Assembly (NCBI GenBank): GCA_963798465.1
Contig: CAWCTC010000001.1
Coordinates: 656,465-720,464, forward strand
Length of the DNA stretch: 64,000 bases
Reading direction: 5' to 3'
From: an uncultured bacterium
GTDB lineage: Bacteria > Patescibacteriota > Minisyncoccia > Phycocordibacterales > GWA1-40-21
The notes under the pieces were generated by a model. That model was not told where the DNA came from and did not search any database. It saw only the letters and a list, made by a program, of their open reading frames with translations. This document shows positions 1 through 64,000 of this stretch, piece by piece (the stretch's first letter is position 1; every line of letters starts with the position of its first letter). The position numbers were made by a program, and so were the translations under genes.

Positions 1-280
1 GATAGAATACATGCAAGACAAAGTCGGCAAAACTTTTGACGGCATAATCACCGGCGTCACCGAATGGGGCATCTATGCGGAAGATTCAGAAACTAAGGCT
101 GAAGGAATGATTAAACTTTCTTCTCTCGGCGATGATTTCTACAAGCTCGACAAAAAAACTTATTCCATCGTTGGAGAAAAAACAAAAAAAGTTTACTCGC
201 TCGGACAAAAAGTAAAAATCAAACTAGTTTCAGCTGATTTGGATAGAAGGCAAATGGATTATGAGATTATGAAAGAGTGA
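1..280 (+). CDS. rnr: Ribonuclease R, C-terminal S1 RNA-binding domain (5' part lies outside window)
   Basis: The ORF is open to the window edge. 'VGKTFDGIITGVTEWGIYAE..EGMIKLSSLGDDFY..LGQKVKIKLVSADLDRRQMDYEI' has the layout of the RNase R/VacB C-terminal S1 domain. Confidence 0.7.
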   Translation, partial: IEYMQDKVGKTFDGIITGVTEWGIYAEDSETKAEGMIKLSSLGDDFYKLDKKTYSIVGEKTKKVYSLGQKVKIKLVSADLDRRQMDYEIMKE

Positions 281-332
281 GAACTGTTGGCCGTGTGGTA
301 CGAAGTTGGAACTATTTTGTTAGTTAAAAATA

Positions 333-875
333 TCAAGCCTTTATTAATTCATCCTTGACTCTATCAAGGAGAATTTCAAAAAATCTTTCTTCATCTTCGG
401 ACCAAGAATATAGTGGTTGCACTCCTGTTATAAATGACGTCTGAGGTCTCCAATCTTTATACTTTAAAGGCACAGGATACCGAGTCCAATATTCACCAGC
501 ATTTGTTAATTTTTCTAAAAAATTTTTTTCTTCTAATGAAATCGCCACATCTGATTCAATGAATAGTTGATCTAAATCATGGCTTTTTAATTTAAATTTT
601 GCATCAGAAGTATTAACAATTAACTTTCCTCTCTTTATATACAATCCTTTTACATAATTTTCTAATGCCATTACTCTTAGATACATCATTGGTTCAAAAA
701 TCTCATAGTTTGCTGGGACTATACCTTCTTTTTTAATTTTAATTTCATCTCTGGCGCCATTCCATAAATAATACAATTCATTTGATGCAAGTAATAGTTG
801 ATCACCCTTATGCTTCCATCTTGAGTATTCATTTGCTGATTTAATATAATCTGATTTTCTTTCCTTATCATTCAT
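333..875 (-). CDS. Hypothetical protein, helical; possible HEPN-like fold ('MALENYVKG', 'KSHDLDQLF')
   Basis: 180-aa ORF, last gene of the smc-downstream string. The motif resemblance is weak and comes from reading the sequence only. Confidence 0.45.
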   Translation of the reverse strand: MNDKERKSDYIKSANEYSRWKHKGDQLLLASNELYYLWNGARDEIKIKKEGIVPANYEIFEPMMYLRVMALENYVKGLYIKRGKLIVNTSDAKFKLKSHDLDQLFIESDVAISLEEKNFLEKLTNAGEYWTRYPVPLKYKDWRPQTSFITGVQPLYSWSEDEERFFEILLDRVKDELIKA

Positions 876-915
876 AGCGATTATTAATTAGTGAATAACC
901 TATAATTCTTTTAAT

Positions 916-1419
916 TTATTTTCCTATAATAAAATTGTGCTTCTTTGCTATATCAATAAAATAATCAACATGTTCAAAACCACAAATCATTAAAACCTCT
1001 TTACTTAGTCCATTTTGGAGCCAAATCTGATCTAACCAATATTTTTCGCGTTTTCGATCTGATTCCGCTGCAATATAATTTATTTTATCTTCCTGATCTT
1101 TATTTATTGGAGGAAATGGTATTAAAAGTTCCTTAGCAATTTGAGCTCTTTGCTTAACACCTATTCTACTCCGTTCAGCTATTCCCGGATCACAAAGTAA
1201 ATATTGCACTCCCAATTCAAATATAATTTTTCCTACATGAGTAGAATTTATATTTTGGTATGATAACGCATCCTCGCTAGATTCTTCTGCAATTAATGTA
1301 ATCTTTTTTACTTTACAGATATTTTTTACCTGTTCAAGAAATTGAATAACTTTTTTTAGATCATTATTCGGATTTGGAAGTTGAACTTGAAAATGATCGA
1401 CACCTAAGACATAAATCAT
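916..1419 (-). CDS. Hypothetical protein with GxxH...E...GxxH pattern (TraB/PrgY/Tiki-superfamily-like?)
   Basis: 167-aa ORF with 'VLGVDHF', 'LIAEES' and 'ICGFEHV', spaced like the duplicated GxxH/E motifs of the Tiki/TraB superfamily. No homology search was possible. Confidence 0.45.
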   Translation of the reverse strand: MIYVLGVDHFQVQLPNPNNDLKKVIQFLEQVKNICKVKKITLIAEESSEDALSYQNINSTHVGKIIFELGVQYLLCDPGIAERSRIGVKQRAQIAKELLIPFPPINKDQEDKINYIAAESDRKREKYWLDQIWLQNGLSKEVLMICGFEHVDYFIDIAKKHNFIIGK

Positions 1420-1424
1420 TGACT

Positions 1425-1943
1425 TTAGTTACTGAGATAATAGTTCTCGAGTTGTTTTAAGCGTGCTTCGGTTTCTAATCCTTGATGATTAGGTTCATTA
1501 CAAATTGTTGATGTTTGCCCATTGCTACTAATATCAGCACACCATGCCAACATAGTATCATCGGGGGCAGCTTTAAGATCTGTCTCAATTGCTCCACTAC
1601 TAACAATAGTTAATTCGTAATAGCAATTATTCAGTAATTGATTATAATGTGTCTGTCGAACGGTTACACTTCCATAAGGGTCAGTTCGTTTTTGTTGTGC
1701 ATCATCTACATTTGCCGCTGCGTTTGCAATATTTTTACAAGCAAGACCATTTTCGCTTGCAGTAGTTAAGTTCGCAGACACAGTTGGTTGAGAAATTGGC
1801 TGTGCGACGTAATCTTGTTTTGTACTAGTAGTTGTTGGCGTTGAATATGATTGAGGTGTAGAATTTTTTCCTAAAAAATATACACCAACTATTAACGCAG
1901 CAATAACTACAATTGCTAGTCCGATTTTTGTGTCTTTATCCAT
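1425..1943 (-). CDS. Membrane-anchored extracytoplasmic hypothetical protein
   Basis: 172-aa ORF with an N-terminal TM helix (IGLAIVVIAALIVGVYFLG), a Thr/Ser/Pro linker and a Cys-containing globular part. It lies 5 nt upstream of the next gene. Confidence 0.5.
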   Translation of the reverse strand: MDKDTKIGLAIVVIAALIVGVYFLGKNSTPQSYSTPTTTSTKQDYVAQPISQPTVSANLTTASENGLACKNIANAAANVDDAQQKRTDPYGSVTVRQTHYNQLLNNCYYELTIVSSGAIETDLKAAPDDTMLAWCADISSNGQTSTICNEPNHQGLETEARLKQLENYYLSN

Positions 1944-1968
1944 AAATTAATATTATATACTTGTTAAT

Positions 1969-4264
1969 TTATTTCGCCACCTGCACCGCTTCTTCAAACT
2001 GAATAGAAAGCAATCTTGAAACGCCATCAGAGCCCATTGTTACTCCGTAAATAACGCCGGCACGAGACATCGTTTCCCTATTGTGAGTAATGAGGATGAG
2101 CTGGGAATATTTTGAAAGTTCGGAAATCATATCGCCGTATTTCTTGGAATTGGCTTCATCAAGAGCAGCATCCGTCTCATCAAGAATAATAAATGGTGGC
2201 GGATTCACCTGCGGAGATGGCAAAAAGAAGCGCGATGGAAGTAAAGCTCTTTCTCCGCCGGAGAGCATCATCAGTCCTTTTGTTTTTTTCTTGGCAAGAA
2301 ACTTCAATTTCCAATCCTTCTTCGGTTTCTTCTTCCTCGATTATTTCTTCACCTTCAGATTCGCCATGGCTGAAGTGAAATCTGTATCGGATTTTTTCCT
2401 CTTTTTTTCTTTCAGCAATAACAGAAAGCGAAGCAGAACCTCCGCCAAACATCGCTGAGAAGAATTGCTGGAATTCGAATTAATTTTTGCAACGCCGAGT
2501 TCGAATTCGGTTGCGAGTTTTTCATCAAGCTCTTTGATGAGATTTTTCAAAGATTACGGAAGAATTTATCAAATCGGTCAATTCTTTTTCAAGAAAAGTA
2601 TCGCGCTCCGTCGTTTCTTTGTATTCTTTCACAATTTCATCTCCTCCGGCAACTCCGGCATCTTCCAATCGGATTTTTATTTTTTCCATCACGCGTTTTT
2701 TGTCTTCCTGAATTTGTCTTGGTTCTTTTACAATTTGCTCGATTGAAAGTGCGATACCATCTGCATTTGTCGGCCAGAAATCCTTATAATGAAGCGCGGA
2801 AACGCCAACCAAAATCGAAGCTTCCTGAAGCTCTCGCTTGAATTCTTCTTCATCATGTCGCAATCTTGATTCCCTGCTTTCCAAACCATTTAATCTGCCG
2901 CGGATTTCATTTTGCTCAGCAACAATTCTGAACAATGATTTTTCCGCATCTCTGTTTGAATCTTTTTCTTTTTCAATATCATTTTTCAAAATATGAATAT
3001 TGCTCGGAAAGTTCTGTTTCAAGATTATTCGCGTCTTTCAGCTTGATTTCATAACCGGACTTTTCGATTTCCAGCTTTTTGATTTCGTTTTCCAAATCAT
3101 CGATTGCCTGCTTGTCTTCATTTTCTTTATTTCTTTCTATGAAATCTCTGAGGATTTTCTTGATTGAAGCAAAAATTTCTTTTACTTTTGAAAAATCATT
3201 TTCTGAAACGCCATCAATTTCCAAATCAATTTGCTTTGCGACATTTTCAATCTGCGACAAATCCACTGTCTTTTTTGACATCGCAGAGTTCGCTTCATTT
3301 TGTTTTTTTATCAATCTGGCAAGCGAAGAAATTTCTCCTTCGATTCTTCCGATGCTTCTCATCAGATTGATCTTTTAAATTGCGAACTTCTTTGAGTTTG
3401 CCTTCAACTTTTACAACTTCATCACTGCGAGAATCTTTTGATTCGGACTTCGCCAAAACTTCTTTCGCTTCAGCAAGTTCTTTTTCAAGTTTGTGCGAGC
3501 TTTCAATAAGCGGATTTTTTTCACTAGCGATGCTTTCTTTTTCAAATTTAATATATTCTTCTTCACGGCGAAAATAATCGTGATACATTTTTGTGAGATC
3601 TTCTTTCATCTCGACTGTTTTTTCGATTTTCTCGACAGCTTTTTTCAAAAATTTAATATGCGGAGCGATTTCTCTTCGCAGAGATTCGACTTGTTTTATA
3701 TTTTCTTCCGTTTTTTCGAGCTTGCGGATGCTTTCATCTTTTTTGTTCTGAAATATTTTTAGGCCGAGGGCATCTTCAATCATTTCCCTTCTCTCGCGGA
3801 TATTTGAATTCAAAATCTTGTCAGCTTCGCCCTGAGAAATTATCTGGTGGCCCGAAGCTCCGATATGTGCGCCGAAGAAAGAAGCTCAACGATATCTTTC
3901 AAACGGACAGAACTTCCGTTTATCAGATATTCGCTCGAAGAATCCCTGTTTACGACACGCTCGATTGCAACTTCATCAAAATCAATATTGAAAATTCTTT
4001 GAACATTATTGAAAGTCAATTTGACACGACGCGCGATTTGAACGAGCTGCATCTTTTCCGCCGTTAAAAATCAAATCTTCGGCTCTTTTTCCGCGCAATG
4101 ATTTGATGGATTGTTCACCCAAAACAAAACTAAACGCTTCGGCAACGTTTGATTTACCGGAACCATTCGGCCCGACAATAGCAGAAATCGGCACATTAAA
4201 ATCCAGCGTGGCTTTTTTTACCAAATGACTTGAATCCCGAAATTTCTATGCTCTTTAAATACAT
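1969..4264 (-). pseudogene. smc: SMC-family chromosome partition ATPase, broken by about 10 frame changes (true pseudogene or assembly indels)
   Basis: Collinear minus-strand fragments encode an N-head ([23 protein letters not shown] Walker A), long coiled-coil segments, 'FSAMFGGGSASL', and a C-head ('LSGGERAL/TSIALLFAIS/QVNPPPFIILDETDAALD') spread over alternating frames. Confidence 0.8.
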
Positions 4265-4330
4265 TTATACATGCTATTCTACCAAATTTTTTTAAAATTC
4301 GGTAGTGATTTTTTTGCCTGAAAATCAATA

Positions 4331-4360
4331 AAAAAACCTCCTGATTTAGGAGGCTTTTTC
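4331..4360 (-). terminator. Rho-independent terminator (CCTCCT/AGGAGG stem + U-run) overlapping stop of the 108-aa ORF
   Basis: Minus strand reads 'gcCTCCTaaatcAGGAGGttttttt'. Confidence 0.5.
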
Positions 4361-4672
4361 TTGAACATTTATTATCATACTATTAATAATTGATTCTATC
4401 TTTCCATCTTTATTATCGTAAAATTCATATTCAGACTGATCTGGTAATTTTTCACCAGACATCATAGCTATAAATGCGTTAGCCAAGAAATATTTATCAC
4501 GCTTTAAATTATTCTCATTCAAATATTCCATAAACTCTGGTCTCATAGTCGAGTCTAAATTGGGCAATAAATATTCAGCAATCTCAGACTTTAAACTATC
4601 AAAGTTTGTGAATTTTTCTGGCCTTTCTTGCTGTTCTTCCGATATTAAATTTAAATTTTCCATACTTTTCAT
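4346..4672 (-). CDS. Hypothetical acidic protein (108 aa)
   Basis: Intact ORF between rnc and smc with no recognisable motif. Confidence 0.45.
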   Translation of the reverse strand: MKSMENLNLISEEQQERPEKFTNFDSLKSEIAEYLLPNLDSTMRPEFMEYLNENNLKRDKYFLANAFIAMMSGEKLPDQSEYEFYDNKDGKIESIINSMIINVQEKAS

Positions 4673-4686
4673 AATTTTTATAAATA

Positions 4687-5007
4687 TTATTTGTGCGTTT
4701 CTGAAAACTTATAATCAAAATCCCTTATGAATTTTTCTATGTCTTTTTCTGGAGTATCAAATTTTTCAATTTCATCTTGCGGAGTGCTGCCGATAACTCT
4801 GTGCCACAAAATATAGTCCAGCGGATTATATCCTTTGTCCTCCAATTCTAAAATAAAATCTTTTGCAGCTTTTTGTCGTGCCATAAATTTATCCAAAGCA
4901 TGCGGAGCATTTCTGTCAACCAACAATAAAGCATTTATCTCGGAAAGAATTTCATTCTGTTCCGAAGTTAAATTTTCATATTCTTTTTTTCCTTGATAAC
5001 TTTCCAT
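4687..5007 (-). CDS. Hypothetical acidic protein (106 aa)
   Basis: Intact ORF 8 nt downstream of rnc with no recognisable motif. Confidence 0.45.
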   Translation of the reverse strand: MESYQGKKEYENLTSEQNEILSEINALLLVDRNAPHALDKFMARQKAAKDFILELEDKGYNPLDYILWHRVIGSTPQDEIEKFDTPEKDIEKFIRDFDYKFSETHK

Positions 5008-5015
5008 GAATATTT

Positions 5016-5717
5016 TTAATTTATTTCCCAGCCTTTGGCTTTCAGCGCATTTTTTGCCGCTTCCTGCTCGGCTTCCTGTTTTGATTTGCCTGTTCCTTCC
5101 GCGATTTTTTCTTTGCCTAGAAATACTCCGACTGTGAATTTTTTGTCATGATCCGGACCTTCTTCTTTCAAAGTTTTGTAAGCCGGCGTGACGCTTTCAT
5201 TTTCCTGCGCCTGTTCCTGAAATTTGCTTTTTGCATCAAGCCAAGTTTTTTCCTCGACTATTTTTTCGATAAGATTGAAAATGTATCTTGAAATGAAATA
5301 TTTTGCCATTTCATATCCTTGATCCAAGAATATTGCGCCAATCAAAGCTTCTATAGTATTTGCCAAAATAATCTGCCTGGCTCTTCCGGTATCTTTTGCT
5401 TCGCCTTTTGAAAGCAGAAGATAATCATTCATACCAATTTTTGAAGCGGCATCTGACATCGTGACGGCATTTACAAGTGCAGATCTGAAAGATGTCAGCT
5501 CTCCTTCATTACTGTCAGGATATTTTTCATATAAATGTTCAGTGACAATAAGTTCAAGAACCGCATCGCCCAAAAATTCTAATCTTTCATTGTGAACCAG
5601 TTCAGAATCCTTGTGCTCGTTCAAATAAGACCTATGGGTAAAAGCCTGTTTCAAAAGATTCTTGTCTTTAAAAGTTATTCCTATATTTTTTTCGAAACTT
5701 GAAAAATCTGGCTTCAT
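5016..5717 (-). CDS. rnc: Ribonuclease III
   Basis: Carries the RNase III signature 'NERLEFLGDAVLELIV' and a C-terminal dsRBD ('KKFTVGVFLGKEKIAEGTGKSKQEAEQEAAKNAL'). Confidence 0.92.
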   Translation of the reverse strand: MKPDFSSFEKNIGITFKDKNLLKQAFTHRSYLNEHKDSELVHNERLEFLGDAVLELIVTEHLYEKYPDSNEGELTSFRSALVNAVTMSDAASKIGMNDYLLLSKGEAKDTGRARQIILANTIEALIGAIFLDQGYEMAKYFISRYIFNLIEKIVEEKTWLDAKSKFQEQAQENESVTPAYKTLKEEGPDHDKKFTVGVFLGKEKIAEGTGKSKQEAEQEAAKNALKAKGWEIN

Positions 5718-5860
5718 TTACCCGAGGAAATTTTTGCCAATAAAAATTACTGTTTCGGCAAAACAGTGATATTCGTTATTTTTCTTGATTAAACCTGTTG
5801 TCATTATAAGTTGTTATGTAACAATTTTTAGAAACGTTGGCAAAAACTTTGACGGGTGAA
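5718..5860 (-). repeat. Family-1 intergenic hairpin element, copy A (abuts rnc ATG)
   Basis: The ends 'TTACCCGAGGAAATTTTTGCCAAT' and 'CGTTGGCAAAAACTTTGACGGGTGAA' form an imperfect inverted repeat. They are shared with the copies at 8886-9022 and 26458-26596. Confidence 0.75.
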
Positions 5861-5875
5861 CTTCTCGCTAAAATT

Positions 5876-6775
5876 TTATTGGTTATTTCTGCTGCTTATT
5901 ATTGTTATTGCTTTCGTGATGATTGGCAAGATGTCGTTGTAGAAATTTAAATTTTGAATATCTTGAAGCTTGAACCATTTTGCGTCATCAAGTCCTCCGC
6001 TGTCTCCGAGATGCAATTCCTTTCTGTCGGTTCGAGCAAGAAAATAAGTGACTTGTTTCCTAATCTTTCCTTCTTCAGGATGATTTGCAACATATTCATT
6101 TTTCAAAAGCTCTTCTTCAACTGTGATATCCAAACCGAGCTCGTCTTTTATTTCTCTCAGCACTCCGATTTTTGGATCTTCGCCTGGATTGATTTTACCT
6201 TTTGAAAGAGTCCATTTTCCAAAAACATCGTGAACGAAAGCAAAATAAATATTTCCGTCTTCAATACTATATATCACGGCTCCCGCAAGCTGTTTTATCG
6301 GCATCTTATCAAATGGAATATCTTTATGTTTTTTGGAAACTTCTTCTTTGCCCGGCTCTCCGAGCTCTTTGTAAATCGTTCCCAAAACTCCATTTATAAA
6401 ACCGCCGCTTTTTTCTCCGCTATAAGTTTTTGCAAGCTCAATAGCTTCGTTGATTGCAACTTTTGCCGGAACTTCTTTTCTATCAGAGAACAAAAGCTCA
6501 TAAAGCCCGATGCGCAAAATATTTCTGTCGGCAATCGAAATTTTGTCTATCGGCCAATCCGGCGCAGCTTTCACAATAATACTGTCCAAATCCGCTTTTT
6601 TGTCTATAACTCCTTTCAAAAGATTTTCTGAAAATGCTTTTTCGGAATTGCCTTCTCCAAACTCGGCATTATTTCTTTCAAGCGAGGCAAGAGCCTCTTC
6701 TCTCGAAGAATTGCGAAAATCCCACTCAAAGGCGGATTGAAATACTATTGATCTTGCAAGGTGCCTAGAAGACAT
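5876..6775 (-). CDS. nusB: NusB antitermination factor fused to a C-terminal Nudix hydrolase domain
   Basis: The N-terminal ~145 aa are NusB-like ('ADRNILRIGLYELLF..VPAKVAINEAIELAK..GFINGVL'). The C-terminal half carries a Nudix box, 'GKINPGEDPKIGVLREIKDELGL'. Confidence 0.8.
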   Translation of the reverse strand: MSSRHLARSIVFQSAFEWDFRNSSREEALASLERNNAEFGEGNSEKAFSENLLKGVIDKKADLDSIIVKAAPDWPIDKISIADRNILRIGLYELLFSDRKEVPAKVAINEAIELAKTYSGEKSGGFINGVLGTIYKELGEPGKEEVSKKHKDIPFDKMPIKQLAGAVIYSIEDGNIYFAFVHDVFGKWTLSKGKINPGEDPKIGVLREIKDELGLDITVEEELLKNEYVANHPEEGKIRKQVTYFLARTDRKELHLGDSGGLDDAKWFKLQDIQNLNFYNDILPIITKAITIISSRNNQ

Positions 6776-6879
6776 ATATTTTGCTTAGCTTTTTATGGCT
6801 TATTTGATTACTGAGATTATTCTATAATAAAAAAAGAAAAAAGAAAAGGCCTCGTGATAATATGCGCGAAGCCTTCTTT

Positions 6880-7290
6880 CTAACATATAATTGTTGATTT
6901 TTTCTTTAATAATTTTATCAACCTTCTTGTTTGCTTGTCATTACCTTCCAAACCCTCCAAAATTTTTTCCTTTCTTTCATCAGCACTTTTAAGATATTTT
7001 TTCACAGCAATAATAATCTGTGAATTAATATTAAAAGGTTCTGAAGAGTATGGTTGCTGAACGACTTTAAACTTATACATAAATGGATCCATAACAATAT
7101 GAACATCGTACCTCGATCTCGAATAGCATGAGTGCTCGTTTAAAGCCGGATATATATACAACTTCATTCCCCGACTTTTCAAAGCTTTGCACATTTCCAG
7201 CCACTCTTTTTTTACACTTTCTGACATTCCGCACAAAACAAGTTCAACCGCCATAGAATAACTATCTTTTGTAAAGATTTTTTTATTCAT
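6880..7290 (-). CDS. Hypothetical protein (136 aa) with strong SD
   Basis: Intact ORF preceded by 'AAAGGAGGtttttATG'. Confidence 0.55.
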   Translation of the reverse strand: MNKKIFTKDSYSMAVELVLCGMSESVKKEWLEMCKALKSRGMKLYIYPALNEHSCYSRSRYDVHIVMDPFMYKFKVVQQPYSSEPFNINSQIIIAVKKYLKSADERKEKILEGLEGNDKQTRRLIKLLKKKSTIIC

Positions 7291-7382
7291 AAAAACCTCC
7301 TTTTGTCCGATTGGACTATTCTTGTTTGGCTAACTTCCAAATACAAGGCTAGCACAAGAAAACATGCAGTCAAATAAAATAT

Positions 7383-7413
7383 AAAAGGGCGGTCGCTTCG
7401 CGACCGCCCTTTT
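7383..7413. terminator. GC-rich hairpin terminator (GGGCGGTCGC-TTC-GCGACCGCCC flanked by A/T runs)
   Basis: Perfect 10-bp palindromic arms directly after the rpmF stop. Same design as the hairpins at 16511 and 19698. Confidence 0.7.
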
Positions 7414-7418
7414 ATATT

Positions 7419-7685
7419 TTATTTTTTATCTTCCGTCTTTTTCTCAGCCTTTTTTGGTTTAGTTGCTTTTTCCGTCTTTGCTACTTTCGCAGTTTTGACT
7501 GGCTTCGGCTTCTTCTCCATATTTATTACAACTCTTCCTCTGTATTTTCCACAATTTGAACATGCTTGATGTCTCATAACTGGGCTGTTACAATCTGGGC
7601 ACTTTGTAAGTGCAATCCCTTTCAAAGCATGATGTGATCTCGTGCTTCCTCTCTGGGATCTATTATGTCTCATTCGGTTTACCAT
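7419..7685 (-). CDS. rpmF: 50S ribosomal protein L32 with Lys-rich C-terminal extension
   Basis: 'RMRHNRSQRGSTRSHHALK' plus a CxxC...CxxC zinc ribbon ('CPDCNSPVMRHQACSNCGKYRGR'), followed by a K/A/T/E-rich tail. Confidence 0.85.
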   Translation of the reverse strand: MVNRMRHNRSQRGSTRSHHALKGIALTKCPDCNSPVMRHQACSNCGKYRGRVVINMEKKPKPVKTAKVAKTEKATKPKKAEKKTEDKK

Positions 7686-7737
7686 AGTGAAAAAGAGTAT
7701 AGCGTATTTCTTTAAAAAAGAAAAGGCCCGGAATAAA

Positions 7738-8196
7738 TTATTCCGGGCCGTAACTTTTAATTATTTCTTGGAGAGTTTTGAACTCCTCGTCTGTTTTTTT
7801 AAACTCTCCAATTCTTAACATCTCGCCTATGAGCATTTTAAACTCCTTTTTTTGCTCAAAAGAAAGATTATTACTAATCTCAATAAGAGGCCTTACAAAA
7901 ATATCTCTTATGCTGTAAGGTACCTCTACAAAAATATAAAGTGACATCTTGTCATTCCTCGTATCAACACCGAATTCAATCGGCGACTCATCTTTATGAA
8001 GAACGATAAGTCCTTTTTTTTCCAATTCATTGGATACCCTATAAAAAATAATTTCCAACAAATTAGGAAACTTTTCATTCACTTCCACTTCAACAATCGG
8101 AAATTTATAATTTCCCGGAGTAGCATCCGCTACAACGGCATAAAAGCCGTTATGAAGATACTTCATACAAAAACAAGTGCATGACACTTTTACCAT
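7738..8196 (-). CDS. Hypothetical protein (152 aa) with strong SD
   Basis: Intact ORF preceded by 'AGAGGTGATcatccATG'. Confidence 0.55.
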   Translation of the reverse strand: MVKVSCTCFCMKYLHNGFYAVVADATPGNYKFPIVEVEVNEKFPNLLEIIFYRVSNELEKKGLIVLHKDESPIEFGVDTRNDKMSLYIFVEVPYSIRDIFVRPLIEISNNLSFEQKKEFKMLIGEMLRIGEFKKTDEEFKTLQEIIKSYGPE

Positions 8197-8264
8197 GGAT
8201 GATCACCTCTTTTTTCATATTTTAAACAACTCTTTTTTTGATTATACAATAATATTTTATATTG

Positions 8265-8867
8265 TCAAATAGTAAATTTCTTGCAAAAACTTCTTCTATG
8301 TTCGGCACTCAAACCATATTTTGCAATTAAATCACGATGTTTTTTGGTACCATAACCTTTATGAATCTCAAAACAATATTTTGGATATTTTTTGGCGAGT
8401 TTGCACATGAGCGCGTCTCTCCTAACTTTCGCAACAATTGAAGCAAAAGCAATCGCCCTTTCCTTCTCATCACCTTTTATTATCGTCTTTTGGTTTTTAA
8501 ATATTTTTGGAGCTTTGAGTCCGCCATCAAGCAACACCAAACATTCTTTCGGTTTTACTTTAAGTTTTTTCATTCCGCTTTCTATGCAATTTCTAATCGC
8601 TTTACTTAAACCAAGTTTATCAATTTGTTTCGCACTCTGAAAGCAAACAAAAAAATCCACAATTTTTTCTTTTTTTAATTTTTTTAATTTTTTGTCTATT
8701 TCTTCTCTTTTTTCCGGAGTAAGCTTTTTAGAATCTTTTATTTTCCCGAAATTTTTCCCGTCAAAATCTGCCGGCATTTTAAAAGCACCGATTGCAACCG
8801 GCCCAGCAAGCGGACCTCTTCCTACTTCATCGATTCCGATAATATATTTGATGACACTTTTTTTCAC
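8265..8867 (-). CDS. rnhB: Ribonuclease HII
   Basis: 'IGIDEVGRGPLAGPVAIGAF' and 'DSKKLTPEKRE' are typical RNase HII motifs. Confidence 0.9.
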   Translation of the reverse strand: MKKSVIKYIIGIDEVGRGPLAGPVAIGAFKMPADFDGKNFGKIKDSKKLTPEKREEIDKKLKKLKKEKIVDFFVCFQSAKQIDKLGLSKAIRNCIESGMKKLKVKPKECLVLLDGGLKAPKIFKNQKTIIKGDEKERAIAFASIVAKVRRDALMCKLAKKYPKYCFEIHKGYGTKKHRDLIAKYGLSAEHRRSFCKKFTI

Positions 8868-8885
8868 ATTAATATTATATATTAT

Positions 8886-9022
8886 TTACCCGAGAAAATT
8901 TTTACTGATGAAAATGTTATTGATAATATACCAACAATTTTAGTCTATCATTGTCATATTTTATTACCAAACTCTGTTAAATTACATTTTCAATAACATC
9001 AGTAAAAACTTTAACGGGTTAA
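8886..9022 (-). repeat. Family-1 intergenic hairpin element, copy B (18 nt upstream of rnhB ATG)
   Basis: The ends are 'TTACCCGAGAAAATTTTTACTGATGAAAATGTTATTG' and 'CAATAACATCAGTAAAAACTTTAACGGGTTAA'. The ACTGAT/ATCAGT pair covaries with GCTGAT/ATCAGC in copy C. Confidence 0.75.
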
Positions 9023-9026
9023 AAAC

Positions 9027-9064
9027 AAAAGGCGCAAGTTATTTTTTACTTTGCGCCTTTTTTG
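9027..9064 (-). terminator. Rho-independent terminator (GGCGCAA...TTGCGCC + U-run)
   Basis: Minus strand reads 'aaaaaGGCGCAAagtaaaaaataacTTGCGCCttttgttttt'. Confidence 0.55.
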
Positions 9065-9549
9065 TGATTGTTGTAATGAGCCACATGAACAGGATGCTTG
9101 AGAAAAAATTCTTTTCTTTTTATAGCAAACTCCTTTGCGCCTCCATTATAAATATAATGTTTAATGAGACGTTCATGGTCTCTATCTCTACCAAAAAACT
9201 TTGCGGGTCGCACTTATATTCCTCCATGGTCATGACCAAATTTACAATACATGTGCATGCCTGTACAACTTGCCTTCCATTATGACTTCTGGCATATTTC
9301 AAAATCAAAATCTTTTCTCTTTTACTTAAACACACTCCGCTGTATTTAAAATAGTGTTTAAACAGTCTCAATGGATGCAAGAATAAATCCATGTTCATTG
9401 CAATGATGCTCTTCCATTGTTGCACCACGATTAATTACACACAATAACGCAGTTAGAAAGTGCGTACTTAGGTCAGCTATAGTCGTAAGATGTTTTTTCT
9501 GAAAAAACAAAGAGCGGAAAAAACGTACTACATGTTTAAATGTAATCAT
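9064..9549 (-). pseudogene. Hypothetical gene (~160 aa) split over three frames; strong SD
   Basis: Fragments at 9358-9549 and 9120-9428, plus a third-frame tail ('..HERLIKHYIYNGGAKEFAIKRKEFFLKHPVHVAHYNNHKKGAK*'), run to the terminator. SD is 'TGGGGGTGGAtaaagtATG'. Confidence 0.4.
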
Positions 9550-9687
9550 ACTTTATCCACCCCCAAGGCAGAATTTTTTACAACAAATATAAAAGAACGA
9601 TATTCCTTATAATTTTACGACTGCGAATTATAGATGTCAATGAGTTTAATTATTTTATTTTTTGATATACTTAGCTTAACCAATTTT

Positions 9688-12600
9688 ATGGCAAAATTTA
9701 CCCATTTACATACGCATTCTCACTACTCTCTTCTAAACGCACTGCCTCAATTGAAGGAGCTTGTTAAAATGACGAAAGAACTCGGGATGTCATCTCTTGC
9801 TCTTACCGATGCAGGCAATATGTACGGCGCGATTGAGTTTTATCAGACATGCAAAAAAAATGATATCAAGCCAATCCTCGGCGTAGATTTTTATGTCGCA
9901 GCAAGAACTCGCCACGACAAGCAAGGAGGAATAGACAATCGCAGAGCAAGACTCGTTCTTCTCGCAAAAAATAATGCCGGTTATAAAAATCTCATCAAGC
10001 TCGTCACAGATTCATAACTTCGAAGGATTTTATTACAAGCCGAGAATCGACCGCGAACTTATGGAAAAATATTCCGACGGGCTCATCTGCATCATGCCGC
10101 ATTTTTCCGGAGAAATTTCTTATGCATTGAAAAATGGCGACACAGAAAAAGCAAAAGAAATTGTTGAATTGGTATAAAAAAGTTTATGGCGCGGAAAATT
10201 TCTTTTTGGAAATCACGCATCATCCGGAAATCGAAGGACAGATGGAGCTCAAAGAAAAAATAATAAAATTTGCAAAAGAAACAAAGACACCGACTTGTCG
10301 CCGCTCATGATGTTTATTATCTGAAACCTGAAGACAAAGCTGCACGCGACACTCTTGTCCAAGTAAATTCTCATTCCGATTTTTCAGACAGGGCAGATAG
10401 CGGAAGCACAGATGATTTTTCTCTTATTTCTCCGGAAAAAGCTGAAGAATATTTCAAAGACACTCCCGAAGCATTGGAAAATACTCAGAAAATTGCCGAG
10501 GCTGTGCAACATTGAAATAACGTTTCGGCCAAGCCGCTTGGAAATTTCCAAATTACATCGTTGAAAATGGAAATTCTTACGACGAAGAATTGCGAAGGCT
10601 TTCATACGAAGGATTGGAAAAAAGAGGATTGCCACATTCAAAAGAAGTTATAGACAGGCTCGAATATGAATTGAAAGTCATTCAAGATAAAGGCTATGCG
10701 CAATACTTTCTTGTCGTTTACCGATCTTCTCAAATTTTCAGAAGAAAATGAATATTTATACGAACATCAGAGGTTCCGTCGCAGGCTCTCTCGTCACTTA
10801 TGTCACAGGAATTACAAAAGTAAATCCGATTGAATACAAGCTTCCGTTTGAAAGATTTTTGAATCCTGAAAGGCCTTCCGCTCCCGATATCGATATGGAC
10901 TATGCCGACAACAGGCGCGATGAAGTCATCAATTATGCCAGAGAAAAATATGGAAAAGAAAATGTCGCGCAGATCGGAACTTTCGGAACAATGATGGCTC
11001 GCGGAGCTTGCAGAGATGTTGCGCGCGCAATGGGTTATCCTCTCGTTCTTGCAGACAAGATTGCAAAACTCGTGCCGATGGGTTCGCAAGGTTTTCCGAT
11101 GACGATCAAAAAAGCTCTGGCGGAAGTTGCTGAATTGAAAGAAATGTATAAAAATGACAAAGACACGAAAGCAATTATAGACATGGCGAAAAAAATAGAA
11201 GGTTGTGCACGACACATTTCCGTTCACGCAGCCGGAGTCGTCATTGCGCCTACTCCGCTCACAGATTACACTCCGCTTCAATATGATCCAAAAGGCGAAG
11301 GGAAAATCATCACTCAATATGATATGCACGCAGTCGGCGAAGATGGTGTCGGACTTTTGAAATTTGATTTTCTCGGAATTAAAAATCTTTCCATCCTTGC
11401 CGATGCGGTAAAACGCGTGAAAAAAATAGAAAATATAGATTTGGACATTGAAGAAATTCCGCTCGATGACAAACTCACTTTTGATCTTGCTCTCACGAGG
11501 AGAAACGACCGGGCTTTTCCAATTGAACGGCTCCGGCATGACAAAATATTTGAAAGATTTGAAACCGACGACTATCCACGATATCAACGCGATGGTCGCA
11601 CTTTACCGTCCAGGTCCGATTGAACTCATTCCGGAATATATCGAAAGAAAACACAATCAGAAAAAAATAAAATATTTCGATCCGAGAATGAAAGAATATC
11701 TCGATCTTTCTTACGGGCTTATCGTGTATCAAGATGACGTCATGCTGACGGCTATCAAGCTTGCCGGATATTCCTGGCTTGAAGCGGACAAACTCAGAAA
11801 AGCCATGGGAAAGAAAATCCCAGCGGAAATGGCAGGCGCAGAAAGATAAAATTCTGAAAGGTTTTATCGAACATGGACTGACAGATAAAAAAGCAGATAC
11901 GCTTTGGAAACTCATCGAGCCTTTCGCAGCTTACGGTTTCAATAAAGCTCACGCAGCAAGCTATGGAAGAGTTGCATATCAGACCGCTTACATGAAAGCA
12001 AACTTCCCTGCAATCTATATGTCCGCAGTTCTTACAGCAGACTCTGGCGATGTGGAAAAAATCGGCGAGTTCATCGCAGACTGTAGAAAAATGGGAATTC
12101 CTGTTTTGCCTCCAAGCGTAAACGAAAGCTTCAGCGACTTCACCGTTGTAAAAACTCCCGGAGCAGATGTTCATTCAGTCGGTGAAGATCGCGACAAGAT
12201 TCGCTTCGGACTTACAACAATAAAAAACTTCGGCGAAGAAATTTCAAAAGTTATAATTGAAGAAAGAAAGAAAAATGGAAAATTCACTTCCCTTTCAAAC
12301 TTCTTGGAAAGAATCATCGACCGAAATCTGACAAAAAGATCGCTTGAACCTCTCATAAAAACCGGCGCACTCGACGAATTCGGCGAAAGAGGCCAGATGC
12401 TTGCAAATGCTGAAAATCTTTTAAAATATAATAAAGAGATCGGCAAAAAAGATCAAAATCAAGATTCTCTTTTTGGAATGTTCGACGGCCCATCCGAAGA
12501 TGGAAAAACAAAAGAAGCTTTCACTCTCCTACCAGCACCGGAAGCCACGATGAAAGAAAAACTTTCCTGGGAAAAAGAATTGCTCGGACTTTATATTTCC

Positions 12601-12945
12601 GGACATCCGCTTGATAAATATAAAAGCATTTTGGAAAAACAAAAAATTACAATAAAAAGAATCAAAGGAGATACAGAAAATGTAAAAAGCATCGTTGACG
12701 GCGGACAGCCAATCGGCGGAATCATCGAAGAAGTCCGCGAAATAACGACCAAAAATAACGAGCTTATGGCTTTCATAAAAATTGCAGATTTGACCGGCTC
12801 AATCGACGCAGTAGTTTTTCCAAGGACTTATGCCGAAATGAAAAATGCAATCACGCCGGACAGATGTGTTGCAGTCATTGGAAAAGTTTCTGAAAGAAAT
12901 GGAGAAATAAGTTTGATTATAGATAAACTTAAAATTTTGGAATAA
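9688..12945 (+). pseudogene. dnaE: DNA polymerase III alpha subunit, about 9 frame changes between ~10,000 and ~11,850
   Basis: The PHP domain ('FTHLHTHSHYSLL'), 'EGFYYKPRID', 'RGSVAGSLVTYVTGIT', 'PDIDMDYA', 'GLLKFDFLGIKNL', 'ALYRPGP' and 'YGFNKAHAASYG' are collinear but spread over three frames. The last 1.1 kb is intact. Confidence 0.85.
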
Positions 12946-13071
12946 AGACTCGCTCGAATTCGCCTTTTAAAAACGCACATAAAAATCTGTTGATTTTTTG
13001 TTATGCTCGGCTCGACAGCCTGCGCAATGTTTTTAAAATGTGAATCCTCGCTCGTTGGTGAAAATACAAAA

Positions 13072-13539
13072 TCATTTGTCAACAAATCCTCCAATATATT
13101 TGGTTTCAAATACGCAAATATCATCTTTAAAAATCTTTTCTTCTCCTGAAAAATTATCAACGTCTCCAATAAGATTATTCGTATATTTAAAATTACCTTT
13201 TTCATACAATTTTGGTCCGCGGTATGGCATCTCAATAGTTGCGTTAGATAAAGATTCAACCAAAAAAGGGTAAATTTCTTTTACTTCTACATTTTTATGA
13301 ACAAATCCGTAATAAACCATCATCCAAATTGGTTTATTTTTTAAAAATAAAACTTCTCTGCCACCATAAGGTTCACCACCAAAATAGTTGTCGTGATATT
13401 TGTAATCACCATCTTCAAAAACTATTGTAGTAGAACCATCGGTCTGTTTTTGTTGAATAGATTTATCACCGGAAGCATAAGTCGCTCGGCTAGCTTTAAA
13501 AATAAATTCCTTGAGTTGTTCTTTGTCTAAATTATTCAC
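13072..13539 (-). CDS. Hypothetical protein, DUF5680-like (GTG start)
   Basis: 'ATYASG..DGS..FEDGDYKYHDNYFGGEPYGGREVLF..KPIWMMVYYG' resembles the DUF5680 pattern, recalled from memory rather than searched. Confidence 0.45.
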   Translation of the reverse strand: MNNLDKEQLKEFIFKASRATYASGDKSIQQKQTDGSTTIVFEDGDYKYHDNYFGGEPYGGREVLFLKNKPIWMMVYYGFVHKNVEVKEIYPFLVESLSNATIEMPYRGPKLYEKGNFKYTNNLIGDVDNFSGEEKIFKDDICVFETKYIGGFVDK

Positions 13540-13564
13540 GGCAATATTGTATCATATAATCAAT

Positions 13565-13593
13565 TTGACATCACAAACTCAATTGACTATTAT
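13565..13593 (+). promoter_or_regulatory. Sigma70-type promoter (TTGACA-17 nt-TATTAT) for the thrS leader
   Basis: Hexamers and spacing were read directly from the sequence. Confidence 0.55.
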
Positions 13594-13599
13594 AGACAT

Positions 13600-13730
13600 G
13601 TAGAGATTGGTGGCTACTAACCACATAAAAGCAATTTCTAGGTAAAGAGTTAAAAGCCGGGTGGAACCGCGAGTAGAATCGCCCCGACAAAACACGAGTA
13701 ATCGTTTTTTGTCGGGGCGATTTTGATTTT
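13600..13730 (+). promoter_or_regulatory. T-box riboswitch leader (Thr specifier ACU) with intrinsic terminator
   Basis: 'AGAGA' lies at the Stem I base and a hairpin loop 'CUACUAA' carries ACU. The T-box sequence is 'GCCGGGUGGAACCGCGAG', followed by the terminator 'AUCGCCCCGACAAAA...UUUUGUCGGGGCGAU' plus a U-run, all directly upstream of thrS. Confidence 0.8.
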
Positions 13731-13832
13731 TGAGCTACAAAAATCATGTCGAAAGAATTTTTTAAATACGAAGTATTTTAAAAATTTTTTGACTATTTTT
13801 TAAGAAAAATTTATTAGAATAATTATATAAAA

Positions 13833-15575
13833 ATGGAAAACGAAAAATTACACAGAATGAGACATTCACTTGCACACCTTCTCGGTGCTGCAGTCAAAGA
13901 ATTATATCCGGATGCAAAAATTGCTACAGGACCAGCAATTGAAAATGGTTTTTATTATGACTTTGATTTTTCCGCTCCAATCACAGATAAAGACCTCGGA
14001 AAGATTGAACAGAAAATGAGAGAACTCGTAAAAAAGATTAAATCTTTTGATAAAGCTGAAATTTCTAAAAAGGACGCAGAAAAACTTTTTGCCGGAAATC
14101 CTTACAAACTTGAGCTCATTGAAGAATATTCAAAAGAAGGAAAAACTCTCACAACTTACACTTCGGGAGATTTTACAGACCTTTGTGCCGGACCTCATGT
14201 TGAGTCTATGGATGAAATAAAAAATGTCGCATGGAAGCTTGAAAGAGTTGCCGGGGCTTACTGGAAAGGCAATGAAGATAACAAAATGCTCACAAGAATT
14301 TATGGTTTGGCTTTTGAAACAAAAGATGAACTTGATGCATATTTAAAAAGAATTGAGGAAGCAAAAGCCCGTGATCACAAAAAACTTGGAAAAGAGCTTG
14401 GGCTTTTTGTATTTTCAGATCTTGTTGGTCCAGGACTTCCACTTTACACATTCAAGGGCGCAATTGTCAGACGAGAAATTATAAATTACTCAAATGAATT
14501 GCAAAAAACAATCGGTTATCAAGAAGTTCATACTCCAAATATAAACAAGGGTGAATTATTCAAAGTTTCAGGTCATTATGAAAAATATCTTGGAAGTATG
14601 TTAAAGGTTTTTTCAAATTTTTCAAAAGAAGAATATTTCTTGAAACCTATGAATTGCCCACAGCACACGCAGATTTATGCTTCTGAAGGAAGAAGTTACA
14701 GAGATTTACCTATCAGAATTGCTGATTTTGCAAACCTTTACAGAGATGAAAAACCTGGAGAATTGAATGGACTTACAAGATTGAAGTGTTTTTGCCAAGA
14801 TGACGGTCACGCTTTCTGCAGAGAAGACCAGATAAAAGATGAATTCGTAAATGTTTTGGAAATAATCAAAAAAGCTCTTGCAACTTATAAAATGGAATAC
14901 ACCATCCGTCTTTCGCTTTGGGATCCAGCAAAACCGGAAAAATATTTGGGCGGAGCGGAAGTTTGGGACAAATCACAAAAAATACTTGAAGATATTCTTA
15001 TAGAAAATAAAATTGAATATGTAAAAGCTGTCGGCGAGGCTGCCATCTATGGACCAAAAATGGATATAGTTACAAAAGATTCTCTTGGAAGAGAATGGCA
15101 GATTTCTACGATACAACTAGACCTTATAATGCCTGAGAGATTTAAACTTACATACACAGATAAAGATGGGCAACAAAAAACTCCTATGATGATTCATAGA
15201 GCTATTATCGGAAGCCCGGAAAGATTTATGGGAATACTTATTGAACATTATTCTGGAAACTTCCCCCTTTGGCTCGCTCCAGTTCAAGTAAAAATAATTC
15301 CAATCAGAGAAAATCATAACGAGCACGCGGAAAAAATTGCAAAAGAATTAAAAACTCTAGATTTCAGAGTTGATTGCGATACAAAAGAAGGAAACATGGG
15401 AGGAAAAGTCCGTGATGCAAAAAATATGAAAATTCCTTACACAATAATTATCGGCGACAAAGATATCGAAGCAAAAAAGATTTCTGTCGAATCTCGCGAC
15501 AAAGGCCAGCTCGGACAAATGGATTTGAAAGATTTTATTGAAAAAATTGAGAAGGAAAGAAAAAATAGAGAGTAA
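13833..15575 (+). CDS. thrS: Threonine--tRNA ligase (no N-terminal TGS domain)
   Basis: Starts in the second additional/editing-type region ('HRMRHSLAHLLGAAV'). Class II core motifs are present ('FLKPMNCPQH', 'YRDE..G.L.GL.RL', 'HRAIIGSPERF'), as is an anticodon-binding C-terminus. Confidence 0.92.
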   Translation: MENEKLHRMRHSLAHLLGAAVKELYPDAKIATGPAIENGFYYDFDFSAPITDKDLGKIEQKMRELVKKIKSFDKAEISKKDAEKLFAGNPYKLELIEEYSKEGKTLTTYTSGDFTDLCAGPHVESMDEIKNVAWKLERVAGAYWKGNEDNKMLTRIYGLAFETKDELDAYLKRIEEAKARDHKKLGKELGLFVFSDLVGPGLPLYTFKGAIVRREIINYSNELQKTIGYQEVHTPNINKGELFKVSGHYEKYLGSMLKVFSNFSKEEYFLKPMNCPQHTQIYASEGRSYRDLPIRIADFANLYRDEKPGELNGLTRLKCFCQDDGHAFCREDQIKDEFVNVLEIIKKALATYKMEYTIRLSLWDPAKPEKYLGGAEVWDKSQKILEDILIENKIEYVKAVGEAAIYGPKMDIVTKDSLGREWQISTIQLDLIMPERFKLTYTDKDGQQKTPMMIHRAIIGSPERFMGILIEHYSGNFPLWLAPVQVKIIPIRENHNEHAEKIAKELKTLDFRVDCDTKEGNMGGKVRDAKNMKIPYTIIIGDKDIEAKKISVESRDKGQLGQMDLKDFIEKIEKERKNRE

Positions 15576-15580
15576 TTATT

Positions 15581-15616
15581 AAAAAAACCGCGCTGTAAAA
15601 GCGCGGTTTTTTTTTT
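15581..15616. terminator. Bidirectional terminator (ACCGCGC-TGTAAAA-GCGCGGT) between thrS and the 154-aa gene
   Basis: A/T runs flank both sides of the stem. Confidence 0.7.
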
Positions 15617-16079
15617 AAAATAAATCAAAGTGAAAAATACTTCTGAACTTGTCTTTTATTAATGTTTGATTAAATGCGGCATGAATCTCATCCATATCAG
15701 TGACCCTCATGAAATCACATTCCTCGTGCAAGCCTCTGATTTCCTCCCGCATAGAATACGGATTTTTTATCATCAGACATAGTGCAACAATTAATCCTTT
15801 TTCATATCCTCTCAAAATCCAGCCAACCAAATAATGAACATAGCCAATAATCCAAAATATAATTTCACGGATCATGTCAAATATCATTTGGTTAACGCTA
15901 GCTACAAAACCTGCCAAGAGCAAAAGGATAATTAATATAATGAGAAGAAAGTCTGGATAATTTTTAAAAAGGCTTAAAACCTCTGGCTCCGAGATAAGAA
16001 CAATTTCTGCAAATACAACAGAGACAAAAACTGCCAAACGAAAAATTATTTCAACAACCATATCAAAGAATTCACTCAT
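15615..16079 (-). CDS. Hypothetical multi-pass membrane protein (start moved to MSEFFDM; strong SD)
   Basis: The internal ATG at 16079 is preceded by 'TTGGGGGTGGAaaATG'. Several hydrophobic helices are present. Confidence 0.55.
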   Translation of the reverse strand: MSEFFDMVVEIIFRLAVFVSVVFAEIVLISEPEVLSLFKNYPDFLLIILIILLLLAGFVASVNQMIFDMIREIIFWIIGYVHYLVGWILRGYEKGLIVALCLMIKNPYSMREEIRGLHEECDFMRVTDMDEIHAAFNQTLIKDKFRSIFHFDLF

Positions 16080-16188
16080 TTTCCACCCCCAATTTTTTAT
16101 TTTAAAAGCAACAAATCTAATCACAATGCTAGCATGAAAAAATAAAAAACAAAACCGCCTTTTTATGGACGGTTTTTGTTTAAAACAT

Positions 16189-16443
16189 TTAGAAATGGCT
16201 GTAGTTTGTTTTTAGATACCGCAAATAATCTTTTTTATAGATTAAAACCAGTATTATCTGCAATATCACAAAAAAAATTAACCATAAAGCCGCCGCTATC
16301 AGCAATATGATTGCCAATATAAACGGGGTCGTTTCTATGTGTAAAATTAACACACAAAAGGCAAGAAAGACGACTGAAATAATAAAACTGATAACTTTAA
16401 TCCACTCATTCAACGCCTCGAATTTCAAAAAAAGTTTGAACAT
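16189..16443 (-). CDS. Hypothetical small membrane protein (84 aa; strong SD)
   Basis: 'AAGGGAGGTGAtatatccATG' precedes the ORF, which has two or three TM helices. Confidence 0.55.
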   Translation of the reverse strand: MFKLFLKFEALNEWIKVISFIISVVFLAFCVLILHIETTPFILAIILLIAAALWLIFFVILQIILVLIYKKDYLRYLKTNYSHF

Positions 16444-16510
16444 GGATATATCACCTCCCTTTTTTTATAATGAACGATTTTTAAATATGTTAGCACAAAA
16501 AGGCAAAATT

Positions 16511-16541
16511 AAAAGGGCGGCCGCTTCGCGGCCGCCCTTTT
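16511..16541. terminator. GC-rich NotI-containing hairpin (GGGCGGCCGC-TTC-GCGGCCGCCC)
   Basis: Perfect palindromic arms flanked by AAAA/TTTT. Confidence 0.65.
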
Positions 16542-16560
16542 AATTTTGCTTTTATCGTAG

Positions 16561-16648
16561 ATCGATTCGCGAAAGTGTAATCACTTAAGTGAAGCGAGTC
16601 GTGCATAGTAGTCCGCGGAGGCGGACACTTATAACGAAAAGAAAACCT
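16561..16648 (-). repeat. Family-4 ~85-nt repeat, copy 1
   Basis: 'ATCGATTCGCGAA..GAAGCGAGTCGTG..GTCCGCGGAGGCGGACACTT..CG.AAAGAAAACCT' is shared with 45190-45272. Confidence 0.7.
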
Positions 16649-16690
16649 GGCATTTTAAAAGCCGTCTTGAAACGGCTTTTAAAATTTTTC

Positions 16691-17824
16691 TTAAATATAC
16701 TTTTCCAAATCATTTTCCCCCACAGCTGTCCAATCCGTTCCAGACATTTTTTTGATAGTTTCCGAAGCATTAATTTTGCCGAGTTTTGAAAGCTTAAATA
16801 TTTTTATGGAAGCATCTGAAGAAAGCAAAACTTTATTCAATCTCGCATAATCTTCAATCTGCTTCAATTCATTTCCTTCATTTGAAATCTTTGTTTTAAC
16901 TTTTTCAGAATTTGCCGAGATACTAGAAACATTTTCAGTGGCAAGAACTTCCGAAGCCGATTTGTTTTTCAAAAACATATAAGCCAGCATCGCGCTCCAA
17001 AGCAATAAAATTGAAATGAATAATATAGAACTTGTAACATCATCAAATCCGGTATAAGGAACTGAGCTCAAATATACGGATGAAAGATTTGTGTTCGTAT
17101 CATTGTAAGAAAGAACCTGATTATTTGTCGTTGGTGTCGTGTAAGTCGGAGTATAAGTTGTCGAAGTATTTGCAACTGTGCTTGGAATTATATCGACTGA
17201 ACAAGTTCTTGTGACACTTTGTCCGTTTGAAGTAATCACCAAATTCATATATTCCAAACCAGTGTACTGATAATATTGAGAAACATATTGTCCAGAGTAC
17301 GAATTATTGTAACTGTCTGTCCAATAATAATTGTAAGCTCCATTTCCTCCAGAAGCTGAAGCGGACCAGTTGATTGTATTTCCAGCATTCGCACTAGAGA
17401 CAGTTGCAGTGCATGAACCATCAAGAGCTGCGTAAGTCGGATAAGAATAATATGGATAATAATAACTTTGTGTCGGATAAACATTAACATTTCCGCAATT
17501 TGCCGTTACCGATTGTCCATTTGATGTTACTGTAACATTTGCCGTTTTTGTTCCTGCTGAAATATAATTTTGCGAAACATAGCTTGAATATCCAAAAAGT
17601 CCGTCTGTTCCTGACCATGAATAAGAATAAGCTCCGTTTCCGCCGGACACTGAAGCAGACCATCCTATTGAATTATCGGTTTGAATTGAATATGAATTCG
17701 GCTGGCAAGAAACTTGCAAAGCTGGATAATAATATTGCGCGTTTGATACAGCCGGAATAATAAAGCCAGCCAGCAAAACAATTGCGACAGCTGAATATTT
17801 AGTTATTTTTTTCATGTTTTTCAT
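16691..17824 (-). CDS. Secreted repeat-domain surface protein with VPYTG sortase-like signal, TM helix and ~95-aa tail
   Basis: Has a signal peptide and two Cys-bracketed ~80-aa repeats ('W.AS.SGGNGAY.Y.W...ITSNGQSVT..C'). These are followed by 'LSSVPYTGF', a hydrophobic helix and 'KNK'. Confidence 0.7.
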   Translation of the reverse strand: MKNMKKITKYSAVAIVLLAGFIIPAVSNAQYYYPALQVSCQPNSYSIQTDNSIGWSASVSGGNGAYSYSWSGTDGLFGYSSYVSQNYISAGTKTANVTVTSNGQSVTANCGNVNVYPTQSYYYPYYSYPTYAALDGSCTATVSSANAGNTINWSASASGGNGAYNYYWTDSYNNSYSGQYVSQYYQYTGLEYMNLVITSNGQSVTRTCSVDIIPSTVANTSTTYTPTYTTPTTNNQVLSYNDTNTNLSSVYLSSVPYTGFDDVTSSILFISILLLWSAMLAYMFLKNKSASEVLATENVSSISANSEKVKTKISNEGNELKQIEDYARLNKVLLSSDASIKIFKLSKLGKINASETIKKMSGTDWTAVGENDLEKYI

Positions 17825-17879
17825 ATCTTTGTATTACATCTAAAACTATAAAAAGTCAATGATACCATTTTCACAAAAT

Positions 17880-18530
17880 TTAATTCACAGTACTCGTAGC
17901 GGTAATTGGACTTTGAGAAACAAATTCAGACTGGACGACAAATCTGTCTTCTTTTGTCGCGAAGTTATCACAAGTGGAAAGAGTCAGCATTTTCGTCTTG
18001 GTATCAAACACAACTAAAGCTTGATCCGCGGTTGTCATGGTTACAGACAAAACTTTATAAGTGTAAACATTATCGCTTGAATAAAGATATATCAAATCTC
18101 CTTCTTTCAAAGTATTCAGTCCATTGAAAGTTTTGAAAGCTTGATTATTTACAATTTTAATTCTGGTATTATGCCCGAAAATATAAATATTTCCATTTCC
18201 TCCGGGAAGTCCTGACCCTGGATATCTTACAGCTCCACTCAAAAGATAATTATCAAGTGCATCTATACTCGTAGTTGCAGGATTGTAGACTTGAGCATTG
18301 ACCCCAATAGCGGGAATCTGAATGCTCATAGGAAGTTCTCCGACTTCATTACCTTTTGATTCCTGAATAGGAGCTCTGCCTATGAAAGACTTGAATTCCT
18401 CGGGAACCAAGCCAAAAAGATACAAAATCGAAAACGTAATCGTAAGAATAATAAAAAGATTCAAGAAGAAATATCCCTTGTTTTGCCAAATTAAGCTTAT
18501 TATTCCTTGTTTTTTTTGTTGTTTATCCAT
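17880..18530 (-). CDS. Sortase-family transpeptidase
   Basis: N-terminal TM anchor, with His motif 'IYIFGHNT', Cys motif 'LTLSTCDN' and a downstream Arg ('EDRFVV'). Confidence 0.8.
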   Translation of the reverse strand: MDKQQKKQGIISLIWQNKGYFFLNLFIILTITFSILYLFGLVPEEFKSFIGRAPIQESKGNEVGELPMSIQIPAIGVNAQVYNPATTSIDALDNYLLSGAVRYPGSGLPGGNGNIYIFGHNTRIKIVNNQAFKTFNGLNTLKEGDLIYLYSSDNVYTYKVLSVTMTTADQALVVFDTKTKMLTLSTCDNFATKEDRFVVQSEFVSQSPITATSTVN

Positions 18531-18571
18531 AATGCGTGTTTTGGTTTGTTTAATGACTCAATTATACTTGC

Positions 18572-18600
18572 TTGACAATAAAAGTCAAGTAGTGTATAGT
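18572..18600 (+). promoter_or_regulatory. Sigma70-type promoter (TTGACA-17 nt-TATAGT) for the CARDB gene; -35 sits in a CTTGAC/GTCAAG inverted repeat
   Basis: Read directly from the sequence. Confidence 0.55.
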
Positions 18601-18638
18601 ATTGTTTCATTAATTTAATCAATAAAAAAACAAATTTT

Positions 18639-19679
18639 ATGAATAAAGACGTTACAACAAAAGAAATAACACCGGTAGTAGTAAAGAAAACATTCTGGGA
18701 AAAAACCAAGGAATCTTTTCATGTTGCTTTGATATCGGCAGGAATCATTCTTGCAATTTTACTTTTGGTCTGGGTTCCATTCAAACTCATTCCATCAATC
18801 TACAGCCATGGTTCAAACTTCGTATCTACTTCCCTTTCATCTTTGTTTATTCCTAGTGAATCAACTTCGACTCAGCAAACTGCTCCAGAAAATGCTCTCA
18901 TAACTACAGCAACAACCAGCCAAACTACAAATGCGTCAGCTACAAAAACATCTTCTGCTCAAGTTCAGCAAGTCGCATATTATGGCGAACCAGATTTGGC
19001 GATAACTCTTATAGGAACAGGTATCATAGATCCAGCTTCAAAACAATTTATCCAGACAAATTATGCCGGTATGAACGATGAAGTTGCGATGAAATTCCAA
19101 GTAAAAAATATCGGAACAAATGTTTCCGGAGCTTGGCAGCTTAGAATAAATTCGCCCTCAAGAACGACACCTTATTATGATTCTCCTTATCAGCAATCAA
19201 TAAAACCGGGAGACAGCATGATATTCACAGCAAGTTTTGACAGTCCTATAACTACAGGCATCAACACTGCTTACGTAACTGTTGATCCTTTGAACATGAT
19301 TGCCGAATCTTCAAAAGCAAATAATCAACTCATAATTCCTATAGATATAAGCGGGACAAACTATGCTTATGCAAATGAAAATAATTATGGAAGTGTCACC
19401 ACGAATACTCCAGGAACTTTATACACTTGGACAAATATGAGCGTAAATTGCTTTGCAAATCCACAAACATCATATGTTGGAAGTCCGATAACTTGGTACG
19501 CAACAGTATCAGGAGGAAACGGATACTACACTTATTCATGGGCAGGATCAGATTTATTGAGTGCAAGCGAAAGTTACACGACAAAAACTTACTACTCAGC
19601 CGGAACAAAAGCTGCCGTAGTAACAGTCACATCAAATGGACAATCTGTGACAGCACAATGTATGGCGAATATTAATTAA
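18639..19679 (+). CDS. Membrane-anchored surface protein with CARDB-like domain and one SGGNG-Y-Y-W repeat
   Basis: The CARDB-like stretch is 'PDLAITLIG..VKNIGTNVSGAWQLRI...VTVDPLNMIAESSKANNQ'. The C-terminal repeat matches those of the 377-aa protein. Confidence 0.7.
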   Translation: MNKDVTTKEITPVVVKKTFWEKTKESFHVALISAGIILAILLLVWVPFKLIPSIYSHGSNFVSTSLSSLFIPSESTSTQQTAPENALITTATTSQTTNASATKTSSAQVQQVAYYGEPDLAITLIGTGIIDPASKQFIQTNYAGMNDEVAMKFQVKNIGTNVSGAWQLRINSPSRTTPYYDSPYQQSIKPGDSMIFTASFDSPITTGINTAYVTVDPLNMIAESSKANNQLIIPIDISGTNYAYANENNYGSVTTNTPGTLYTWTNMSVNCFANPQTSYVGSPITWYATVSGGNGYYTYSWAGSDLLSASESYTTKTYYSAGTKAAVVTVTSNGQSVTAQCMANIN

Positions 19680-19697
19680 TTTTAAAAAAATAAAAAT

Positions 19698-19731
19698 AAA
19701 AGGGCGGCCGCGAAAGCGGCCGCCCTTTTTT
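19698..19731. terminator. GC-rich NotI-containing bidirectional terminator (GGGCGGCCGC-GAAA-GCGGCCGCCC)
   Basis: Lies between the convergent CARDB gene and gyrB. Confidence 0.7.
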
Positions 19732-19773
19732 GATTCTGTGGAATCACATCGCACGAGTCCTTATGGTGCGATG
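19731..19773 (-). repeat. Two-hairpin 'AAGGAC-loop' element, copy 1 (downstream of gyrB)
   Basis: Minus strand reads 'CATCGCAC-cauAAGGACuc-GUGCGAUG' followed by 'UGAUUC-CACA-GAAUCA'. Confidence 0.65.
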
Positions 19774-19780
19774 CACTTTT

Positions 19781-21869
19781 TTAAATATCAATATTCGCCA
19801 ATTTTGCATTTGACTGTATGAAAGCTTTTCTCGCAGGAACATCGGTACCCATGAGCATATCGAATGTTTTATCCGCTTCTTGTGCATCAATTACAGTAAC
19901 TCTTTTCATCATTCTTCTTGCCGGATCCAAAGTTGTTTCCCAAAGTTCGTCTGCATTCATTTCTCCAAGACCTTTATATCTTTGAACTGAAACTTTCGGA
20001 CCTTTTTTGGTTTCAATTTCTTCATCCTCAACAATTTCTTCTGATGTCGATTCAACTTCGGCAACTTCGCTATCGGCAATTTTTTCTTTTTTAAAAAAGG
20101 CTTCTTTTTCTTCCTCTGTATAAAAATAATGAACTTCTTTTCCTATTTTAACTTTATACAATGGCGGCTGCGCAATACAAATATGTCCACCATCTATGAG
20201 CGGTCTAAAATATCTGTAGAACAAAGTTAGAAGAAGCGTTGTAATGTGCGCTCCATCAACGTCAGCATCGGTGGCAATAATTATTTTATGATATCTTAAT
20301 TTTTCAATATCAAATGTATCTCCTATCGCGGTGCCGAGCGCTACGACAATATTTTTTATCATTTCTGATTCAAGCATTTTATCAAGTCTTGCTCTTTCAA
20401 TGTTCAAAATTTTTCCTCGAAGCGGAAGTATCGCTTGAATTTTTCTATCGCGTCCCATCTTTGCCGTACCGCCTGCAGAATCTCCCTCCACAATTATTAT
20501 TTCTGATTCTGATGCATCCTTGCTTTGACAATCTGCAAGCTTACCGGGAAGCGTCATTCCTTCAAGTGCACCTTTTCTGAGTATTGAATCCTTCGCGGCC
20601 TTAGCTGCTTTTCTCGCTTTAAGAGCTAAAATTACCTTAGAAACTATTGCTCTTGCATCATCTGGGTTCTCTTCAAGAAAGGCTCCGAAAGCCTCGCCAA
20701 AGACCTCTTCAACTGCGCCACGAGCCTCGACAGAACCAAGCTTTGCTTTCGTCTGACCTTCAAATTGAATTTCGCGGAGCTTCACAGAAATGACAGCAGT
20801 CAAACCTTCAAGTACATCATCTCCGGTAAAATTTTCCTCACTTTCTTTTGTCAGATTATTTTTTCTTGCATAATTATTCAGCGATCTCGTGAGAGAGGTT
20901 TTGAAACCTGTGACATGAGTTCCGCCTTCAGGAGTTTCAATATCGTTTGCAAATGCCATAATCCTCGAAGAAATATCATCAACATATTGCAATGCTATTT
21001 CTACAGATTCAACTCCTGCAGCTTTTTTCTCAACATAAAAAACATTTTTATGAATTGGTTTTTGAAATTGATTGTAAAATTTAACAAGAGATAAAAGTCC
21101 GCCTTCAAAATAAAAAGATTGCGATGGCGCTTCTATATCCAAGTTCTGAAAAATAAAATACTTCTTTATCGTCGATTTTTTCTGTAATTTCTCTTGCATC
21201 CATTGCAGTGATTCTCAAACCTTTTACAAGATAAGCTTGTTGTCTCATGTGAGAAACCACGCTGTTGAAATCAAAAACAATTCCCTCTTTGAAAATTTCA
21301 GGATCCGGCTCAAAAGTAACTATCGTTCCATGTTTGTCTGTCTTTCCGATTTTTTTTACAGAAGCTTTTGGTTTTCCTTTTGCATATTCTTGAATGTAAA
21401 TCGCGCCATCTTTATGAACGACAACTTTCATGTAAGTTGAAAGAGCGTTCACTACTGAAGCTCCGACTCCGTGAAGTCCTCCGGAAACTTTATATTCTGT
21501 TCCTTCACCTCCAAATTTTCCTCCAGCATGAAGGACGGTCATAATGGTTTCGAGTGCTGAAACTTTTGTTTGTTTGTGAATATCTACAGGAATACCTCTT
21601 CCGTTATCTGTAACTCTTACTCTGTTTCCAGGCAATAAAACAATCTCGATGTGATTGCAATAACCGTTCATCGCTTCATCGCGAGAATTGTCAAAAATCT
21701 CTGTTATAAGGTGATGCAAACCATCTGGACCTGTTGTTCCAATATACATACCTGGACGCCTTCTGACGGGCTCCAGCCCCTCAAGGACCTGGATGGCACT
21801 GGCATCATAATGATGTTCACTCTTTGCTTCTTTTTTGGGTTTTTCTTGCCCGTTCAAATTTTTTGCCAT
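19781..21869 (-). pseudogene. gyrB: DNA gyrase subunit B with a single +1 insertion in a T-run (~21,150)
   Basis: The N-terminal GHKL ATPase ('LEGLEPVRRRPGMYIG', 'DNGRGIPV') and the Toprim/C-terminal part ('EIIIVEGDSAGG', 'IIATDADVDGAHI') lie in two frames. The junction 'TTT TAT TTTT CAG' restores '..KEVFYFQNLDIEAPSQSFYFEGG'. Confidence 0.88.
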
Positions 21870-22143
21870 AATTATATATGTTTATAATATTTACTTTTAC
21901 TTGTTATAATAAGCCTTTATGTACAGCCCTATTTCTTCAAAAAACTTGTTCGGGTGAAGCATAATTTAAAAACAGCTTATAGCTTTTTATACCTTGTATT
22001 ATAACAAATAATCGGCGTAAAAGAAACAGAAAATTGGGTTTTTATAAAATAAATTCCTAAAATATTAAATAAAAAGCTATTTACATATTATTTTTATTGT
22101 GTTAATCTAGCAATAGAAAAACAAATCTGAAAGGAGGTATTAC

Positions 22144-22320
22144 ATGGACAAAATAGATATAGAGATAAAAGAACTTGTAAGAAATTATCTATCTTCTACA
22201 GAAACACCGACCCAGAACGATAAGCACATAAGAGAATCAGCAATAAAGTTAAACAAACCTGTTTCTCTAATGAGGGGTAAGTTCAACGACAAATTGGATG
22301 AAATGAATCCCTTCAGGTAA
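22144..22320 (+). CDS. Small hypothetical protein (58 aa), strong SD
   Basis: 'AAAGGAGGTattacATG' precedes MDKIDIEIKELVRNYLSSTETPTQNDKHIRESAIKLNKPVSLMRGKFNDKLDEMNPFR. The ORF falls below the ORF-track size cutoff. Confidence 0.5.
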   Translation: MDKIDIEIKELVRNYLSSTETPTQNDKHIRESAIKLNKPVSLMRGKFNDKLDEMNPFR

Positions 22321-22366
22321 TTACAGATTTTTGCCTCGATGTACATTTTAAAAAATAGGAGGATTA

Positions 22367-22543
22367 ATGGAAACATTGACAAAAACTTTGGCTGAAAGAC
22401 GCGTAAATGATCTAATGAAAAATATTGCCGGCAAAAATATAAATTCAAGGGCAATCGAAAAAGCCGCCAAAAAAATTGCTGGAGAGACAAAAACAAATCT
22501 CGAAAAAGTAAGAACGATGATATCCGAAAAAAACAACAAATAA
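22367..22543 (+). CDS. Small hypothetical protein (58 aa), strong SD
   Basis: 'ATAGGAGGAttaATG' precedes METLTKTLAERRVNDLMKNIAGKNINSRAIEKAAKKIAGETKTNLEKVRTMISEKNNK. A terminator follows. Confidence 0.5.
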   Translation: METLTKTLAERRVNDLMKNIAGKNINSRAIEKAAKKIAGETKTNLEKVRTMISEKNNK

Positions 22544-22560
22544 GAAACTAATCGGATATA

Positions 22561-22589
22561 AAGAGCTAGGTCAAACCTAGCTCTTTTTT
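22561..22589. terminator. Bidirectional terminator (AAGAGCTAGG-TCAAA-CCTAGCTCTT + T-run)
   Basis: 10-bp perfect stem between the convergent small-ORF pair and the 190-aa gene. Confidence 0.7.
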
Positions 22590-23160
22590 ATTTCTCCGTA
22601 AAAATTACCAATCTTTTCCAGCCGAGTTTAAATTTATCTATTTCTACAAAAAGATTCTCGCCTCCATTTTCTTCCGGCATTTCCGGATCATGATAATAAA
22701 ATCCGTTTATTTTTCCTTTATCATCTTTTTCATAGCCGACAATCACAATTCCGTGATGCCTGTCTTTCTCAGTAAAATATTTGTAGATTGAAACAATCGA
22801 TGGCATTCCTTCGTCTATTTTTTCTGCAATTTTTCCTATTCCCTTTTCCAAAAATAAATCTGACATCGGGCCGGCTTTCATTTCTCCATTTTTTATATCC
22901 ACATCAACAGATTTAAATTCTTGAGCATACGCGGAAATCCCGTGGTTTCTAAAAAGCCTTATGACTTCGTTGTGTTTCCAGAATTTGCCATCCCAGGCGC
23001 CGACAGAAGTTCCCTCTTTTATCCAATCGTCAGCTGGAATATTTTTTTCTCCCAAAAATTCAGCCACCATTTTTATACAAACAACAAGACAAGAGTGAGC
23101 TTTCCATTCAGGATCTATCACATCTGTGCGCTGAGAATAATATGGTACTTTTAATTTCAT
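22588..23160 (-). CDS. Papain-like cysteine peptidase, C39-like (Peptidase_C39_2-type)
   Basis: 'VPYYSQR', the candidate Cys in 'AHSCLVV' and the candidate His in 'RHHGIVIVGY' follow the order seen in C39-like domains. Confidence 0.5.
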   Translation of the reverse strand: MKLKVPYYSQRTDVIDPEWKAHSCLVVCIKMVAEFLGEKNIPADDWIKEGTSVGAWDGKFWKHNEVIRLFRNHGISAYAQEFKSVDVDIKNGEMKAGPMSDLFLEKGIGKIAEKIDEGMPSIVSIYKYFTEKDRHHGIVIVGYEKDDKGKINGFYYHDPEMPEENGGENLFVEIDKFKLGWKRLVIFTEK

Positions 23161-23268
23161 CCCGTAAAGAAATTTTAATATTTTGATAATTTCGACTTCT
23201 TGATAAATTGATTCTATACTTTTTTAGAAAAATTTTAATACTGAGCTGAATTTCACACGGGACAAGTA
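23161..23268 (-). repeat. Family-2 intergenic element, copy 1 (fills pheT stop to next ATG)
   Basis: The left block 'CCGTAAAGAAATTTTAATATTTTGATAATTTCGAC' and right block 'ACGGGACAAGTA' are shared with 61805-61914. The minus-strand ends CCCGU...ACGGG can pair, and ACGGG directly abuts the ATG. Confidence 0.65.
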
Positions 23269-23271
23269 TAA

Positions 23272-25632
23272 TTATCTTACTTGCCAATCTTTTTTTGCAT
23301 TCATCTTATCGGTAATTTTCTGCATAATTGCATTTACTTCATCATCAGAAAGAGTTTTTTCATATGACTGAAAAATTATTCTGTATGCGTAAGAAGTTTT
23401 TTTAGTTCCGTCTTCCAAAGTTTTTGTGAAGACATCGAACAATCTGTTTTTCAACATAAGTTCTCCAGCATTTTTATTTATTATTTCCAAAACTTCATCG
23501 GCTTTCGTTCCTTCCGGAGTAAATACAGCAATATCGCGAATCATGAACGGAAATGGTGAAATCTTTTTAAATTTTAAGTCTCTACCATCTTCTTTTGGAA
23601 AATCATATTCTAAAACATCGGGTAAATTCTTAATCATATCTGAAATTAAAAATTCAGCGATATTTTCATCATTATTTATCTTCTCTAGTTTTAAGTTTAG
23701 TGTTTCAGAAAGCTTCTTCAAAGTTGCATCAAGCACATCTTTTTCTTTTGGTTTTTTAACTCCTGCTGGATTTTGTACTCCAATGACAAAATTTTCAGTT
23801 TCTCCATTAAAACTAAATACATGGCCAAATTCAAATATTTTTATTTGAGGCATATCAATAAGTTCAGAATATCTAGCATTTAGATCTAAAGAATCCTTGA
23901 TACCAGAAGAAAGATTAGTTCTCAAATATTTTTTCTCTGGAGATAAAGGTTTTAATAATTCAATATCACCCTTCTTTACAAAAGAGTAATTCATTACTTC
24001 AGAAAAACCTTCTTCATACAAAAAATTTCTTATTTTTTGCTTATAAGCAAAAACTTTATTTGTTTTTGGTTTTTTTATTGAATCAGGAATATCAATATAT
24101 TTTATTTTATCGTAACCATATATCCTTCCTATCTCTTCCGCGAGATCTTCCTTGATTCTCAAATCCAATCTTTCATCAGGAACAGTAATGACAAATCTTT
24201 CTTCATTGTCAGACATTCTTCTGTATCCGACGATATTTTTGAATCTTTCTGATATTTTTAAATCTTCTATAACTACTTTTCCTGTAAGAGATGTTGCATG
24301 AGTAACTTTTCCATCTCCTAAATATAATCCGCAATGATCTACCCCCTCTAGAACTTTAGTGCCAGGTAAAAATTCAATTGTTTCTGTGTATATCTTTCCA
24401 TCTTTTGTATTTGAAAATATAACATCTCCAGCCTTCAAATCTTTTTCTTCTATTTTTTCTCCAAACACATATTGATCAACTGACATTCTTGGAATCTGAA
24501 TTCCCGCTTGAGCAAAAAGGTTGCTGACAAAACCTGAGCAATCAAAAGCTTTCGGCGCATCGTAAGTTATGCTTGCTCCACGTTTATATGGAACTCCAAC
24601 AAAAGTTGGTGCGAGTTTCAAAACCTCATCAATCGGTCTGACTTTCTTCCATTCAAAATTAAATCTGTCAAAAATCTTTTCAATATCAGAATCTTTTATT
24701 GGAACGCCGATTATTGAGCTTGCTTCGGCTGAAGAAATGCCGAGCTTGAATTTATTTGCTCTTTTTGGATAATTATCTACAACATCTCCAACTTTTGTAT
24801 CTTTTGTTCCGGCAATTTCAACAATTAATTTTGTGAGAATATCCATCGCTTCCCCGCAAAGCTCAGGCGTCAAATCATTTTCATATCTTTTTGAAGCATC
24901 TGTTTGAATTTTAATTTTTTGTGCGGTTTTTCTTATGTTTACCGGGCTAAAATTCGCCGACTCCAAAATAATATTTTTTGTATTGAGATCGAGCTCAGCA
25001 AAATCTCCGCCTTTTATGCCGGCAATTGCAAGCGGATTTTTTCCGTCCGTAATAAGCAGGACGCTTTCATCAAGCTCGACTTCTTTTTTATCAAGAGTTG
25101 TTATTTTTTGGCCTTTCCCGGCATTTTTAACGACAATTTCATTGCCGATTTTATCAGAATCAAAAGCGTGCATCGGCTGGCCGATTTCAAGCATGACAAA
25201 ATTTGTCGCATCAACAATATTATTTATCGATCTCTGTCCGAGTATTTCCAGCTTTTCCGCTAGCCATTTTGGCGAAGGACCAACTTTGATATTTTCAACG
25301 ACTCTTCCGATATATCTTCTGCACAGTTTTTCATCATCAATTTTTACTTCAAGATTTTTTGAAGTTTTTGAAATATTAAAATCTTTAAATTTTCTAGAAT
25401 ATTTTTCTATTTTAATATCAGCAATAGTTCCGAGTTCTCTTGCAATTCCTCTGTGACATAAGCAACTATGATTTAAGTTTGGCGTAGCTTTTGTATCTAT
25501 GACAACATCACCATTCATTTTTTCAGTTCCTTCAACTTCCATCGAATGCATTTCCAAAAGCTCCACCGTTTTTTCAACTTTCGGTGCTTTGCCATTAAAA
25601 TATTCATTTAACCATTTATAAGAAACTTTCAT
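23272..25632 (-). CDS. pheT: Phenylalanine--tRNA ligase beta subunit carrying an internal NlpC/P60 insertion
   Basis: B1, B3_4 ('NNIVDATNFVMLEIGQPMHAFD'), B5 ('FVITVPDERLDLRIKEDLAEEIGRIYGYDKI'), core and C-terminal FDX-ACB-like segments are all present and intact. No OB-fold B2 domain was seen. Confidence 0.9.
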   Translation of the reverse strand: MKVSYKWLNEYFNGKAPKVEKTVELLEMHSMEVEGTEKMNGDVVIDTKATPNLNHSCLCHRGIARELGTIADIKIEKYSRKFKDFNISKTSKNLEVKIDDEKLCRRYIGRVVENIKVGPSPKWLAEKLEILGQRSINNIVDATNFVMLEIGQPMHAFDSDKIGNEIVVKNAGKGQKITTLDKKEVELDESVLLITDGKNPLAIAGIKGGDFAELDLNTKNIILESANFSPVNIRKTAQKIKIQTDASKRYENDLTPELCGEAMDILTKLIVEIAGTKDTKVGDVVDNYPKRANKFKLGISSAEASSIIGVPIKDSDIEKIFDRFNFEWKKVRPIDEVLKLAPTFVGVPYKRGASITYDAPKAFDCSGFVSNLFAQAGIQIPRMSVDQYVFGEKIEEKDLKAGDVIFSNTKDGKIYTETIEFLPGTKVLEGVDHCGLYLGDGKVTHATSLTGKVVIEDLKISERFKNIVGYRRMSDNEERFVITVPDERLDLRIKEDLAEEIGRIYGYDKIKYIDIPDSIKKPKTNKVFAYKQKIRNFLYEEGFSEVMNYSFVKKGDIELLKPLSPEKKYLRTNLSSGIKDSLDLNARYSELIDMPQIKIFEFGHVFSFNGETENFVIGVQNPAGVKKPKEKDVLDATLKKLSETLNLKLEKINNDENIAEFLISDMIKNLPDVLEYDFPKEDGRDLKFKKISPFPFMIRDIAVFTPEGTKADEVLEIINKNAGELMLKNRLFDVFTKTLEDGTKKTSYAYRIIFQSYEKTLSDDEVNAIMQKITDKMNAKKDWQVR
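24199..24642 (-). other. NlpC/P60 (C40 peptidase-like) module embedded in PheT (aa ~331-478)
   Basis: 'VGVPYKRGAS....FDCSGFVSNLF...DHCGLYLGDGKVTHAT' shows the canonical NlpC/P60 order with Cys, His and His present. Confidence 0.75.
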
Positions 25633-25694
25633 TGTTTTTATTTTTTGTATTTATTCGTAGCCATTCGTAACATTCGCATAATATTCGTATCTTA

Positions 25695-26453
25695 TTAAAA
25701 TTGATTTACTAATCTCAAGTCTCCAGAATATAAAAGTCGGATATCATCTATTTCATATTTAAGCATTGCAAGTCTGTCTACTCCAAAACCAAAAGCAAAA
25801 CCTCTCCAATCATTAGAATTTATTCCTACACTATTTAAAACTTTTGGGTGCACCATTCCTGCACCACCGAGCTCAAGCCATCCAGAACCTCCGCAAAGCT
25901 GACACTTACCTTCTCCTTTGCATTTAAAACAAGTGACGTCAACTTCAACACCTGGTTCAACAAAAGGAAAATAACTAGGTCTAAATCTAACATTTACATC
26001 CTTCTTTAAAAATTTATCAAAAAAAGTATTTATTGTAGATTTTAAATCAGCTAAGGAAACATTCTTATCTACAAGAAGTCCTTCACACTGGTGAAATAAC
26101 GCTTCGTGTCTTGCATCTGTAGCTTCATTTCTAAAAACTCTTCCTGGACAAATTATTTTGAAAGGAGGTTTATTATTTTCCATATAACGAATCTGCATGG
26201 CACTAGTTTGGGTGGTCATAAGTCTATCTTCTTTTTCTCCAAAATTTTTACTTGATTTAATCCAAAAAGTATCCTGCATATCGCGCGCAGGGTGATCCTT
26301 AGGAACATTTAGTGCATCAAAATTGTGGTATTCGTCTTCTAGCTCAGGACCATCTACTAGAGTAAATCCCATCTCAAAAAAGATTCTGTTCATGTCGTCT
26401 ATAACACGAGTGAGCGGATGAATATGTATATTTTTTTGATTTGTATCTTGCAT
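25695..26453 (-). CDS. pheS: Phenylalanine--tRNA ligase alpha subunit (short form, no N-terminal coiled coil)
   Basis: Carries the class II motifs 'HPARDMQDTF', 'PGRVFRNE', 'FRPSYFPFVEPGVEVDV' and 'GAGMVHPKVL..GFAFGFGVDRLAML'. Confidence 0.92.
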   Translation of the reverse strand: MQDTNQKNIHIHPLTRVIDDMNRIFFEMGFTLVDGPELEDEYHNFDALNVPKDHPARDMQDTFWIKSSKNFGEKEDRLMTTQTSAMQIRYMENNKPPFKIICPGRVFRNEATDARHEALFHQCEGLLVDKNVSLADLKSTINTFFDKFLKKDVNVRFRPSYFPFVEPGVEVDVTCFKCKGEGKCQLCGGSGWLELGGAGMVHPKVLNSVGINSNDWRGFAFGFGVDRLAMLKYEIDDIRLLYSGDLRLVNQF

Positions 26454-26457
26454 ATGT

Positions 26458-26596
26458 TTACCCGAGAAAATTTTTGCTGATAAAAATGTTATTGCTAATA
26501 TTTTGATAAATTATATTTTATTACTATTTCTGCCCTGATAGATACAGTATCTTTTTTGCATTTTCAATAACATCAGCAAAAACTTTAACGGGTTAA
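26458..26596 (-). repeat. Family-1 intergenic hairpin element, copy C (4 nt from pheS ATG)
   Basis: The ends are 'TTACCCGAGAAAATTTTTGCTGATAAAAATGTTATTG' and 'CAATAACATCAGCAAAAACTTTAACGGGTTAA'. Confidence 0.75.
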
Positions 26597-26617
26597 TTAT
26601 ACAGAAAATACGAAGTT

Positions 26618-27514
26618 TTACAAAAGAATTTCAGAAATATTATTGCCATCCTTAACATATAAAGAACCATCAATCATCTTGAAGTCCGGATCTTTTCCGG
26701 TATAAATAATCTGTGTAATTTTATTAGGATTATCTTCTATCTGTATTGCAAACACCAATCCACCAACTGATGTGACTATGACGCCATCATATCCGGACAA
26801 GAAATCTATTTCTGTCGGTGATTTTGGCAGATCAAAAACTAATTTATTTTCTGTACAATCCGATGATTCATCGCACAGATATTTTGGAGCGGAATCATTG
26901 CTGCCGAACCATTTTACAAAAATCTTTCCGTTCTCATTCCATAAACCTAGATTGCCATTCATAATTGGAGATATTTTCGTTCCAAGATTATTTTTTAAAT
27001 TTATTCCTATTGTGGACAGCGCCTGAGAAATTTTTGTACTCGTGGCGGTAAAAATAGAAAGAATGTCTTCATATTCCTGATTTTTAATTTTTACGGAACT
27101 TGTCGCGCCATTACTTTCAGTTTCAAAAACATATTCAGGTATTTCTCTCGCTCCGATTTTTTCCGGCAGCATAAAAACATCGGCATTTTCCACTAAATTA
27201 TTGGCTACCTGTATTTTTTTGGTCCAAGTATTGTATTCCGTTTTTTTAACTTGAATTTCATATTTTCCAGGAACAAGATTCCTTATTAGAATATCTCTTT
27301 TGAAAAAAGACGTCTTGTCTTCAAATTTATTATTCAAAAAAATTTCAGAACCTATCGGAGCATCGGAAACGTAAATGCCTCCGGTTGCCAAAATATTCCA
27401 CCCATCTGAAAATATGTCTCCGTTTGCATAAAGAACTACAAGCGGAGCTATCACTATAAATAATATTATAAATATTAATAATTTTAATCTTTTTTTTGTA
27501 ATAATATTTGTCAT
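26618..27514 (-). CDS. Membrane-anchored PEGA-domain protein
   Basis: N-terminal TM helix, with a PEGA-like segment 'VSDAPIGSEIFLNNKF...IRNLVPGKYEIQVKKTEYNTW'. Confidence 0.6.
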   Translation of the reverse strand: MTNIITKKRLKLLIFIILFIVIAPLVVLYANGDIFSDGWNILATGGIYVSDAPIGSEIFLNNKFEDKTSFFKRDILIRNLVPGKYEIQVKKTEYNTWTKKIQVANNLVENADVFMLPEKIGAREIPEYVFETESNGATSSVKIKNQEYEDILSIFTATSTKISQALSTIGINLKNNLGTKISPIMNGNLGLWNENGKIFVKWFGSNDSAPKYLCDESSDCTENKLVFDLPKSPTEIDFLSGYDGVIVTSVGGLVFAIQIEDNPNKITQIIYTGKDPDFKMIDGSLYVKDGNNISEILL

Positions 27515-27531
27515 GTAGTTTAAAATTGAAT

Positions 27532-29094
27532 CTATGAAATTTTAGATTCCGAATTATTAGCTTCTTTCATATGTTTTGGCGTAACCCAAAAACCCATATA
27601 TTTTCCGAACATCAGCCTAGTTTGCGCATCTATTGATGGAATACTTCCTATAAATATTACCAAAATTGGAATTAAAAACCACTGCAACCAGAATATTGTT
27701 TTTTCCTTCCAGCCAAGACCTGTCGGGTGTGGTGGCAAAAATTCATAAGAAATAAAAGCAGAAAGTAAAAGACCTATCATAGTTATGCTTATAAGATGAC
27801 CGGCCATTATCGGCAGATTGTATGACAAAACCGTTGAGTTGAAATTTCTTCCTCCGAACCATAGAATAAACCATCCCGAAAGTAAAATAACGAGTGACAC
27901 CATTGAACGAGTCCAAAATGAATCAATCATGAGGAATGAAAGAACAATTTTTTTCTTTAGTTGAACTTTTTTATTTTTTAAGAAACCCATAAAAATGTAA
28001 GGCATGTTTTCAACGCCCCATGCCCATCTTCTCTGCTGCTTGTAAATATTTTTAATTGTTTCCCAAAAACCTGGAGCCAGATTTGCATCCATATAAATCG
28101 GATAGCACATCGGCACAACTTTATAATCGCCGTCGAAAGCGAAAAAAGCATTCCAAAAAATTCTGGTATCTTCAGAAACCATATTTTTCTGCCAATATCC
28201 TAATTCATCCAATGCCTTGAAACTCATTGAGTGCGAAGAAAAAGTGACGAGCGTATCCGGCCTTTCCTGCTGCATCATCTGAAGCAAAGAAACGAAAGCA
28301 CTGGAAAGCCTGGAAATAGTATTCGTGTCCCAAAGATTATTATTATAAAAAGGAACTGGCTGGAATGAAGTTCGCAAAGGTTCTTCGGTTGTCAAAAAAT
28401 TCCAAGTCAGACAATTGAAATAATCCGGCAAAACAACCGTATCTATATCAAATGCCGAAACGATTACATTTTCATAAGGTATTTTTTCTTTGTCCAAAAT
28501 CTGAATTTTTGTCTGCTCCGCCGCATAAGCGATATTTGATCCCTTTCCCGGCATTTCTCCCGGCAGATCTTTCGGATGAACTGTTATCAGAAGATGTCCG
28601 AATTTATCTTTATATTTTTTTTCTATCTCTTCGGAAACTTTTCTCGCCTGCTCGCCTGCCCTTTCCTCAGAAGCCATGACGACTATCATTTTTTTCATGT
28701 CATATCTGCTCGCCAATATCGAATCCAATCCTCTCTTTGCGACCTCGTAGCTTTCATTATAAAAAGGCAAAAGTATCACATGATAAAGATGTCCGTATTC
28801 AAAATGTAGAAGCCTTTCTTTCCAATCGATTTTCACATTATGAGAAGTTTTTCTCCAATTTTGATAAAGATATATCGAAAAATACGCCGTCCTTAAAAGC
28901 CAATAGACATCGAAAACTATTATGAATATGGCGCTCTCATACGGAAAAAAAAACGGGCATATGAACAAAAGTGCCACAGTCGCCCACGTAAGAAAACCAG
29001 GGAAAATTTCAAACAAACGATATATAAATCTGTCCATTCCGGACAAATCGCTTGCTTTTCCGACTCTATAATAAATACTATCTTTGAATTCCAT
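27532..29094 (-). CDS. Integral-membrane family-2 glycosyltransferase, processive (cellulose/chitin-synthase-like)
   Basis: A GT-A region ('LLPFYNES') and the 'QQRRWAWG' (QxxRW) motif are flanked by multiple TM helices. Confidence 0.7.
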   Translation of the reverse strand: MEFKDSIYYRVGKASDLSGMDRFIYRLFEIFPGFLTWATVALLFICPFFFPYESAIFIIVFDVYWLLRTAYFSIYLYQNWRKTSHNVKIDWKERLLHFEYGHLYHVILLPFYNESYEVAKRGLDSILASRYDMKKMIVVMASEERAGEQARKVSEEIEKKYKDKFGHLLITVHPKDLPGEMPGKGSNIAYAAEQTKIQILDKEKIPYENVIVSAFDIDTVVLPDYFNCLTWNFLTTEEPLRTSFQPVPFYNNNLWDTNTISRLSSAFVSLLQMMQQERPDTLVTFSSHSMSFKALDELGYWQKNMVSEDTRIFWNAFFAFDGDYKVVPMCYPIYMDANLAPGFWETIKNIYKQQRRWAWGVENMPYIFMGFLKNKKVQLKKKIVLSFLMIDSFWTRSMVSLVILLSGWFILWFGGRNFNSTVLSYNLPIMAGHLISITMIGLLLSAFISYEFLPPHPTGLGWKEKTIFWLQWFLIPILVIFIGSIPSIDAQTRLMFGKYMGFWVTPKHMKEANNSESKIS

Positions 29095-29171
29095 TTAGAT
29101 TGAAAGAATAGCGTAAAAATGTGCGAATTGCAAAATAAAATATTTAGAAAATTTTAGCGCAAACTACAACT

Positions 29172-29585
29172 CTAAATATTATTTTTTACATATTTGAATT
29201 TTCTCCACAATCTGCCGCTGCCTTTATTTAGGTTTTTAAAATTTGATGTCAAAGCATGACAGTTTGGACAAATCAACCTCAAATTCTTTTCTAAATTATT
29301 TTCTGAATTACCGTCAATATGATCAATCTCAAGAGGAACTTTTCCGGTAATTTTATGTTTTTTATTCCATCCGCACAAACTGCACATCTCACCGTTTTTC
29401 TGTATAAAATATTTTTTAATATACTTTGAGATATTTCTTGTGATAATTCCTCTCTTGCCATTTTTTTTGCCTGCTTTCCAAAATTTAATATATTTTTTAA
29501 ATTGATAATCTATCTGACATTTGTTCGAACAATATTTTATCTGTGAGCGTGTTTTTAATTTCTTTTTGCAATTTATGCATTTCAT
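29172..29585 (-). CDS. HNH endonuclease with N-terminal zinc ribbon
   Basis: 'CINCKKKL..YCSNKC' and 'LEIDHIDGNSENNLEKNLRLICPNCHA'. Confidence 0.8.
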   Translation of the reverse strand: MKCINCKKKLKTRSQIKYCSNKCQIDYQFKKYIKFWKAGKKNGKRGIITRNISKYIKKYFIQKNGEMCSLCGWNKKHKITGKVPLEIDHIDGNSENNLEKNLRLICPNCHALTSNFKNLNKGSGRLWRKFKYVKNNI

Positions 29586-29672
29586 TTAAAATATTATACC
29601 ACAGATTATATCGCACTGTGGTATTAACACTGGATTTTTTTATAATATTGTGTATAATCCTAAAAAGAATAA

Positions 29673-29745
29673 GCCACCTTAGCTCAGTTGGTAGAGCGCC
29701 ACTTTTGTAAAGTGGATGTCCCCAGTTCAAATCTGGGAGGTGGCT
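29673..29745 (+). tRNA. tRNA-Thr (anticodon UGU), discriminator U, CCA not encoded
   Basis: Manual cloverleaf: acceptor GCCACCT/AGGTGGC, D arm GCTC-AGTTGGTA-GAGC, anticodon arm CCACT-TTTGTAA-AGTGG, T arm CCCAG-TTCAAAT-CTGGG. Confidence 0.9.
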
Positions 29746-29754
29746 CAAAAAAAA

Positions 29755-29782
29755 CAAGTTGCTTTAAGCAACTGTTATTTCA
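29755..29782 (+). terminator. Putative terminator after tRNA-Thr (AGTTGC-TTTAA-GCAACT)
   Basis: 6-bp stem followed by a T-rich tract. Confidence 0.4.
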
Positions 29783-29789
29783 TTCAAAA

Positions 29790-30167
29790 TTACAAACTTT
29801 TTTTCCTGAGAGAATTTTTATAATCCGAAACATTCTTTATAAAAAAAGATACTGAATTCTTTTTCAAATGGCTGGGTTTCTGAGGACTAAGAAAAAATGC
29901 CGGCTGTTTGCTGTCGAATTTTCTCTTTAAATATATTATTTCCTTTTTTATGAAGTCTGCGGTTCTGACGGTCAATCTATGGAAGTTTTCAAATTTTATT
30001 TTTGAAAAAATATTTTTACTATGATGATATATCTTTCTGCAATGCGCGTCGTTCTCGCAAACTATGTTTGAAATAGCTTCGTGATGATCCAGAGAAAATC
30101 CAAAATACTTTATCGCAAACATTGCGACTATGAGAAATAAGGATGTATAAAATAAGATAAAAGCCAT
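29790..30167 (-). CDS. Hypothetical protein with N-terminal TM helix (125 aa)
   Basis: Intact ORF downstream of tsf. Confidence 0.45.
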   Translation of the reverse strand: MAFILFYTSLFLIVAMFAIKYFGFSLDHHEAISNIVCENDAHCRKIYHHSKNIFSKIKFENFHRLTVRTADFIKKEIIYLKRKFDSKQPAFFLSPQKPSHLKKNSVSFFIKNVSDYKNSLRKKSL

Positions 30168-30192
30168 ATGTGTTTAATTAAACAAAATGATT

Positions 30193-30801
30193 TTAACAAA
30201 CTTTCGGGCCTGTGATTTCGCTTGTGCTGAGACGGACAAATCTTGCCACTTCTATCTTCTCGCCAAATTTTTGTATCGCGTTTTGAATCAAAGTATTTAC
30301 TGTTATCGATGGATCTTTTATAAAATCCTGTTCCAATAATATTCTTTCTTTGAAAAAGGCATCGAGCTTTCCGGCTAAAATCTTTTCTCTCATCGCTTCC
30401 GGCTTATCTTTGACTTCATCCTCAAATGCATCGAGAACTTTTGTTCTAGATTCAAGAGACACATCGTCTTTTTTTATGTAAGCAGGATTCGTAGCTGCAA
30501 TCTGCATGGCTATATCATAAGCAAGTTGTTTAAAATCTTCATTTTTTGAAACAAAATCTGATTCGCTTGAAAGTTCAACAAGAACTCCGACTGAACCTAT
30601 TCCGTGAATATAGGAAACTATTCTGCTTGATTTCAAAACTCTGTCAGCTTTTTTAGCTGCTGTCTCTGCTCCTTTCTTCTGCAAATAGATCATTGCTTTA
30701 TCCATATCTCCCTTTGCTTCCTCAAGAGCTTTTTTGCACTGCATTATAGAGATTCCTGTTTTCTCGCGGAGATTCTTAACTTGTTCCATTGATATTTCCA
30801 T
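30193..30801 (-). CDS. tsf: Elongation factor Ts (short form)
   Basis: UBA-like N-terminus 'VKNLREKTGISIMQCKKALEEAKGDMDKAMIYLQKKG'. The true start may be the second Met (30789). Confidence 0.88.
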   Translation of the reverse strand: MEISMEQVKNLREKTGISIMQCKKALEEAKGDMDKAMIYLQKKGAETAAKKADRVLKSSRIVSYIHGIGSVGVLVELSSESDFVSKNEDFKQLAYDIAMQIAATNPAYIKKDDVSLESRTKVLDAFEDEVKDKPEAMREKILAGKLDAFFKERILLEQDFIKDPSITVNTLIQNAIQKFGEKIEVARFVRLSTSEITGPKVC

Positions 30802-30804
30802 AAT

Positions 30805-30850
30805 TGATTTTGCGAAATCACGTCGCGCGACCGTCCTTTAAGCGCGATGC
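30805..30850 (-). repeat. Two-hairpin 'AAGGAC-loop' element, copy 2 (abuts tsf start)
   Basis: Minus strand reads 'UCGCGC-uuaAAGGACgguc-GCGCGA' then 'UGAUUU-CGCA-AAAUCA' then AUUAUG. Confidence 0.65.
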
Positions 30851-30928
30851 TATTCATATTTAATTAATTTGATAATGACCAAACAAAAATTTTTTTTTAC
30901 AAAAAAAAGTAAAAATTGAAACCGAATC

Positions 30929-31639
30929 TTAAGCCTTCGCAACTTTGCCAGCTTTATATGATTTTACTATTTGTGACACGAAAAATGCAATACTTGAAGT
31001 TGATGCGTCATTCGCAACAATAGGAAAATCTATTTCTTTGATATTGCAATCTGTGTTTGCAACTGCAATAACCGGTATTCCAGCTTTCTTTGCTTCAGCA
31101 ACTGCTATATTTTCTTTCTTTGGGTCAATCACAAAAAGTGCTTTTGGCATTTCTCTCATACTGACAATTCCTGAAAACATTTCGTCGAGATTTTCTATTT
31201 CTCTGTCGATAAGCAATCTTTCCTTCTTGGTATATTTTGTCAATTCGCCTTTTTCTTTTTGTTTTTGCAAATCTTCAAACTTTGCAATTCTCTTTTTGAT
31301 TTCTGTAAAATTTGTAATTGCGCCTCCAATCCATCTTCCATCAACATATGGCATATCTATGGACATTGCGCCGATTTTTACCGCAGTCTTTGCTTCGCTT
31401 TTTCCTCCGACAAAAAGTATTTGTCTGCCTGCTTTTGCTAAATCTGAAACGAACGCTTCAGCTTTCTCGAGCTGTGGAAGTGTCTTTTCAAGATCGATAA
31501 TTTCTATTTTATTCTTCGTTCCAAAAATAAATGGCGAAGTCGAAGAATCTCTTCTTGATTTCTGATAACCGAAATGAGCTCCTGCTTTAAACATTTCATC
31601 AATAATATCGCTTGTTTTTGTTTTCTTTTCTTCTGTCAT
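30929..31639 (-). CDS. rpsB: 30S ribosomal protein S2
   Basis: 'MFKAGAHFGYQKSRRD' and 'ILFVGGKSEA' are typical uS2 motifs, and the gene has the conserved rpsB-tsf order. Confidence 0.92.
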   Translation of the reverse strand: MTEEKKTKTSDIIDEMFKAGAHFGYQKSRRDSSTSPFIFGTKNKIEIIDLEKTLPQLEKAEAFVSDLAKAGRQILFVGGKSEAKTAVKIGAMSIDMPYVDGRWIGGAITNFTEIKKRIAKFEDLQKQKEKGELTKYTKKERLLIDREIENLDEMFSGIVSMREMPKALFVIDPKKENIAVAEAKKAGIPVIAVANTDCNIKEIDFPIVANDASTSSIAFFVSQIVKSYKAGKVAKA

Positions 31640-31882
31640 CCTAGTTGTATAATTTTAAAGCTTTTAAAGTTTGGTTAAGTAATATTTATCTATCTATTTT
31701 AAGTCCTAAATTTTGCTACTTGATTCATCTCGTAATTTACAACGGGACAAGTAAGTGAAAAGCAGTCTATCAGAAAAAAGACTGTTTAGCAACCTGATTT
31801 ATTGTCGACGTAGAACGAGTGAGATGAAAAGATACTTTTCATCTCCGAGTCGAGGAGACAATATAAGAGCCAAAGGCTGCTT

Positions 31883-32884
31883 CTATTCATTATTATCCTC
31901 AGAATCGCCCGCTTGAGGCTTACCGTCATTTTTTACTATATAATCTATTACATTATTCAAACCATCGCCTGTAAAAATATTTTCTATGTTATACCAAGAA
32001 TGTTTTACTCTGTGGTCCGTAACTCTGTCCTGCAAAACATTATATGTCCTGATTTTTTCTGATCTGTCCGCTGTTCCAATCTGATCCTTTCTTTCACTGG
32101 CAAATTTCTTTGCATCTTCTTCTTCTTTTTGAAGTTCAATTTTTGCAATCAAAATCGACATTGCTTTATCTTTATTTTTTGCCTGACTTCTTTCAGCAGT
32201 TGAACGGACATCTATACCTGTCGGCTTGTGAACAATTCTTACAGCCGTTTCAACTTTGTTTACATTTTGTCCGCCAGCTCCACCAGAACGAGATGTTTCA
32301 ATAATCAAATCCGACGGTTTGATTTCAATTTTTGATTTCTTTCTTATCGGCAAGATTGCAATTGATGCAGTCGACGTATGAACTCTTCCGGATTTTTCCG
32401 TTTCTGGAACTCTCTGAACTCTGTGAACTCCCGTTTCAAACCTCAATTCTTTGTAAACTTCTTTTCCTTTTATTTCAATCGAAACTTCCTTGTATCCGCC
32501 AAGAGCCGAGCGTGATTCATCGACAAATGAAAATTGCCAGCCTTTGATTTCAGCATATCTTTTGTACATTTTTGCCAAATCTTCGGCAAAAATAGCAGCT
32601 TCTTCTCCGCCAACTCCGGCTCGAATTTCCATGATAACTTCATTCGGAAATTTTTCCTCTTCGGCATCTACTGCAACAATATCTTTCATCTGAGCAAGCA
32701 AGTTTGTTTTTTGAGATTCTATACTTTTTATTTCTTCTTCAGCAAGAACAAACATGGCAGGATCTTTTTCCGCCATCTTCTTTATCGACTCTTCTTCATT
32801 TTCCAATCGAACATACTCTTCGGCAAAAAAAGTCGTTTTTTTATTTTTTCTGAATTCTTCTATTATCTCTTGATTCGGATTCAT
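31883..32884 (-). CDS. prfA: Peptide chain release factor 1
   Basis: GGQ motif '[18 protein letters not shown]' and an RF1-type PxT region '[17 protein letters not shown]'. Confidence 0.85.
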
Positions 32885-33023
32885 AAGTTAATTATATATC
32901 AAATAAGTTTGCGTTGGAAAATTTTTTAAACACTTCGTATTTTAAAAATTCTTCCGACGTGATTTTTGTGGTATCAAAAATCAAAAAACCGCACTTTTAA
33001 AGCACGGCTTTTATTTAAAATAG

Positions 33024-33254
33024 TTATTTTGATTTCTTGACTGCTTTTGTAACACCGGCCGCCTTTCTAGCTCTGAATTTTTCTACTCTTCCAGCAGTAT
33101 CAAGCACCTTCTCGTTTCCAGTGTAAAATGGATGGCAAGCAGCGCAGATTTCAACGTTTATATTTTCTTTGGTTGAACCAAAATCATAAGTAGCTCCGCA
33201 AGCGCAGGTTGTTTTTGCCTTATCAAAATATTTTGGGTGTATATCCTTTTTCAT
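33024..33254 (-). CDS. rpmE: 50S ribosomal protein L31 (start moved to MKKDIHPKY)
   Basis: 'MKKDIHPKY...C.CG...CAACHPFYTG' matches the L31 pattern. The longer upstream ORF extension is unlikely to be real. Confidence 0.88.
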   Translation of the reverse strand: MKKDIHPKYFDKAKTTCACGATYDFGSTKENINVEICAACHPFYTGNEKVLDTAGRVEKFRARKAAGVTKAVKKSK

Positions 33255-33445
33255 AGTTTGGGATAATAACAGATTTGAACCAAAAAAGCAAGAAAATAAG
33301 GAGCTCCTGCGACTATATTTTCGCAGTCCCGTAGCAATTTCATAAACATCCAATATCAAAAATTAATACATTAAATTCAATATATTCTACCTTAAACAAA
33401 GATAAAATAAGTAAAAATTTGCTACTGGGACAAAATAAAGCCAAA

Positions 33446-34823
33446 CTATAAGCTCAACGTATTGATATCTTTCTGGAATTGCTGTGCTCTTACCAAAACT
33501 GCAGCGCCATAGCCGTGATACATAGAAGTAGTCAATTTTGTTCCCTTCAAAGCCAGACCGCCATAATATTTTGCTGCCGTGCATGCCCAAATATCGCTTT
33601 GTTTTTTAAATGCAGTGTCGCATCTGTCCTGATTTTCTTTGAGCAATACTCCAGAAGCGACAAAAGCGTCAAGATTATTAAAAGGAGAAGGATTCGCAAC
33701 TCCGATGATGCCGGAAACTTCCGAAGAAATTCCATTCCAAGTCAGAGGCATGAATTGAGCAGGACCCATAGCTCCGCCATAATCGCCGTCATCGCATATC
33801 GGGCAAGATACCGGAGTGATATTCGGATTCAGATTCAAACTGCTCGTGATTGAAAGAAAATATGGCTGCTGAGTAGCCGACATTACATCGCCGTCATCGG
33901 GAGAACAAGTTGATGGCTGGTTGTAATAGCATTCTCCGATATTATTTCCGATGGTAGTTCCCATTGAAGATTCCTGAAATAATACCGCGAGAATCAAAGC
34001 GGAATTGACTCCGATATTGCTTTCATACGGCTGAATAAGTTTTAAAGCATCTCCGAAAGAAATTTCTTCCCCGCTTGCTGTCTTGTAAAGTTTGTCTCTT
34101 ATTTCGTTTTTTAATTTTTCTTTTTCCGCAATAAGCTCGGAATATTCAGCTTCCGCATTCTGCGTCAAAGACAGCAAACTCTGCTGTTCGGATTTATAAT
34201 TTTCCGTCGACTGTTTCGCCTGTTCCTGCTCAAACTCCAATTTTGAAACTTGCGATTGCTGATTTTTCAAATCCGTTTTTTCATTCTCTGAAGTTTTTTT
34301 GAGTGCTTTGAAGTTGCAAAGTAAGTGCCTGAAGTTTTGCGTTTATTGAAGCGTAGTTGTATGTGTCCGAGAAAAATTCCGAAAGATTTTGTGTGGATAA
34401 TAAAACATCGATAATTGAAGCATTGTCCATTGAATAGCTATCTTGCAACATCTTTCCTATTGAATCTTTTATATCGCTCATTCTGTCGGAAAGCTGTCCG
34501 ATGTATTGAGTTTTTGAATCAATACTTTCATTCAGCTGTTTCATCTGAACTTTTTGGTCTTCAATCTCCAGCTGTATTTTTGAAATATTATAATTTATCT
34601 CGGCTAGACCCTGTTCCAACTGCGAAGAATATTGTTTCGTGCTGTTGTATTGATTATTAAGAGAGGTAATATCTGCATCGCATTGCGCTGATATTGCTTG
34701 CAATTCCTGATCAGTTTTTCCATCCAGATTTGAATCGCAAGTAACGGCATTCACAATTAATGGAGCTGAAAAAAATACTATATAAACAAAAGCTAAAAGT
34801 ATATTCCTGAATTTTGCGAACAT
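33446..34823 (-). pseudogene. Secreted coiled-coil protein with C-terminal lytic transglycosylase (SLT_2/MltB-like) domain; one frameshift in an A7 run (~34,275)
   Basis: A signal peptide and coiled coil (34281-34823) continue in another frame into 'GAMGPAQFMPLTW' (33446-34270). The junction reads 'CAAAAAAAC'. Confidence 0.7.
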
Positions 34824-34870
34824 TGTAGTATTTTACTACATTATTGAGATTTGGAAAAATAGGTAAATTA

Positions 34871-34910
34871 AAAAGAAAGAGCGGCGCCGTACGGCGCCGC
34901 TCTTTATTTT
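34871..34910 (-). terminator. Rho-independent terminator after rplY (AGAGCGGCGCCG-TA-CGGCGCCGCTCT)
   Basis: 12-bp GC-rich palindromic stem with flanking A/T runs. Confidence 0.7.
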
Positions 34911-34914
34911 TAAT

Positions 34915-35592
34915 TTATTTCTTTTCTTCCTTCTTAGGGGCAGGTTCTGCTGCGGCTTCTGCGCCAGCTTCTCCTTCTTTAGCTTCCTTACCTTTCTTTT
35001 CAACTTCTACTGCTGAAAGATCTACAGGTGCTGCTTCAACAACTTCCTCTTTAGGTTCATAGACTGAGGCGATGACATCTTCGGGTTTTACTTTCAAAGT
35101 GACTCCTTCTGGAAGCTTTATGTCTCCGGCGGTAACTGTGCTGTCGAAAGTTTTCAATCCTGAAATATCAACTTCAAGCTTGTGCGGCAAATCTTTTGGC
35201 AAAGCTTCAATTTCTATTTCGTGCATAACTTTTACAAGAATTCCTCCGAGGTCTTTTACAGCTGGAGCGACTCCGATGAATTCAAGCGGAATAGCGAGTG
35301 AAAGTTTCTTCCCTTTTTCAATTGCATAAAAGTCTGCGTGTCTTGGCTTATCTGTGACAGGATCAAGATCAACATCGTGTATCAAAACATCGACATCAAT
35401 TCCTTTTCCATCAAGATGCAAAATAGTTGATTCTCCGGCTTCTTTCAAAGTTTTTTCAAAAATTGCAAACGGAAGCATTATAGGAGTTGAGGGTTCCATT
35501 TTTCCATAAAAAACAGCCGGCATTTTTCCTGCCTTTCTGATTTCAGATAAACTTGTTTTCTTGTCTCTCTTTTCTACGCTCAATGTAATCAT
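34915..35592 (-). CDS. rplY: 50S ribosomal protein L25/Ctc form
   Basis: 'EKRDKKTSLSEIRKAGKMPAVFYG' is followed by a two-domain length and an acidic/Ala-rich tail. Confidence 0.85.
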   Translation of the reverse strand: MITLSVEKRDKKTSLSEIRKAGKMPAVFYGKMEPSTPIMLPFAIFEKTLKEAGESTILHLDGKGIDVDVLIHDVDLDPVTDKPRHADFYAIEKGKKLSLAIPLEFIGVAPAVKDLGGILVKVMHEIEIEALPKDLPHKLEVDISGLKTFDSTVTAGDIKLPEGVTLKVKPEDVIASVYEPKEEVVEAAPVDLSAVEVEKKGKEAKEGEAGAEAAAEPAPKKEEKK

Positions 35593-35780
35593 AGTTCAAA
35601 CATTATACATAAACGCGACAATTAATCAAGGAATCTTGGACAAAATTAAGCCAAAAAATAGCGGAAATAAACTGGCGGAATTTTGGCTTCGCCAAAATTC
35701 CGCCGTTTTATTAAAACATATTTATATTATCAGAGTCAAAAAACGCTATTTTAGCCTTGAAAAATAAGGCTTTTTAGCAT

Positions 35781-35809
35781 TTGACTTATTTAACAAGCTA
35801 TGTTACAAT
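35781..35809 (+). promoter_or_regulatory. Sigma70-type promoter (TTGACT-17 nt-TACAAT) for the lipoprotein gene
   Basis: Read directly from the sequence. Confidence 0.55.
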
Positions 35810-35890
35810 TTCCACAGAGTTTTAAATGACAAGAAGTTCTAAAAAAATTGGCTTAAAGCCGTAAGATAAAAAAACAGGAGGTAATACAAA

Positions 35891-36448
35891 ATGAAAAAAA
35901 TCATTTTGGCTCTGGTAGTAGTAATCTCAATCGTCATGATGGCGGTTGGGTGCAGTAAAGCAACTGCAACAGGACCGTCGCCAATAAACACGGCAACAAC
36001 TGTAAACACAGCAGTTGTCGTAGTAAGTTCTGCGACGGCAACATCAACTGCGACAGTAACACCTACATCGACGGTAACATTAACGCCGATGGACACGCCG
36101 GTTCCGACAAATACCCCGCTTACAATGGTGTACGTCGGTTTGTACATTAAATCGGTATCGGGAAATCCGTCAAACACAGCTAATATAAGCTGGAGTTGCG
36201 GCGGAAATTCAGTTTCGTCTAACGAAACATTGCCATACGATTACGAGTTCAGTACGTACAGTAATCAAAGCGTGGCAATAACTGTAACTGCGGGAACAGC
36301 GGGAGGAGTGGTAGAGGCAGATTTTCATTTGTCAAATATCCCTCTGGTTATACCCATCGAAAGTGATCCAAGTATTCTTTACACATCACAAAGTGTTCCG
36401 AATACAAATGGGATAGAAATGTTTTTCCCTTTTAGTAATTATTACTAA
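35891..36448 (+). CDS. Putative lipoprotein, Thr/Val-rich (185 aa), strong SD
   Basis: Signal peptide with lipobox 'MMAVGC', SD 'ACAGGAGGTaatacaaaATG', and visibly higher GC than the neighbouring genes. Confidence 0.65.
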   Translation: MKKIILALVVVISIVMMAVGCSKATATGPSPINTATTVNTAVVVVSSATATSTATVTPTSTVTLTPMDTPVPTNTPLTMVYVGLYIKSVSGNPSNTANISWSCGGNSVSSNETLPYDYEFSTYSNQSVAITVTAGTAGGVVEADFHLSNIPLVIPIESDPSILYTSQSVPNTNGIEMFFPFSNYY

Positions 36449-36461
36449 AGGGAAAAAAGAT

Positions 36462-36494
36462 AAAGGCCGTTCAACGAAAGTTGACCGGCCTTTT
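36462..36494. terminator. Bidirectional terminator (GGCCGTTCAAC-GAAA-GTTGACCGGCC)
   Basis: Lies between the convergent lipoprotein and DUF1653 genes. Confidence 0.65.
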
Positions 36495-36501
36495 CACTTG
36501 C

Positions 36502-36735
36502 CTATTTTTCTCCCACAAATTCAAATCTTTTCTTTTTTGTTCCATCTAGAGCGACTATTTCTTCTGCAAACATCGCAAGCGGTCTTGCCCAAAGTTTTGA
36601 AATTTCATTTTCATAAAGCGCTTCATAAAAAACCAAATCTTCCAAAGTTTCCGAATGTTTTCCGACTCCGATGACGCGATAAAGATTTCCGGTCTTATAA
36701 TGCTTGTAGATTCCTAATTTTATTTTTTCAGTCAT
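36502..36735 (-). CDS. DUF1653-like small protein
   Basis: 'YKHYKTGNLYRVIGVGKHSETLEDLVFYEALY....LWARPLAMF' fits the DUF1653 pattern, recalled from memory. Confidence 0.6.
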   Translation of the reverse strand: MTEKIKLGIYKHYKTGNLYRVIGVGKHSETLEDLVFYEALYENEISKLWARPLAMFAEEIVALDGTKKKRFEFVGEK

Positions 36736-36741
36736 TTTAAA

Positions 36742-37461
36742 TCAGGCTTTTTCCATTTCCTCCCAAGCTTCTTTTATATTGTCACTTTCATAAAGCGCCG
36801 AGCCGGAAATGAGTTTGTTCGCGCCGGCCTTCGCCAAATCTTTATAATTTTCAAAACTGACTCCCCCATCCACGCTGATCGTTACATCCGGATATTTTTC
36901 TCTGAGCGCTTTTATTTTTTTCAAAACTTCTTCATCAAAAGGCTGGCCTTGATATCCGATTTTTTTGATTCCCATAAATTGGATAAAATCAGCAAGAGTA
37001 TGACCTTCTGGATTTTTTTCCAGAAATACATCAAGCTCGCTGTTTTGCGTATCTATATTCAAAGCGATTCCTATTTCAAAATTGGCAAGAGAATCTCCGG
37101 CATAGCCGTATGTTTTTCTCAAATCTTTTACCAAGTCCAAAACTTTCGGCGAAGATTCAATGTGAACAACAAGAGCTTTCGCTCCGGCCTTGATCCATTT
37201 TTCAATAGTTTCTTCTGGATTTTTTATCATCAAATCCGCTTCAAAATCCATATTCTGCCAAAAAGGAAAACCTTCGTCTTCTTCCGTAATTTTTTCAAAA
37301 TGATTTTCATCGTCGCCGACATAAGGCCAGCATTTTGACGGGACAAATTTTCCATCGCAAACATCCACTTGGACAAGCTTTACAAAATTCTTTACAAGAG
37401 ACATCTTGTATGAAAGGTCTTCATAAGATTCTGGAATTATCGCTGGAAGGACTTCTATCAT
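36742..37461 (-). CDS. rpe: Ribulose-phosphate 3-epimerase family protein
   Basis: 'VQVDVCDGKFVP', 'VVHIES', 'ISVDGGV' and 'GANKLISGSALY' parallel the Rpe TIM-barrel motifs. Confidence 0.7.
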   Translation of the reverse strand: MIEVLPAIIPESYEDLSYKMSLVKNFVKLVQVDVCDGKFVPSKCWPYVGDDENHFEKITEEDEGFPFWQNMDFEADLMIKNPEETIEKWIKAGAKALVVHIESSPKVLDLVKDLRKTYGYAGDSLANFEIGIALNIDTQNSELDVFLEKNPEGHTLADFIQFMGIKKIGYQGQPFDEEVLKKIKALREKYPDVTISVDGGVSFENYKDLAKAGANKLISGSALYESDNIKEAWEEMEKA

Positions 37462-37595
37462 ATTATAAAGTATTATATCAGATTTTGAGTAAATTTTTTA
37501 TGAAATACGCGAAGCGAGCGAGGCTTGCGACCAAAATGTACGTTCAGTACATTGCGGGAGCAAACGTAGCTCGCGACAAAGCAGTTCGAAAAAAT

Positions 37596-38120
37596 TTACT
37601 TAAAATCAAAATTATTCTTAATCTCGCGGGAAATCCTTTCAATCTTTTTTATTCTGCGAACATGTCTGGCTTCATTTGAAAAATCCGTTCCAAGCCAAAT
37701 CTCCACGGCTTTTTTCGCAACGTTCGGCTTCAAAAATCTCGCACCGAGAGAAAGGATGTTTGAATCGTTATGCAATTTTCCGAGTTTTACAATCTGATAT
37801 TTTGAAAAAATCCCTGGATTTCCATAAAAAACAGTTGCACGGACATTCGGATATCTGTTTGCAACCATCGCCTCGCCTTGTCCCGAACCGCCGAGAATAA
37901 TTCCTATATTATTTTCCGGATTGAGCGCGACAGCTTTTGCGACAGGTGAAATAAAATCTGGATAGTCATCTCCATTTTCATATTGATGCGCACCGAGATC
38001 GTAAACTTCATAGCCGAGACTTTTCACGAAAGGAACAAGCTCTTCTTTCAATTCAAAACCGGCATGATCAGTGCCAATATAAACTTTTGGTTTGTGACTT
38101 CTGAATCCAAGATTCTTCAT
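37596..38120 (-). CDS. rpiB: Ribose-5-phosphate isomerase B (RpiB/LacA/LacB family)
   Basis: 'VYIGTDHAGFELKE' and 'GIILGGSGQGEAMVANR'. Confidence 0.85.
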   Translation of the reverse strand: MKNLGFRSHKPKVYIGTDHAGFELKEELVPFVKSLGYEVYDLGAHQYENGDDYPDFISPVAKAVALNPENNIGIILGGSGQGEAMVANRYPNVRATVFYGNPGIFSKYQIVKLGKLHNDSNILSLGARFLKPNVAKKAVEIWLGTDFSNEARHVRRIKKIERISREIKNNFDFK

Positions 38121-38165
38121 ATGAATATTATATCACTTACTTCTAATTTATTAAATGATATTCTC

Positions 38166-38190
38166 AATTCTACTAGGTCTTGCCTAGTAG
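38166..38190. repeat. Hairpin repeat flanking Y1 transposase (AATTCTACTAGG-TCTTG-CCTAGTAG), copy 1
   Basis: The identical 25-nt sequence recurs at 38869-38893. Confidence 0.8.
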
Positions 38191-38843
38191 TTTTTATAAC
38201 TAAGCCAATCAAAAATTTCTTTTTTAAAAATTTGATTGTTTAAAAAATAATTTGGGAAATTTTTAATATCTAAAATTGTATTTTGAATTCTCGATTCAAA
38301 TATATAATCCAGATAACTAGAATACTCATAATTATTTAAATATATCAAAACATCAGTTTTATTTTTAATCCCCTTTTCTTTCCATTCTTTATCTATATTT
38401 TTTATTGGATTTAAATGAATATATGAAAATAAATATTTTAAATATCTATCATTATTTGCATGCTGTGATTTAAATTTTCCTTCAAAAAGTCCACCTGTTC
38501 GTTTATATTTCTTATTATAATACATTGAATATGCGGTACTTAATTTTTGCATAAATTTACTTATACCCCCATCTTTGGTCTCTGTGATTAGTATATGAAA
38601 ATGATTCGGCATAAGACAATATGCACCAATAGAGACAATATTGTTTACCCTATCAAAATCATATGGAGTTTCTTTTCGTCCGAGAGAAAGTGCTCTAAAA
38701 TTATTAATTGAATTACAAGCATACATTAAACTCATAAAACGAAAATAATCTTCCTTGTCGTGAAAGATCCTTTGTTTACTATTACCACGATTATACAAAT
38801 GATAAAATTCATTTATAACAAAATTAATTTTACGAATAGACAT
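38184..38843 (-). CDS. IS200/IS605-type Y1 (HUH) transposase / REP-associated tyrosine transposase (RAYT)-like
   Basis: 'YHLYNRGN', HUH motif 'LMPNHFHILI' and C-terminal 'YIHLNPIK', with a Tyr-containing helix ('YSSY'). Confidence 0.75.
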   Translation of the reverse strand: MSIRKINFVINEFYHLYNRGNSKQRIFHDKEDYFRFMSLMYACNSINNFRALSLGRKETPYDFDRVNNIVSIGAYCLMPNHFHILITETKDGGISKFMQKLSTAYSMYYNKKYKRTGGLFEGKFKSQHANNDRYLKYLFSYIHLNPIKNIDKEWKEKGIKNKTDVLIYLNNYEYSSYLDYIFESRIQNTILDIKNFPNYFLNNQIFKKEIFDWLSYKNY

Positions 38844-38866
38844 AAAATCATTATACTATAAATACT

Positions 38867-38899
38867 GTAATTCTACTAGGTCTTGCCTAGTAGAATTAC
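38867..38899. repeat. Hairpin repeat flanking Y1 transposase, copy 2 (14-bp stem GTAATTCTACTAGG/CCTAGTAGAATTAC)
   Basis: Direct repeat of the 38166-38190 hairpin. It lies 8 nt after the gatB stop. Confidence 0.8.
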
Positions 38900-38906
38900 T
38901 TTTTGT

Positions 38907-40352
38907 TTATTTCAACAATTCCACCAAAACTTTCTTAATAACCTGCGGATTTGCCGAGCCTTTCGTTTCTTTCATTATTTGTCCGACAAAAAACATCAAA
39001 GCCATTTCCTTTCCTGCTTTATAATCAGCCACAACTTTCGGATTATCTTTAATCAATTTTTCTCCAATTGTTTTTATCGCACCTTCGTCGGATTTTTGTA
39101 TCAAACCTTCTTTGTTTGCAACTTCTTCAGGATCAATATCAGCTTTCAATAATCTTTCAACTAAATCTTTTGCAGCTCTTGAGCCAAGCTTCCCATCTGA
39201 AACCATCACAATTATTTTTGCAAATTTTTCCGGCTTTGGAAATTTCAAATTGGAATCTTTTGACATAAAACCAACCATGTCAGACGCAATGTAGTTTGAA
39301 GCAAGCTTTGCCAAATCTTTATTTCCAGCGAAACCAGCAATTACAGCTTCAAAAAACTTTCCAAGTTCAATATTATTTACAAAAGCATCCGCATCTTGTT
39401 CTTTAATGCCGAATTCTTTCAAATATTTTTCTCTTCTTTCCCATGGAAGTTCCGGAAGCCCAGCTTTCAAAACTTCCAAATCAAAAACTTCTGAAATCAT
39501 CATCTTTGGCAAATCTGGATCTGGAAAATATCTGTAATCCTGAGAATCTTCTTTTATTCTCTGCGAATATGTTTTTTGTTTTGCTTCATCCCAGCCTCGA
39601 GTTTCCTGAATAACTTTCTCGCCTTTTTCAATCGCGTCGATTTGTCTTTCAATTTCATAAGCGACAGCTCTTTCAACAGTTCTGAAAGAATTCAAATTTT
39701 TAATTTCAACTTTTGTTCCAAGCTTGTCAGTGTCAGAAACGGAAATATTTGCTTCAACTCTCATTTCTCCTTTTTCCATATTTGCATCTCCGGCTCCGAG
39801 ATACTGCAAAAGCAATTGCAATTCTTTTGCGAAGTCCGCAGCTTGTTTCCCTGAATGAATCACCGGCTCGGTGACAAGTTCCATAAGCGGAACTCCACCA
39901 CGATTAAAATCAACTAAAGAAAAATCTCCCTGATCATGTTTTGAACCGCCAGTATCTTCTTCAAGATGAATTCTCGTCAGCTGAATTCCTTTTATCGAAC
40001 CGCCAGTGACCAAAGGATATTTGTATTGAGAAATCTGATAGCCTTTTGGAATATCCGGATAAAAATAATTTTTTCTGTCCCATTCTGTAAAGTCGGCGAT
40101 GTTATTAATTTTGTCTTTGTTATCACAACAAGCTATTCCAACTCTCAAAACATGCTCAATAGCCTTTTTATTTAATACAGGCAAAGTTCCCGGTTGAGCA
40201 GTGCAAATCTCACAAACGTTTGAATTTGGTTTTTCTTCGTCTGGATCGTTCTTGCAAGAACAAAACATCTTTGTTTGTGTCTTCAATTCGGCATGAATTT
40301 CCAAACCAATTGTCGCAGTATATTTATTTTTAATTTTAATTTCTTCTGACAT
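38907..40352 (-). CDS. gatB: Asp/Glu-tRNA(Asn/Gln) amidotransferase subunit B
   Basis: 'IGLEIHAELKT.TKMFCSC', 'VDFNRGGVPLMELVTEP' and a C-terminal YqeY-like tail. Confidence 0.92.
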   Translation of the reverse strand: MSEEIKIKNKYTATIGLEIHAELKTQTKMFCSCKNDPDEEKPNSNVCEICTAQPGTLPVLNKKAIEHVLRVGIACCDNKDKINNIADFTEWDRKNYFYPDIPKGYQISQYKYPLVTGGSIKGIQLTRIHLEEDTGGSKHDQGDFSLVDFNRGGVPLMELVTEPVIHSGKQAADFAKELQLLLQYLGAGDANMEKGEMRVEANISVSDTDKLGTKVEIKNLNSFRTVERAVAYEIERQIDAIEKGEKVIQETRGWDEAKQKTYSQRIKEDSQDYRYFPDPDLPKMMISEVFDLEVLKAGLPELPWERREKYLKEFGIKEQDADAFVNNIELGKFFEAVIAGFAGNKDLAKLASNYIASDMVGFMSKDSNLKFPKPEKFAKIIVMVSDGKLGSRAAKDLVERLLKADIDPEEVANKEGLIQKSDEGAIKTIGEKLIKDNPKVVADYKAGKEMALMFFVGQIMKETKGSANPQVIKKVLVELLK

Positions 40353-40367
40353 ATATTATGCATTTTT

Positions 40368-40443
40368 GTCATTGCGAGCGAAGCGTGGCAATCTAGAAAT
40401 AATTCAATCCAGACCTGGTTTGCTTCGCTATGCTCGCAAAGAC
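40368..40443. repeat. Inverted pair of GC-rich 'TTGCGAGCGAAGC' modules
   Basis: 'GTCATTGCGAGCGAAGCGTGGCAATC' and 'GCTTCGCTATGCTCGCAAAGAC' face each other across 37 nt. Confidence 0.6.
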
Positions 40444-40518
40444 AATTCGAAAAATACAAAAATAATTTTAGCATGAAATATGGTGAAATAAAAGAATATT
40501 TAAGCCATATTTTGATTC

Positions 40519-40547
40519 TTGACAAAATATTTATAATAAGATATAAT
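40519..40547 (+). promoter_or_regulatory. Perfect consensus sigma70 promoter (TTGACA-17 nt-TATAAT) with no downstream plus-strand gene
   Basis: Hexamers and spacer were counted directly. A terminator hairpin starts about 35 nt downstream. Confidence 0.45.
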
Positions 40548-40581
40548 TTACAGTAAATAGGAGTTGAATTGGAAAAAATTT

Positions 40582-40611
40582 AAAAGGCGGGCTGTAATCA
40601 GCCCGCCTTTT
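40582..40611. terminator. Bidirectional terminator (GGCGGGCTG-TAAT-CAGCCCGCC with A4/T4 flanks)
   Basis: 9-bp GC stem downstream of obg (minus strand) and of the orphan promoter (plus strand). Confidence 0.7.
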
Positions 40612-40615
40612 GTAT

Positions 40616-40687
40616 TGTCATTCCCGCGGAGGCGGGAATCCATAATAATTAAATTCAGTCTAGATTCCCGTCTGCACGGGAATGACA
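40616..40687. repeat. Pair of 'ATTCCCG(C)...(G)CGGGAAT' hairpins forming a larger inverted repeat (TGTCATTCCCG...CGGGAATGACA)
   Basis: Both hairpins were read directly. They lie immediately after the obg stop. Confidence 0.65.
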
Positions 40688-40689
40688 CA

Positions 40690-41673
40690 CTATTCTTCCT
40701 TTTCAGCTTTTCTTAATATTTTAATTAGATTATCTTTCAAGAGCTTGATTGATTTATCATCAAGTACTGTCGCAGACAAAATATTTTTATTCAGCTTTGA
40801 AATTTTCTTTTCAGCTTTTTCCAAAGTTTTCTCATCCACCATATCTGTTTTAGTAAGAATCACAACTTCCTGTTTTTCTGCAAGTTCTGGACTATAATCT
40901 TCAAGCTCTTTTCTAATAACTTTATATGCAGCAACGACATCTTCATTTTCAAGTGAAAGACAATGTAGCAAAACTTTCGTTCTTTTTATATGTCTCAAAA
41001 ATTTATGTCCAAGTCCCTTTCCTTCTGAAGCTCCTTCGATAAGTCCAGGAATATCAGCCAAAATATATCCGTGCATATCGCCAAGCGATGGTTCAAGAGT
41101 TGTAAATTGATATGCGCCGATTTTTGATTTTGAATTTGTCAAAACATTTATAAGCGAAGATTTTCCCGCATTTGGCAATCCAATAAGTCCCGCGTCCGCA
41201 ACAAGCTCGACTTCAATATTAAAATCCGATTCTTCCGCAGCTTTCCCGTCAGTCTGCTCTTCTGGAGATCTATTTGTCGCGCTTTTAAAATATTCATTTC
41301 CAAGTCCGCCTTTTCCTCCGTTTAAAACTTTTATCAGTTTTTCATCTTCTACAAGATTGAATTTTTCTCTTGTTTCAAGGTTTGTAATAATTGAGCCGAT
41401 TGGAACATCGATTATCAAATCGATACCATTTTTTCCATGCATTCCTTTTTTCATTCCAGCCTCACCTGGCTCTGCAGTAAATTCTTTTGTGTTTTTATAT
41501 CTGGCAAGCACAGCAATATCGCGAATGGCGCGAAAATATACGTCGCCACCTTTTCCGCCGTTTCCTCCGGCAGGACCAGCTCGGTCTATGCCTTTTTCAT
41601 GAAGCCAGCGGACAACCCCGTCGCCACCACGACCAGCTGAAATATGTATTTTTAGTTCATCAATAAATGCCAT
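40690..41673 (-). CDS. obg: GTPase Obg/CgtA (short, no C-terminal extension)
   Basis: Gly-rich Obg fold 'AGRGGDGVVRW..GGNGGKGGDVY' and GTPase motifs 'GLPNAGKSSL', 'DIPGLIEGA' and 'TKTD'. Confidence 0.92.
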   Translation of the reverse strand: MAFIDELKIHISAGRGGDGVVRWLHEKGIDRAGPAGGNGGKGGDVYFRAIRDIAVLARYKNTKEFTAEPGEAGMKKGMHGKNGIDLIIDVPIGSIITNLETREKFNLVEDEKLIKVLNGGKGGLGNEYFKSATNRSPEEQTDGKAAEESDFNIEVELVADAGLIGLPNAGKSSLINVLTNSKSKIGAYQFTTLEPSLGDMHGYILADIPGLIEGASEGKGLGHKFLRHIKRTKVLLHCLSLENEDVVAAYKVIRKELEDYSPELAEKQEVVILTKTDMVDEKTLEKAEKKISKLNKNILSATVLDDKSIKLLKDNLIKILRKAEKEE

Positions 41674-41679
41674 AGGATT

Positions 41680-41712
41680 AGTCTAAAGGTAAAAGTCTAT
41701 AAAGTCAAAAGT
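41680..41712. repeat. GACTTT-unit inverted repeat, left arm
   Basis: 'AGTCTAAAGGTAAAAGTCTATAAAGTCAAAAGT' is about 80% complementary to 42099-42125. Confidence 0.6.
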
Positions 41713-41774
41713 AAAATCATTTTAATAATCAAGATTTTAATGTTTTTATTAAACCTGAAAGAATTTTTGATATT

Positions 41775-42080
41775 TCAATTTGATAAATTATTTGCAAAGA
41801 TAAAATTTTTTTCACTTAAATAATTTAAATCGAGGCCAAGACTTAACATTGATCTAACTTCTCCACAAGATCCTTTTGCTATAAATAAAAATTGTTTGAA
41901 TTCTTTATCTCCTTTTCTTTCAAAACCTTCAGCTATATTATTCATAATTGATACTGAGGCTCTTTCTATCTGATTTCTAAACGAAAAATCTTTACTGTTA
42001 GAAAAAAGTTTATACGTAAAAATTGTTAACTCTTTTGCTTTAATCCAAGCTTTAATATCCTCAAACTTTTCTATACTCAT
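41775..42080 (-). CDS. Four-helix-bundle protein (23S rRNA intervening-sequence protein family); start moved to MSIEKF
   Basis: 'FRNQIERASVSIMNNIAEGFERKGDKEFKQFLFIAKGSCGEVRS' is the characteristic pattern of this family. Confidence 0.8.
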   Translation of the reverse strand: MSIEKFEDIKAWIKAKELTIFTYKLFSNSKDFSFRNQIERASVSIMNNIAEGFERKGDKEFKQFLFIAKGSCGEVRSMLSLGLDLNYLSEKNFIFANNLSN

Positions 42081-42098
42081 TTTGTATTTTGCTTTATG

Positions 42099-42125
42099 GA
42101 CTTTATGACTTTTGACTTTCGGACT
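42099..42125. repeat. GACTTT-unit inverted repeat, right arm (overlaps MYG1 stop)
   Basis: 'GGACTTTATGACTTTTGACTTTCGGACT'. Confidence 0.6.
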
Positions 42126-43020
42126 CAAGTGCGAGCTTCGCGAGCGCGACTGCGCCTTCTTTTGTTTTAGCCACAGCAATAAATCTGTCATCGTGACAAA
42201 AAACTGCGTCAGAAACTCCGGTTATTTTTTCCAACTCGCCATCTTTTTTTCCCGCCCAGCTTTCAGGAAAATACATTTTTCTTTCAAATTTTTCATTCTG
42301 TTTAACAACGGTTTCTACACCCCACGTAGCATTATCAGTCCTGGGATGAACTACAAACAAAAGTTCAGAATAATCTGCCAGAGCTTTTCTCCAAGGATAA
42401 TCAACATCAAGAATAATCATTCTTTTATCTTCAGTTTTTTCATAAATTTGTTTTACAAAAACCGAGGCGTCCAAGCTGTCCTTTGCACGTTTTATTTCTC
42501 TTTCGAGCATTTTTTTTGCTTCAAAAACCGCACGATTAAAGCTTGCGAAAAGATCAGTTTTTTCTTCCCAAGTCGGATTGAATGAAAATAAGTAATCTGG
42601 AAAAGAATAAGGGTAAATCTTATCAAAATTATTTTTATAAAGTTCTATGCCGTTGTCATCGGCATCCATCGGTGCGATTATCGTATCATCGATTTTTTTT
42701 GCGATTTCAGCCGAACCGGTAATCTTTTCTCCAAACTCTTTCCAAATTAAACCGCTTGCCGCATAAAGAATCCCGTTTTCTCTCTTTACATCCCAATTTT
42801 CTTGGTGATGATCAAAAATATGTTTTTCTGGATTATATTCTCCGCCAACATCGCAGACATAATCGCACTTTGCCCAGATTTTCGGATCTCTTGTTCGGAA
42901 CACTTTTAGCGGCTTTTTCAAATACAAAGACAAAATCGCCACCGCTGAAACATCATCAGCATGAAATTTGCCATTGTGTACCGCAACTTTTACTTTTTTA
43001 TTTAACAGGCTTAACATCAT
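42103..43020 (-). CDS. MYG1/UPF0160 family metal-dependent hydrolase
   Basis: 'VAVHNGKFHADDVSAVAIL' and 'CDVGGEYNPEKHIFDHHQ'. Confidence 0.8.
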   Translation of the reverse strand: MMLSLLNKKVKVAVHNGKFHADDVSAVAILSLYLKKPLKVFRTRDPKIWAKCDYVCDVGGEYNPEKHIFDHHQENWDVKRENGILYAASGLIWKEFGEKITGSAEIAKKIDDTIIAPMDADDNGIELYKNNFDKIYPYSFPDYLFSFNPTWEEKTDLFASFNRAVFEAKKMLEREIKRAKDSLDASVFVKQIYEKTEDKRMIILDVDYPWRKALADYSELLFVVHPRTDNATWGVETVVKQNEKFERKMYFPESWAGKKDGELEKITGVSDAVFCHDDRFIAVAKTKEGAVALAKLALESESQKS

Positions 43021-43441
43021 TATTTTTGCTTGGGAATGAATTTTTTATCTCTTCAATATCTTTGGACATCTGATATATTCTTGCTCTCATTGTTTTAATC
43101 TCCTCCTCTTCTTTATCAACCTCCTCTTCCGTTTTTTCCTCGATTTTCTTTTCATGTTTGACTCCAGATAATATTATTCTGTCACCTACGAAGAACGACA
43201 CGAAAAGCCCCGTGGCGAGAAGTATGAGAGTAGTCCAAACTATCGTAAACGGTGCATAGAAAATAACAGCCCATATTCCGCCATTCTGAGACAAGACATC
43301 GGCGGTTTCCCACACTCCTCTCCAAAAGAGAACGATGGCAATACCGCTTATAATTGCGTAAATTATCGTGTAGTGGCTGAGTTTTCCTCTGACTTTATCC
43401 TCAAATTTATCGAAAAATCCGAATATTTTTTTAAGCATCAA
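42998..43441 (-). CDS. Hypothetical membrane protein (3 TM) with acidic coiled-coil tail
   Basis: 147-aa ORF that overlaps the MYG1 start by 23 nt. Confidence 0.5.
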   Translation of the reverse strand: MMLKKIFGFFDKFEDKVRGKLSHYTIIYAIISGIAIVLFWRGVWETADVLSQNGGIWAVIFYAPFTIVWTTLILLATGLFVSFFVGDRIILSGVKHEKKIEEKTEEEVDKEEEEIKTMRARIYQMSKDIEEIKNSFPSKNNDVKPVK

Positions 43442-43483
43442 GTAATAATTTAAAATTTATAATACAGCCATTATACACCATAA

Positions 43484-43786
43484 TTATGACTCTTCCAAAA
43501 TGATTCTTTTCTTGAAAGCCCCGCGCTCTTTAACTTTTTTATCCTTTATTGACTCAAGATTTTTCTTGTCGAACTTTTTATATTCGCAGATTGCATCGAT
43601 AACTTCTTCTATGTCGGCGATTTCCTCGATATTTTCATCCGCTAAAAATTCTTTCACTTCTTCCGACAATTTTTCTTTCAACTTTTCCCAGTATTCTTTA
43701 TTATCGGCAATGTGATATGCAACTTTTTCTCCTTTGTTTTTTATTCTCTCGGGAATTTTGTCCCTAACTAGTTTGTTGTATTTCAT
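43484..43786 (-). CDS. MazG-like nucleoside triphosphate pyrophosphohydrolase (small all-alpha type)
   Basis: '[13 protein letters not shown]' and 'EE..EF......EE.ADIEEVI' (EExxE-type acidic helices). Confidence 0.6.
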
Positions 43787-44118
43787 ATTAATTCAAAAAC
43801 TATTATACCAAATTTTTCAATTTTTTCCTTGTAATTAGGAAAACTGTAATACATTTCTTCTAATTCTTTTGATGTTTTTAAAACAGGATTAATTTCCTGA
43901 ACTTTATATTTTTTGAGCAAATCAGAAATTGTTTTAAAACTTTCAACTTTTTTAACCTGTTTAATAATAGTGTCCTTCCCACAAACAAGTTCAATAATAT
44001 CCCCTTCTTTAATATCAAGAAATTTCTGAGCTGCAGCTCTGGTTTCAATTTTCTTTCTGCCATCACAAATAGCTTCAAATATATCTCTATTTACTTCATA
44101 AAAATTTAATTTGGTCAT
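43783..44118 (-). CDS. ASCH domain protein (start moved to MTKLNF)
   Basis: '[16 protein letters not shown]......GDIIEL' fits an ASCH/PUA-like pattern. It overlaps the next gene by 4 nt. Confidence 0.55.
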
Positions 44119-44120
44119 TT

Positions 44121-45146
44121 TTATTTCAAATATTCCTGAATATTCTGATCTTGTTCTTCTAGCGTGTCGGCACAATGAATTTGTCCGCTTGAATCATGAA
44201 GATAATATATGCATGAAGTTGTTGCGGGATTCAAAACTGCGTTTATCGCATCAAGTCCTGGATTGCAAATCGGAGTTGGCGGAAGACCTTTGTTCAAATA
44301 AGTATTGTATGCCGATTTTATGCTTGTGTCGCTTGCTTTTATTGGCGACCACCAGCTTCCTGCTCTTCTATAATTCAATAATTGTTCTCCATTCGATACT
44401 TTTCCATAATGCGTAATATCATCATCTATATATTGAATTGTTGAATCGACATCGAGCTCCATGCCGGCTGACAATCGATTCCAAATTATTCCAGAAATAA
44501 GAGGCATGTCATTCGTGCCAGCAGCTTCGCGCTGGACAATCGAGGCAATTTTCAAAACAGTTGGCCATCTTATATTTTGTTGTAAAGATTCAGTCAGATA
44601 CGGCTCGAATTTTCCGTTGAATTCATTTATAAATATCTGCGCGACTTCGGCCGGAGTGTCGTTCATCGGAATCAAATATGAATCTGGAAAATAAACTCCT
44701 TCCATATAATTGCTGTCGGTGTCTGTGTCTTTTGTAATCCATTCTATTTTTTCCGCGTCGCTCCAGCCGAGATTGCTCGCGAGAATTTCCGCAATCTGCT
44801 CTTTTCGCAAACCTTCAGGAATCACAATCCATTTCATGTACGGATTTTTCATCGCGATTGCAAGCTGCCAAGCTGTCATACTTTTTGAAATTTTATAAGA
44901 GCCTGGCACGATTTGCGTTTTTTTCAAAGCAAATTCAAAACCCCATTCGCTTTTTATAAAACCTTGAGTTTTTAAATTATTTATCGCAACTTGCTCCGTC
45001 TGATTTAGCGACACAACAAAATTTTCTGCTGTTGCATTTTTACTTGGCGCACCAAAAAGCGAATTATATATAAAAAAACTTCCTGCAATAACAAGAACTA
45101 AAATGGTTCCAGTAATTATGAGTATGTCCTTTGTTTTATCTGACAT
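44121..45146 (-). CDS. mltG: Endolytic murein transglycosylase MltG (YceG-like)
   Basis: N-terminal TM helix, with 'EGVYFPDSY', 'ASIVQREA', 'NTYLNKGLPPTPICNPG' and 'YYLHD'. Confidence 0.85.
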   Translation of the reverse strand: MSDKTKDILIITGTILVLVIAGSFFIYNSLFGAPSKNATAENFVVSLNQTEQVAINNLKTQGFIKSEWGFEFALKKTQIVPGSYKISKSMTAWQLAIAMKNPYMKWIVIPEGLRKEQIAEILASNLGWSDAEKIEWITKDTDTDSNYMEGVYFPDSYLIPMNDTPAEVAQIFINEFNGKFEPYLTESLQQNIRWPTVLKIASIVQREAAGTNDMPLISGIIWNRLSAGMELDVDSTIQYIDDDITHYGKVSNGEQLLNYRRAGSWWSPIKASDTSIKSAYNTYLNKGLPPTPICNPGLDAINAVLNPATTSCIYYLHDSSGQIHCADTLEEQDQNIQEYLK

Positions 45147-45189
45147 GGAATTTTCTATTTCCTATTTTCCACAGCACTTTTTAACGGAG

Positions 45190-45272
45190 ATCGATTTGCG
45201 AAGCTCGTCTGAGCAAAGCGAGTCGTGTTTTGCTGTCCGCGGTGGCGGACACTTCTACCGTAAAGAAAACCT
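45190..45272 (-). repeat. Family-4 ~85-nt repeat, copy 2 (between secA and mltG)
   Basis: 'ATCGATTTGCGAA..AAAGCGAGTCGTG..GTCCGCGGTGGCGGACACTT..CG.AAAGAAAACCT'. Confidence 0.7.
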
Positions 45273-45317
45273 AGTGTGTTAAATTTTAATAAATTTAACA
45301 CTTTTCTTATATTTTTT

Positions 45318-47786
45318 CTACTTACCACAGCACTTCTTGAACTTCTTACCTGAACCGCAAGGGCAAGGATCATTTCTTCCGACTTCATCTTTCTTTTTTG
45401 CGGAAATTTGTGTATTGTCGGCCTTTCCTTCCCGCCGGCCATTTTCATTCCTTTCTGAGTTTCTTTCATTTTTTCTTCTTCGGCAACAAAGGCACCGGCT
45501 CCAATATGAGGCAAAAGACTTAATACCTGCGCATTTATCGCTAATTGCATTTCTTTGAAAAGTCCAAGCCCTTCTCTTTTATATTCGACAAGCGGATCCC
45601 TTTGTCCATAAGCGCGAAGATTTACCGAGCCACGCAAATAATCCATCATTTCCAAATGATCCACCCAGAACATGTCTATAGCCTGAAGCATTATTATTCT
45701 CGCAATTCTGTAAAATTCTTCTTCTCCGAGTGCAGTAATTTTTTCCGCTATAATTTTCTGGGAATTTTCATCAACTGCGATTTCCGATAATTTTTCTTTC
45801 ACAGCTTCAATTCCGCCGGTCAAAATTTTTCTTCTTCTTTCATAAACGGTTTTTCTTTGGAAATTCAAAACATCGTCGTATTCCAAAACATTTTTTCTGG
45901 CATCAAAATTGAAACCTTCTATTTTTGTCTGCGCATTTTCAAGAGCTCTCGTTATGAGAGAATTTTCAATCGGCTCGTCTTCAGGAATTCCGAATCTATT
46001 CATCATTTTTTTGACAGTATCATTTGCAAAAATTCTCATCAGAGAATCTTCGAGCGAAACGAAAAATCGAGTTTCTCCGGGATCTCCTTGTCTGCCGGAT
46101 CTTCCTCGAAGCTGATTGTCGACTCTTCTTGCATCATGTCTTTCCGTTCCAAAAACACAAAGTCCGCCGAGAGATTTTACTTTTTCATATTCTTCCTTGT
46201 CAAAAATAAATCCTCCGAGTTTGATATCAACTCCTCTTCCGGCCATGTTCGTGGCAACGGTGACAGCTCCGAATTTTCCCGCGCCCGCAGTTATTTCTCC
46301 TTCTTTTTCATGATTCTTTGCATTCAAAACATTGTGAGGCACGCCTTCTCTTTTCAAAAATTCAGAAAGCAATTCATTTTTCTCGATTGAAACAGTACCG
46401 ATGAGCACCGGCTGACCGGCTTTATGCTTTTCTTTTATCATCCTCGCAAGCGCCATAAATTTTCCCTGTTCTGTCTGGAAAATCAAATCATTCAAATCTT
46501 TTCTCTGAGTCGGCACATTTGTCGGAACAGGAATAGTGTCCATACTGTAAACTTTGAAAAATTCTTCGCTCGATGTCAGAGCGGTTCCCGTCATACCGGA
46601 AAGCCTTTTGTATAATCTGAAATAATTTTGATATGTGATGGAAGCAAAAGTTCTCGATTCTTTTTGGATTTTTACGCCTTCTTTCGATTCAATCGCCTGA
46701 TGCAATCCTTCGGACCATCTTCTTCCCGGCTGAAGTCTTCCAGTAAATTCATCGACAATAATTATTTCTCCGTCTTTCACGACATAATCCGTATTTATTT
46801 CATAAAGCGCTTTTGCGCGAGTCGCCGTTTCCAAATGGTGGACATATTTGATTCCTCCTTCGGTATAAATATTTTCAACTCCTAAAGATTTTTCGGCTTT
46901 ATTTATTCCGGCATCTGTGAGCTGTATCGCTTTATGCTTTTCATCTACAGTATAATCGACGTCTTTTACAAAACCGCTGACAATTTTAGTAAAAACATCG
47001 TAAAGTTCTCCGGAATCTTGCGCCGGCGCAGAAATAATGAGCGGAGTTCTTGCTTCATCAATAAGAATAGAGTCGACTTCATCGACGATTGCAAAATTAT
47101 ATCCTCTTTGCCTCAATTTGCTGACATCATATTCAATATTGTCTCGCAGATAATCAAAACCGAATTCATTGTTTGTTCCATAAGTGATATCAGCTTCGTA
47201 TGCTTGTCTTCTCGAACAAGGTTTCAAAAATTCATGGACAACTTTGAAAGAACCGATTTCATCTACTTTCTTCGTCGAGCTCAACATGAGCCGGATCATA
47301 AAGATAAGAAGCTTCATGATTTAAAATTCCGACAGACAAGCCGAGTGCGTTATAAATCTGCCCCATCCAAACTGCGTCTCTTCTCGAAAGATAATCATTG
47401 ACAGTGACGACATGAACGCCTTCTCCGGAAATTGCATTCAAATATGCCGGCAATGTTGCAACAAGAGTTTTTCCTTCTCCGGTTTTCATCTCGGAAATAT
47501 TTCCTCGATGAAGAATAATTCCTCCAACCAATTGGACATCAAAATGTCTTAACTTTAAAGTTCTTTCAGATGCTTCTCTGACTGCGGCAAAAGCTTCCGG
47601 CAATATCAAATCTAGTTCTTCTCCATTTTTCAATCTGTCTCTGAATTCCTGAGTTTTATTTTTAAGCTGTTCATCCGAAAGTTTTTTCAAATTATCAGAA
47701 AAAGACCCTATTTGCGCGATAATCGGCTCTAAAGTCTTTATATATTTTTCATATCTGTCTCCAAAAATTTTGTTCAAAAATGACAT
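45318..47786 (-). pseudogene. secA: Preprotein translocase ATPase SecA with at least 2 frame changes (~47,280 and ~45,400)
   Basis: The N-terminus (47259-47786, '[19 protein letters not shown]') and body (to ~45,400) lie in different frames. The zinc-finger tail '[20 protein letters not shown]' is in a third frame and ends at 45318. Confidence 0.88.
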
Positions 47787-47953
47787 AAAATATATAATAG
47801 CATAAATACATTATATATAAAGTAATCTAGAAACTTACTATTTTAATTTTTCTTAACAGAAATGTCCGCACATTTGTAATCAATTGTGCGGACATAATCT
47901 TGAAGAATCAGCGGTGGCTGATACAGATTCTGTAAAAACAACCGGGTATAAAA

Positions 47954-47976
47954 ATACCGCTTTTCTGAAGCGGTAT
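47954..47976 (-). terminator. Rho-independent terminator (ATACCGCTT-CAGAA-AAGCGGTAT + U-run)
   Basis: Lies 11 nt after the stop of the 20-codon ORF on the minus strand. Confidence 0.65.
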
Positions 47977-47987
47977 TTTTATTTGTT

Positions 47988-48050
47988 TTATCTCTTCTTT
48001 CCTTTCTTTGCTTTTTTTGCTACTTTCTTTGCTTTCTTTTTAGCTGCCAT
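47988..48050 (-). CDS. Candidate 20-aa Lys-rich peptide (MAAKKKAKKVAKKAKKGKKR)
   Basis: ATG-initiated ORF followed directly by a strong terminator. No conservation evidence is available. Confidence 0.25.
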   Translation of the reverse strand: MAAKKKAKKVAKKAKKGKKR

Positions 48051-48241
48051 GTTTTTTTGTATTCCGGATTAAGGAGAATATTTACAAGTTATCCGGAAAA
48101 ATTATTTTAATTTGTTTTTAAATAGTAGTTTATCGACACAAGTTTTTAAAAAACTTGAAACCTACTGCTGGCTATAATTTTACAACTTATTAAAATTAAT
48201 ACAATAGTTTTTGACCTGTTGATAACTTTTCATGAAAAATT

Positions 48242-49258
48242 TTAAAAAATATTTTCCACTTCCCTTTCAATTTTTAATTTTGTTTTTTCAAAAACTTTTT
48301 CCTCGATTATTTTTGCAAAATTATTTATCTCAGAAAAATCTGCTCCGCCATAATTTACGATTACAAGAGATTGTTTTTCAAAAAGTCCGACTTGCCCTAC
48401 GCGAAATCCCTTAAGAAGACATATTTTATCTATTACAAAGCCCAATGGAATCTTCACAAAATCTTTTCCGGCATCATATCTCGGCAAATCCGGAAATTTT
48501 TCCAAAAGCTTTGAATATTCTTCTTCTGTGATGATTGGATTTTTAAAAAATGAACCCGCGGTGCCCAAAACTTTCCAATCCGGCAATTTTTCTCTTCTGA
48601 TTTTTCCTATAACTTCAATAATTTCCTTTATGCCAACATTCTCCTTGTCCAAAAAATATTCTTTCAAAGAAGGATATGAAAAATTCGGCAAAAAAACATT
48701 GTTCAGCTTGAATGATACTTTTGTAATTATGAGATTTTTATTTTTTTTGAAGATACTTTCCCTGTATCCAAATCTGCACTCATTATTTTTAAAAGAAAAT
48801 TTTTCAAAATTGTTCGCATCTATACCTTCCACTAGAAAAATAAAATCTTTTGCCTCAACTCCATAAGCTCCTATATTTTGCACAGCTGAAGCTCCAACAG
48901 TCCCCGGAATATTCCAAAGATTTTCTATTCCATAAAGTCCGTTTTCGGACGCAAACATTATCAAATCGTCAAATAATTCTCCCGCGCCAGCTGACACGAT
49001 TGAAAAATCTGACTCTTTCGATTCGATTTTTTTGCCTTTGATTCCCATTTTGATGACAATTCCCGGAAAATCCCTGTCGCTCAATAAAAGATTTGAGCCG
49101 TTACCTATTATAAAAAATTCCAATTTATTTTCTTTTGCAAATTTTAAAGCTTCAATCAATTCATCTTCGCTTTCAACTTCACAAAAAAACCGTGCGTTTC
49201 CGCCGGTCTTGAAAGTATTAAAAATGGAAAGATTTATATTTTTTCTTATGTTTTGCAT
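48242..49258 (-). CDS. murB: UDP-N-acetylenolpyruvoylglucosamine reductase
   Basis: FAD-binding N-terminus ('TFKTGGNARFF', 'IIGNGSNLL') and 'AGSFFKNP'. Confidence 0.88.
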   Translation of the reverse strand: MQNIRKNINLSIFNTFKTGGNARFFCEVESEDELIEALKFAKENKLEFFIIGNGSNLLLSDRDFPGIVIKMGIKGKKIESKESDFSIVSAGAGELFDDLIMFASENGLYGIENLWNIPGTVGASAVQNIGAYGVEAKDFIFLVEGIDANNFEKFSFKNNECRFGYRESIFKKNKNLIITKVSFKLNNVFLPNFSYPSLKEYFLDKENVGIKEIIEVIGKIRREKLPDWKVLGTAGSFFKNPIITEEEYSKLLEKFPDLPRYDAGKDFVKIPLGFVIDKICLLKGFRVGQVGLFEKQSLVIVNYGGADFSEINNFAKIIEEKVFEKTKLKIEREVENIF

Positions 49259-49278
49259 ATTTTTAAAAAGATTATTTC

Positions 49279-49349
49279 CACTTATAGCCGGCGAGGTTCA
49301 ACTCTAAAAGTTAATATCTTTAAATGAGTGCGATCGCCGGCTATAAGTG
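49279..49349. repeat. 16-bp perfect inverted repeat (CACTTATAGCCGGCGA ... TCGCCGGCTATAAGTG) with 39-nt spacer, 20 nt upstream of murB ATG
   Basis: The arms were read and reverse-complemented directly. Confidence 0.8.
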
Positions 49350-49483
49350 AAAACAATCCTTCTTTATCATTATAACAAAATAAACTATTCCCTGCCAAAG
49401 CAGATAGTTTTGTTTGAAATTAAAATCTAGGATTAATCGTGCGAAGGCCAGACCTTCGCAGATTTCAAATATCAACAAGTACA

Positions 49484-49506
49484 TAAAAAACCCCTTTCGG
49501 GGTTCA
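49484..49506 (-). terminator. Rho-independent terminator (AACCCC-GAAA-GGGGTT + U-run) after the 710-aa gene
   Basis: Minus strand reads 'AACCCCGAAAGGGGTTTTTTAT'. Confidence 0.7.
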
Positions 49507-49596
49507 ATATGAAGATATTAACAAAGTGCTAAACTCTTTCTACTAGCACTCACTTGCCAATATCGTATCACACATATCAAGAAAAATCAAGTATAA

Positions 49597-51729
49597 CTAT
49601 TTGAGCGTCCCGTTATTGATTCCTGTTATTACAGTTTCTCCTTGAGATTCAAATCCTGGATTAATTTTCATTGCATCTTTGACTTGCGCAATTGCGGAAG
49701 CCTTGTCGCCTTTCTGCAAATAATTTTCTGCTCTTATCAAATATGCTCTGACTATGTCTTGACTGGTTGTCGTAGCGGTGCCGATAATCTGGTTAGCCAA
49801 AGAATCCTGATTATCAACAATCAGAGCTGCGGCATAACTCATCTTTGCATCATCATCAATCGGCATCAAATCATATTCTTTCTTTGCGATTGCAACTGCT
49901 TGATCTCCTTGTCCAAGATATGAATAACATTTTGCCAACTCAGCCATCATTGTCAATTTATCCGGTGAAAGTTCAACGGCTTTCTGCAAATAAGGCAAAG
50001 CCAGCTGATATTGGCTCATATTGTCCAAAAATGTTCCCATGAAAAACTGATATCTTGCATCATTCGGGGTTTGCAACAATTGGGTTTGCATTTGAGTGTA
50101 TGCGAGCTCGACAAAATTCTGCTTCGTCGTATTATCTACGGAACTTGCCGCAGCTATTGATGGCGCAATGCTGATTATCTGCTCTCTCGCTTCCGGACTT
50201 CCAAAAGTATTTTCAGCAAATACTTTATTGAAATAATTCAAAGATGCTTGCGGAGATTGATTGACCGATTCCATTGCATTTATGAGATTGAGATTTGCGT
50301 CTATCGGTTTTATATTGCAATACCAGAGAGATGCTCCCAAAGCTAAAATCAAAATCGGCGCGACGACATAATTTGCGATATCATTGCTTACTCCGGTTTT
50401 TTCAACAGAAGATTCATCAGTTTTTGCATCCCTAAAATAGATATATGCTAATATCGCGTAGAAAAACATGTAACTCGTAAGATTGTCGAAAACAAAAAGA
50501 TTTTGCGCAAAATATGCAGCAAGCAAACCGACTATCAATCCTGCTTCTATTACTCCAAAATTATTTCTCTTCTTTATAAAGACAAACAGTGCTGTAATAA
50601 AAATTGAAAGATAAGCCAAGAGACCGATTGCTCCGCCTGCGACAAGAACATCGAGAGGTGTATCATGCGCACGATCAAACCATTGCTCTTGATTCCACAT
50701 TCTTGGATCATAATATTTATTGAAGACATAATTGAATCCTTCCTGTCCCCAGCCGAGCACCGGCTTTTCCAAGAAACCTTTAGCCGCCATTTCCCAAACA
50801 TATTGTCTTGCTTGTCCGGAATCAGAAACATTATCCCATGAAATTTCTGCAAATCTTTCCAAAGTCGGATTATTTTTTACGAATTGAGTATTTTTTATTG
50901 CAATAAAACCACCAATAAGCAAAACTACTATCGCGATTAAACCTATTGAAGAATTCTTGACCAGTTTATTTTTCTTTTCAAAAATTGCAACTATGATTGA
51001 TGTCACGACTAAACCTCCGAGCAAGCCGAGTACAACTCCTCTTGTTCCAGTCCTCCAAATGCCGAATGCGCATATCGCAGCTGCCACAGCATAAGCATAA
51101 GTAAGCCAATTGCTGAAAATATCTCTTATCGGTTTCAAAGAGTCTGCTTTTTTTTCAATTACATCTTTGTACAAAAGTATCAAAGCGAAGAAGAAATTGA
51201 ACAAGAAATAAACTGCGACATAAATGGCATTTCCAAAAGTCACAGAAACTCTCGTCGTATGAGTCGTGAGCCATTCATTTATCACAAAAATAATCATAAT
51301 GACGCTGGCAAAAACAGAAGTTCTGAAAAACCACATCCAGATTTTTTCCGATTTCATGATTGAACCGAAAACGAGCAGATACATCAAAAGATGCACGAGA
51401 GTTATTCCTCCGTCCATTCTTTCAAAATTGCTCCAGAAAGCTTTCGCTGGATTTACAGCAAAAATATCGGCGATTATCATTACAAAAACAAAAGCTGCAA
51501 CTGAAATTGCCACCCACGAAAATTTTGGCCTGTATTTAGGATCGACAAAGGCAAGATAAACCCACAAAGCAAAAATTATTTCTATTATTATTCTGAAAGC
51601 GAAATTTTTTCCTGTGATGAACGGAAAGAACATATTATTCGCCACATAAAAAGGTATCAGCAAAACTGACCAGAGGCCGACAATTATCGTCCACTTTATT
51701 ATATTATTTACTGTATTATTTTTACTCAT
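49597..51729 (-). CDS. O-antigen ligase/polymerase-like (Wzy_C) polytopic membrane protein with C-terminal TPR repeats
   Basis: At least 10 TM helices, with a loop 'GTRGV...' and 'GWGQEGFNYVF...RAHDTPLDVLVAGG'. The C-terminal ~230 aa are TPR-like ('YQLALPYLQKAVELSPD'). Confidence 0.65.
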   Translation of the reverse strand: MSKNNTVNNIIKWTIIVGLWSVLLIPFYVANNMFFPFITGKNFAFRIIIEIIFALWVYLAFVDPKYRPKFSWVAISVAAFVFVMIIADIFAVNPAKAFWSNFERMDGGITLVHLLMYLLVFGSIMKSEKIWMWFFRTSVFASVIMIIFVINEWLTTHTTRVSVTFGNAIYVAVYFLFNFFFALILLYKDVIEKKADSLKPIRDIFSNWLTYAYAVAAAICAFGIWRTGTRGVVLGLLGGLVVTSIIVAIFEKKNKLVKNSSIGLIAIVVLLIGGFIAIKNTQFVKNNPTLERFAEISWDNVSDSGQARQYVWEMAAKGFLEKPVLGWGQEGFNYVFNKYYDPRMWNQEQWFDRAHDTPLDVLVAGGAIGLLAYLSIFITALFVFIKKRNNFGVIEAGLIVGLLAAYFAQNLFVFDNLTSYMFFYAILAYIYFRDAKTDESSVEKTGVSNDIANYVVAPILILALGASLWYCNIKPIDANLNLINAMESVNQSPQASLNYFNKVFAENTFGSPEAREQIISIAPSIAAASSVDNTTKQNFVELAYTQMQTQLLQTPNDARYQFFMGTFLDNMSQYQLALPYLQKAVELSPDKLTMMAELAKCYSYLGQGDQAVAIAKKEYDLMPIDDDAKMSYAAALIVDNQDSLANQIIGTATTTSQDIVRAYLIRAENYLQKGDKASAIAQVKDAMKINPGFESQGETVITGINNGTLK

Positions 51730-51776
51730 TGATTTTGAGAAATCACGTCTACGCAGTCGTCCTTCCCGCGCGACGG
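51730..51776 (-). repeat. Two-hairpin 'AAGGAC-loop' element, copy 3 (abuts start of 710-aa gene)
   Basis: Minus strand reads 'CGUCGCGC-gggAAGGACgacu-GCGUaGACG' then 'UGAUUU-CUCA-AAAUCA' then AUG. Confidence 0.65.
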
Positions 51777-51920
51777 AACTTTTTAAATTAATTTATAAAT
51801 GCCTTCGACTTATTATTTTTAATGTCTGGGATTATATCATAAAAAAATACAAGCAACTATAAGCATGCGTTTTGTTTTTTAGCCCAAAAATGCTAACATT
51901 CACCTGTAAAAAATAAAATT

Positions 51921-53249
51921 ATGTACAGGCTTTCTTGGAATTATATAAAAGAAAAATGGGCAGATGCCGGCTTTCAGAAATATTTTAAAAATACAGGATG
52001 GCTGTTTGGTGCTCAAATTTTCAGCATGGGTGCATCCTTTATTGCAACAATAATTATCGCCAGGAAACTTGGACCGGGAAATTTCGGACAGTTAAGTTAT
52101 GCGGTAAGCTTCATAAGCATTTTTTCCATCCTGGCAACGCTTGGAATAGACAATATACTTTATAGAGATCTGATAAAACATCCGGAGAAGAAGAAAGAAT
52201 ATCTTGGCACAGCTCTTACGATAAAACTCATAGCAAGTTTTATTACGGCAATATTAGTATGTATTTTTGCATTTTATTTTGGACAAGACGATGTATCAAA
52301 AATACTTATAGCAATTCTTTCAATCGGCTTGATTTTCAATGCCTTCCAAATAATAAATTATGAATTCCAAGCGCAAGTAAAATCAAAATATCCGTCCATA
52401 ATATCCTGCATTGCAAATTTTACAGTCAATGCACTCGAAGTGATGGTCATCTTGACGGGCAGAGGCGTCATTTATTTGGCAATTGTTGCAACTTTTGGAT
52501 CAATACTCAGTGCAATACTTTACTGGTATTTCTATGAAAAAAAGATAGAAGGAAAATTATTCTCATGGAAATTTGATAAGAATATTGCAAAAAATTTATT
52601 GAGAGATTCCTGGCCGCTGATTTTTACCGGCGGGTTTACATTAGTATACGCAAGAATAGATCAGGTCCTTATAAAAAATATGCTTGGGGCAAGCCAAGTC
52701 GGTATATACGGAGTCGCAGTAATCCTGGCAGAAGTATGGAATTTCATACCAGGAATTCTTGTCTCGTCATTTTTCCCAGCAATCATAAATGCTAAAAAAA
52801 CTTCAGAAGAAATATATTACGCAAGATTAAAAAAACTTTCACTTCTTTTGCTGTCGCTTGCAATTATAATTTCCTTGTCAATGACAGTGCTTTCGTCATT
52901 TTTCATACACCTTATTTACGGTCAAGCATTCATGGGTGCAAGCATAATATTGCAGATATATGTTTGGTCATCAGTAGGCACATTTTTGGGAGTTTTAGCA
53001 AGTAATTATCTGATAACGGAAAATAATCAAAAGACGCTGATTTTTATGACTTTTATTCCAATGGTAATAAATGTCATCTTGAATATATGGTGGATACCAA
53101 AATACGGCATAGTCGGATCTGCATATGCAACGCTGATCTCATATTCTTGTGGACCACTTACATTGCTATTATTTAAGGAAACACGAGAAGATATCAAAAA
53201 AATATTCATGGCAAAAAATTATCAGGTATCTATAGCCGATAAAAAATAA
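51921..53249 (+). CDS. Wzx-type polysaccharide flippase (MOP superfamily)
   Basis: 442 aa with about 12 TM helices, and the typical N-terminus 'KNTGWLFGAQIFSMGASFIATIIIARKLGP..FG'. Confidence 0.7.
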   Translation: MYRLSWNYIKEKWADAGFQKYFKNTGWLFGAQIFSMGASFIATIIIARKLGPGNFGQLSYAVSFISIFSILATLGIDNILYRDLIKHPEKKKEYLGTALTIKLIASFITAILVCIFAFYFGQDDVSKILIAILSIGLIFNAFQIINYEFQAQVKSKYPSIISCIANFTVNALEVMVILTGRGVIYLAIVATFGSILSAILYWYFYEKKIEGKLFSWKFDKNIAKNLLRDSWPLIFTGGFTLVYARIDQVLIKNMLGASQVGIYGVAVILAEVWNFIPGILVSSFFPAIINAKKTSEEIYYARLKKLSLLLLSLAIIISLSMTVLSSFFIHLIYGQAFMGASIILQIYVWSSVGTFLGVLASNYLITENNQKTLIFMTFIPMVINVILNIWWIPKYGIVGSAYATLISYSCGPLTLLLFKETREDIKKIFMAKNYQVSIADKK

Positions 53250-54301
53250 TGAAAAATAAAAAACAAATTTTTATATCAATAATTTGGGGATATCCGAAAT
53301 ATTTTTATAATTTTGTAACAGAAGAACATTATCATCTTCACGCACTTAAAGTTGCAAAAGATTTAGGATATGAAGTTGTTGTTCTAATTAAAAATGAGCC
53401 GGGTATTATAGAAAATGACCCGCAATTTGATAAAAATACTCAAGTAATTTATTACTCGAATATATTTAATTATTTATTTCAAATTATTAAATATTCATTG
53501 CAAGGTGCTATTTTTTATGTAAACAGCGTTGAACCGCAATCTCTTTTAATTCCCTTCTTAGCCAAAAAAACCATCTTTATGGGCCACACTCACCCTAAAA
53601 GACAAACTGTTTTAAAACAAAAAATCTTCAATTTTTCCATGATGTTTTTTACTAAGTTAAGATTAAATAATAATGAAGAAAAAGATTTTTTATTGAAAGA
53701 AGGGCTAAAAAAAGAAAAATTAAAAGTTGTGCCTTTATCAGTATCTTCAAAAGATTATCGAATATTAGACGCTAATAAAATTAGAAAAGATCTAGTTTAT
53801 TTTGGGAATGTAGTTATTAAGAAAAATCTGCCAACAATAGTAAAGGCTTGCAATATTGTTTGCGAAAAATACCCAGACGTTCAATTAAATATTGTCGGAA
53901 AAGAATATGATAAAATAGATGAGAAAATAGTAAACAATAAATTAAAAATCATCAGACATGGTTTTATTGAAAAAATTGAAGACGTAAATATATTATTAAA
54001 TAATTATTTAATATATTTGAATTCATCCTTTGATGAGGGTATGTGTGTTTCTGTTTATCATGCTGCTCTCTCCGGATGCGCGCTCTGCCTGCCAAAAATA
54101 ATGTCATTTACAGGCGTATTCAAAGACAAGGCATTATTTCATGAAGTTACTGATTATGAACAATTATCAAAAAATATCATTTACTATTTAGAAAATCCGC
54201 AAATCGCCAAAGAGCACAATAGATTATGCCGGGAAATGATAATTAGAAATTATAATTATCAGAAAATATCGGATGGGATGAAAAAATTATTCACTTTTTA
54301 A
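53249..54301 (+). CDS. Glycosyltransferase, GT-B fold (GT4-like)
   Basis: C-terminal 'YLNSSFDEGMCVSVYHAALSGCAL' resembles the E-x7-E region. The start overlaps the wzx stop. Confidence 0.5.
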   Translation: MKNKKQIFISIIWGYPKYFYNFVTEEHYHLHALKVAKDLGYEVVVLIKNEPGIIENDPQFDKNTQVIYYSNIFNYLFQIIKYSLQGAIFYVNSVEPQSLLIPFLAKKTIFMGHTHPKRQTVLKQKIFNFSMMFFTKLRLNNNEEKDFLLKEGLKKEKLKVVPLSVSSKDYRILDANKIRKDLVYFGNVVIKKNLPTIVKACNIVCEKYPDVQLNIVGKEYDKIDEKIVNNKLKIIRHGFIEKIEDVNILLNNYLIYLNSSFDEGMCVSVYHAALSGCALCLPKIMSFTGVFKDKALFHEVTDYEQLSKNIIYYLENPQIAKEHNRLCREMIIRNYNYQKISDGMKKLFTF

Positions 54302-54310
54302 TAATAAAAA

Positions 54311-55075
54311 ATGAAAAACATAATTAAAAAAATTTGGAAAAAAGTAATGAAACCAATACTGAGATTATATACATCTAGTCCAGATTTATACATAAAAAAT
54401 ACTTTTCCTGTTAGCAACACGGAAAAATACTATAGCCAATTTGGCCAAGATGTTTTCGCACTAAAAAACATTTTTAAAAATAAAAAGGAAGGTTTTTTTG
54501 TCGATGTTGGTGCAAATGAGCCTATTAGTGGAAATAATACATATTTACTGGAATTAAACGGCTGGAATGGCTTAGCTATCGAACCGCAACTGTCTCTCAG
54601 AGAAAAATGGCCATCTATAAGAAAAACAAAATGCCTTAATTATGTTGTCGGACCAGAAAATAAAGAAATAACTTTCATTGAGGGCGACAAGGAAGAACAT
54701 GGTCTTTCTGGAGTTGAGGGATTTAATAAGTGCAGCAATAAATGCAATAAAATATCAGTTCAACAAAAAAGTTTGACGGATATTCTTTCTGAAAATTCTA
54801 TAACAAATGTTGATTACCTATCAATAGATGTGGAAGGATATGAACTCAATGTCCTTAAAAGTATTGATTTTTCCAAATTAAATATCACACTAATAGATAT
54901 TGAAAATGATATAGGATTTAAAAACATACCTTTTATCGGCAAGATGCTTGGAAGCGAGTTCGGTGACAATAAACCAAGAAAATTTTTAGAAAAACACGGC
55001 TACAAATATATCGCAAGAATATTCTGCGATGATTTTTTTATAAAGAAAGAAAAATTGCAAAATCTTAATTTTTAA
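54311..55075 (+). CDS. FkbM-family methyltransferase
   Basis: 'FFVDVGANEPISGNNTYLLE..GWNGLAIEP' and 'YLSIDVEGYELNVLKS'. Confidence 0.8.
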   Translation: MKNIIKKIWKKVMKPILRLYTSSPDLYIKNTFPVSNTEKYYSQFGQDVFALKNIFKNKKEGFFVDVGANEPISGNNTYLLELNGWNGLAIEPQLSLREKWPSIRKTKCLNYVVGPENKEITFIEGDKEEHGLSGVEGFNKCSNKCNKISVQQKSLTDILSENSITNVDYLSIDVEGYELNVLKSIDFSKLNITLIDIENDIGFKNIPFIGKMLGSEFGDNKPRKFLEKHGYKYIARIFCDDFFIKKEKLQNLNF

Positions 55076-55079
55076 TAAA

Positions 55080-56066
55080 ATGCAAAAAGAAATTAACATT
55101 TTATTTTCTTGTGATTCAAATTATGTGATGCCTTTGTGTGTTTGTCTGACTTCAATATTTGAAAATAATACAAATAATAAAATTAATATTTATCTTTTGC
55201 ATAGTGGTTTATCTGAAATAGAAGAAAAAAATATTAATAATCTAGCAACAAAGTATAACCAAACAATCAATCTGATTCATGTTCAAGAATCATATTTTTC
55301 TGATGCTCCAGCATTAAGATGGTCAAAAGAAACATATTATAGACTGCTAATCAATGAGCTTATACCAAAAAATATCGACAGATTATTGTATTTTGATGTT
55401 GATATTATAATAAATAAACCTCTTAATGACCTGTATAATTTAGATCTAGGAGAATATTATATTAGTGCCCTGATCGAAAATGCTGACTATAAAAAAACTC
55501 GCTCAAGACTGGGATTAAACTCGGATGGATTCTATTACCAGGCTGGCGTATTATTATTTGATTTGAAGAAGACAAGAGAAATTTTAAGTTATGATAAATC
55601 AATGGAAGTTATTCATAAACTTGGAAAAAATCTTACAACTGTGGATCAAGATGTTATGAATGTAATCTTTGATGGTAAAATTAAAGCACTTGATAAAAAA
55701 TTTAACAATGTAAGCGTAACTATTTTTGACAGCAATAATATTGATCGATTATTAAACAAAATAAATAAAAAAGAAATCGCGGAAACATATGTTTTACATT
55801 ATGCATCATCAAAACCTTGGAATAATCTATTCTCTGGATCCTGCGAAAATATTTGGTATAAGTATCTTAAACTATCGCCATATAAAAATTTATATGAGGA
55901 AAAATTCAATACATTAAAATATAAAATATTAAGAACTGGAATAGTTAAAACGATTTTTTTTATATATATTGACATAACACCATTAATAAATAAAATGTTT
56001 ATGACAATCTTACCATTGCATTTATACAATTCTTTTAAGAAATATTATAGAAAACACATTAAATAA
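55080..56066 (+). CDS. Glycosyltransferase family 8
   Basis: 'ILFSCDSNYVMPLCVCLTSI', DxD 'LYFDVDIII' and 'HYASSKPW'. Confidence 0.8.
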   Translation: MQKEINILFSCDSNYVMPLCVCLTSIFENNTNNKINIYLLHSGLSEIEEKNINNLATKYNQTINLIHVQESYFSDAPALRWSKETYYRLLINELIPKNIDRLLYFDVDIIINKPLNDLYNLDLGEYYISALIENADYKKTRSRLGLNSDGFYYQAGVLLFDLKKTREILSYDKSMEVIHKLGKNLTTVDQDVMNVIFDGKIKALDKKFNNVSVTIFDSNNIDRLLNKINKKEIAETYVLHYASSKPWNNLFSGSCENIWYKYLKLSPYKNLYEEKFNTLKYKILRTGIVKTIFFIYIDITPLINKMFMTILPLHLYNSFKKYYRKHIK

Positions 56067-56072
56067 TATAAG

Positions 56073-56915
56073 ATGGATAACTTTTTTAAAAAATTAAGAC
56101 CCTTGCATGAATTAATAAGCCAAAACAAATGGCTTGGTCATATAATGCTCATACTGGAAGACAGTATGAATAATATTTGCAGTTATTTCTATCTGCAAAA
56201 TAAAATCGATATAAGTTTTTTAAACGAAATACCAAAAGATAATCTGTGGATAATATGCGTAGCATTTAATAATTCAATTTTAATCAAAAAACAGATAGAA
56301 TCTTTCAGAAAAAATGCCAGCGGTGAAATAACTTTGATAATCGCAGATAATTCATCCGACAATAACAAGCGGAATATCATAAAAACCATATGTGAACAAG
56401 AAAAAATACCTTACGTCAGCTTACCAAAAAATCCAAGGACACAAGTAAACCTGAATCACAGTTTGTCGCTTAACTGGATTTACTATAATATAATAAAGGA
56501 AGAGCAACCATTTGCTTTCGGTTTTATTGATCATGATATTTTTCCATTAAGCAAGATAGACATAAAAGAAAAACTGAACGCATATGATACTTACGGTTTA
56601 AAACAAGAAAGAAATAGGGATGATATTCATGCTTGGTATTTATGGGCAGGTTTTTGTTTTTACAGGACAAATTATTTAAATTCCTTTAAGCCAAATTTCA
56701 GTTCAGTTGCCTTGTCAAATTGGAAAAATTCAATAGGACTGGATACTGGCGGTGGAAATTTTGAAAGGATATATAAGAATTCAAATATAAAAGTATTGTT
56801 TGCAAAAAAACAGGTTGATAGCAACGGAAGCGAAATAATCGATAATTGGATGCACATAGCAAAAGCATCTTTCAAAAGTCAGGACGATATAGATAATATA
56901 ATCAAAAAAATATGA
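56073..56915 (+). CDS. Hypothetical protein, possible GT-A glycosyltransferase
   Basis: 'IICVAFNNS...LIIADNSSD' and 'FIDHDIFP' are a weak GT2-like pattern. Confidence 0.4.
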   Translation: MDNFFKKLRPLHELISQNKWLGHIMLILEDSMNNICSYFYLQNKIDISFLNEIPKDNLWIICVAFNNSILIKKQIESFRKNASGEITLIIADNSSDNNKRNIIKTICEQEKIPYVSLPKNPRTQVNLNHSLSLNWIYYNIIKEEQPFAFGFIDHDIFPLSKIDIKEKLNAYDTYGLKQERNRDDIHAWYLWAGFCFYRTNYLNSFKPNFSSVALSNWKNSIGLDTGGGNFERIYKNSNIKVLFAKKQVDSNGSEIIDNWMHIAKASFKSQDDIDNIIKKI

Positions 56916-57829
56916 TTTCAATAAAAAGAATAGTCATCTGGGGATTAAGAACCAGATACCACACGCACAGACATATACACCAAGCTTTCTACGAGAACGC
57001 AAAAAAACTTGGCTACGAAGCAATCTGGGTTGAAGATGAAGGAAAAAATGCAAAGCTAATTCAGGCTGGAGATTTAGTCATAGCTGCTGAAACTGTGGGA
57101 AAAATGGTTCCGGAAAAATTAAAATTCGAGGACTACAAGCTCCCTATCAAAGATGGCGTATACTATTGTCTTCACAACTATAAAGATATTTTTAAAGAAA
57201 AAATTAATAAGGATTTTTTATTAAATCTTAAAGTTTATATGAATGAAGCTGAAAAGGCAGACCAAAAATGGGGACCAGCAACTTTTTTCGATTCAAAGAC
57301 GAGAACTCTGTATCAGCCATGGGGTACAAATCTGCTTGCGGAAGAATTCAAAAAGCCTGTTTTCAATAACAATAGGCTAGTGTTTTGGATTGGAAGCATT
57401 TGGAATAATGCTCTAAATCAGGGGAATATTGAAGAAATAAAAGAACTCAAGAAAGTATTGATATCATTAAAATTAAAATTCATAAATATAAGATTCATAC
57501 CTGACTGGCTTAATATTTTCCTGACAAGAATCTCCAGGATTGCACCAGCAATCGCCGGTGAATATCAGGTAAAAGTTGATTATCTTCCCTGCCGAATGTT
57601 CAAAAACATTTCATATGGCCAGCTTGGAATAATAAATGTAGAAAAATTCAAGGATATTTTAGGTAATAATTTCATTGATGGAGATTCAATCAGAGAATTA
57701 ATTGAAAATGCTCTTTCTCTTTCAAAAGAAGAATACTTAAAAAAAGTTGAAGCTCAGCAAGAAATAATTAAAAACTACACTTACAAACAGTCAATAGAAA
57801 ATATTATTAAAGCATTAACAAAAAATTAA
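56912..57829 (+). CDS. Hypothetical protein in glycan operon (305 aa)
   Basis: Intact ORF with a 4-nt overlap (ATGA) with the upstream gene. No motif was recognised. Confidence 0.45.
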   Translation: MISIKRIVIWGLRTRYHTHRHIHQAFYENAKKLGYEAIWVEDEGKNAKLIQAGDLVIAAETVGKMVPEKLKFEDYKLPIKDGVYYCLHNYKDIFKEKINKDFLLNLKVYMNEAEKADQKWGPATFFDSKTRTLYQPWGTNLLAEEFKKPVFNNNRLVFWIGSIWNNALNQGNIEEIKELKKVLISLKLKFINIRFIPDWLNIFLTRISRIAPAIAGEYQVKVDYLPCRMFKNISYGQLGIINVEKFKDILGNNFIDGDSIRELIENALSLSKEEYLKKVEAQQEIIKNYTYKQSIENIIKALTKN

Positions 57830-57834
57830 TTATC

Positions 57835-58647
57835 ATGGGAATTGACCGAGCAGGAATACAAGCTTTAGATTATGCACGCAAAAACAATGTGTCGCTCAAT
57901 AATGTTGCCACAATTGGAAGACAAGGTATATATATTAAACCAAATTTTATTAATAAAATTCTAAAGCAAAATACCATCAAACCAATTACGCCGACAAAAG
58001 AAAACGGTGTATGGTATGCGGAAGAACTTTTCAAAAAACTTGGTGCAAAAAATATTGATTCATTCGATTATTCAGATTACGAAAATGCAACCGTCATTCA
58101 CGACATGAATATACCGATACCGGAGCAATATAAAAATACATATGATTTTGTTTTTGATGGTGGCACCCTTGAACATGTTTTTAATTTCCCCACAGCAATC
58201 AAAAACTGCATGGAGATGGTTTCGGTCGGTGGATACTTTATGTCAGTAACACCAACCAATAATTTTAGTGGACATGGTTTTTATCAATTTAGCCCAGAAC
58301 TCTTTTTTAGAATTTTTGGCGCGGGAAATACAAACGGATTTGAGTTGATTGGTATTTTTATGAGCGCAAATGATACCTGGTATAAAGTATCTGACCCTGC
58401 CGCCATTCATGGTCGGGTAACATTTCGTAACTATACGGAAACATCACTTATTGTACTTGCAAAAAAGACTGAGCAAAAAAATATCTTTGAAAAAACACCA
58501 CAACAAAGTGATTATATCGAAATTGGGAATAATAAACCAAAACAGATATCATTTGGTATCGGACATAAAATCATACAAAAAATACGCCACCTTTGGATAA
58601 GACATGTGAGAATATATGACCCAAATTTTTTCAAAAAAATAAAATAA
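57835..58647 (+). CDS. Class I SAM-dependent methyltransferase-like protein
   Basis: 'YDFVFDGGTLEHVFNFPTAIKNCMEMVSVGGYF'. Confidence 0.55.
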   Translation: MGIDRAGIQALDYARKNNVSLNNVATIGRQGIYIKPNFINKILKQNTIKPITPTKENGVWYAEELFKKLGAKNIDSFDYSDYENATVIHDMNIPIPEQYKNTYDFVFDGGTLEHVFNFPTAIKNCMEMVSVGGYFMSVTPTNNFSGHGFYQFSPELFFRIFGAGNTNGFELIGIFMSANDTWYKVSDPAAIHGRVTFRNYTETSLIVLAKKTEQKNIFEKTPQQSDYIEIGNNKPKQISFGIGHKIIQKIRHLWIRHVRIYDPNFFKKIK

Positions 58648-59468
58648 TGAAAATTGGAATCTTATACATCTGCACGGGAAAATATAAAATCTTTTGGAAA
58701 GATTTTTATTTAAGCTGTGAAAAAAACTTCATACCTGAGGCAGAAAAAGAATATTTTGTCTTCACAGATGCGCCAGAAATAGATTTTGAAAAAGAAAATA
58801 AAAATATACATAGAATATATCAGGAAAATCTCGGCTGGCCTGGCAATACCCTGAAAAGATACGCTATATTTAAAAAATCTGAAGATTTGATAGAAAAAAC
58901 TGATTATTTATTCTATTTGAACGCAAACATTTTATTTCTCAAAAAAATCACTGCTCAGGAATTTTTACCGAATAATAATGAAAAAATCGTTGCGTGTCTG
59001 CATGCGGGATATTATGATAAGCCGATTAAAAAATATCCGTTTGAAAAAAATCCCCGATCGGCCGCATACTTGGAAAAAAAAGATGGAATGAGATATTATC
59101 AAGGAGCGATTAACGGCGGAAAAACCAATGATTTTATTGAGGTAATTAAAATACTCGACGACAATATAGAAAAAGATTTGAAAAATAACATAATTGCGGA
59201 ATGGCATGACGAGTCGCATTGGAATTGGTATATAAACACGCATGCAAGCGGTGTTAAAATATTATCCCCTTCTTATTTATATCCCGAAGGAGTATCATTG
59301 CCATTTGAAGCAAAAATGATGATTCGGGAAAAAAGTCTGATCGGCGGCAGTTCAAGCTTTAGGAATAAAATAGAATTGCGTCTAGTGATCAATGATTTTA
59401 AAAAATTTGTTAAAAATCTTTTATCAAAACTAAAAACTTTTAATTCAAAACATGACTCTGCTAAATAA
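58647..59468 (+). CDS. Glycosyltransferase family 6 (ABO/alpha-1,3-Gal(NAc)-transferase-like), bacterial NxN type
   Basis: 'IGILYICTGKYKIFWKDFY', 'FYLNANILF' (NxN in place of DxD) and 'EWHDESHWNWY'. Confidence 0.8.
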   Translation: MKIGILYICTGKYKIFWKDFYLSCEKNFIPEAEKEYFVFTDAPEIDFEKENKNIHRIYQENLGWPGNTLKRYAIFKKSEDLIEKTDYLFYLNANILFLKKITAQEFLPNNNEKIVACLHAGYYDKPIKKYPFEKNPRSAAYLEKKDGMRYYQGAINGGKTNDFIEVIKILDDNIEKDLKNNIIAEWHDESHWNWYINTHASGVKILSPSYLYPEGVSLPFEAKMMIREKSLIGGSSSFRNKIELRLVINDFKKFVKNLLSKLKTFNSKHDSAK

Positions 59469-60120
59469 AATTTTGTTCAAAATATTCGCTGTGAGGCTCA
59501 TCAGCAGCCAGTGCGGAGAAGATTTGATAATAGAATCGTTCCTGCCTTTCAAAAAAGACGGCTTTTATGTGGATATAGGAGCGCATCATCCCATCAAATA
59601 CAGCAATACTTTTCTTTTTCATAATAAAGGCTGGAGAGGAATAAATATCGAGCCGAATCCTTCAAAAAAATGGCTTTTTAACTTTCTAAGAAATAAAGAT
59701 ACGAATCTAAATATAGGAATCGGACCGGAAAAATCTGAGATGGATTTTTATGTTTTTGACGAAAGCACGCTAAGCACTTTTGATAAGAATTCTGCCGAAG
59801 AATACAAAAAAATCGGACACGTGATTACAGAAATAATAAAAGTTCCCGTTCTCCCGCTCAAAGAAGTTCTTGAAAAATATGCTAGAGATAAAGAGATAGA
59901 TTTGATGTCGGTTGACACTGAAGGATACGATATGCAAGTGCTGAATAGCAATGACTGGAAAAAATTCAGGCCTAGCTTTATTATTCTGGAAACAATAGAA
60001 TACAGCAAAGACGGCAAAGGCAAAAAAATGAACGATGTTTATGATAAATATATGGAAGGAATCGGATATTCAAAAATAGCCGACACAAATATAAATACCA
60101 TATATAAAAAATTAATGTAA
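59452..60120 (+). CDS. FkbM-family methyltransferase
   Basis: 'FYVDIGAHHPIKYSNTFLFHNKGWRGINIEPNP' and 'LMSVDTEGYDMQVLNS'. Confidence 0.8.
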   Translation: MTLLNKILFKIFAVRLISSQCGEDLIIESFLPFKKDGFYVDIGAHHPIKYSNTFLFHNKGWRGINIEPNPSKKWLFNFLRNKDTNLNIGIGPEKSEMDFYVFDESTLSTFDKNSAEEYKKIGHVITEIIKVPVLPLKEVLEKYARDKEIDLMSVDTEGYDMQVLNSNDWKKFRPSFIILETIEYSKDGKGKKMNDVYDKYMEGIGYSKIADTNINTIYKKLM

Positions 60121-60957
60121 ATGATAGAAATAAATCTAAAAGGCGGGCTAGGCAATCAAATGTTTGAATATTCGGCTGCAAGAAATTTGAGCATAAAATA
60201 TAAAACAGATTTGGTTTTGAATACCGAATATTTTTCAAACATTCCAAAAGGAGATGTCGTCAGAAAATATCAGCTTGATATTTTCAATATAGACAAAGAT
60301 GCCAAGATAAAAGATAAGATAAGCCCAGCATTAAAATTAACGCAGAAAATAATATTCAAATTACTCGGTGAAAAAATACCTTATAAAATATCACTTTTAT
60401 TGTTAAAATTCAGACTTTCAATACATTTGGACGGATATTTCCAAAGTGAAAAATATTTTAAGGATATCAGGAATATCCTATTGAAGGAATTCACTTTAAC
60501 AAAAAATCTCGGCAACGAAGCAAAAAAAATAAAAGATGTTTTGGAAAAATCCGAAGGAGTCGCGATAAATATCCGCCGGGGAGATTATCTGAGGCCAGAT
60601 TATATGAAATTATACGGCTCTCCTGCCAAGGAATATTATAATCAAGCCATTTCATATATGAAAAATAAAATTGAAAATCCGACATTCTGCATTTTTTCCG
60701 ATGATCCAGAGTGGACCAGAAAAGAATTCAAGATTGACGGCGCAATATTCGCCGGAAACGATATTCTGAAAGATTATGAGCAGATGTATTTGATGTCTAT
60801 CTGCAAACACAACATAATCGCAAACTCATCTTTTGCTTGGTGGGGCGCATGGCTGAATAAAAATCAAAATAAAATTGTCATTGCTCCAAAGCAATGGACC
60901 GTCGCAAAAAATTCAGATGAATTGGATATTCTGCCGAAAGAGTGGATTAAAATCTAA
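60121..60957 (+). CDS. Glycosyltransferase family 11 (alpha-1,2-fucosyltransferase)
   Basis: 'GGLGNQMFEYSAA', 'AINIRRGDYL' and 'IIANSSFAWWGAWL'. Confidence 0.85.
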   Translation: MIEINLKGGLGNQMFEYSAARNLSIKYKTDLVLNTEYFSNIPKGDVVRKYQLDIFNIDKDAKIKDKISPALKLTQKIIFKLLGEKIPYKISLLLLKFRLSIHLDGYFQSEKYFKDIRNILLKEFTLTKNLGNEAKKIKDVLEKSEGVAINIRRGDYLRPDYMKLYGSPAKEYYNQAISYMKNKIENPTFCIFSDDPEWTRKEFKIDGAIFAGNDILKDYEQMYLMSICKHNIIANSSFAWWGAWLNKNQNKIVIAPKQWTVAKNSDELDILPKEWIKI

Positions 60958-61651
60958 AAATAAATCTGGACAGAGCCAAAAATCTTACTGCAATTCCTTT
61001 AAATATCATTGAAAAATGGTATTTGTTTGTTATCTGTTCTTCATGCATGCGGTATTTTAAAAGTTCTTCCTGAATATTTCCGGTTTTATATTTGAAAACT
61101 ATTCTTGTCCAGAGCTCGTAGTCTTCTATATGCTTGAAAAACATCTTGTATCCGCCGACTTTTTCAAAAACATCTTTCCTGAAAATTACAGACGGATGGA
61201 TAAATGGATTATGAAGCAAAGCAAAAGTTTTTATCTTTTCTGAAACCGGAGGATAATTTAATTCTTTTATTTTATTTCCAGAATCATCGACAGCTTCCGC
61301 CCAAGCGCCGCAAACTGCCAAATTATTATCTTCGATAAATTTAATCTGCTTCTCCAGCCTGTCCAGCATGGAAATATCATCCGCATCCATCCTGGCAATA
61401 TATTCTCCTTGCGCCATTTTAATTCCCTCATTTAAAGAAAATATGAGGCCTTCATTTTTTCTTGATATTACTTTTATTATTCCATCTTTATTTTGAAATT
61501 CTTTTATAATACTCAGACTTTTGTCGGTAGAGCCATCATCAATAATAATGAATTCAAAATCTTTTAATGACTGATTTAAAATGCTCTCAACAGCTTCTTT
61601 GAGATATTTTTCACCATTATATACTGACATTACAACGCTTATTTTTGGCAT
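60947..61651 (-). CDS. Glycosyltransferase family 2
   Basis: 'ISVVMSVYNGEKYLKEAVESILNQS..FEFIIIDDGSTD' and 'ARMDADD'. Confidence 0.85.
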   Translation of the reverse strand: MPKISVVMSVYNGEKYLKEAVESILNQSLKDFEFIIIDDGSTDKSLSIIKEFQNKDGIIKVISRKNEGLIFSLNEGIKMAQGEYIARMDADDISMLDRLEKQIKFIEDNNLAVCGAWAEAVDDSGNKIKELNYPPVSEKIKTFALLHNPFIHPSVIFRKDVFEKVGGYKMFFKHIEDYELWTRIVFKYKTGNIQEELLKYRMHEEQITNKYHFSMIFKGIAVRFLALSRFIFRF

Positions 61652-61654
61652 TTT

Positions 61655-61804
61655 TTATATATCTTCTATTATATCAAAATCATCGGCAGACAATTCGCCC
61701 TTCTCTATCCTGTCCGCTTCTTTTCTGCTTTCAGCACGGACAAGCAGTGCAAATATGGATGACAAAATAATGAGAACGAGAACAATTATAAACCATTTTG
61801 ACAT
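61655..61804 (-). CDS. Small single-TM protein (49 aa), 3 nt upstream of the GT2 gene
   Basis: Manual translation gives MSKWFIIVLVLIILSSIFALLVRAESRKEADRIEKGELSADDFDIIEDI. The ORF falls below the track cutoff. Confidence 0.45.
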   Translation of the reverse strand: MSKWFIIVLVLIILSSIFALLVRAESRKEADRIEKGELSADDFDIIEDI

Positions 61805-61914
61805 TCCGCAAAGAAATTTTAATGTTTTGATAATTTCGACTAAATATATTAATTAATTCTGTGTTTATTACTAAGCATAATTTAGAGGCCTTGCCTCTAA
61901 ATACGGGACAAGTA
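61805..61914 (-). repeat. Family-2 intergenic element, copy 2 (contains hairpin TTTAGAGG-CCTTG-CCTCTAAA)
   Basis: Shares 'CCGCAAAGAAATTTTAATGTTTTGATAATTTCGAC' and 'ACGGGACAAGTA' with 23161-23268. Confidence 0.65.
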
Positions 61915-61917
61915 ATT

Positions 61918-63891
61918 TTATACGCCTAAAATTTTTCTTAGCTCTTCCTCGGAAATTTCTTTTGCTCCGGGTTCTTCGGCTTTTGTTTTTCCATCTTCCG
62001 ATTTTTTTGGTTCTTCTTTTTTAATTTCCGGCTTAAATTCAGGTTTCGATTCTTCAATTTTTACTGATTCAATTTTTGGAGCTTCTGGTTTTGATTCAGT
62101 TTTTACCGGTATCTCAACTTTTTTCGGCTCGGTTTTTTTCATGACTGATGCAAGCACGGAACGAAGATCAGCCAAATTTTCCTGACTCATCGTTTTTACA
62201 TGACTCTCCGGCTTCACCTTGGACTGATTGTCAGAAACTGTTTCAGATTTTACTTCAGGAATATTTGTAGAAACTTCTTCTTTCGGCTCGGCAACAAATT
62301 TCTTGGCCAATTCTTTCAAAGGCAAAAAATCATCTTCGGCACTTTCCTCCATCGGTGGAAACTTCTTTTCATATTTTGGCTTTTCTTCTCTTGTCGGCTT
62401 CGGGGAAACTGGTTTGATATATTCTTTTTCTTTTGCTTCTGAAACTACAGGCGCCGGCTTCGGCTCATAAACCGGCTTTTTTATTTCAGGCTTCGCAATA
62501 ATAGTTTTAGATTCTGATGGAGCCGGATACTTTCTCATTCCATAGCTTGGACTTGAAGCAGCTGAAGCAGATTTGGATGCAGTTACCACTTTCATCGAAC
62601 TTTTCGCATCCTCTATCCATTTTCTGATAATTTCTTCAACTTCGGCGCGAGGTTTTGAAAAATTCTTTCTTGAATTTTCAATAATTTCAGTCCTGTAAGA
62701 AATCACGGGTTCTGGAAATGGCGGAAGAGACGATGCAGAAAATGGAACAGAACCAACGCCATCTATCATCAATTTCAAATACATTTGATATATGCCGAGA
62801 TTCACTAAATCTTCAGCTGTAAATTGCGGTGCGAATTCTTTTTCAAGAACTTCAGCATCATAGGCTCCGACACGAAATACTATCATTGTTCCAACGTTTC
62901 CAAACACGGCAGCTCTCACCTCTTCCGACATTTGCTCGACATACTGGTGCGCAATCGTAAGATTCAAATTATATTTTCTTGCTTCAGAAAGAATATCCGC
63001 AAAAGATTCATTGGCAAAAGATTGAAATTCATCCACATAAAGATAAAAGTTCGGCAAAGTTCGAAGAGTTTTTTCAGGAACATCGGCACGAGACATGGCA
63101 GCAAGATATATTTTTGTAATGAGCATCGAGCCAAGCAAATTTGCATTTGCCTCGCCGACTCTTCCTTTTGAAAGGTTGATTATCAGAATTTTTTTCTCAT
63201 CCATCAATTTTCTGATATCAAAAGATGATTTCGGCTGGCCGAGAATATTTCTTATCAGAGGATTTGCGGTAAATTGTCCAACTTTGTTTTGAATAGATGG
63301 AATTGCTTCTGCCGCTTGCCTTTCGGTATATTTTGCAAATTCATCAACCCAAAAACTTTTTACAGAAACATCTTTCACATTGTCCACAACTTTTTTTCTG
63401 TATTCTTTATCAGAAAGCAACCTGTTCACACCAAGAAGTGTTGAACCGGGATATTCGATGAGAGCGAGAAGAGAGTTCGTCAAGATATATTCCATTCTTG
63501 CAGACCAAGCATCAACCCAGATTTTTTTAAATGAACTCATGAGTCCGGCAACAACCAAATGCCTTTTATCTGCACCGATATCTTCAAGTACATTAAAAGA
63601 AATAGGATTTTCAACATCAAACGGAGCGAAGTAAACAACATCATTTAATCTTTCCGGCGGAATGTAATTTAGAAGCAATTCGGCCGTCTTTCCGTGCGGA
63701 TCCATAAAAGCCATACCTTCGCCATTTTGGAGGTCCTGAATGGCCATATTTTCAAGAAGAGTGGACTTTCCCATGCCGGTTTTACCGATAACATAGACAT
63801 GTTTCGTTCTATCTTTGGCTTTGATTCCAAATTTGACTTTTTTTCCGCGAGAATCCGTTTCTCCAAAGTATGTGATTTTTTCAGGATCCAT
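61918..63891 (-). CDS. VirD4/TraD/HerA-superfamily P-loop ATPase (T4SS coupling-protein-like) with ~230-aa Lys/Pro/Glu-rich tail
   Basis: Walker A 'GKTGMGKST', Walker B 'FYLYVDEFQSF' and 'LNLTIAHQYVEQM', followed by a low-complexity C-terminus. Confidence 0.6.
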   Translation of the reverse strand: MDPEKITYFGETDSRGKKVKFGIKAKDRTKHVYVIGKTGMGKSTLLENMAIQDLQNGEGMAFMDPHGKTAELLLNYIPPERLNDVVYFAPFDVENPISFNVLEDIGADKRHLVVAGLMSSFKKIWVDAWSARMEYILTNSLLALIEYPGSTLLGVNRLLSDKEYRKKVVDNVKDVSVKSFWVDEFAKYTERQAAEAIPSIQNKVGQFTANPLIRNILGQPKSSFDIRKLMDEKKILIINLSKGRVGEANANLLGSMLITKIYLAAMSRADVPEKTLRTLPNFYLYVDEFQSFANESFADILSEARKYNLNLTIAHQYVEQMSEEVRAAVFGNVGTMIVFRVGAYDAEVLEKEFAPQFTAEDLVNLGIYQMYLKLMIDGVGSVPFSASSLPPFPEPVISYRTEIIENSRKNFSKPRAEVEEIIRKWIEDAKSSMKVVTASKSASAASSPSYGMRKYPAPSESKTIIAKPEIKKPVYEPKPAPVVSEAKEKEYIKPVSPKPTREEKPKYEKKFPPMEESAEDDFLPLKELAKKFVAEPKEEVSTNIPEVKSETVSDNQSKVKPESHVKTMSQENLADLRSVLASVMKKTEPKKVEIPVKTESKPEAPKIESVKIEESKPEFKPEIKKEEPKKSEDGKTKAEEPGAKEISEEELRKILGV

Positions 63892-64000
63892 TTGAAATAT
63901 ATTATACCAAACTTTTCAGGACATACAAAATGCGTAATAAAAAAAGACGGTCTTCACCGCCTTTCTTGATTGTTTGATTATTCTGATTTTTGAGTCTGTT

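Follow-up and report, generated by a model that had tools for sequence, protein, structure and literature searches.

Hairpins before start codons in a patescibacterial genome are probably ORF-less miniatures of a mobile GIY-YIG nuclease cassette

What are the hairpin elements of about 140 nt that stand upstream of functionally unrelated genes in the genome of an uncultured bacterium? The stretch of DNA analyzed here, referred to below as the window, is 64,000 nt long (GCA_963798465.1 CAWCTC010000001.1:656465-720464; positions are counted from its first letter). The original prediction for this locus placed three such elements before rnc, rnhB and pheS and offered two readings, namely a mobile, MITE-like hairpin and a shared cis-regulatory leader RNA. 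All three elements are indeed present, on the minus strand and in gene sense, and Pfam searches identify the downstream genes as rnc, rnhB and pheS.

Copy C (26457-26596, minus strand; 132-nt core from CCCG to CGGG, 26461-26592) is a TTAA-CCCG...CGGG-TAAA hairpin located directly 5' of pheS that belongs to subfamily III and scores 111 bits (E = 2e-17) with a covariance model. Its 5' arm (26555-26592, minus strand) reads CCCG TT AAAGTTTTT GCTGAT GTTATTG AAAATG, and its 3' arm, taken together with the adjoining UAA (26458-26498, minus strand), contains CAATAAC ATTTTT ATCAGC AAAAATTTT CT CGGG. A TATAAT -10 box of pheS (26596-26601, minus strand) lies 3 nt before the CCCG, and the ATG (26451-26453) of pheS (25695-26453, minus strand; Pfam tRNA-synt_2d, 329 bits) is located 4 nt past the UAA of the element. 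Copy B (8885-9022, minus strand; core 8889-9018), also of subfamily III, lies between an intrinsic terminator and rnhB's own leaderless-type promoter, the TATAAT box of which (8874-8879, minus strand) is downstream of the element and 6 nt before the GTG (8865-8867). Copy A (5717-5860, minus strand; core 5721-5856) is subfamily II-like, has no -10 box before it and fills the space between the stop codon of the nusB-NUDIX gene and the ATG of rnc (CGGG-TAA-ATG). The predicted spacings of 0, 18 and 4 nt for rnc, rnhB and pheS hold as distances from the UAA to the start codon, with the correction that rnhB starts with GTG rather than ATG. In gene sense, copies A, B and C can be aligned over both ends as TT[A/C]A-CCCG-YY-AAAGTTTTT-(6 nt)-(7 nt)...(7 nt)-(6-nt bulge)-(6 nt)-AAAAATTTY-CT-CGGG-TAAA, and the covariance model retrieves them at E = 1e-15 to 1e-17.

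A pattern scan and the covariance model also detected a fourth, diverged copy D of 106 nt (21849-21954, minus strand), which overlaps the start of gyrB, identified by Pfam as well; its 5' arm follows TATGCT-TCA, and its 3' arm (GCAAAAAATTTGAACGGG) now constitutes gyrB codons 2-7, so that the GyrB protein starts with MAKNLNG. Beyond these four copies, with cores of 106-136 nt and pairing arms of about 40 nt, neither method yielded anything convincing in the 64-kb window. Both gyrB (19781-21869) and dnaE (~9688-12945) are split into overlapping ORFs in this assembly and unbroken in close relatives (695 aa in L111 and 1100 aa in L114, respectively); the breaks are probably assembly indels, not biology. 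The neighborhood additionally encodes a NusB-NUDIX fusion (5876-6775, minus strand, 299 aa) that is kept in all relatives examined, and a PheT protein (23272-25632, minus strand) with an NlpC/P60 peptidase domain inserted between B3_4 and B5, an architecture also found in L111 and L113.

The predicted fold, with a stability of -29 to -40 kcal/mol, is closed by helix P1 (CCCG/CGGG), from which a 2x2 internal loop leads to a 15-bp helix containing an invariant G.U pair and on to a 7-bp helix (b) that sits opposite a 6-7-nt 3' bulge, in agreement with the closing helix, internal loop and two further helices originally described. Compared with shuffled sequences, the fold z-scores are -6.1 for copy C, -6.6 for copy B and a modest -2.6 for copy A, and at up to 3 mismatches the 5' motif has 10 matches in the window against 2.4 expected from shuffling, with 5 against 0.7 for the 3' motif. 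Covariation was assessed on 73 further copies of the window type (class 1, see below), with shuffles and mismatched partners as controls. Four base pairs show compensatory switches (GC/AU, CG/UA, UA/CG and GC/AU in 15, 8, 29 and 35 sequences, respectively; 87 cells, n=73), 99.5% of the terminal stem cells are paired, and the observed covariation score was reached by none of the 500 shuffles, the signal being lost when the 3' partner was slid. Helix b is fully paired in 55 of the 73 copies, compared with 6.6% in the mismatched controls. Pairing of the arms is under selection, as had been argued from the three original copies; the further step to an RNA function does not follow from covariation alone, the same signal being expected of the two pairing termini of a mobile cassette, which is what the arms are (see below).

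These structural features are what a dedicated cis-regulatory leader RNA would be expected to display, that is, a riboswitch, a thermosensor or a binding site for RNase III or another protein that controls translation initiation across a regulon, with any nuclease link secondary. Besides the covarying helices, such a leader would account for the strict orientation of the elements and their adjoining of start codons, the bias of the sense strand toward G.U pairs (about 3:1 over A.C), the conservation of unpaired loop nucleotides and of the UAAA tail, and the retention of the arms in orthologous copies. The 3' bulge (c') is also complementary to the segment just after b, yielding a second helix that is mutually exclusive with b, and compensatory changes in both b/b' and c/c' are suggestive of a switch. 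We nevertheless place no weight on the two-state switch: RNAalifold picks helix c in subfamily III, but compensatory variants of c are few, and this A/U-rich helix pairs almost as well in the controls (6/6 pairs in 53% of trials), which leaves its support weak. A search of Rfam 15 with the whole window at the gathering threshold, and with the element at E <= 10, returned only noise, in line with the original failure to recognize a known RNA family by eye and at odds with a curated class of leaders.

To delineate the family beyond the window, a two-arm pattern was run over contigs representing one genome per species. It matched at least 110 stretches, nearly all from Patescibacteria or from bins labelled wrongly as other taxa; class 1, the window type, accounts for 77 copies in about 13 Paceibacteria-type genomes, and at least 20 copies reside in the sampled JAVHRR01 loci. 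The pattern had no match in IMG/VR, and a phage origin was accordingly dismissed; nor did copy C's interior, searched for as an exact match in metagenomes, turn up anywhere. Class 2 is GC-richer, with arms CCCGCC...GGCGGG. In GC-richer Patescibacteria (L002, L010, L016, L020, L022-L025, L035-L039, L047, L051, L065 and others), class 2 elements have the form CCCGCC[C/T/A]AAGTTTTT...AAAAATTT[A/G]GGCGGG; some of them end in GGCGGG-T-ATG, three enclose a whole tRNA gene, and several are followed by a conserved TAAAGGTTTTGTGGCTAAATTT. In a 'Taylorbacteria' MAG (JAPLZG01; L058, L091 and L102), elements are directly consecutive (..CGGGTGAACCCG..) in tandem arrays, one of which consists of a full-length cassette, of the kind introduced below, between miniatures.

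The interiors of the elements vary by subfamily. Subfamily II has a reading frame of 14-16 or 27 codons that runs from an ATG to the terminal UAA and ends in ..IFIGKNFLG. Subfamily IIa is represented in L004, L007, L008, L028, L095 and L096, and in subfamily IIb (L006, L027, L034, L066 and others) the ATG is preceded by TGTGATATAAT at a distance of 7-10 nt, so that the ORF looks like a leaderless upstream ORF that stops beside the host AUG. We explain the in-frame ORFs of subfamily II as a leftover of the nuclease reading frame. A leader peptide was discarded as the function of the family, given the conserved in-frame stop in subfamilies I and III, and so was an internal promoter as a general feature, a good internal TGTGATATAAT being found only in IIb; in subfamilies I and III, most of the -10-like boxes are without the key A2 or T6.

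The placement of the elements is highly regular. An ORF start is located within 42 nt of the CGGG in 66 of the 77 class-1 miniatures (ATG in 64 of these 66), 33 of the 77 end in exactly CGGG-TAA-ATG, and nearly all elements point the same way as the gene that follows them. The 3' flank UAAA is essentially invariant although it lies outside the search pattern. At the 5' side, the sequence logo is T-G-n-TATAAT-T-[A/C]-A immediately before the CCCG: a hexamer with at least a 5/6 match to TATAAT occurs exactly 3 nt before the CCCG in 41 of 76 copies, and TAA and TCA make up about 50% and about 35% of these flanks, respectively, compared with the constant TAA(A) on the 3' side. In the window at large, 15 of 62 genes have a -10-like hexamer 5-9 nt ahead of the start codon (peak at 6 nt), against 5% of all ATGs. 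The arrangement (TGn)TATAAT 6-9 nt before the start, for example at 37596-38120, 29172-29585, 31883-32884, 13072-13539 and 61918-63891, has the geometry of leaderless mRNAs, and many window genes look leaderless. The lack of a Shine-Dalgarno sequence at rnc, rnhB and pheS, to which the original prediction drew attention, is genuine and ordinary, given that no such motif precedes 43 of the 67 crude gene starts in the window. In promoters that carry an element, the G of CCCG may take the place of the A in a leaderless ATG. We dropped the idea that the element mimics a Shine-Dalgarno sequence, since most copies place CGGGU a mere 2-3 nt from the AUG and such sequences are hardly used in this genome.

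Could this placement simply reflect the scarcity of other non-coding DNA in a compact genome, the elements being inert decay products with arms kept alike by gene conversion only? Intergenic space is minimal (the empty rnc and pheS spacers described below measure 20-40 nt), the interiors diverge freely, and pseudogene forms are common. Inert debris would not, however, be expected to share the orientation of the downstream gene almost without exception, to hold the -10 box at a fixed spacing of 3 nt, to keep its pairing through compensatory changes, or to have been inserted recently in the miniature form, as is the case at pheS and rnc; we regard this reading as highly improbable.

The origin of the arms became apparent from a search with unpaired arms, which identified longer elements that share these termini and have a CCCG-to-CGGG span of about 293 nt. 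Three of these (in L027, L102 and L066) contain an intact ORF encoding an 89-aa protein, residues 2-71 of which match the Pfam GIY-YIG domain with 51.9 bits (cut-off 22.6), and Pfam detects no other domain in this protein, hence no separate DNA-binding domain. The ATG of the cassette lies about 26 nt past the CCCG, the 5' arm being the 26-nt leader, and the 3' arm consists of the last ~10-13 codons, ..AAC TTT TTT ATT AGY AAA AAT TTT CTC GGG TAA, including the invariant UAA. Both arms of copy C are homologous to these ends, the 5' arm to the leader with the start codon and the 3' arm with its UAA to the last codons (..NFFISKNFLG) with the stop; the window copies can be aligned with both ends of the cassette, and for copy C, 39 of 53 positions are identical at the 5' end, including the ATG, and 51 of 63 at the 3' end of the L120 cassette. 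Thus, the UAA is invariant because it is the stop codon of a nuclease gene, and the changes in the 3' arm look synonymous because this arm is of coding origin. The full cassettes, too, are closed by the terminal stem in minimum free energy folds.

A homolog search retrieved 194 proteins of 84-89 aa, named in databases 'GIY-YIG nuclease family protein' or 'predicted endonuclease containing a URI domain'. In 27 aligned homologs, Y3, Y5, Y16, G18, R26, H30, N31, E50 and R61/E62 are invariant, and most of the 27 share the NFFISKNFLG tail. No intact ORF is present in the window copies, and tblastn with the GIY-YIG protein gave no match in the window; one homolog, P0243, is 83% identical, the RNase III of the window is 100% identical to P0121, and an intact cassette is probably present elsewhere in the window's own genome. 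A metagenome scan with the 5' arm and the ORF start extended the set of cassettes (the tally includes L120, L122 and L027). In L120, a terminator is followed by TTATAAT-TAA, the 5' arm, the ORF and UAA-AC-ATG of a pilin-like gene, and in L122, ftsK-TAA is followed by A-CCCG.., the ORF and UAA-ATG of the next gene; altogether, the next start codon is located 0-4 nt past the stop in 7 of 8 intact cassettes. The same scan returned several frameshifted or truncated cassettes, and decayed or shortened forms are found in L096 (215 nt, with the ATG and internal segments lost), L125, L128, L130 and L131.

The relationship between cassette and miniature is not that of a plain deletion at one site. At one junction with flanks that are about 92% identical, L134 carries a full cassette and L066 a 135-nt miniature of another subfamily; the two share the junctions, but neither the inner arm nor the interior, and we therefore abandoned simple internal deletion in place as the explanation of this pair. 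The identical junctions with unlike contents imply that interiors can be exchanged or replaced between conserved ends. Moreover, the interiors of the miniatures are not simple deletions of known ORFs, which weighs against their derivation from cassettes, and the reverse direction, in which a hairpin element gained an ORF, may apply instead. A separate motif, paired hairpins TGTCATTCCCGCGGAGGCGGGAATC, occurs in the window (40616-40687) and in L017 (~2020-2068), where it precedes a different small GIY-YIG ORF.

Comparison of orthologous intergenic regions shows that the elements are present or absent at identical sites. At pheS, the window is filled (TGTATAAT-TAA-[CCCG..CGGG]-TAAACAT-ATG), whereas L111 and L112 (PheS 88% identical, flanks near-identical) and L113 (82%) are empty, with spacers of 29-40 nt; the empty site of L111, TGTATAAT-TGACAAC-ATG, is a leaderless-type promoter with the same box, and hence the -10 box of pheS predates copy C, which came to lie between box and ATG. 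At rnc, the element is present in the window and in L095 (RNase III 83% identical) and absent from L114, L115, L116, L117 and L119 (98, 94, 93, 88 and 85% identical, respectively) and from L105; the sequence ..GAGAAGTTTATGAAG of L114 compares with ..GAGAAGTTCA[CCCG..CGGG]TAAATGAAG of the window, so that the insertion took place at the start codon itself. At rnhB, the window, L114-116 and L119 are filled (TTTTTAA[CCCG..CGGG]TAAATAATATATAAT) and L117 is empty (TTTTTTAAATAATATATAAT). Copy D of gyrB is kept in L072, L061, L101, L111 and L112 and is absent in L113, where GyrB starts with MPKEKE. Gain and loss between close strains are rapid, and the insertions at pheS and rnc are recent and of the miniature form. 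Copies within a genome are not near-identical, and no recent burst is documented; between copy B and its counterpart in L119, the arms are identical at 38/38 and 35/38 positions and the interior at 68%. The mobile-hairpin reading in the original prediction is thus right in kind.

A second set of hairpins in the window, Family-2 (106-112 nt; 23161-23266, 31640-31751 and 61805-61912, all on the minus strand), starts with (A)CTTGTCCCGT and ends flush at an ATG; it is also found before rnhB in L118 and before a prepilin peptidase gene in L120. The Family-2 copy at rpsB is present in the window and L112 and absent in L111 (cactt|ATG). Upstream of rpmE, the near-identical strains L111 (3907-3956) and L112 (3651-3843) differ by a 143-nt indel that corresponds to neither hairpin family. 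We considered the rpsB and rpmE indels as members of the CCCG..CGGG family and excluded both.

The distribution among genomes also bears on the leader RNA. A leader serving rnc and pheS would hardly be missing from strains with proteins that are 88-98% identical, or one serving rnhB from L117, nor would it be expected upstream of rnhB's own promoter, as copy B is; retention at orthologous genes, typical of riboswitches and other leaders, is thus lacking where covariation is present. The downstream genes are diverse housekeeping genes without functional relationship, the interiors differ by subfamily, and a given gene, or a given site, can bear one subfamily in one genome and another elsewhere. 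In the spacer between the divergent rnhB and dnaE genes, the copy of the window is directed toward rnhB, and L105 has a copy of another subfamily that faces dnaE. Copies are shared among some genomes only at gyrB, murG and trmD. A regulon did not convince us: the same gene carries different subfamilies in ~5 genome pairs versus roughly 2.5 by chance (a rough estimate), and, vertical inheritance aside, genomes overlap in their downstream genes about as much as expected by chance. Finally, the 3' arm corresponds to the last codons of a nuclease gene. In our view, a dedicated regulatory leader is therefore unlikely, and the original suggestion of a shared leader RNA is not upheld; a secondary, exapted regulatory role may exist, but it is not the identity of the family.

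The junctions themselves bear on how the elements move. They are ambiguous by 1-4 nt (A, TAA or TAAA); rnhB and L122 fit duplication of TAA, and rnc fits insertion after TTNA with nothing duplicated. No single rule of target duplication (TA, TAA or TTAA) suits all junctions, and the simple duplication model was discarded; the TTA/TTAA target duplication that the original prediction had envisaged for a MITE is not established. A classical MITE moved by a transposase, either of the IS200/IS605 type (a PATE or REP element served by a Y1 HUH enzyme) or of the Tc1/IS630 type with TA duplication, would explain short multicopy elements with inverted-repeat ends and strain polymorphism. The 5' flank TT[A/C]A and the invariant 3' TAAA resemble the target and end tetranucleotides of IS200/IS605, to which the rnc junction also conforms, and the sense-strand bias would suit a single-stranded DNA intermediate as well. 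Against this stand the lack of any transposase gene in ~200 kb of annotated neighborhoods, the GIY-YIG product of the sole coding relatives with these ends, the single terminal stem in place of the subterminal hairpins of IS200/IS605, and the misfit of TA duplication at both rnc and pheS, which together make a transposase-driven origin very unlikely.

Taken together, we consider it likely that the hairpins of the window are ORF-less miniatures of a mobile, start codon-seeking GIY-YIG cassette of Paceibacteria-type Patescibacteria. This view builds on the homology of both arms to the cassette ends, the intact ORFs in relatives, the decayed forms, the presence/absence pattern, the position and orientation, and the selected pairing of the arms. 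The following scenario can be proposed. A putative nuclease, supplied in trans and acting on the conserved arms or on empty sites, would make a break, and repair of this break would copy an element into the site, by homing or guided by microhomology, without regular target duplication; the orientation rule and the irregular junctions fit a cassette copied in by repair. Cassettes and miniatures are found in host-gene orientation directly before the ATG, with junctions of the form T(T/A/C)A | (0-4 nt) ATG; the site is either the gap that separates the -10 box of a leaderless-type gene from its ATG, or the junction of an upstream stop codon and the ATG. In this scenario, the element would be transcribed together with the host gene, with transcripts predicted to start at the G of CCCG where the -10 box lies 3 nt upstream. 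Once folded, the hairpin would probably leave the AUG, 0-4 nt past the UAA, close to the transcript's 5' end or to the stop codon upstream; leaderless-like initiation or termination-reinitiation could then still work, and the element would be tolerated at this sensitive position for that reason. A start at the G would leave the CCC of P1 outside the RNA, and the complementarity of P1 then calls for a cause at the DNA level or for read-through transcripts. A stable hairpin beside the AUG of essential genes could also be inhibitory rather than neutral.

Somewhat more tentatively, we envisage a selfish, hairpin-closed minigene of ~300 nt that encodes a GIY-YIG protein limited to the catalytic domain, homes before start codons, couples its own stop to the host AUG and sheds miniatures; its nuclease might recognize the structure of the arm stem instead of a sequence, and the hairpin might preserve translation across the insertion. 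If so, miniatures become 5' leaders of housekeeping genes of CPR bacteria and, in the case of gyrB, once even coding sequence, and the cassettes constitute an undescribed class of elements that target stop/ATG junctions and, in leaderless genes, the gap from the -10 box to the ATG. Our searches of the literature, of which coverage was incomplete, returned no account of GIY-YIG minigenes bounded by hairpins in CPR bacteria, or of miniatures derived from them, which by itself does not prove novelty. Such an element would have the start codon as its landing place, in genomes mostly devoid of Shine-Dalgarno sequences and with leaderless-type starts, and the question arises how pheS, gyrB, rnc, murG, ddl and trmD are expressed despite a 130-nt hairpin between promoter and AUG. 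For annotation, the results are a warning that such covarying hairpins are not riboswitch-like leaders; in CPR populations, the elements are useful strain-level markers.

Among known mobile elements, MITEs are likewise short, non-coding, multicopy and polymorphic sequences with terminal inverted repeats; the elements described here are MITE-like in the way they work but are not MITEs in the strict sense, since those relatives that share their ends and have a gene code for a GIY-YIG nuclease, not for a transposase. The Correia repeat-enclosed elements (NEMIS) of Neisseria are inverted repeats of 100-155 bp that occur in many copies, often just upstream of genes with which they are co-transcribed; their hairpins affect mRNA processing and expression, their presence varies among strains, a TA target is duplicated, and their ends contain promoter boxes. 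We know of no coding parent of the Correia elements. The present family resembles them as short, polymorphic, multicopy hairpins upstream of genes and differs in sharing its ends with a GIY-YIG minigene and in terminating with the stop codon of that gene, 0-4 nt from the host start. With PATEs derived from IS200/IS605 and with REP/RAYT systems, it has in common hairpin formation, strand asymmetry, a conserved tetranucleotide in the 5' flank and an apparent lack of regular duplication; in contrast to these, a single terminal stem is formed from both ends, and no Y1 (HUH) transposase or RAYT gene was found in the annotated neighborhoods examined. As with the Rickettsia palindromic elements, a mobile palindrome can enter coding sequence (copy D, gyrB codons 2-7), but the Rickettsia elements are inserted in frame inside genes and are not known to derive from a nuclease gene; in the present family, a single copy has become part of a coding region. 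Closer parallels are the free-standing GIY-YIG homing genes, such as Seg of phage T4, and their intron-encoded relative I-TevI, where a selfish nuclease gene lies between host genes, is present or absent in relatives and probably spreads by break repair that does not require target duplication. The GIY-YIG ORF that defines such homing cassettes is present in the full-length relatives and missing from the window copies, and, unlike Seg and I-TevI, which exceed 200 aa and include a DNA-binding domain, the cassette protein has 89 aa and the catalytic domain alone (Pfam match 2-71), so that site-specific homing of the Seg/I-TevI kind is not expected; the enclosure of the gene in a conserved terminal stem, the abundance of ORF-less hairpin copies and the lack of a viral match are further differences. 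In size and domain content, the cassette protein equals the COG2827 'endonuclease containing a URI domain' (YhbQ/YazA type), whose genes are treated as ordinary single-copy genes of unknown role and for which we found no description as hairpin-bounded mobile cassettes; for the very common small genes of Patescibacteria that encode only a GIY-YIG domain, the comparison offers a role as mobile cassettes rather than in housekeeping repair.

Follow-up and report, generated by a model that had tools for sequence, protein, structure and literature searches.

A two-hairpin module with an unusually precise relation to start codons in Patescibacteria

Structured units at gene junctions and the copies in the window

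In mitochondria, a form of gene organization exists that is referred to as tRNA punctuation, in which structured units lie flush between open reading frames, 0-3 nt from the start codon, and the mRNAs are leaderless and have no Shine-Dalgarno (SD) sequence. Other structured elements are known from bacteria and their phages. REP/BIME and the Correia elements of Neisseria are co-transcribed with genes and can affect mRNA processing or stability, while the intercistronic sites of phage T7 (R1.1 type) are cleaved in such a way that the upstream mRNA keeps a hairpin protecting its 3' end and the start of the next cistron is set free. The Patescibacteria (CPR), whose genomes are tiny, account for a very large share of bacterial diversity and are mostly uncultured, with reduced ribosomes and a poorly known translation start. 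An anti-SD motif has been detected in only 48% of Parcubacteria and bS21 is often absent, and the ribosomal-protein losses of the CPR have been likened to those of mitochondrial ribosomes (PMC9297842).

The element described here is a repeated two-hairpin module that shares some features with each of these systems and with two further types of leader. It resembles mitochondrial tRNA punctuation in being a compact structured unit flush with the start codon in an SD-poor system, but it is no tRNA (ARAGORN-type and Rfam tRNA models are unmatched), its cleavage is only proposed, and many of its copies follow promoter-like DNA and not another gene. Like REP/BIME with RAYT and the Correia elements, it consists of short, repeated, imperfect extragenic palindromes that vary between strains; unlike them, it is strictly in sense orientation, makes exact contact with the ATG and forms no inverted clusters, it has neither terminal inverted repeats (TIRs) nor target-site duplications (TSDs), no Y1 transposase was found in the sample, and its copies are old and stable at their loci. 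The T7 RNase III sites are likewise hairpin modules between cistrons, although these are single long irregular hairpins followed by an SD, whereas the element has two short abutting hairpins and no SD. Small tandem-hairpin riboswitches such as guanidine-II (mini-ykkC) likewise fit two hairpins with conserved loop nucleotides into a very short RNA directly before the start; the element differs in that it matches no Rfam riboswitch, has no common metabolic theme downstream and is built of hairpins that are contiguous and unlike each other. The 5' stabiliser hairpins of ompA and aprE share with it a stable GC-rich stem at or next to a conserved purine (a possible transcription start), but those leaders have an SD downstream and belong to no repeated family, while the element is often operon-internal.

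Three copies are present in the window, the whole 64,000-nt stretch of DNA that was analysed, and all of them lie on the minus strand and have the same sense as gyrB, tsf and a gene encoding a Wzy_C/TPR protein. A direct sequence check located all three copies where a sequence-only reading had placed them. The pattern of loop motif plus hairpin 2 has exactly three matches in the window, with none expected from 100 shuffles. A search with a covariance model had been suggested for the genome as a whole; run over the whole window with filters off, such a model recovers exactly the three copies, with 73.7 bits for copy 2, 62.5 bits for copy 1 and 52.1 bits for copy 3, the next best match reaching 14 bits.

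Copy 2 (30805..30853, minus strand) occupies the rpsB-tsf spacer and is composed of a 4-nt 5' flank, ATAG, followed by the two hairpins. Hairpin 1 (30821..30849) has the stem CAUCGCGC (30842-30849) / GCGCGACG (30821-30828), which contains a single A.C mismatch and takes part in the covariation of the family, and the loop UUAAAGGACGGUC (30829-30841); hairpin 2 (30805..30820) reads UGAUUU-CGCA-AAAUCA. Three nucleotides (AUU) separate the element from the tsf ATG (30799..30801, minus strand), which opens the EF-Ts gene (30193-30801; TIGR00116 tsf). An ATG upstream of copy 2 reads through the element, but its frame differs from that of tsf, and the element was rejected as a coding sequence.

Copy 1 (19731..19777, minus strand; minimum free energy -16.7 kcal/mol, z = -4.2) is located in the 3' UTR of gyrB, whose stop codon TAA (19781..19783) lies 7 nt 5' of the first stem base. 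Its hairpin 1 pairs CAUCGCAC (19766-19773) with GUGCGAUG (19747-19754) around the loop CAUAAGGACUC, and its hairpin 2 (19731-19746) is UGAUUC-CACA-GAAUCA. The copy is followed by AAAAA and directly by a bidirectional rho-independent terminator (19698..19729; AAAAGGGCGGCCGC-UUUC-GCGGCCGCCCUUUU), which is common to gyrB on the minus strand and to a convergent gene on the plus strand (18639-19679). Copy 3 (51730..51779, minus strand) has an identical orthologous copy in a relative (L030). The stem of its hairpin 1, with one bulge and one G.U pair, is formed by CGUCGCGC (51768-51775) and GCGU-A-GACG (51746-51754) and carries the loop GGGAAGGACGACU; hairpin 2 (51730-51745), UGAUUU-CUCA-AAAUCA, ends 0 nt before the ATG (51727..51729) of a gene (49597-51729) that encodes a protein of 710 aa with a Wzy_C (O-antigen ligase) domain and TPR, for which an exact-protein look-up gave no match.

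Several claims of the sequence-only reading are borne out by these data, namely the two forms of hairpin 2 (twice UGAUUU-CNCA-AAAUCA and once UGAUUC-CACA-GAAUCA), the position of two copies 3 and 0 nt before start codons and the position of the remaining one after gyrB, adjoining a terminator. The description of hairpin 1 as having GC-rich stems specific to each copy and loops of 11-13 nt with AAGGAC is accurate for the window, but AAGGAC is not invariant in the family. A simple sigma-70 scan found no promoter abutting copies 2 and 3. A second, unrelated repeat in the window also precedes start codons.

A lineage-wide family, its structure and its placement

Scanning genomes by pattern, with one genome per species, yielded 29 loci in ~15 MAGs, and a metagenome scan baited with hairpin 2 alone gave at least 120 stretches and more than 100 further loci. 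All labelled genomes that carry the element are Patescibacteria (Ca. Nomurabacteria, Paceibacterota and some labelled Saccharibacteria), with several copies per genome in 5' UTRs, 3' UTRs and intercistronic gaps. Viral contigs contained no match, and a phage origin was rejected on this basis. Searching the whole window against Rfam 15 at the gathering threshold returned only a tRNA (29673-29745) and left the element unmatched, and E-value mode, applied to copies 1 and 2, produced nothing for the element itself, the sub-threshold matches near copy 1 all mapping to the terminator at 19698-19729; a known RNA family was accordingly discarded as a candidate. No description of the element was found in the literature on leaderless transcripts, SD sequences, RNA motifs, hairpins and repeats of the CPR. 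The element is an undescribed, lineage-wide RNA module with an unusually precise relation to start codons.

The module comprises ~47 nt and has the same orientation as the genes beside it. At its 5' end is a purine (mostly G), after which come hairpin 1 and, without a linker, hairpin 2, usually followed at once by the AUG. Hairpin 1 has a GC-rich stem of 8 bp and a loop of 11-13 nt carrying A-A-W-N-G-A-C, and hairpin 2 has an A/U-rich stem of 6 bp, with the consensus UGAUUY-CGCA-RAAUCA. Across 107 distinct copies, standard pairs occupy 96.4% of the cells, compared with 17-49% in controls with slid partners, and double-sided changes are found in 10 of the 14 pairs; none of 500 shuffles reaches the observed values. 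The proposal of a structured two-hairpin element with compensatory changes is supported by these results, and the exchange of U:A for C:G in hairpin 2, originally noted between copies in the window, recurs across the family (74 U:A versus 24 C:G, with few mismatches). Other recurrent switches replace G:C by A:U at positions 2 and 7 and C:G by U:A at the loop-closing pair of the stem. At the rpsL locus two lineages share the stem CGUCGCGC/GCGCGACG and a third has CAUCGCGU/ACGCGAUG, which amounts to two compensatory double changes at a single locus.

Differences in architecture have also been encountered within the family. In one type of expanded variant an inner two-hairpin unit is nested within the loop of hairpin 1 and folds as predicted, and in another an insert of 46-55 nt is flanked by a duplicated GUGCGAC; all expanded variants retain the outer stem, hairpin 2 and the contact with the AUG. 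Inner units carry CGAUUC/GAAUCG or CGGUUU/AAACCG in hairpin 2, and tandem partial copies are present in addition to the nested ones. A preference for wobble pairs of the RNA type was not found among the mismatches (21 G.U versus 39 A.C/C.A on the sense strand), a pattern that is equally compatible with weak selection on each copy, with constraint at the DNA level and with RNA structure. The association of short loops with hairpin 2 of the C:G type looks like subfamily structure. Pairing of a loop GACG with the 5' CGUC was considered and rejected, GAC being retained when the stem becomes CAUC/GAUG, and no covarying partner was found for loop-loop pairing or for pairing of the loop with 16S. An intrinsic terminator was likewise rejected, since hairpin 1 leads into hairpin 2 and then into the AUG or an A-run, with no U-tract.

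Placement was counted over 126 distinct copies among the matches listed. The offset to an ATG that opens a reading frame is 0 nt in 52 of these copies, 1-3 nt in 22 and 5-14 nt in 11, which gives 85 copies at start codons, with exact contact in 61% of them; about 11 copies (~10%) have a stop codon of the same sense on one side and a terminator on the other, and the remainder comprises the inner units of nested variants together with a small number of GC-rich chance matches and unclassified copies. For all copies whose neighbouring gene could be determined the orientation is sense, none is antisense to an adjacent gene, and no inverted pairs were seen among the copies listed. At 16 intercistronic junctions, including atpD-atpC, secD-secF, the two halves of transketolase and folD, the order is stop codon, 0-19 nt, element, 0-5 nt and ATG. 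The downstream genes are diverse housekeeping genes, encoding S2, S12, L10, L7/L12, EF-Ts, HPF, RpoB and NusA as well as SecE, SecF, DnaK, RecA, SerRS, CysRS, KsgA and KhpA, and many of them bear the element in several lineages. At three loci another structured leader of ~130 nt is situated between the element and the ATG, and the 11 copies at 5-14 nt are without an SD; initiation in the host is therefore possible without flush contact. Transcription may begin exactly at the first purine of the element: the DNA before it is more than 90% A+T, with a weak -10-like periodicity but no sharp peak at the -10 position. The 5' flank has the consensus A-T-A-G, with G at the last position in 65% of copies and thus not invariant.

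Conservation, empty sites and a proposed mechanism

Conservation of the element can be evaluated at 16 orthologous pairs, in which protein identity is 58-87% and identity at third codon positions is ~50%. The orthologous elements are 89% identical, or 82% in the part that is not fixed by the search pattern, while paralogous copies in the same genome are 70% identical and random pairs 72%. Since orthologous copies (82%) are more alike than paralogous ones (70%), the copies track loci and not genomes, and there has been no recent burst or concerted evolution. The copies are old, vertically inherited and under constraint.

Sites without the element have been recognized in several relatives. At tsf the window has the element, whereas the close relatives L001-L006, which encode an identical EF-Ts, do not; the empty site reads TAAATA-ATTTTTTT-ATTATG and the filled one TAAATA, TGAATAG plus the element, and ATTATG, so that the difference is a replacement (52 nt versus 8 nt) and not a clean insertion. 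In the same relatives the gyrB copy has diverged and is 33 nt further from the stop codon. Empty orthologues of the leaderless type have TATAAT 7-9 nt before the start codon (L079:3508, L084:638 and L089:2831), and in the coupled type, represented by folD, the empty junction is an ATGA overlap (L040) or a 4-nt gap (L154), compared with TAA-g-element-t-ATG in the filled one (L035). Junctions are thus leaderless or tightly coupled when the element is absent, and the element behaves as an insertion into such junctions. The first 10 nt match the reverse complement of the last 10 at only 0-4 of 10 positions in 108 copies, which reveals no terminal inverted repeats; k-mer identity of the flanks is at chance for k = 2-6 at five candidate boundaries, which reveals no target-site duplication; and in 0.97 Mb of element-bearing contigs tblastn with TnpA sequences of IS200 and IS608 gave no Y1 transposase with an E-value under 0.16. 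A classical MITE or an IS200-derived element is not supported by these three results.

An SD-like motif precedes only 5 of the 70 gene starts in the window, whereas a strong -10 box (TATAAT) ends 3-12 nt before 17 of the 70 (mode 6), against 7.4% of random positions; to judge from these gene starts, SD sequences are scarce in the genome and leaderless genes abundant. Genes for RNase III and for an RNase II/R homologue adjoin genes of the window.

Based on these features, the reading that we prefer, with a probability of about 0.4, is that the element is an RNA module placed in leaderless or coupled junctions and is probably cleaved off or folded away, the adjacent AUG being used in a leaderless-like manner. 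The module would put 47 structured nucleotides before an AUG that is otherwise read in leaderless or re-initiation mode, and in an SD-poor host it would therefore need neutralising at the RNA level. The data show the family, its structure, placement and conservation and the leaderless or coupled nature of the empty sites; transcription of the element, its cleavage or folding out and the identity of any partner are points that we infer. In the preferred version the module may act as a 'punctuation' signal whose GAC loop and hairpin 2 are recognized by an endonuclease, and a cut at the 3' foot of hairpin 2 would generate an mRNA beginning at, or 1-3 nt before, the AUG. In the version without cleavage, the two abutting hairpins would place the 5' and 3' ends of the module side by side, presenting the AUG beside the 5' end of the transcript or beside a terminating ribosome. 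Both versions would use the loop GAC and the invariant hairpin 2 as recognition determinants. Several points count against this mechanism or are not accounted for by it: a start-codon function has no object in the ~10% of copies between stop codon and terminator, a leader that is added and then removed offers no obvious benefit to genes with their own promoter, some copies lie 5-14 nt from the ATG, a further leader of ~130 nt follows the element at three loci, the mismatches show no wobble asymmetry, and the sigma-70 scan gave no promoter abutting copies 2 and 3 of the window.

By analogy, an extended form of the mechanism can be formulated, which we regard as speculative and rather improbable. 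It would amount to a bacterial equivalent of the tRNA punctuation of mitochondria, in which a dedicated 47-nt module cleaves itself, or is cleaved by a host nuclease, at its 3' foot, converting operon-internal and leadered genes of SD-poor CPR bacteria into leaderless mRNAs; the module, possibly selfish in origin, would persist like an intron of the UTR and stay intact because an essential downstream gene depends on its removal.

Alternative explanations and significance

Among the alternatives in which the element acts as RNA, the one with some, though still a minor, chance of being correct is that it is an uncleaved regulatory or stabilising leader of a regulon. A protein or the ribosome would bind the GAC loop and hairpin 2 on housekeeping mRNAs, tuning translation or protecting the transcript from RNase J or 3' exonucleases, and the copies between stop codon and terminator would serve as extra sites or decoys. 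The loop A-A-W-N-G-A-C and hairpin 2 are indeed conserved in sequence and not in structure alone, purifying selection acts at orthologous loci, genes of translation, transcription and secretion abound in the set, and a GC-rich stem directly after a conserved purine is as in 5' stabiliser hairpins; copies at 3' ends and possible promoter-element-terminator units (L141) would suit a factor that binds any module. Such a leader, however, leaves unexplained the exact contact with the AUG and the siting in otherwise leaderless or coupled junctions, and it has to accommodate orthologues that function without the module and the lack of a G.U preference. A separate explanation, suggested by the sequence-only reading, holds that a CsrA/RsmA-type regulator binds a GGA in the loop or that an SD is mimicked or sequestered, the terminator-linked copy being a sponge. 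In favour of it, the loop is A-AGGA-C in the window and the close lineage, AAGGA and the GUGAU after it look like the local SD split in two, the element shares with CsrA/RsmA hairpins and with the CsrB/CsrC/RsmZ sponges a purine-rich loop motif by the translation start and one terminator-linked copy, and CsrC is the nearest Rfam sRNA match by E-value. The further copies do not keep the motif, an outcome that the sequence-only reading had itself named as adverse: in the loop-unbiased set, consisting of 74 copies retrieved without any constraint on hairpin 1, the loop contains GAC in 68 copies (92%), GGA in 40 (54%), AGGA in 27 (36%) and AAGGAC in only 23%, with the consensus Y-Y-W-A-A-W-N-G-A-C and with AAUCGAC, AAUUGAC and AAAUGAC as frequent loops. 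Each element has a single loop motif, ~30 nt from the AUG, and there is no SD to sequester, none lying between element and AUG at an offset that is 0-3 nt in 74 copies; the SDs of the window genome are GGAGGUGAU at 5-6 nt from the ATG, whereas the GUGAU of the element ends 12 nt from the AUG. The CsrC match spans the terminator and scores 27.7 bits where the gathering score is 61, and no Csr family of Rfam reaches its threshold. As for the csrA homologue whose presence was to be checked, tblastn with the CsrA sequences of E. coli and B. subtilis found nothing below E = 4.9 in the fragmentary 0.97 Mb of window and loci, which is a weak test, as is the absence of an Hfq homologue from the same 0.97 Mb of element-bearing contigs. 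Because GAC is present in 92% of loops and GGA and AAGGAC in 54% and 23%, the CsrA and SD-mimic readings are largely ruled out for the family as a whole, and we consider them very improbable for the element in general; a shared trans-acting partner may nevertheless exist.

Two other explanations place the origin or the function of the element in the DNA. A selfish palindromic repeat of the REP or MITE kind, without host function, would spread by a mechanism that recognizes single-stranded DNA or hairpins and survive only at the few positions where a compact genome leaves room for it, and its stems would covary because only intact hairpins propagate. Presence and absence between strains with identical EF-Ts would be expected of such a repeat, and so would nested and tandem partial copies, several copies per genome in 5' UTRs, 3' UTRs and gaps, and mismatches that are strand-symmetric; the 5' flank A-T-A-G also loosely recalls the GTAG of REPs, and the other repeat of the window has a similar position before start codons. 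This explanation is nevertheless unlikely as it stands, given the lack of TIRs, of TSDs above chance and of a Y1 transposase in the 0.97 Mb, the sense orientation wherever a gene can be assigned, the exact contact with the ATG, the tracking of loci by the copies and a conservation far above that of synonymous sites over a long divergence. The preferred reading can accommodate a selfish origin followed by constraint, and selection for 'transparency', as in introns, after such an origin would explain how mobile-like features and strong conservation go together. Function at the level of DNA, with the 6-4-6 palindrome TGATTT-CGCA-AAATCA as the operator of a dimeric regulator or as a cruciform or hairpin of the non-template strand at promoters, would fit a hairpin 2 that is a near-perfect inverted repeat of highly conserved sequence, the lack of a preference for G.U over A.C and the many copies just downstream of AT-rich, promoter-like DNA. 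The half-sites, however, change together (U:A to C:G in 24 copies), which is needed for base pairing but not for a protein operator, the pairing of hairpin 1 is kept through its changes of sequence, many copies in intercistronic gaps or 3' UTRs have no promoter close to them, and the orientation of the element is strictly sense; there is very little to recommend this explanation overall.

Regardless of which of these explanations applies, a conserved structured module touches the AUG of core genes, including those for S2, S12, L10, EF-Ts, RpoB, NusA, SecE and DnaK, and can serve as a useful marker for the annotation of start codons in CPR genomes. Were the element selfish, its insertion at start-codon junctions, or its survival only there, would still make it a repeat of a new kind. 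If, as the preferred reading proposes, the module is processed or its AUG is presented in a leaderless-like manner, it would offer direct access to the way in which operon-internal genes are expressed in bacteria that are poor in SD sequences and rich in leaderless genes.

Expanded and terminator-linked forms of the two-hairpin element

In addition to the simple form of the two-hairpin element, which consists of one hairpin 1 followed by hairpin 2, expanded forms were identified among the related loci recovered by the genome and metagenome scans (L handles). The long variant, represented by L026:3787-3888 (minus strand) and L031:3835-3945 (plus strand) and also present in L070, L073, L080, and L089, contains a complete hairpin 1 followed by an insert of 46-55 nt, which has a hairpin of its own together with the conserved sequence GAAGUACUCYUGUG, and then by a second copy of the 3' strand of the stem (GUGCGACG), so that two alternative pairings are possible. 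In the nested form, found in L042, L058, L060, L063, L077, L088, L090, L092, L095, L107, and L127, the loop of hairpin 1 holds an inner two-hairpin unit, whose hairpin 2 belongs to at least three lineage-specific types (CGAUUC/GAAUCG, CGGUUU/AAACCG, and UAAUUC/GAAUUA). The genes associated with nested forms, including secE, nusA, and tgt, bear the simple form in other lineages.

Several copies are followed directly by a strong terminator, namely L141:3006-3052 and L062:130-176 (both plus strand) as well as those in L034 and L086. A TATAAT box lies 8 nt upstream of the L141 copy, and the copies in L034 and L086 are additionally preceded by a terminator; these terminator-linked copies could be independent small RNAs, about 85 nt in length. 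Some copies are followed by repeat-like sequence (...GCTCGACCCCGACTCGCGCCGTCGCGCTCCGTCTCGC...) that is unusually GC-rich for genomes of 35% GC, as observed at L001:20513-20609 and in L008/L116, for which no match was obtained in Rfam.

Genes and spacers around gyrB and tsf

In the window, gyrB (19781-21869, minus strand) is broken into two ORFs, 19781-21199 and 21105-21869, which overlap and are read in different frames. Close relatives carry an intact gene encoding 695 aa, and the split is due to a frameshift or else to an error in assembly. The spacer between rpsB and tsf contains, at 30875-30915 (minus strand) and upstream of element copy 2, a hairpin of pure A/U composition, ACUUUUUUUU-GU-AAAAAAAAAU; the sequence at this spot differs in relatives. 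Directly 3' of tsf is a conserved ORF of 125 aa (29790-30167, minus strand), which has no match in NCBIfam or Pfam and retains its position in all relatives.

A second repeated element and translation starts in the window

The window also harbors a second repeat of about 135-150 nt, a long, imperfect hairpin whose ends (ACCCGTYAAAGTTTTTRC...GYAAAAATTTYCTCGGGT) resemble TIRs and for which Rfam has no match. Its copies occupy approximately 26461-26610, 8889-9040, and 5721-5870, with a variant, ACTTGTCCCGTGTGAAATT...AAAATTTCTTTACGGG followed immediately by ATG, at approximately 23161-23290, all on the minus strand. This repeat stops 0-27 nt short of the start codon of the following gene, the genes concerned being a pheS-like gene, those for RNase HII and RNase III, and ORF 22588-23160; in L053, L091, and L098 the 23161-type variant lies directly 3' of the two-hairpin element. 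Adjoining the RNase III gene is a gene for a 299-aa fusion of NusB and a NUDIX domain (window 5876-6775, minus strand; L156:11045-11944).

Gene starts across the whole window are poor in SD sequences (5 of 70), and the few present have the sequence GGAGGTGAT, as seen ahead of 7738-8196 and 16189-16443. Between 53 and 61 kb, genes inside operons either overlap at their stop and start codons or are separated by at most 9 nt. At many gene starts, a TATAAT box is placed 6-9 nt upstream of the ATG, a spacing which implies that leaderless mRNAs are widespread.
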